Position numbers and translations under genes: made by a program
Notes under the pieces: generated by a model
Database searches by the model: none
Seen by the model: only the letters and a program-made list of their open reading frames with translations
Told to the model about the DNA's origin: nothing
Part shown: positions 1 to 6,624 of the stretch, piece after piece
Position numbering within the stretch: the stretch's first letter is position 1
Layout of the letters: every line of letters starts with the position of its first letter
IMG/VR virus record: IMGVR_UViG_3300008807_000535
Coordinates: 1 to 6,624 of that record
Reading direction: 5' to 3' (one strand)
DNA: 6,624 bases
Origin: a virus

Positions 1-99
1 GCCAGCAAGATTGAAAGCAAGAACTTAGGAGGATTTCCCCGTGGCGCCCGAATACATGGCTGTGGAGGCTTGGATTCTGTTGGGCGCGGTATGCGTCGC
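1..99. repeat. Terminal redundancy copy 1, identical to 6526-6624; marks circular closure of a 6,525-bp genome
   Basis: I compared bases 1-99 with 6526-6624 base by base and found them identical. The reading frame of the rep gene continues across the junction. Confidence 0.95.
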
Positions 100-324
100 T
101 GGGTCAATTGGCCTGCGTATGTGCAGGGCAATGCTGCATGCACAGACCGCTTTAGACCTCAAAAGGGCGGCGGCTTTGTCAATGCTGAAACCGGGGAGTT
201 CCTGCCGTCTGAGTTCGCACCAACGGGCGGCGGTTTTCGCTCTTTTATCCGAGTGCGGCGAACCCCGCGCAAGCTCGACCCGTCCGGGCCGTTCTCGTGG
301 CTCCCAGCGTCAAGCGCTCCCTGA
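1..324 (+). CDS. gII: Rolling-circle replication initiator (gII/RstA-like), C-terminal part. It continues from 5980-6525 on the circle, giving 289 aa in total.
   Basis: Frame 1 is open from base 1 to the TGA at 322-324. It is contiguous on the circle with the ORF carrying the HUH (HYH) and YLMKY motifs at 6355-6525. It reads ASKIESKNLGGFPRGARIHGCGGL... and ends ...SWLPASSAP. Confidence 0.85.
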   Translation, partial: ASKIESKNLGGFPRGARIHGCGGLDSVGRGMRRWVNWPAYVQGNAACTDRFRPQKGGGFVNAETGEFLPSEFAPTGGGFRSFIRVRRTPRKLDPSGPFSWLPASSAP

Positions 325-333
325 GCGTTTGCC

Positions 334-348
334 GGTGTGAATCACACC
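334..348 (+). other. Small hairpin (GGTGTG-aat-CACACC) between rep and the coat gene; possible weak attenuator
   Basis: A 6-bp perfect stem with a 3-nt loop lies 10 nt after the rep stop and is followed by ATTTC. There is no strong T-tract, so terminator function is uncertain. Confidence 0.25.
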
Positions 349-377
349 ATTTCATCAACCATTGAAAGGAAAAAACC

Positions 378-578
378 ATGTTCCAAAACGTCAAGACCCG
401 CATTGCTCTGATCCCCGGCGCCGCCCTGGCTGCTGCTGCACCTGCTTTTGCCGCTGTGCCCACTGAGGTGACCACGGCGCTGGGCGACATGAAAGCTGAC
501 GCGATGACCGTCGCCGGTCTGGTGCTTGTTGCCATCATCGCTGTGGCTGCCTTCAAGTTCATGCGCAAGGGCTTCTAA
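378..578 (+). CDS. gVIII: Major coat protein (pVIII-like), 66-aa precursor
   Basis: The layout is classic for an inovirus coat protein. It has a signal peptide ending AFA|A, an acidic mature N-terminus (E, D, D), a hydrophobic core VAGLVLVAIIAVAAF and a basic C-terminus KFMRKGF. An AAGGA Shine-Dalgarno sits about 8 nt upstream of the ATG, and the gene lies just after rep. Confidence 0.8.
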   Translation: MFQNVKTRIALIPGAALAAAAPAFAAVPTEVTTALGDMKADAMTVAGLVLVAIIAVAAFKFMRKGF

Positions 579-580
579 GC

Positions 581-922
581 ATGTTCCAGGTTGGCTCTGC
601 TTGCTACAGCACGGCGGCGGCGGCCAACGCGGCCACGGCGTCGGCGCAATCCGGCGCCGTTGTCACATCAGGCGGCACGGCGCGAGTCGTGACCGTTACG
701 GCGGTGGATGGTGCATCCATCACCTACACCTACCACGCTTTGGACGGCTCCACCGTCGTTCAGACTGTGCAGCACACCCCGCAGCCCTGCGGCCTGCTCA
801 CTGCATCGGACGCTGTTGATATTGGGTGGCTCATTGGGGGCGCTTGGCTCGCTGTGTACGCCATCATGTTTTTGGCGCGTGCCCTCGCGCATGAGGATCA
901 ATCCCCTTATGGCAACACCTGA
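581..922 (+). CDS. Hypothetical membrane-anchored protein, possibly a minor virion protein (113 aa)
   Basis: The ATG lies 2 nt after the coat-gene stop. Third-position GC is high. An Ala/Thr/Ser-rich N-terminal part is followed by a C-terminal TM segment IGWLIGGAWLAVYAIMFLA. It sits in the structural module between the coat gene and the pIII-like gene. Confidence 0.6.
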   Translation: MFQVGSACYSTAAAANAATASAQSGAVVTSGGTARVVTVTAVDGASITYTYHALDGSTVVQTVQHTPQPCGLLTASDAVDIGWLIGGAWLAVYAIMFLARALAHEDQSPYGNT

Positions 923-980
923 ATTTTTCGCGGTGCTGGTCGGCATCCTGGGTTCAATATGGCTCATCGTCTCGCGCTGA
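909..980 (+). CDS. Candidate tiny hydrophobic ORF (23 aa, MATPEFFAVLVGILGSIWLIVSR), comparable in size and character to pVII/pIX
   Basis: The ATG at 909 opens a frame bridging the end of the 113-aa ORF and the start of the pIII-like gene. The product is almost entirely one TM helix. I saw no Shine-Dalgarno, and it is too short to assess statistically. Confidence 0.2.
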   Translation: MATPEFFAVLVGILGSIWLIVSR

Positions 981-2236
981 TTCTCGGGCTGCTCGTTTTC
1001 GCCCAGCAGGCCCATGCGGGCTATGCTTACCCCGTTGACCCGCCTGGATTCCAGCGTGGCGGGCCTTGGGGTTCCGGCTTCGGCTATGCCCCAGCGGCCA
1101 ACGATCAGACATTCGGGCGCGTCGTTCACACGCCCAACGGCCCCACGGCGCCTGTGCCTGGGAAACCTACAACGCTCCCCGCGTCCTACCGCTTCGCTTC
1201 TAACGCACCGAAGTTCGCGTCGCGCATCATCTTCATGCATCCGGGCGTGCGAACCGCTGCGGGCGTGCTCGCATGGCTCGGCATGGCCGGTGTGATTTGG
1301 GATGCTGTCAATGGGGTGTGGCGCCAGGAAAAAAGCCTGACGGAATCCGGCGAGGGTGGCGAATGGACATTTAGCGACGGCACCGTAACAAGCAACCCAC
1401 AGGGCCATTGCGCAATGTGGGGGGCCAGTTTCACATCAAGCGGCAATCAAGGCTGGTGCATGACGGCTGGCGGCATCGTTGCCTCGGCCCACCGAGACGG
1501 CCCCCAGCAATGCCCCGTAGGCTGGACGTCAACGCCCGCCGGTTGCCTTTCGCCAGCTCTCACGCAGCCACAATTCGAGGACGCACTGAACCCGCATCCA
1601 ATGCCGTCAACGGTGCCCCTTGAGCTGCCCAAACCCTCGCCGCTCCCAATTGAGCCCAATCCCTGGATCAATCCAGAACCCGGCCCCAATCCACAAACCC
1701 GGCCCCGGTTCGTGCCAAACGGCGACCCCGTCAAAAACCCCAATTACGACCCGAACGCGGAGCCTTCGCCGGACAATCAGCCCTACAAGCAGCCGGGGAC
1801 GCGCATCGTGCCGTCGCCCACTGAAAAAGACCCGTTCCGGTTGGACATTCAGCCCGTGGACAAGCCTACGCCTACGCCTGACCCGCAGCCGGATCAGGAC
1901 GAGGGTCCGGGGCAAGATCCCAATGTCAAGCCCCAGGAAAACCCCGGCTTGTGCGATCAGTACCCGGACATTGTTGCGTGCGCCAAACTCGGCGAAGCCC
2001 CCGAAGCAAAACCTCTCGAGAACATCGACAAGACCCTCGAAATCAAAAAAGAGCAGGGTTGGGGGCCAGAGAATGGAACATGCCCCGCACCCAAAACTGC
2101 CACGGTGGCGGGTGTCGCCCTGGAAATGTCATTTCAGCCCTTGTGCGACTTCGCCACAGGCATTCGGCCCGTCATTATTGGGCTTGCCTGGATCAGTGCC
2201 GTGATGGGCTTTCTCGGGCTCTCCCGAAAGGATTGA
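959..2236 (+). CDS. gIII: Adsorption/minor coat protein (pIII-like), 425 aa
   Basis: It has a signal peptide MAHRLALILGLLVFAQQAHA|GY and Cys-containing N-terminal domains. A long Pro/Asn/Asp-rich linker covers roughly 1590-1950. The C-terminal membrane anchor is IRPVIIGLAWISAVMGFLGL followed by SRKD. Its position before the pVI-like and Zot genes is as in Ff (gIII) and CTXphi (orfU). Confidence 0.75.
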   Translation: MAHRLALILGLLVFAQQAHAGYAYPVDPPGFQRGGPWGSGFGYAPAANDQTFGRVVHTPNGPTAPVPGKPTTLPASYRFASNAPKFASRIIFMHPGVRTAAGVLAWLGMAGVIWDAVNGVWRQEKSLTESGEGGEWTFSDGTVTSNPQGHCAMWGASFTSSGNQGWCMTAGGIVASAHRDGPQQCPVGWTSTPAGCLSPALTQPQFEDALNPHPMPSTVPLELPKPSPLPIEPNPWINPEPGPNPQTRPRFVPNGDPVKNPNYDPNAEPSPDNQPYKQPGTRIVPSPTEKDPFRLDIQPVDKPTPTPDPQPDQDEGPGQDPNVKPQENPGLCDQYPDIVACAKLGEAPEAKPLENIDKTLEIKKEQGWGPENGTCPAPKTATVAGVALEMSFQPLCDFATGIRPVIIGLAWISAVMGFLGLSRKD

Positions 2237-2237
2237 T

Positions 2238-2528
2238 ATGGACACCATTGCCAATTGGTTGGCTAGCATCTCCTGGCCTATCGTGTCGCGCGTGCTCGCC
2301 GCTGCCGGGGTGGGCACCGTCACCTACAAAGGCGCGGATGTGGCATTGCAGAGTGCGTACCAGGGCGCCAAAACGGCATTCCTGGGCCTTGCCGGGGAAA
2401 TCCTGCAGCTCCTGGCCATGGCGGGCTTTTTCGATGCGATGGCTATCGCATCGGGCGGCATTATGAGCGGCCTTGCCTGGATGGTGATGAAGCGCTTTGC
2501 GCTCCAAACGACCGGGGCGCCTGCATGA
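2238..2528 (+). CDS. gVI: Small hydrophobic minor coat protein (pVI/Ace-like), 96 aa
   Basis: AAAGGA lies 6 nt upstream of the ATG. The protein has multiple hydrophobic segments. Its size and position between the pIII-like gene and zot match the Ace/pVI slot. Its stop overlaps the zot start (ATGA). Confidence 0.7.
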   Translation: MDTIANWLASISWPIVSRVLAAAGVGTVTYKGADVALQSAYQGAKTAFLGLAGEILQLLAMAGFFDAMAIASGGIMSGLAWMVMKRFALQTTGAPA

Positions 2529-3688
2529 TCACGCTCATCACCGGCGCCCCTGGTGCGGGCAAAACTGCGGCGCTCGTGGACATGCTGTCAACCCTTGGCC
2601 GGGATCGGCCCTTGTTCGTCCACGGCATTCCTGAGCTCAAGGTGCCCCATGTCACCCTTGACCAGCCCGAAACATGGCCCGATGCCGTCCCCGATGGGGC
2701 GGTGGTCGTCATTGACGAAGTTCAAACCGTGTGGCGGCCTGCTGGCCCTGGTCAACGTGTGCCGGATCACATTGCAAAGCTCGAAACCCACAGGCACAGG
2801 GGCCTGGACTTCTACATCATCACCCAGGGCCCAAATCTTGTGCATTCCAACGTGCGCGCCCTGGTGGGTCGTCATGTGCACCTGCGCGATGTGGGGTTCC
2901 TCGGGCGCTGGTGGTACGAGTGGCCGGAGACTGCCGACAACTGCCGGACTGGTTGGAAAACTGCCCCAATCAAAAAGCGTTACAAGCTGCCAAAAAATGT
3001 GTTCGGCACCTACAAAAGCGCATCCGTGCATGTCAAGCCTGTACGGTCGTTCCCCGTCGTGCTTTTGGTGCTGCTCTGTGCCGTTCTCGGTGCTCTGTTT
3101 TTGGCCTGGAAAAGCTACGGCACCTTGGCCGAAAAAATGGCCGGGGGTGTGCCTGCTGTTGTCAACAATTCGGCGCCCGTCATGTCTGGCGTAATTTCGC
3201 CGCCAGCCGTGACACCGGCCCAGGCGCCCACTGTTCAAGGCCCAGCAGATGAGCGCGTCGATTTCATGCCCCGCTTGTCCGATCGCCCTTGGACTGCTCC
3301 GGCCTACGATCAACTGCGTGTTGTTGTTCGCCTGCCGTCCATTGCGGGGGGCATCTGCAAAGGGTCGCAATGTCTGTGTTTCACGGATCACGGCGAGCGC
3401 CTCGATATTGGCTCAAAAGCCTGTGCGCAGTGGATCGCGTCGCGTCCTTTTGACCCTTACAGCGTGCCGGTCAAATCGTCGGCTTCCGCTTCCGCCGATC
3501 GCGCCGAAAAGGCCGCGGATCGTACTGAATCTGGCGAACGTCGAAGCGATCAGCGTCCCTCCGAGACCGTAGAAGTTCCCATGCCTTCCGGCGTCTCGAA
3601 CCCACGCGGCGAGCTAATGCCACGAGTGCCAATCCTGCCAAAATCAGAGCGAGCACAAGCCCTGGCCAATTCTGAAAAAATGTCTTGA
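2525..3688 (+). CDS. gI: Zot-family / pI morphogenesis ATPase, 387 aa
   Basis: The N-terminal Walker A is MITLITGAPGAGKT (GAPGAGKT at 2543-2566) and the Walker B-like motif is VVVIDEVQ (2702-2725). A central TM segment FPVVLLVLLCAVLGALFLAW is followed by a Cys-containing periplasmic domain. The last roughly 75 aa (from about 3461) are a charged, Ser/Arg/Glu-rich tail with falling third-position GC. Confidence 0.9.
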   Translation: MITLITGAPGAGKTAALVDMLSTLGRDRPLFVHGIPELKVPHVTLDQPETWPDAVPDGAVVVIDEVQTVWRPAGPGQRVPDHIAKLETHRHRGLDFYIITQGPNLVHSNVRALVGRHVHLRDVGFLGRWWYEWPETADNCRTGWKTAPIKKRYKLPKNVFGTYKSASVHVKPVRSFPVVLLVLLCAVLGALFLAWKSYGTLAEKMAGGVPAVVNNSAPVMSGVISPPAVTPAQAPTVQGPADERVDFMPRLSDRPWTAPAYDQLRVVVRLPSIAGGICKGSQCLCFTDHGERLDIGSKACAQWIASRPFDPYSVPVKSSASASADRAEKAADRTESGERRSDQRPSETVEVPMPSGVSNPRGELMPRVPILPKSERAQALANSEKMS

Positions 3689-3701
3689 TGTTCTCCAGCA
3701 T
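3471..3701 (-). CDS. Candidate small membrane protein (76 aa), fully antisense to the 3' tail of zot
   Basis: The ATG is at 3701, 9 nt after the orf80 stop on the same strand. The N-terminus MLENIKTFFQNWPGLVLALILAGLALVALARRVGSRRRK is one TM helix with a positive-inside flank. The remainder is Arg-rich and could be an antisense artefact. I saw no clear Shine-Dalgarno. Confidence 0.3.
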   Translation of the reverse strand: MLENIKTFFQNWPGLVLALILAGLALVALARRVGSRRRKAWELLRSRRDADRFDVRQIQYDPRPFRRDRRKRKPTI

Positions 3702-3710
3702 TCGCGCAGT

Positions 3711-3953
3711 TTAGCCCCACAGCAACACACAGGCGTTTTTCACGCGCAGCGCCAGGGCGCGGGCGCGTTTTGCGATCGCAGCAGCCCACGCCGGAACCGC
3801 TGGCCGCATCATCGGCTGCACCTTCCCGGCGTTCATTAGCCATGACCACCACGCGGCGCGTGAGTTGGCTTCATCAATCCCTGAAAAATCAAGCTCAAGC
3901 TGCCGGATCAATCCATCTGCGTGCTTCCGGTAATTCGCTGCGATCGCCATCAT
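3711..3953 (-). CDS. Hypothetical protein (80 aa), accessory/regulatory module, function unknown
   Basis: Third-position GC is roughly 70% in this frame against roughly 50% in the opposing + frame ORF. AAGGGG lies just upstream of the double ATG. It is on the same strand as the repressor. I recognised no motif. Confidence 0.55.
   Translation of the reverse strand: MMAIAANYRKHADGLIRQLELDFSGIDEANSRAAWWSWLMNAGKVQPMMRPAVPAWAAAIAKRARALALRVKNACVLLWG
3743..3771 (+). terminator. Candidate intrinsic terminator of the long + strand operon
   Basis: The sequence is CGCGCagcgccagggcgcggGCGCG followed by TTTT. The outer 5-bp GC stem pairs 3743-3747 with 3763-3767, and an inner GC stem is also possible. 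It lies 55 nt downstream of the zot stop, inside orf80 on the opposite strand. Confidence 0.4.
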
Positions 3954-3994
3954 TGACCCCTTAAATGCTGCCCTCTCGCTCGGGTCTCCTCGCT

Positions 3995-4028
3995 CCCCCG
4001 CCAGCAGGGCGGGGGCGGGGGGGGTGGG
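3995..4028 (+). other. GC hairpin (CCCCCGCC-agcag-GGCGGGGG, 3995-4015) overlapping a four-tract G-quadruplex motif (4007-4028)
   Basis: The 8-bp perfect stem was read directly. GGGcGGGGGcGGGGGGGGtGGG has four G-tracts with 1-nt loops, and it is on the strand that carries the structural genes. Confidence 0.6.
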
Positions 4029-4046
4029 TTACCACGCACAGCATGA

Positions 4047-4162
4047 AAAAAGGGGCCTTTGACCCCTTTTCGCGCCTCCGTTCCGCCCCCCCCAAGTGCC
4101 CCTCGCTCGCCATGGGGTCTTGGGGGGGGTGGAAAGCGAAAAGGGGTCAAAGGGCACTTTTT
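4047..4162 (+). repeat. Long imperfect inverted repeat forming a hairpin of about 116 nt; candidate packaging signal and/or minus-strand origin
   Basis: The arm AAAAAGGGGCCTTTGACCCCTTTTCGC (4047-4073) pairs with GCGAAAAGGGGTCAAAGGGCACTTTTT (4136-4162). The arm TTCCGCCCCCCCCAAG..CCCC (4081-4102) pairs with GGGGTCTTGGGGGGGGTGGAA (4114-4135). The apical loop is 11 nt (4103-4113), with roughly 45 paired positions and a few mismatches or bulges. It lies in noncoding DNA. Confidence 0.65.
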
Positions 4163-4372
4163 GGGACTAGCACGCGCCCGTAAATGGCGTGCCACAAAGC
4201 GCAGCGACTGGCGCGACATTTTCAGCGTGCGGGTTCGTGGCGCAGACTCCGCGCTCCCGGTATTGGGGGAGGCCAACAGGCCGGGGGCAGCGCCCCGCGT
4301 TAGGGATCGTTAGTTGCCCCTGGCAATTGAGACGGGCGGGCGGCACGGTGGCTGCACATAGCGAATGATCGG

Positions 4373-4580
4373 CCCCGCAGAACAAGTGCGAATCCCCGCA
4401 GGACAAGTGCCGCGCCCCGAGGCCGACTGCGCGGCCCCGAGGGCCAGCCAAAGCGATGCAAGCGAAGCGCAGCGCGGCGGCTGGGCCGACTGCCGCGCCC
4501 CGAGGCCGACTGCGCGGCCCCGCAGGACAAGTGAGGCGCCCCGCAGGACAAGTGCCGAACCCCGAGCGATAGCGCGGGCG
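4373..4580. repeat. Array of about ten phased 21-bp (20-21 bp) iteron-like direct repeats, each beginning CCCCG
   Basis: Units start at 4373, 4394, 4415, 4435, 4498, 4518, 4539 and 4560, and a 63-bp degenerate centre equals three further units. The A type CCCCGCAG(G/A)ACAAGTG occurs four times. The B type CCCCGAGGCCGACTGCGCGG occurs twice exactly, plus variants. There is a 32-bp perfect direct repeat at 4408-4439 and 4491-4522. Confidence 0.85.
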
Positions 4581-4583
4581 CTG

Positions 4584-4599
4584 GGCTGGCTGGCTGGCT
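4584..4599. repeat. (GGCT)x4 tetranucleotide microrepeat abutting the repressor stop codon
   Basis: GGCTGGCTGGCTGGCT was read directly. Its last base overlaps the complement of the repressor TGA stop (4599-4601). Confidence 0.8.
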
Positions 4600-5048
4600 C
4601 AACCGTAGGCCAGAGCCCGGTTCGTGCGTAGCACGAAAACGCCCAATCGGCTCTTGATCTGGCGCAGCATCCAATAGATACGATGTATAGAAAGGTTAAC
4701 CGGCGTGTCACTTTTCGCTATCGTTTCCATAGTGGAAATCGAGTCGTCTTTGTAGGAAATAACCAACATCGCCGCCACGCCAGCGGCTAGCGCCTTTCCC
4801 AAAATGTTACGCAGGGTCGATTCCCTGCGCGTCCCCCTGGCGCCCTCGATGATCGCCGCAATGGCGGCCTCCCTAGCATCGTCCCCGGCAATGTCTGCCA
4901 GCTCTGCCGCTGTGGCAGGTGATATGGCCCGTTTCCCGCTTCGCATAAGCGATATGTTCGGGCGCGCAATACCCATTCGGTCGGCTAGCTGCTGGTCACC
5001 CCCGCACACTTCCGCCGCCTTGTCAATAAGCATTTGTACGTATTGCAT
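4599..5048 (-). CDS. XRE/Cro-CI-type helix-turn-helix transcriptional repressor (149 aa)
   Basis: The N-terminal segment QQLADRMGIARPNISLMRSGKRAIS is a typical HTH_XRE signature. The gene diverges from the gV operon across palindromic operators. A GGAG Shine-Dalgarno lies 6 nt upstream of the ATG. The C-terminal half contains a hydrophobic stretch ALAAGVAAMLVISY and is encoded by visibly less GC-rich DNA. Confidence 0.8.
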   Translation of the reverse strand: MQYVQMLIDKAAEVCGGDQQLADRMGIARPNISLMRSGKRAISPATAAELADIAGDDAREAAIAAIIEGARGTRRESTLRNILGKALAAGVAAMLVISYKDDSISTMETIAKSDTPVNLSIHRIYWMLRQIKSRLGVFVLRTNRALAYG

Positions 5049-5064
5049 GTATCACTCCTGATAC
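5049..5064. promoter_or_regulatory. Operator O1: palindrome GTATCA-ctcc-TGATAC
   Basis: It has perfect 6-bp inverted arms with a 4-bp spacer and directly abuts the repressor ATG. On the minus strand the spacer reads GGAG, which is the repressor Shine-Dalgarno. Confidence 0.65.
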
Positions 5065-5080
5065 TTGAGACTCTGCACCC

Positions 5081-5096
5081 GTATCACCTTTGATAC
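5081..5096. promoter_or_regulatory. Operator O2: palindrome GTATCA-cctt-TGATAC
   Basis: Its arms are identical to those of O1, 32 bp centre to centre (about three helical turns). It ends 17 nt upstream of the gV ATG. A -35-like TTGAGA (5065-5070) lies between O1 and O2. A -35-like TTGACG for the minus strand is the complement of 5097-5102. The -10 elements are not clear. Confidence 0.65.
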
Positions 5097-5113
5097 GTCA
5101 ATCGGAGTCCACC

Positions 5114-5422
5114 ATGATCAAAGTCTCGGTAACGTCAACCGAAATCCGCAATCAAAGCGGCAACGTGAAGGCCACCGGCAAGCCCTACAGCCTCAACTTC
5201 CAGACGGTATGGTTTCACACCTTCGACCGTTCCGGCAAGCCCAACCCTTACCCTGAGAAAGTCGAGATTATTCTCGAAAAGAACGAACAGGGTGCTCCGC
5301 TGTTCTGGCCTGCCGGTGAATACACCCTGGCGCCGGAATCCATCTACGTCAACCGGAACGGCGATCTGGCGATTTCACCCCGCCTCGTGGCCCTGAAACC
5401 CAAAGCAGCCGCTGCGGCTTGA
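5114..5422 (+). CDS. gV: ssDNA-binding protein (gene V protein-like), 102 aa
   Basis: There is colinear similarity to Ff gVp as I recall it: MIKVSV against MIKVEI, GKPYSLNFQ against GKPYSLNEQ, YPEKVEIILE against YPVLVKITLD, and a C-terminal RLVALKPK against RLRLVPAK. GGAG lies 6 nt upstream of the ATG at 5114. The TTG at 5090 from the ORF track is unlikely to be the start. Confidence 0.88.
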   Translation: MIKVSVTSTEIRNQSGNVKATGKPYSLNFQTVWFHTFDRSGKPNPYPEKVEIILEKNEQGAPLFWPAGEYTLAPESIYVNRNGDLAISPRLVALKPKAAAAA

Positions 5423-5427
5423 TCGCC

Positions 5428-5637
5428 ATGGAATCCGCATTCCACGCGGCCCGGATGGTCGCAGCGCATGACGCGCTGCAATCCATCTTGGCGGAATTCA
5501 ACCAGGACGCGGAACCCGGACACGCTGCCGCATCCGTGTCTGCTCGGTTCAAGCTCGACGCCGCAGACACTCCGGGCGGCCTGGATTTGGTGTTTTTTGA
5601 CGCTTCCGGCGTCATGCTGGCCGGTGAGGGCATATGA
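5428..5637 (+). CDS. Hypothetical small acidic protein (69 aa)
   Basis: Third-position GC is high. The ATG lies 5 nt after the gV stop, and an alternative TTG at 5419 overlaps that stop. Its own stop overlaps the next ATG (ATGA at 5634-5637). Confidence 0.55.
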   Translation: MESAFHAARMVAAHDALQSILAEFNQDAEPGHAAASVSARFKLDAADTPGGLDLVFFDASGVMLAGEGI

Positions 5638-5792
5638 CCCGCGTCATGCCATCCCCCCGCCTCGCAGGCATGTTCAGCCACCCATGCGGCGCATGGGTGA
5701 GCCTGTACCGCTTCAACAGTGGTTATGGCTGGTTCCGGCCCCTCGCCAGTGCTACGCGCACCGGCGTGCTGACGTCTCAAAGGTCGAATTGA
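5634..5792 (+). CDS. Candidate small ORF (52 aa, MTRVMPSPRLAGMFSHPCGAWVSLYRFNSGYGWFRPLASATRTGVLTSQRSN)
   Basis: It falls below the ORF-track length cutoff. It starts in an ATGA overlap with the upstream ORF and ends in a TGATG overlap with the next one. Third-position GC is about 75%. The competing frame-2 reading (part of 5468-5980) cannot be excluded. Confidence 0.35.
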   Translation: MTRVMPSPRLAGMFSHPCGAWVSLYRFNSGYGWFRPLASATRTGVLTSQRSN

Positions 5793-5980
5793 TGCGGGCG
5801 CCTGAATTCCGGGCCGTCTGGCCCAATCAATCCGCGGCCTTCAACGAGCGCCGTTTTTCCTGCCCGGTTCAGTTCCAGGCTTACCTGGACGCTGTCCGGC
5901 GTCATGCCGTCGCCAACCGTTATGCGCTGTCGTTCACCTGGAACGGCCCTGCGCATGTTGAGATTGTGAGGGCCGGGTGA
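5792..5980 (+). CDS. Hypothetical small protein (62 aa, MRAPEFRAVWPNQ...VEIVRAG)
   Basis: This is the distal, protein-like part of track ORF 5468-5980. The ATG at 5792 overlaps the preceding stop, and its own TGA overlaps the rep ATG (TGATG at 5978-5982). An upstream in-frame ATG near 5684 is an alternative start. Confidence 0.5.
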   Translation: MRAPEFRAVWPNQSAAFNERRFSCPVQFQAYLDAVRRHAVANRYALSFTWNGPAHVEIVRAG

Positions 5981-6624
5981 TGGCGTGGGCGGTGGATACC
6001 GGCGTTGCAGGGGCGCGCAGCGCCCCTGGGCTTGTCTCAGTATCAACAACTTGCACGACCGTGCCAACGGTCGTTGCTTGGGCTCAAAACGTTATCCAAA
6101 TTGACCCCGATGTTCAGCGCGTTACCCGCCTTCGTAAGTCCCTCGGCATCGCTGCCAAAGCGTTGCACAACCTTGGGCCTGTGAATCAACGGATTTGGAT
6201 GCAGACCCTCACCTATCGCGGCGATAACGGCGACTGGAAACCCGAGCATATTTCCCGATACCTCGACGCGTTGCGCCGTTGGCACTACAACAAGACCGGC
6301 ACGAAAACACTCCGTTATGCCTGGGTCGCTGAGCTCCAGCAGCGCGGCGTGATTCACTATCACGTTGTGGTCTGGCTCGCTGCTGGCCTCGTCCCCCCCA
6401 AACCTGATACCTGCTGGCGTCGTGTTGATCGTCGCGGCCTCGTGCATTACGAGCCCCCCATGTGGCCCCACGGCATGAGTAATCGCCTGTTGTCCCATGC
6501 CCCCGTCGCGTACCTGATGAAGTACGCCAGCAAGATTGAAAGCAAGAACTTAGGAGGATTTCCCCGTGGCGCCCGAATACATGGCTGTGGAGGCTTGGAT
6601 TCTGTTGGGCGCGGTATGCGTCGC
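5980..6624 (+). CDS. gII: Rolling-circle replication initiator, N-terminal part. It runs off the window end; the true continuation is 1-324, and 6526-6624 duplicates 1-99.
   Basis: The frame is open with no stop to the window end. Motif 1 is MQTLTY (6199-6216). The HUH motif is IHYHVVVWL, with HYH at 6355-6363. The two-tyrosine active site YLMKY (6511-6525) resembles the YxxKY of phiX174 protein A-type HUH initiators. The start is uncertain: the ATG at 5980 is coupled to the upstream stop, and the GTG at 6061 is an alternative. Confidence 0.85.
   Translation, partial: MAWAVDTGVAGARSAPGLVSVSTTCTTVPTVVAWAQNVIQIDPDVQRVTRLRKSLGIAAKALHNLGPVNQRIWMQTLTYRGDNGDWKPEHISRYLDALRRWHYNKTGTKTLRYAWVAELQQRGVIHYHVVVWLAAGLVPPKPDTCWRRVDRRGLVHYEPPMWPHGMSNRLLSHAPVAYLMKYASKIESKNLGGFPRGARIHGCGGLDSVGRGMRR
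6008..6028 (+). other. Perfect 9-bp GC hairpin CAGGGGCGC-gca-GCGCCCCTG
   Basis: Read directly. It lies within the first 50 nt of the annotated rep ORF. Confidence 0.8.
6053..6077 (+). other. Hairpin GCACGACCGT-gcca-ACGGTCGTTGC (8 bp perfect, plus 2 bp after a one-base bulge)
   Basis: Read directly. It is immediately preceded by CAACTTG (6047-6053). It lies 25 nt downstream of the first hairpin. Confidence 0.75.
6526..6624. repeat. Terminal redundancy copy 2, identical to 1-99
   Basis: Exact 99/99 identity with the window start. Confidence 0.95.

Follow-up and report, generated by a model that had tools for sequence, protein, structure and literature searches.

A probable small membrane-protein gene opposite the low-complexity tail of Zot in an inovirus genome

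Is a small open reading frame lying opposite the 3' end of an inovirus zot gene a gene in its own right and, if so, which of the two overlapping frames came to lie over the other? The question is raised by a circular inovirus genome of about 6.5 kb, analysed here as a window of 6,624 nucleotides. A sequence-only reading had placed two minus-strand open reading frames downstream of zot, and direct reading together with the listing of open reading frames gave the same positions: orf76 at 3471-3701 and orf80 at 3711-3953, with 9 nt between them. It had offered two scenarios for the overlap, one in which orf76 was overprinted de novo on a dispensable extension of Zot, and another in which Zot was extended over the antisense gene. 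The interval between gene I/zot and the intergenic region is a slot for accessory genes in inoviruses, for example ctxAB in CTXphi. The ctxAB genes are co-directional with zot and do not overlap it, whereas the accessory genes of the window are convergent and overlap zot. Both minus-strand frames share their strand with the HTH repressor.

The zot / gene I product (2525-3688, plus strand; 387 aa) is an assembly ATPase that matches Pfam PF05707 over residues 1-169 (E = 1.2e-18) and phrog_197 (E = 1.7e-71). It has the expected architecture of an N-terminal P-loop Zot NTPase domain, a transmembrane helix and a periplasmic Cys-containing domain, the hydrophobic stretch FPVVLLVLLCAVLGALFLAW and a C-x-C region being visible in the translation. 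The final conserved motif of the periplasmic domain, RPFDPY, is encoded at 3443-3460 and is followed by a low-complexity tail of 75 residues (3461-3685), weakly conserved over long distances and ranging from 27 to 88 aa across relatives while the small gene stays put. The earlier reading had noticed that orf76 ends almost where this tail begins and lies antisense to exactly the non-globular part of Zot. This was borne out, since the motif ends at nucleotide 3460, the tail starts at 3461 and the orf76 stop codon occupies 3471-3473. The decay of third-position GC that it had seen near the end of zot was also recovered, the value falling from 0.63-0.69 upstream to 0.51 within the overlap and to 0.36 over the last 25 codons.

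The nearest characterised phage group is that of the Ralstonia phage RSS1 (NC_008575), which shares with the window the core order of major coat protein, an ORF of about 110 aa, g3, g6 and zot. By tblastn, homology of Zot to the RSS1-type phages ends at residue 315. The RSS1 Zot/pI protein (ORF9) is 41% identical up to PPFDPY and then carries an A/P/Q-rich tail of about 32 aa. Unlike in the window, zot of RSS1 is followed by ORF10 and ORF11 on the plus strand and its tail is not overlapped; searching RSS1 gave no member of the orf76 or orf80 families and no comparable antisense frame at the end of zot.

The orf76 frame begins with ATG, encodes 76 aa and has a gene-like composition (GC1/2/3 = 0.64/0.47/0.61). 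Its most hydrophobic 19-residue window, WPGLVLALILAGLALVALA, scores 2.38 on the Kyte-Doolittle scale and corresponds to a transmembrane helix at residues 12-30 (3612-3668, minus strand). The N-terminal flank has a net charge of 0, and residues 31-76 contain 19 Lys/Arg against 6 Asp/Glu. AlphaFold2 places a helix at residues 13-52, with pLDDT 89-96 over residues 11-30, and gives residues 53-76 without secondary structure. Hydropathy, charges and model thus agree with the single-pass membrane helix and positive-inside flank proposed earlier, and the positive-inside rule predicts an N-out, C-in topology. The product would therefore be a small inner-membrane protein with a short predicted-periplasmic N-terminus, one transmembrane helix and an Arg-rich cytoplasmic tail of about 45 residues. 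Within the tail, residues 43-69 (3495-3575, minus strand), predicted to be non-helical, form a motif conserved in the family, L-[LR]-R-S-x2-[ED]-Q/A-A-x-F-x-[PV]-x3-[VIQ]-Y-x-P-[KR]-x-[YF]-R-R-x-R, which reads LLRSRRDADRFDVRQIQYDPRPFRRDRR in orf76 and in which Y60, P62 and R66 are invariant.

The family to which orf76 belongs is an unannotated one of small membrane proteins. A family profile matched 30 of 51 sources, in every one opposite the 3' end of zot, and in these sources Zot identity falls as low as 37-46%. The score of orf76 against this model was 98 bits (E = 9e-29), the window sequence itself being included in the model; independently of it, tblastn with orf76 matched L004/L005 at E = 3e-8. 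No family member was found in L003, L013, L015, L017-L020, L023, L034 or RSS1, and the family is rare, with 54 clusters at 50% identity in 1.84 billion representatives. Just before the transmembrane helix, where the family pattern is aromatic-Pro-Trp (HPW/YPW), the window has NWPG, its close relatives DRPG or DRPV, and most family members HPW. At conserved residues the codons switch between families (Leu CTN/TTR, Ser TCN/AGC, Arg CGN/AGG), and the conserved Tyr, Pro and Phe are each encoded by several synonymous codons. The C-terminal motif is also kept in members that do not overlap zot. In L050-L054, which are among these, 14/14/36 of 68 columns vary at positions 1, 2 and 3, a pattern shared by the two halves of the protein, and L048 carries a stand-alone copy with its own Shine-Dalgarno sequence and terminator.

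The openness of the frames was rejected as evidence for a gene. When synonymous codons were resampled in simulation, the orf76 frame stayed open across the Zot tail in 13% of trials, and the zot frame stayed open across orf76 in 30%. Openness alone is therefore not beyond chance, and the significance of the gene rests on comparative data. The 13% figure agrees with an explanation in which orf76 is a shadow frame, open by chance opposite a GC-rich, low-complexity Zot tail and borrowing its conservation from zot. In the same direction, gene callers never called orf76 in the close relatives, a single-sequence search gave no matches, and another long antisense frame in the region, orf100 (3550-3852, minus strand, third frame), is clearly unconserved, with 47-48% identity in L041/L042 against 74% for orf76 and orf80; orf100 was discarded as a candidate gene. 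However, a shadow of zot would not account for coding periodicity in homologues that do not overlap zot, nor for the HPW and C-terminal motifs being kept where zot is not opposite, nor for codon-family switching at conserved Ser, Leu and Arg. Every relative retains both the initiating ATG and the stop codon. Over the last 33 codons, local BLOSUM62 scores averaged over pairs of 15 diverse loci came to 71 for the minus frame against 35 for the zot frame (30-47 for other frames, 23 for shuffled controls), so that conservation in distant relatives is about two times stronger in the minus frame than in the frame from which it is supposed to borrow. The shadow-frame explanation is close to refuted, and we consider it extremely improbable. 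From the 30 of 51 sources, the periodicity of non-overlapping copies, the frame scores and the codon switching, it follows that orf76 is a true gene rather than a shadow frame produced by high GC. That orf76 is genuine and conserved, and that the segment which it shares with zot is dual-coding, is in our judgement very likely on these sequence comparisons.

This shared segment spans 218 nt (3471-3688, both strands), with position 1 facing position 1 and positions 2 and 3 swapped, and in the window's lineage the Zot tail covers 94% of orf76. The alignment of relatives that had been proposed as a check, for co-conservation and synonymous-site constraint, gave a positive outcome. Four relatives at 82-85% nucleotide identity keep both the zot and the orf76 frames with the same start and stop, so that both are open in five close genomes, and variation at zot third positions drops from 47/57 outside the overlap to 23/73 inside it (82% to 32%; p = 6e-9), in a test that draws on five sequences representing about three lineages and that recombination could distort. 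At zot second positions the change is in the other direction, from 33/315 elsewhere to 19/73 in the tail, about 2.5 times higher, and the three codon positions of zot in the overlap vary at 22%, 26% and 32%, the periodicity being lost. The third positions of orf76, which are the second positions of zot, vary at 19/73 (26%), as against 36/68 in the non-overlapping homologues (p = 0.002) and 42/79 in orf80 (53% in each, with p about 0.001-0.002 over the two comparisons). In the overlap lineages, the non-overlapped N-terminal part of the small frame varies almost equally at its three positions (46/34/46 of 125), and constraint on that part is accordingly weak there. These results suggest that both frames are constrained in the close relatives. 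Over longer distances the small protein dominates the conservation, and the conserved patches of the Zot tail are mostly its shadow.

A different explanation is that only orf76 is functional in the overlap and that the 75-residue Zot tail is a neutral by-product of read-through, which is the second scenario in its pure form. The tail varies from 27 to 88 aa and can barely be aligned between lineages, its frame remains open in the 30% of resamplings given above, its third-position GC falls to 0.36, and its second positions vary about 2.5 times more than those of the rest of Zot. The patches PMPSGVSNPR and LPPGSP face RRRK and HPW, two motifs that belong to the small protein in its own right. 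Against neutrality stands the reduced variation of orf76 third positions, 26% where the non-overlapping homologues and orf80 show 53%, meaning that something besides orf76 constrains those sites. In 5/5 close genomes zot stops at the same place, and the Zot proteins of RSS1 and L049 have A/P-rich tails of 23-32 aa without any overlap, so that a short tail is an ancestral feature of Zot. We regard a wholly neutral tail as unlikely, with a low but real probability.

The history of the overlap can be read from its geometry. Between lineages the overlap of the small gene with zot ranges from 0 to 263 nt (0, 4, about 100 and up to 263). It is 0 nt in L049, and L050-L054 range from 4 nt of overlap to a gap of 2 nt. 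Long overlaps of 95-263 nt occur in 21 loci, all in a single shared codon phase, and in these 21 loci, the window included, the stop codon of the small frame is fixed to a stretch from 11 nt before to 16 nt past the end of PF[ND]PY. In the window this stop codon lies 10 nt past PFDPY, convergent to zot as in the 20 other loci. The graded overlap and the single phase indicate that the small gene predates the Zot extension. De novo birth of orf76, overprinted on a Zot extension that was already there and dispensable, is consistent with the rarity of the family and with half of the protein being predicted as unstructured, since genes born by overprinting tend to be short and basic, with some disorder and a narrow taxonomic range. 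However, the small gene is found without overlap beside more divergent Zot proteins (46% and 37.5% identity) and as the stand-alone copy in L048. Furthermore, a short-tailed Zot overlaps only its last 33 or so codons and a long-tailed Zot covers all of it, and such tails of unequal length over a fixed small gene mean that the tail grew, and not the small gene. The overlaps of 0-4 nt in distant lineages and the variable tails thus contradict the first scenario, which we consider highly improbable. The second scenario, extension of Zot over the antisense gene, fits the history better on the sequence comparisons, given the 0-4 nt overlaps in L049 and L050-L054 and the tails of 27-88 aa. Its suggestion that Zot is simply kept open by the antisense gene did not hold in the window's lineage, where the tail is not merely free-riding (19/73 against 36/68 at orf76 third positions). 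In the extension model, zot and the small gene would ancestrally have met end to end, as they still do in some lineages; the clade of this phage would then have come to encode a low-complexity periplasmic Zot tail opposite the small gene, and in the window's lineage the tail would have lengthened to 75 residues.

The upstream gene, orf80, probably starts at a second ATG (3711-3950, minus strand; 79 aa), the first ATG, which would give 80 aa from 3953, being missing in three of four close relatives. The Shine-Dalgarno-like AAGGGG described before orf80 was read at 3957-3962 (minus strand), with 6 nt separating it from the conserved ATG that follows, and is identical in four relatives. Eight homologues were found at 55-90% identity, with variation at positions 1, 2 and 3 of 21/16/42 of 79, and tblastn matches lie at syntenic positions in L001, L007, L009, L013, L032 and L033. 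The protein is related to a group of 116-145 aa MIAANYRK proteins (pairwise E = 5e-7 to the 116-aa protein of L050), and it contains both of their motifs, the N-terminal M-I-A-A-N-[YF]-R-K and the C-terminal P-[AS]-W...A-[RK]-[KR]-A-R-x-L-x3-V-[KR]-x-[AS]-C. AlphaFold2 models it as three helices with pLDDT 62, and orf80 is probably a small three-helix protein of an unannotated family. Homologues, coding-type variation and conserved starts and stops thus agree in showing both minus-strand frames to be real conserved genes. Two parts of the earlier description have to be abandoned: homologues exist for both, so neither is an orphan, and they are not an obligate pair, each gene being found without the other. 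An unrelated inovirus has orf80 with a different downstream gene, and the 81-aa gene that follows the orf80 homologue in L043-L046 encodes a coiled-coil protein and was rejected as a relative of orf76. The two genes count as accessory: a subset of the relatives carries them, and either can occur alone.

In the window, orf80 is probably co-transcribed upstream of orf76, for which the ribosome-binding signal is weak (GGGG, 13 nt upstream of the start). A TAAACT hexamer (3708-3713, minus strand) lies 6 nt upstream of the orf76 ATG and includes the orf80 stop codon, and a TAnnnT hexamer is found 6-7 nt upstream of the ATG in 15/23 family loci, regardless of the upstream gene. It may be the -10 box of a leaderless mRNA or a site of translational coupling. 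A leaderless promoter was not retained as more than a side note, the TAGACT -10-like sequence being common and the -35 matches poor in most loci. The plus-strand terminator suggested at 3743-3771 did not hold up, with z = 0.17 against shuffled sequences, only four U, and no call by the terminator scan. No tRNA was found in the window, and the Rfam search gave only sub-threshold miRNA-precursor models on the intergenic hairpin.

Following the database searches, no function could be assigned from homology, as had been anticipated. The whole window had no megablast match among deposited phages, and tblastn with orf76, orf80, the family consensus and a long orf80 homologue found none in 50,697 phage records. 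Pfam, PHROGs, NCBIfam and PADLOC gave sub-threshold, transmembrane-like noise for orf76 and nothing for orf80, and profile searches of PDB sequences gave nothing credible. Foldseek was run with the orf80 model only (pLDDT 62), the orf76 model being essentially a single long helix, and gave no match.

A small protein with one transmembrane helix and a basic C-terminus could be a membrane peptide that kills the host or resembles a type I toxin, its expression being restrained by the complementary 3' end of zot mRNA as part of a stabilisation or abortive module, and convergent transcription would indeed give fully complementary RNA over 218 nt. However, most known type I toxins stay below 60 aa, and these toxins have no conserved hydrophilic motif of 30-45 residues, and orf76, with its 76 aa and a conserved hydrophilic core of 27-33 residues, does not conform to the Hok/TisB/Ldr-like type. 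There is no antisense partner in the non-overlapping members and no toxin match in PADLOC or NCBIfam. One sub-lineage of the family (L004, L005, L010) has lost the transmembrane helix and kept the tail motif, which indicates that the conserved working part is the tail rather than the membrane segment. A toxin role is in our opinion very unlikely.

A further comparison is with PfsE (PA0721), a superinfection-exclusion protein encoded by the Pseudomonas phage Pf4. This small protein of the inner membrane binds PilC; it is 30 residues long, carries a YxWGW motif and lacks a long cytoplasmic tail (PMC8764522). PfsE and orf76 are both small inovirus accessory proteins predicted to be in the inner membrane, but orf76 has 76 residues and a 45-residue Arg-rich tail, and is encoded on the opposite strand overlapping zot; a check for the PfsE features (about 30 residues, YxWGW) and for sequence similarity to PfsE found none of them in orf76. 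By analogy, a PfsE-like role is plausible, in which orf76, seated in the membrane, would block the pilus or the machinery of entry. We infer that orf76 is a prophage-side inner-membrane accessory protein; that orf76 and orf80 act on the lysogeny or host-interaction side is a tentative suggestion, more doubtful than probable. One possibility is that the membrane-anchored tail of orf76 would bind an inner-membrane or cytoplasmic target, excluding superinfection or restraining assembly. Convergent transcription from the morphogenesis operon could then make expression of orf76 and orf80 anti-correlated with virion production. Taken together, the explanation that we favour as likely is a real, accessory orf76 and a Zot tail that has grown over the small gene, with a prophage-side role as its more doubtful part.

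A stronger form of this explanation would have both polypeptides of the 218-nt segment functional and selected, the overlap itself serving as a regulatory device, and orf76 founding a new class of inovirus effectors with an Arg-rich linear motif. The small protein would be silenced whenever the morphogenesis operon is transcribed through zot, and prophage-side expression of the small gene would dampen Zot; superinfection exclusion or a brake on assembly are example roles for such an effector. This form is possible, and we put it forward as speculative. The two products can be approached one at a time, given that the orf76 ATG lies outside zot and that PFDPY is separated from the orf76 stop by three zot codons; each gene can be knocked out cleanly by itself, and the functions of the Zot tail and of the small protein are separately testable.

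Antisense overlapping genes have been described for pop against ompA in EHEC (PMC7103648), for long antisense ORFs in P. aeruginosa (PMC8850804) and for asp of HIV-1 (PMC8781085). These share with orf76/zot coding on opposite strands, omission by annotation pipelines and one partner that is biased or disordered. In those systems the embedded antisense frame is described as young and overprinted, whereas in orf76/zot, known here from sequence comparison, the small gene appears as the older and better conserved one, over which the tail of a large essential gene grew. Long antisense protein-coding overlaps in prokaryote and phage genomes are disputed and are dropped by annotation pipelines. The comparative evidence in this case is unusually clean, with graded overlap lengths, periodicity in the non-overlapping copies and its loss in the overlapped ones. 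If the interpretation is right, this would be among the few antisense dual-coding regions of phages backed by comparative genomics, and one in which an essential gene has spread a disordered tail over an accessory neighbour, the reverse of usual overprinting. As gene callers miss the orf76 family in the window's lineage, it would also mean that the gene content of inoviruses is under-counted.

The first 100 bases of the window are identical to bases 6525-6624, so it represents a circularly permuted genome, about 6524 bp long. Its plus-strand genes specify a major coat protein (378-578), a g3-like protein with a TspB-like C-terminus (959-2236), g6 (DUF2523; 2238-2528), Zot/gene I (2525-3688; PF05707, E = 1.2e-18; phrog_197, E = 1.7e-71), a gene V-type ssDNA-binding protein (5090-5422) and a replication protein spanning the junction of the window ends. 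An HTH repressor (4599-5048; phrog_638, with weak HTH_3 and HigA-like matches) is found on the minus strand, as are orf80 and orf76, the two small ORFs downstream of zot. We found no DNA-level similarity between the window and deposited phages. The closest characterised Zot belongs to the Ralstonia RSS1 group (41% identity, the alignment ending at residue 315), and nearer relatives, 46-71% identical across the matched stretch, are found in prophages and viral contigs of Comamonadaceae and other Burkholderiales, among them Acidovorax, Paracidovorax, Simplicispira and Giesbergeria.

A sequence-only reading had placed orf76 at 3471-3701 and orf80 at 3711-3953, separated by 9 nt, with AAGGGG upstream of orf80, and all of this was recovered. 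The membrane helix it had assigned to orf76 corresponds to a strongly hydrophobic stretch, WPGLVLALILAGLALVALA, with an uncharged N flank and with 19 K/R versus 6 D/E in residues 31-76; AlphaFold2, using a 21-sequence alignment, gave a confident helix across this segment and left residues 53-76 without secondary structure. The boundary of the Zot tail also agreed, RPFDPY, the last conserved Zot motif, ending at 3460 and the orf76 stop codon lying at 3471-3473. The reported decay of third-position GC in zot was seen too: the value starts at 0.63-0.69, drops to 0.51 within the overlap and ends at 0.36 over the last 25 codons, and the orf76 frame has a gene-like composition (GC1/2/3 = 0.64/0.47/0.61). 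The plus-strand terminator suggested at 3743-3771 folds at the level of shuffled sequence (z = 0.17), has four U only, and was discarded.

The openness of both frames is unremarkable by itself, the zot frame remaining open across orf76 in 30% of simulations with resampled synonymous codons, and the orf76 frame across the Zot tail in 13% of simulations of the same type. Orf76 had looked like an orphan because gene callers left it uncalled in all four close relatives and a single-sequence database search returned no matches. Nearly all Zot relatives that reach the end of zot have, at the equivalent position, a minus-strand ORF of 50-92 aa sharing an HPW motif, a TM helix, an arginine cluster and the motif L-R-S-x2-E-Q-A-x-F-x-P-V-x-T-V-Y-x-P-K-x-[YF]-R-R-x-R. 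A family profile matched 30 of 51 sources, in every case opposite the zot 3' end, and profile searches recovered 20 proteins in 90% clusters (19 nameless and one labelled 'hypothetical protein') and, at 50% identity, 54 clusters among 1.84 billion representatives. The small gene abuts zot without overlap in the relative locus L049, and ranges from a 4-nt overlap to a 2-nt gap in L050-L054. A solitary copy in contig L048 (5900-6352), flanked by a type I-F cas3 and by the 3' end of a tRNA gene and having its own Shine-Dalgarno and terminator hairpin, could be what is left of a prophage that used a tRNA gene as its attachment site. In one sub-lineage (L004, L005, L008 and L010) the TM helix of the small protein has been lost, and all that remains is the conserved C-terminal motif preceded by an amphipathic N-terminus (MLRWLKKLF).

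Five L050-type sequences presented variable columns at codon positions 1/2/3 of 14/14/36 of 68 (7/8/19 in the N-terminal half, 7/6/17 in the C-terminal half), the periodicity normally seen when a protein is under purifying selection. When the DNA of the last 33 codons of the small gene was compared pairwise among 15 diverse loci, local BLOSUM62 scores averaged 71 in the minus frame; the zot frame averaged 35, the remaining four frames 30-47 and shuffled peptides about 23. Conserved residues switch codon family between lineages (Leu CTN/TTR, Ser TCN/AGC, Arg CGN/AGG), and TAC/TAT, all four CCN and TTT/TTC codons are used as well. As judged from these comparisons, orf76 is a real gene. Upstream of it, a TAGACT/TAAACT hexamer is present 6-7 nt 5' of the small-ORF ATG in 15 of 23 family loci (3708-3713 in the window; equivalent positions in L001-L050), irrespective of the upstream gene, and in other members that position is taken by a Shine-Dalgarno sequence, GGAGG or GGGGG. 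The hexamer may be a -10 box for a leaderless mRNA; -35 matches are mostly poor, the best being TTGACT in L022 and TTGTCT in L012.

The overlap with zot is 95-263 nt long in 21 loci, and its codon phase is identical in all 21, position 1 lying on position 1 and positions 2 and 3 being swapped. The position at which the small ORF stops is tied to the end of PF[ND]PY: its stop codon is 11 nt inside the motif in lineages whose Zot tail is short, and follows the motif by 4-16 nt in those whose tail is long. Beyond this motif the Zot tail has 27 to 88 residues among relatives: where the tail is short, the overlap is confined to the small protein's conserved C-terminal motif, the tail in the window covers 94% of orf76, and the longest (L031, L037) contain the entire small ORF. 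The Zot proteins of RSS1 and L049 have non-overlapping A/P-rich tails of 23-32 residues, and therefore a short low-complexity tail is ancestral to this Zot lineage. Taken together, these results indicate that the small gene predates the overlap and that the Zot tail has since been encoded on, and then extended over, its opposite strand. The observation made in the sequence-only reading stands, and its interpretation survives in part: of its two scenarios, extension of the Zot ORF over an antisense gene is favoured, and de novo overprinting of orf76 on a Zot extension, like the terminator, is not retained, being contradicted by a small gene older than the overlap. Two conserved patches in long Zot tails, PMPSGVSNPR and LPPGSP, sit opposite the RRRK and HPW motifs; since these motifs are also conserved in non-overlapping members, the patches are for the most part shadow conservation.

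Four close relatives of the window (L039-L042), with 82-85% DNA identity to it, retain both ORFs, and in each case start and stop are at the same positions. Among them, variable columns at zot positions 1/2/3 were 14/57, 5/57 and 47/57 directly 5' of the overlap, and 16/72, 19/73 and 23/73 inside it. This third-position drop (p = 6e-9) is expected because those sites are orf76 second positions. Third positions of orf76, which are zot second positions, varied in 26% of columns versus 53% in orf80 and in non-overlapping homologues (p ~0.001-0.002), and overall variability was 27% in the overlap versus 39% in the flanking zot domain and 33% in orf80. In this small sample the pattern fits constraint on both frames in the window lineage; recombination or RNA-level constraint may also contribute to it. 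Six other sub-lineages, when pooled, presented the flattening again (84/102/97 of 363), and their non-overlapped N-terminal parts are near-even too (46/34/46 of 125), indicating a fast-evolving TM region there.

The two small genes had been described as a pair, and this is not obligate: L013 has orf80 without the small gene, many loci have the small gene without orf80, and several Zot relatives and RSS1 are missing both families. Given this patchy occurrence, both are accessory genes rather than part of the core morphogenesis set. The coordinates of orf80 are right as an ORF, but its start as first given does not hold, the conserved one being the second ATG, at 3950 (the first is missing in three of the four close relatives). 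It has eight homologues (55-90% identity), a coding periodicity of 21/16/42 of 79 at positions 1/2/3, and similarity (E = 5e-7) to MIAANYRK proteins of 116-145 aa encoded upstream of the small gene in L001, L007/L032, L009/L033 and L050/L052. AlphaFold2 gave three helices at low confidence, and protein family, structure and phage-record databases returned no match. A 55% identical homologue in L043 (region 6066-7825), also present in L044-L046, belongs to an unrelated inovirus with a 28% identical Zot and a Rep_trans replication protein, where a serine recombinase (Resolvase) gene is its neighbour and a gene for an 81-aa coiled-coil protein comes after it. Orf80 therefore seems to be a module that moves from one inovirus lineage to another.

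Elsewhere in the genome, a 23-aa hydrophobic ORF, MATPEFFAVLVGILGSIWLIVSR, at 909-980 on the plus strand overlaps on the same strand the end of a 113-aa ORF and the start of g3; RSS1 has an annotated 26-aa ORF6 at the matching position, and the ORF may be a g7/g9-like minor coat protein. A hydrophobic stretch of the HTH repressor, ALAAGVAAMLVISY, at about residues 85-98, might anchor it in the membrane or form a dimer interface. Immediately 3' of the repressor stop codon, interleaved GC-rich direct repeats (4362-4591; 76% GC; units CCCCGCAGGACAAGTG and CGCGCCCCGAGGCCGACTG, spaced mostly 20-21 nt apart) could represent iterons, operators or a portion of attP; in L032 the far border of the prophage carries an incomplete copy of the repressor 3' end, which suggests that attP is nearby. 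The intergenic region 3954-4440 is about 95-100% identical among relatives versus 82-85% in their genes, and a 116-nt hairpin within it (arms 4047-4073/4136-4162 and 4081-4106/4109-4134) has a compensatory A/T to C/G change in L039; Rfam returned only sub-threshold miRNA-precursor models for it. This region is probably an ssDNA packaging signal and/or replication origin.

The small gene encodes a TM helix and a basic tail with a linear motif, is convergent with zot and partly or fully embedded in it, is accessory, and is on the repressor strand. By the positive-inside rule, orf76 would be N-out and C-in. Its tail would bind a partner in the cytoplasm or at the inner membrane face. Conservation of the motif in the sub-lineage without the TM helix suggests that the motif is the business end. 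Because orf76 is accessory and on the lysogeny strand, a prophage-side role is favoured, perhaps superinfection exclusion or assembly restraint; the analogy is with PfsE, a small Pf4 protein that resides in the inner membrane and binds PilC (PMC8764522). Orf76 and PfsE are not homologous, and the defining motif of PfsE is absent from orf76; we offer this prophage-side role as a possibility, on balance a doubtful one. Transcription of the plus-strand operon, on passing through zot, would have to run antisense across orf76, and probably also across orf80 because no convincing terminator lies between, and expression of both should therefore be anti-correlated with virion production.

That orf76 is a gene and that its overlap with zot is dual-coding are together highly probable from the comparative evidence. 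The window holds a well supported antisense dual-coding region, of an already known type of arrangement, with a previously unannotated small membrane protein family, and clean separate knockouts of each overlap partner are possible.

Follow-up and report, generated by a model that had tools for sequence, protein, structure and literature searches.

What is the function of a block of phased direct repeats in the non-coding DNA of a filamentous phage? Filamentous phages are common as prophages and influence how bacteria behave; to our knowledge, their cis-acting signals (minus origin, packaging signal) are essentially unmapped beyond Ff of E. coli. The stretch of DNA investigated here (the window, 6624 nt) is a circular inovirus of 6525 nt, a filamentous phage of Comamonadaceae. 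Neither megablast nor blastn found a match for the whole window, or for the cassette described below, in the INPHARED phages or the PLSDB plasmids, and the nearest named phages are of the Ralstonia RSS1 type (40% Zot identity). An earlier note, made from the letters of the sequence, had singled out the repeats at 4373–4599 as a protein-binding array. The explanation preferred here, which taken as a whole is given an even chance of being correct, is that the array is a ladder-like hairpin of the viral (+) strand, lies in a cassette exchanged between phages, and is most likely a minus-strand origin.

The repeats are real. Eight units beginning with CCCCG span 4373–4560 on the + strand (starts at 4373, 4394, 4415, 4435, 4498, 4518, 4539, and 4560; spacing 21, 21, 20, 63, 20, 21, and 21), although ten had been counted previously. 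Shuffling the 227-nt block 5000 times with dinucleotides preserved gave on average 1.7 CCCCG motifs (maximum 6) and at most one gap of 20 or 21 nt; eight and six were observed, and no shuffle came close to the phasing of 20–21 bp that the earlier note had reported. Tandem Repeats Finder and a second repeat search recovered identical units. The two unit types are as they had been described, with four copies of unit A (CCCCGCAGGACAAGTG, one copy with a single mismatch) and two copies of unit B (CCCCGAGGCCGACTG) plus two degenerate ones. The perfect 32-nt repeat at 4408–4439 and 4491–4522, 83 bp apart, is exact and does not extend on either side. No A or B core occurs outside the array in this genome, and none is near any promoter. 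Coding potential was rejected, as the alternation of 20- and 21-nt units breaks every frame; the overlapping open reading frames at 4300–4674 (−), 4310–4711 (−), and 4365–4631 (+) are by-products of the repeats, as had been suspected.

Sixteen distinct homologous arrays were identified, both in IMG/VR contigs and metagenomes and in prophages of Paracidovorax valerianellae and Comamonas granuli. When the window is compared with its closest relative, no DNA is better conserved than the array (78.7% identity, against 68–76% for genes); this, with its recurrence in 16 versions, indicates that the block is under selection. It folds into one imperfect hairpin of ~276 nt (4327–4602), which is the core of a conserved multi-hairpin cassette of ~375 nt (about 4271–4645). 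The repeat block as first delimited is therefore inside the element, and the element is longer. The mirror-like order of the units also holds, and is explained by each half forming one arm of a hairpin with covarying stems; the 63-bp centre, taken before to be degenerate, is a covarying stem-loop (4441–4487) and not three decayed units. In this fold, each 5-nt spacer is extended by the final G and the initial C of the units beside it and pairs across the central stem-loop as a 7-bp rung. The unit cores between rungs form internal loops, B/B and C/D partly self-pairing and A/A unpaired. Such rungs account for the 20–21-nt period and the conserved CCCC...TG unit ends, and for equal numbers of units per arm in mirror-like order with all units in the same direction.

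Support for the fold comes from comparison of the 16 sequences, which represent few lineages and are related within each alignment. In alignment A2 (four sequences), the 55 pairs have 91.7% of their cells paired, against 28–41% when partners are slid by 1–3 columns, and 21 pairs have both-side (compensatory) changes, against 1–6 in the slid controls; none of 500 shuffles reaches the observed pairing values. A second, independent alignment of six sequences gave the identical fold, including a change in the basal stem from TTGAG/CTCAA to TGGAG/CTCCA (L010, L066, and L104). The outer and central stems are wholly changed in sequence among the homologues with complementarity kept. Exact stems of at least 6 bp fall on one antidiagonal in L010a, L053, L009, and L099, and shorter stems do likewise in the window, therefore the arms are of equal length. 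Units have been gained or lost symmetrically, with 2+2 in L105, 3+3 in the window, and 4+4 in L010 and L022, and where the centre has been deleted between two B repeats (L013) the remaining array is still symmetric. There are 14 G·T cells and one A·C cell, therefore the folding strand is the viral (+) strand. Thermodynamically the fold is not outstanding, the DNA minimum free energy having z = −1.4 (+ strand) and +0.3 (− strand) relative to shuffles. Local hairpins, with a spacer pairing to its neighbouring spacer around one core, fit the window but fail in L083, L053, and L022, in which only the cross-centre pairing is maintained. Pairing of A with A was rejected on inspection, there being no register that gives Watson–Crick pairs between opposed A cores. 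Cross-arm coupling of A-core identity (dimer symmetry) was not supported; the A variants of L010b are uniform within each arm and unmatched across arms. Neither a rigid single-antidiagonal search for hairpins of this kind in Zot relatives nor a periodic k-mer scan was informative, both being overly strict.

From the base of the hairpin, the 5′ strand of the basal and outer stem (TTGAG, then CGGGCGGGCGGCACGG; 4327–4348) pairs with the 3′ strand at 4581–4602, which includes (GGCT)x4 at 4584–4599 and CTCAA. In the window this stem has 19 pairs, and the fact that four of them have to be G·T counts against the model; in L010a (16 bp), L053 (12 bp), and L099 (16 bp) the outer stem is of wholly different sequence, yet complementary. 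The unpaired lead-in that follows (CACATAGCGAATGATCGG, or CACAAAGCGAMTG in relatives; 4349–4372) is opposite the terminal unit; 13 of the 16 versions conserve it, with no covarying partner detected. The left-arm A units (A′ 4373–4393 and A 4394–4414) place unpaired cores in a large internal loop (4373–4408). Their core sequence is identical among phages with Zot proteins only about 30% identical. The rungs around the left A units are weak (5–6 of 7 positions paired), the outer rungs around A units reaching only the level of non-cognate pairs (about 5 of 7). In rung 1, GCCGCGC (4409–4415) pairs with GCGCGGC (4512–4518), with compensatory changes in four of the seven pairs in A2; variants are GCCGCAC/GTGCGGC in L083 and GCAGCAC/GTGCTGC in L010b. 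The left (4416–4428) and right (4499–4511) B cores can pair through GGCC at 4421–4424 and 4504–4507, flanked by tandem G·A. This B/B pairing is helix 3 of RNAalifold, and the quasi-palindrome GAGGCCGA is apparent from direct reading of the sequence. Rung 0, of GCGCGGC (4429–4435) with GCCGCGC (4492–4498), has 96.4% of cells paired and two compensatory pairs. The central stem-loop has 18 pairs, nine with both-side changes, and is perfect over 17–18 bp in L010a and L053; at its apex is the mini-hairpin GCGAAGC (4462–4468), which is GCGNAGC among the homologues, with N being A, C, T, or G. In the right arm, the A units (4518–4538 and 4539–4559) again have unpaired cores (4519–4559), and the terminal unit CCCCGAGCGATAGCG (4560–4580) contains the mini-hairpin motif GCGATAGC at 4566–4573, which in most relatives is GCGTTAGC.

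It had been proposed that the repeats bind protein as duplex DNA. As they lie two helical turns apart, a host factor, the repressor, or orf80 could bind them along a single face of the replicative form in a cooperative manner, serving copy control, partition, or immunity or acting as a sink. The 20–21-bp phasing and direct orientation of the units agree with this, and A cores that are invariant though unpaired in the hairpin imply sequence-specific recognition. However, a duplex array leaves the covarying inverted stems, the excess of G·T over A·C, and the symmetric gain and loss of units unaccounted for, and the only phage protein families found in all carriers are Zot and a gVI-like minor coat protein, which serve the virion and its assembly. 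It is therefore considered improbable. Two of the phage proteins put forward earlier as the binder, the repressor and orf80, are not upheld: the operators of the XRE repressor are different palindromes, unrelated to the array (GTATCA-N4-TGATAC, at 5049–5064 and 5081–5096), and the A and B cores are near no promoter; the repressor gene is absent from two complete circular genomes in which the array is intact (L015 and L019); and no homologue of orf80 was detected in array-bearing L009. What survives of the proposal is that protein binding to the unpaired A cores is possible; if so, it would be relocated to single-stranded DNA or to another, probably host, factor.

A particular form of this proposal, Rep iterons at the plus-strand (rolling-circle) origin, is answered by the replication genes of the carriers. 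The window, L013, L015, L019, L022, and L083 have a HUH Rep (REP_ORF2-G2P, PF23343), while L009, L010, L053, L066, and L068 have the unrelated Rep_trans (PF02486), and Rep family does not sort the array unit types. The repeats are iteron-like, being phased and direct (about 17–22 bp), and the plus origin of Ff is in the same intergenic region; however, identical unit types are found with both Rep families, with no co-variation with one initiator family, and there is no AT-rich or nick-site-like element within the array. Iteron arrays of plasmids F, P1, R6K, and RK2 and of the phage lambda ori are likewise direct repeats of ~20 bp, about two helical turns apart, but they co-vary with the gene for their cognate initiator and act as duplex beside an AT-rich unwinding element, whereas this array has no cognate initiator, is about 71% G+C in the repeat block, and has repeats that are the two arms of a covarying hairpin. 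Rep iterons are thus very unlikely, and the distribution of Rep families suggests that the plus-strand origin is outside the cassette.

Other modules of these phages are also uncoupled from the cassette. Wherever a locus yielded a Zot ORF, the array is on the same strand as Zot. Array-bearing phages show only about 30% Zot identity to the window, and none of 29 contigs with Zot proteins 46–71% identical to the window's contains the cassette motifs. In L009, L053, and L068, a serine recombinase replaces the dif-like site and the cassette is kept. Identifiable hosts are of Paracidovorax and Comamonas only, both Comamonadaceae, and one P. valerianellae strain has two co-resident prophages (L083 and L088), both with the cassette. 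A broad scan for GGCTCMAC...AGAGCCCG returned, among the matches listed, chance matches only. Based on these sequence comparisons, the cassette appears to have been exchanged among phages independently of the Rep, repressor, and morphogenesis genes, and to track the host family.

The sequences on either side of the ladder hairpin also contain hairpins of the + strand. Upstream there are h1 (GGCC-AACA-GGCC, 4271–4282), h2 (GGGGC-AGC-GCCCC, 4284–4296), the invariant single-stranded GGGATCGTTAGT (4303–4314), and h3 (TTGCC-CCT-GGCAA, 4314–4326). Compensatory variants were seen by eye in homologues for h1 (GGTC-GGA-GACC and GGGC-GATA-GCCC) and h3 (TCGG/CCGA, TCAC/GTGA, and TCGC/GCGA). RNAalifold did not recover h1–h3 from the MAFFT alignment, because MAFFT misaligned the L068-type sequences, and they are read by inspection only. 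Downstream (4603–4645), the invariant AGAGCCCGGT is followed by h5 (TTCGTGC-GTA-GCACGAA, 4621–4637) and then CGCCC. At four stem pairs of h5, 4 to 7 of 12 sequences have changes on both sides; its loop is the mini-hairpin GCGTAGC (4626–4632), and GNA/GNNA-type loops recur in the homologues. Mini-hairpin motifs, GCGNAGC or GCGNNAGC, are therefore at three sites (the apex, the terminal unit, and the h5 loop), and they are confined to the + strand in the window cassette, as in 11 of the 16 versions. G4, St-1, and alpha3 have motifs of this kind at their complementary-strand origins, which depend on primase, and ssiA has them too; the motifs are poorly bound by SSB, and their DNA form is far more stable than the RNA form (PMC13037366).

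This last property bears on whether the + strand encodes a structured RNA (an sRNA or 3′ UTR). Covariation on the + strand with G·U-compatible pairs is as expected of one. Against it, the apex GCGNAGC is stable as DNA and far weaker as RNA, no sigma-70-like promoter was found on the + strand from 3900 to 5089, there is no match to an Rfam family (only sub-threshold miRNA noise, on the hairpin at 4060–4150), and the packaged strand is already single-stranded DNA. A structured RNA is given very little credence.

The most likely function is a complementary-strand (minus) origin that is host-dependent and modular. After infection, and after each rolling-circle round, the hairpins would escape coating by SSB and provide a landing site at which host primase or RNA polymerase makes the primer for conversion of single-stranded DNA to the replicative form; the conserved unpaired A cores may make sequence-specific contacts. 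Consistent with such an origin, a viral-strand structure is kept by compensatory change, the strand and orientation are specific as far as sequence can indicate (G·T against A·C, the strand of Zot, the strand of the motifs), and the cassette is modular and independent of the initiator, following host range across two Rep families and two integration systems. The A cores, invariant yet unpaired, are not accounted for by the minus-origin model, and we know of no 21-nt periodic units in the established minus-strand origins (Ff, G4, and ssoA).

Likeness to characterized priming sites is nevertheless considerable. The oric of G4, St-1, and alpha3 and ssiA of RSF1010 are, like the cassette, non-coding, viral-strand-specific, and composed of several hairpins, and they have the GCGNAGC/GCGNNAGC motifs in common with it; the GCGTTAGC of the cassette relatives is the very motif of St-1 and alpha3. 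These G4-type origins and ssi signals are recognized by host priming enzymes, independently of the rolling-circle initiator. They differ in length (about 140 nt) and in consisting of three simple hairpins without periodic units, whereas the cassette, a putative priming site, has one ~276-nt ladder hairpin, 6–8 repeated units of 20–21 nt, and invariant unpaired cores. Single-strand origins (sso) of rolling-circle plasmids are orientation-specific, host-range-limiting large folds that are shuffled as cassettes among replicons (PMC5703833). ssoA, ssoU, ssoT, and ssoW, and hairpins B and C of the Ff minus origin, are likewise large imperfect displaced-strand hairpins with conserved unpaired blocks, and the sharing of sso cassettes across different Rep proteins (PMC5703833) matches the sharing of this cassette between Rep families. 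However, sso elements have no sequence similarity to it, are about 160 nt, belong to Gram-positive plasmids, are primed by RNA polymerase, and have no phased repeats.

The main rival to the minus origin is a packaging (morphogenetic) signal, a hairpin that would stay duplex in the gV-coated strand and mark the genome end that the assembly proteins (pVII, pIX, and the Zot-like pI) recognize in order to begin extrusion. The hairpin, its + strand specificity, and its covariation fit packaging as well as they fit an origin. The Ff signal is also an imperfect, orientation-specific viral-strand hairpin in the large intergenic region, and a cassette common to the co-resident L083 and L088 would allow cross-packaging. 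Yet the Ff (f1/M13) signal is 60–78 nt (60 bp in f1) and has no repeats, and mini-hairpin motifs go with priming sites, not with packaging signals. The cassette is decoupled from the morphogenesis module, given the Zot identities of its carriers and its absence from the contigs with closer Zot proteins; no co-evolution with morphogenesis proteins is seen, in what is a weak test since pVII and pIX were not identified. Moreover, a simpler, separate hairpin, nearly perfect, 98 nt long and followed by a T-run (4056–4153), is in the position expected of a packaging signal, for which it is a candidate. It has positional analogues in L013, L015, L083, and L104, is available for packaging, and fits the Ff-type role better than the array does. 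Packaging is accordingly thought unlikely as the role of the array, a minus origin being preferred.

The eight CCCC tracts at 21-nt intervals, and a dif-like attP 73 nt downstream of the hairpin, raise two further roles: non-B DNA of the replicative form (a cruciform, or a − strand G-quadruplex or + strand i-motif in which the eight C4/G4 tracts take part), or an accessory role in XerCD integration at the attP close by. For the former, loops of 16–17 nt are unfavourable for a G-quadruplex or i-motif, and rung pairing already explains C1 and C3 of each tract. For the latter, the phages with a serine recombinase keep the cassette. The folded attP of CTX-phi is likewise a functional + single-strand hairpin of an integrating inovirus, beside Xer-type integration; there, however, the hairpin stem itself is the XerCD site, whereas in the window the dif-like crossover core (TAGATACGATGTATA, 4675–4689) is outside the hairpin. 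Taken together, these roles are highly improbable.

If the array is a minus origin, its architecture may be new, and 'single-stranded iterons' are tentatively suggested, although this more detailed reading is itself rather unlikely. Covarying rungs would hold invariant, unpaired 16-nt A/A cores opposite each other, as sequence-specific landing sites for a host priming factor that binds single-stranded DNA (primase, primosome loader, or RNA polymerase), whose efficiency would be tuned by having from 2 to 4 rung pairs. The cassette would then be a Rep-independent, portable host-range module for inoviruses of Comamonadaceae.

The result is a precisely delimited, comparatively validated single-stranded DNA element, with testable base pairs, a clear host association, and natural length variants on offer (2+2, 3+3, and 4+4 units, and one centre deletion). 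It is also a caution for annotation, as phased direct repeats in a single-stranded DNA genome can be the arms of a hairpin rather than duplex iterons. If it is a minus origin, the cassette would be a part for phagemids and single-stranded DNA vectors in Comamonadaceae, and inoviruses, like rolling-circle plasmids, would swap host-specific lagging-strand cassettes independently of their initiators.

The repeat array is confirmed. On the + strand, CCCCG starts are present at 4373, 4394, 4415, 4435, 4498, 4518, 4539, and 4560, with spacings of 21, 21, 20, 63, 20, 21, and 21 nt. This arrangement was never matched in dinucleotide-preserving shuffles of the block (n=5000), which reached at most six CCCCG and one 20/21-nt gap. 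Ten phased CCCCG units had been reported in the earlier note; the phased array stands, with eight clear units rather than ten, and the perfect 32-nt repeat (4408-4439 and 4491-4522) is exact. Within the window genome, unit types A (CCCCGCAGGACAAGTG) and B (CCCCGAGGCCGACTG) are confined to the array.

With nt 1-99 identical to 6526-6624, the window represents an assembled, circular genome of 6525 nt, and its predicted gene set identifies it as an inovirus: coat protein B (378-578), a gIII-like protein (959-2236), a gVI-like DUF2523 protein (2238-2528), Zot/pI (2525-3688), orf80 (3711-3953, minus strand), an XRE repressor (4599-5048, minus strand), a gV-type ssDNA-binding protein (5090-5422), and an HUH Rep (PF23343; 5977-6525 and 1-324, spanning the junction). 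There is no close named phage: nucleotide searches of INPHARED with the window gave no match, and the top Zot match is to Ralstonia RSS1-type phages (40 % identity). Probably, the gV gene starts at the ATG near 5114, not at the listed TTG at 5090. The Rep ORF has a GTG start and encodes 290 aa; the homologues compared, in the IMG/VR contigs L015, L019, and L022, have 348-371 aa with an N-terminal extension. ORF 5468-5980 overlaps the window Rep, and either a different true start or a frameshift is conceivable for the shorter length.

Scanning public collections with the A unit and the conserved flanking motifs recovered the entire region in 16 distinct versions, from few lineages. The array is present in IMG/VR contigs L009, L010 (two different copies), L013, L015, L019, L022, L053, L066, and L068, in metagenome contigs L094, L099, L104, and L105, in prophages L083 and L088 of Paracidovorax valerianellae DSM 16619, and in a Comamonas granuli prophage (L087) identical to L009. 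Nearest to the window is the P. valerianellae prophage L083/L030, against which the array region is best conserved (78.7 % identity; genes 68-76 %). The conserved cassette (~4271-4645) exceeds the block given in the earlier note and contains, in order, two small hairpins, the invariant GGGATCGTTAGT, a third small hairpin (those 5′ of the array being checked by inspection only), the array, the invariant AGAGCCCGGT, and a further hairpin. The two inovirus prophages in the same P. valerianellae genome have unrelated Rep families, and one has an A/B-type cassette, the other a C/D-type. Two non-identical cassette copies, ~7.15-7.9 kb apart, are present in each of L010 (~245-640 and 7394-7795) and L066, which suggests tandem related prophages rather than assembly redundancy.

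Exact complementary stems of at least 6 bp lie on a single antidiagonal in L053, L009, L099, and the L010 copy L010a, therefore the halves of the array are equal in length and able to form one hairpin. Its outer stem, right after GAGACGG and right after the last unit, is 16 bp in L010a and L099 and 12 bp in L053, with sequences that are unrelated between phages. The 7-bp stems are made of the 5-nt spacer with flanking G and C, and the central stem is 17-18 bp in L010a and L053. From four divergent sequences, including the window, RNAalifold recovered this ladder hairpin. Its 55 pairs are paired in 91.7 % of alignment cells, a share that falls to 28-41 % on sliding the partners by 1-3 columns. 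Both sides have changed in 21 pairs, compared with 1-6 in the slid controls, and none of 500 shuffles attained the observed pairing or covariation values. The helices were the same in a second alignment, built from six 4+4-unit sequences, with the basal stem changing from TTGAG/CTCAA to TGGAG/CTCCA. In the window, 4327-4348 pairs with 4581-4602, using a (GGCT)x4 repeat and four G·T pairs, followed inwards by 4409-4415 with 4512-4518, 4421-4424 with 4504-4507, 4429-4435 with 4492-4498, and 4441-4463 with 4467-4487. Thermodynamic support for the fold of the window is modest (z = -1.4). The rungs beside A units are weak (~5/7 positions pair, no more than in non-cognate combinations), placing the four A cores of the window in a large internal loop. 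A model of local hairpins, in which each spacer pairs with its neighbouring spacer, fits the window but not L083, L053, and L022, which have retained cross-centre pairing alone.

The hairpin accounts for the mirror-like unit order noted earlier, as each unit of the left arm stands across from the unit with the same number in the right arm. Being quasi-palindromes, B (GAGGCCGA) and D (GCAC..GTGC) can each pair with a copy of themselves on the other arm (10 bp for D/D in L068); C and D, which are partial mutual complements, are always opposite each other, and A/A is the only facing pair without pairing. The outer pairs of each rung come from the conserved CCCC...TG unit ends. Comparison of unit number across related phages, a check named in the earlier note, shows symmetric change, from 2+2 in L105 to 3+3 in the window and 4+4 in L010 and L022. 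In L013 (reverse strand, ~4343-4660) the whole central stem-loop is absent and the remaining array is still symmetric, consistent with a deletion between the direct copies of B, which in the window are the perfect 32-bp repeat.

The helix cells contain 14 G·T and one A·C, therefore the + strand is the folding strand. This is the Zot-coding strand in every carrier in which a Zot ORF was found, and is the strand packaged by inoviruses. If the array were bound by protein as duplex DNA, the phasing and the invariance of the A cores would be explained, but not the covariation, strand asymmetry, or symmetric unit numbers; this reading is improbable. The apex is GCGAAGC (4462-4468; GCGNAGC in homologues, where N is A, C, T or G), the terminal unit has GCGATAGC at 4566-4573 (GCGTTAGC in most relatives), and the downstream hairpin loop is GCGTAGC (4626-4632). 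By their sequence, these motifs belong to the class of mini-hairpin DNA (PMC13037366); none is present on the minus strand of the window cassette, nor on that of 11 of the 16 versions. Mini-hairpin DNA has extraordinary stability as DNA, far lower as RNA, and is poorly bound by SSB; it occurs at primase-dependent complementary-strand origins, as GCGAAAGC in G4 and as GCGTTAGC in St-1 and alpha3, and also at ssiA and N4 hairpin promoters (PMC13037366). A structured RNA could likewise be folded from the + strand, however no Rfam family matches the array and no promoter-like site was found 5′ of it on that strand, making an RNA role very unlikely.

Carriers were compared by all-against-all ORFs, tblastn, and Pfam. 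Rep had been named among the possible binders of the array, yet the initiators are of unrelated families, HUH REP_ORF2-G2P in the window, L013, L015, L019, L022, and L083 and Rep_trans (PF02486) in L009, L010, L053, L066, and L068, and unit types cut across this split; for example, L053 (Rep_trans) has window-like A and B units. It is therefore highly improbable that these are Rep iterons. Nor does the array track the two other phage proteins suggested. Intact arrays are present in L015 and L019, complete circular genomes without a repressor gene, and no orf80 homologue was detected in L009 by ORF comparison or tblastn; ~200 nt separate the Zot end from the cassette start there. The palindrome GTATCA-N4-TGATAC, unlike the array units, occurs at 5049-5064 and 5081-5096, between the divergent repressor and gV genes, and these copies are probably the repressor operators. 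Carrier Zot proteins are only ~30 % identical to that of the window, and cassette motifs were found in none of the 29 contigs with Zot 46-71 % identical to it. The sole identifiable common denominator of the carriers is the host family, Comamonadaceae.

Directly 3′ of the cassette, L009, L053, and L068 have a serine recombinase gene (Resolvase + HTH_7; assigned by Pfam for L009 and by ORF clustering for the others), replacing the dif-like attP. The integration module, too, varies independently of the cassette. In the window, the dif-like attP core TAGATACGATGTATA is at 4675-4689, within the 3′ end of the repressor ORF. Prophage L083/L030 is linearised exactly at this core, one junction being GATACGATGTATATTATGTAAAAT, which resembles a bacterial dif site; L010 has a similar core in inverted orientation. 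There is very little likelihood that the array acts as non-B DNA or as a Xer accessory.

The most likely function of the cassette, to which about half of our confidence is given, would be that of a minus-strand origin, since a viral-strand structure is kept by compensation, is independent of the initiator, is exchanged as a cassette, and correlates with the host. Complementary-strand origins and the single-strand origins of rolling-circle plasmids are defined by the same four traits (PMC5703833). On the viral strand, the hairpins would be left uncoated by SSB and would attract a primase or RNA polymerase of the host; the A cores, which are invariant yet unpaired and resemble a true iteron more than any other feature does, may be specific contacts. 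The main rival, a packaging signal, agrees just as well with the hairpin and its strand. It is rather unlikely, given that the cassette and the morphogenesis genes are uncoupled and that another hairpin already lies at the position expected for such a signal. That nearly perfect 98-nt hairpin (4056-4153), with 18-bp and 11-bp perfect stems, C8/G8 runs, and then TTTTT, is a candidate packaging signal and/or terminator, has positional analogues of 127-150 nt in L013, L015, L083, and L104, and is the cause of spurious Rfam miRNA hits. Just 5′ of it is a G-rich run, GGGCGGGGGCGGGGGGGGTGGG (4007-4030).

As a whole, the interpretation of the array in the earlier note is partly supported. The element is best described as a hairpin of an ssDNA replicon that would serve as a single-strand origin or in morphogenesis. 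Although this kind of element is already known, what is new is its unusual ladder form, made up of phased repeats, in Comamonadaceae inoviruses of an uncharacterised group.
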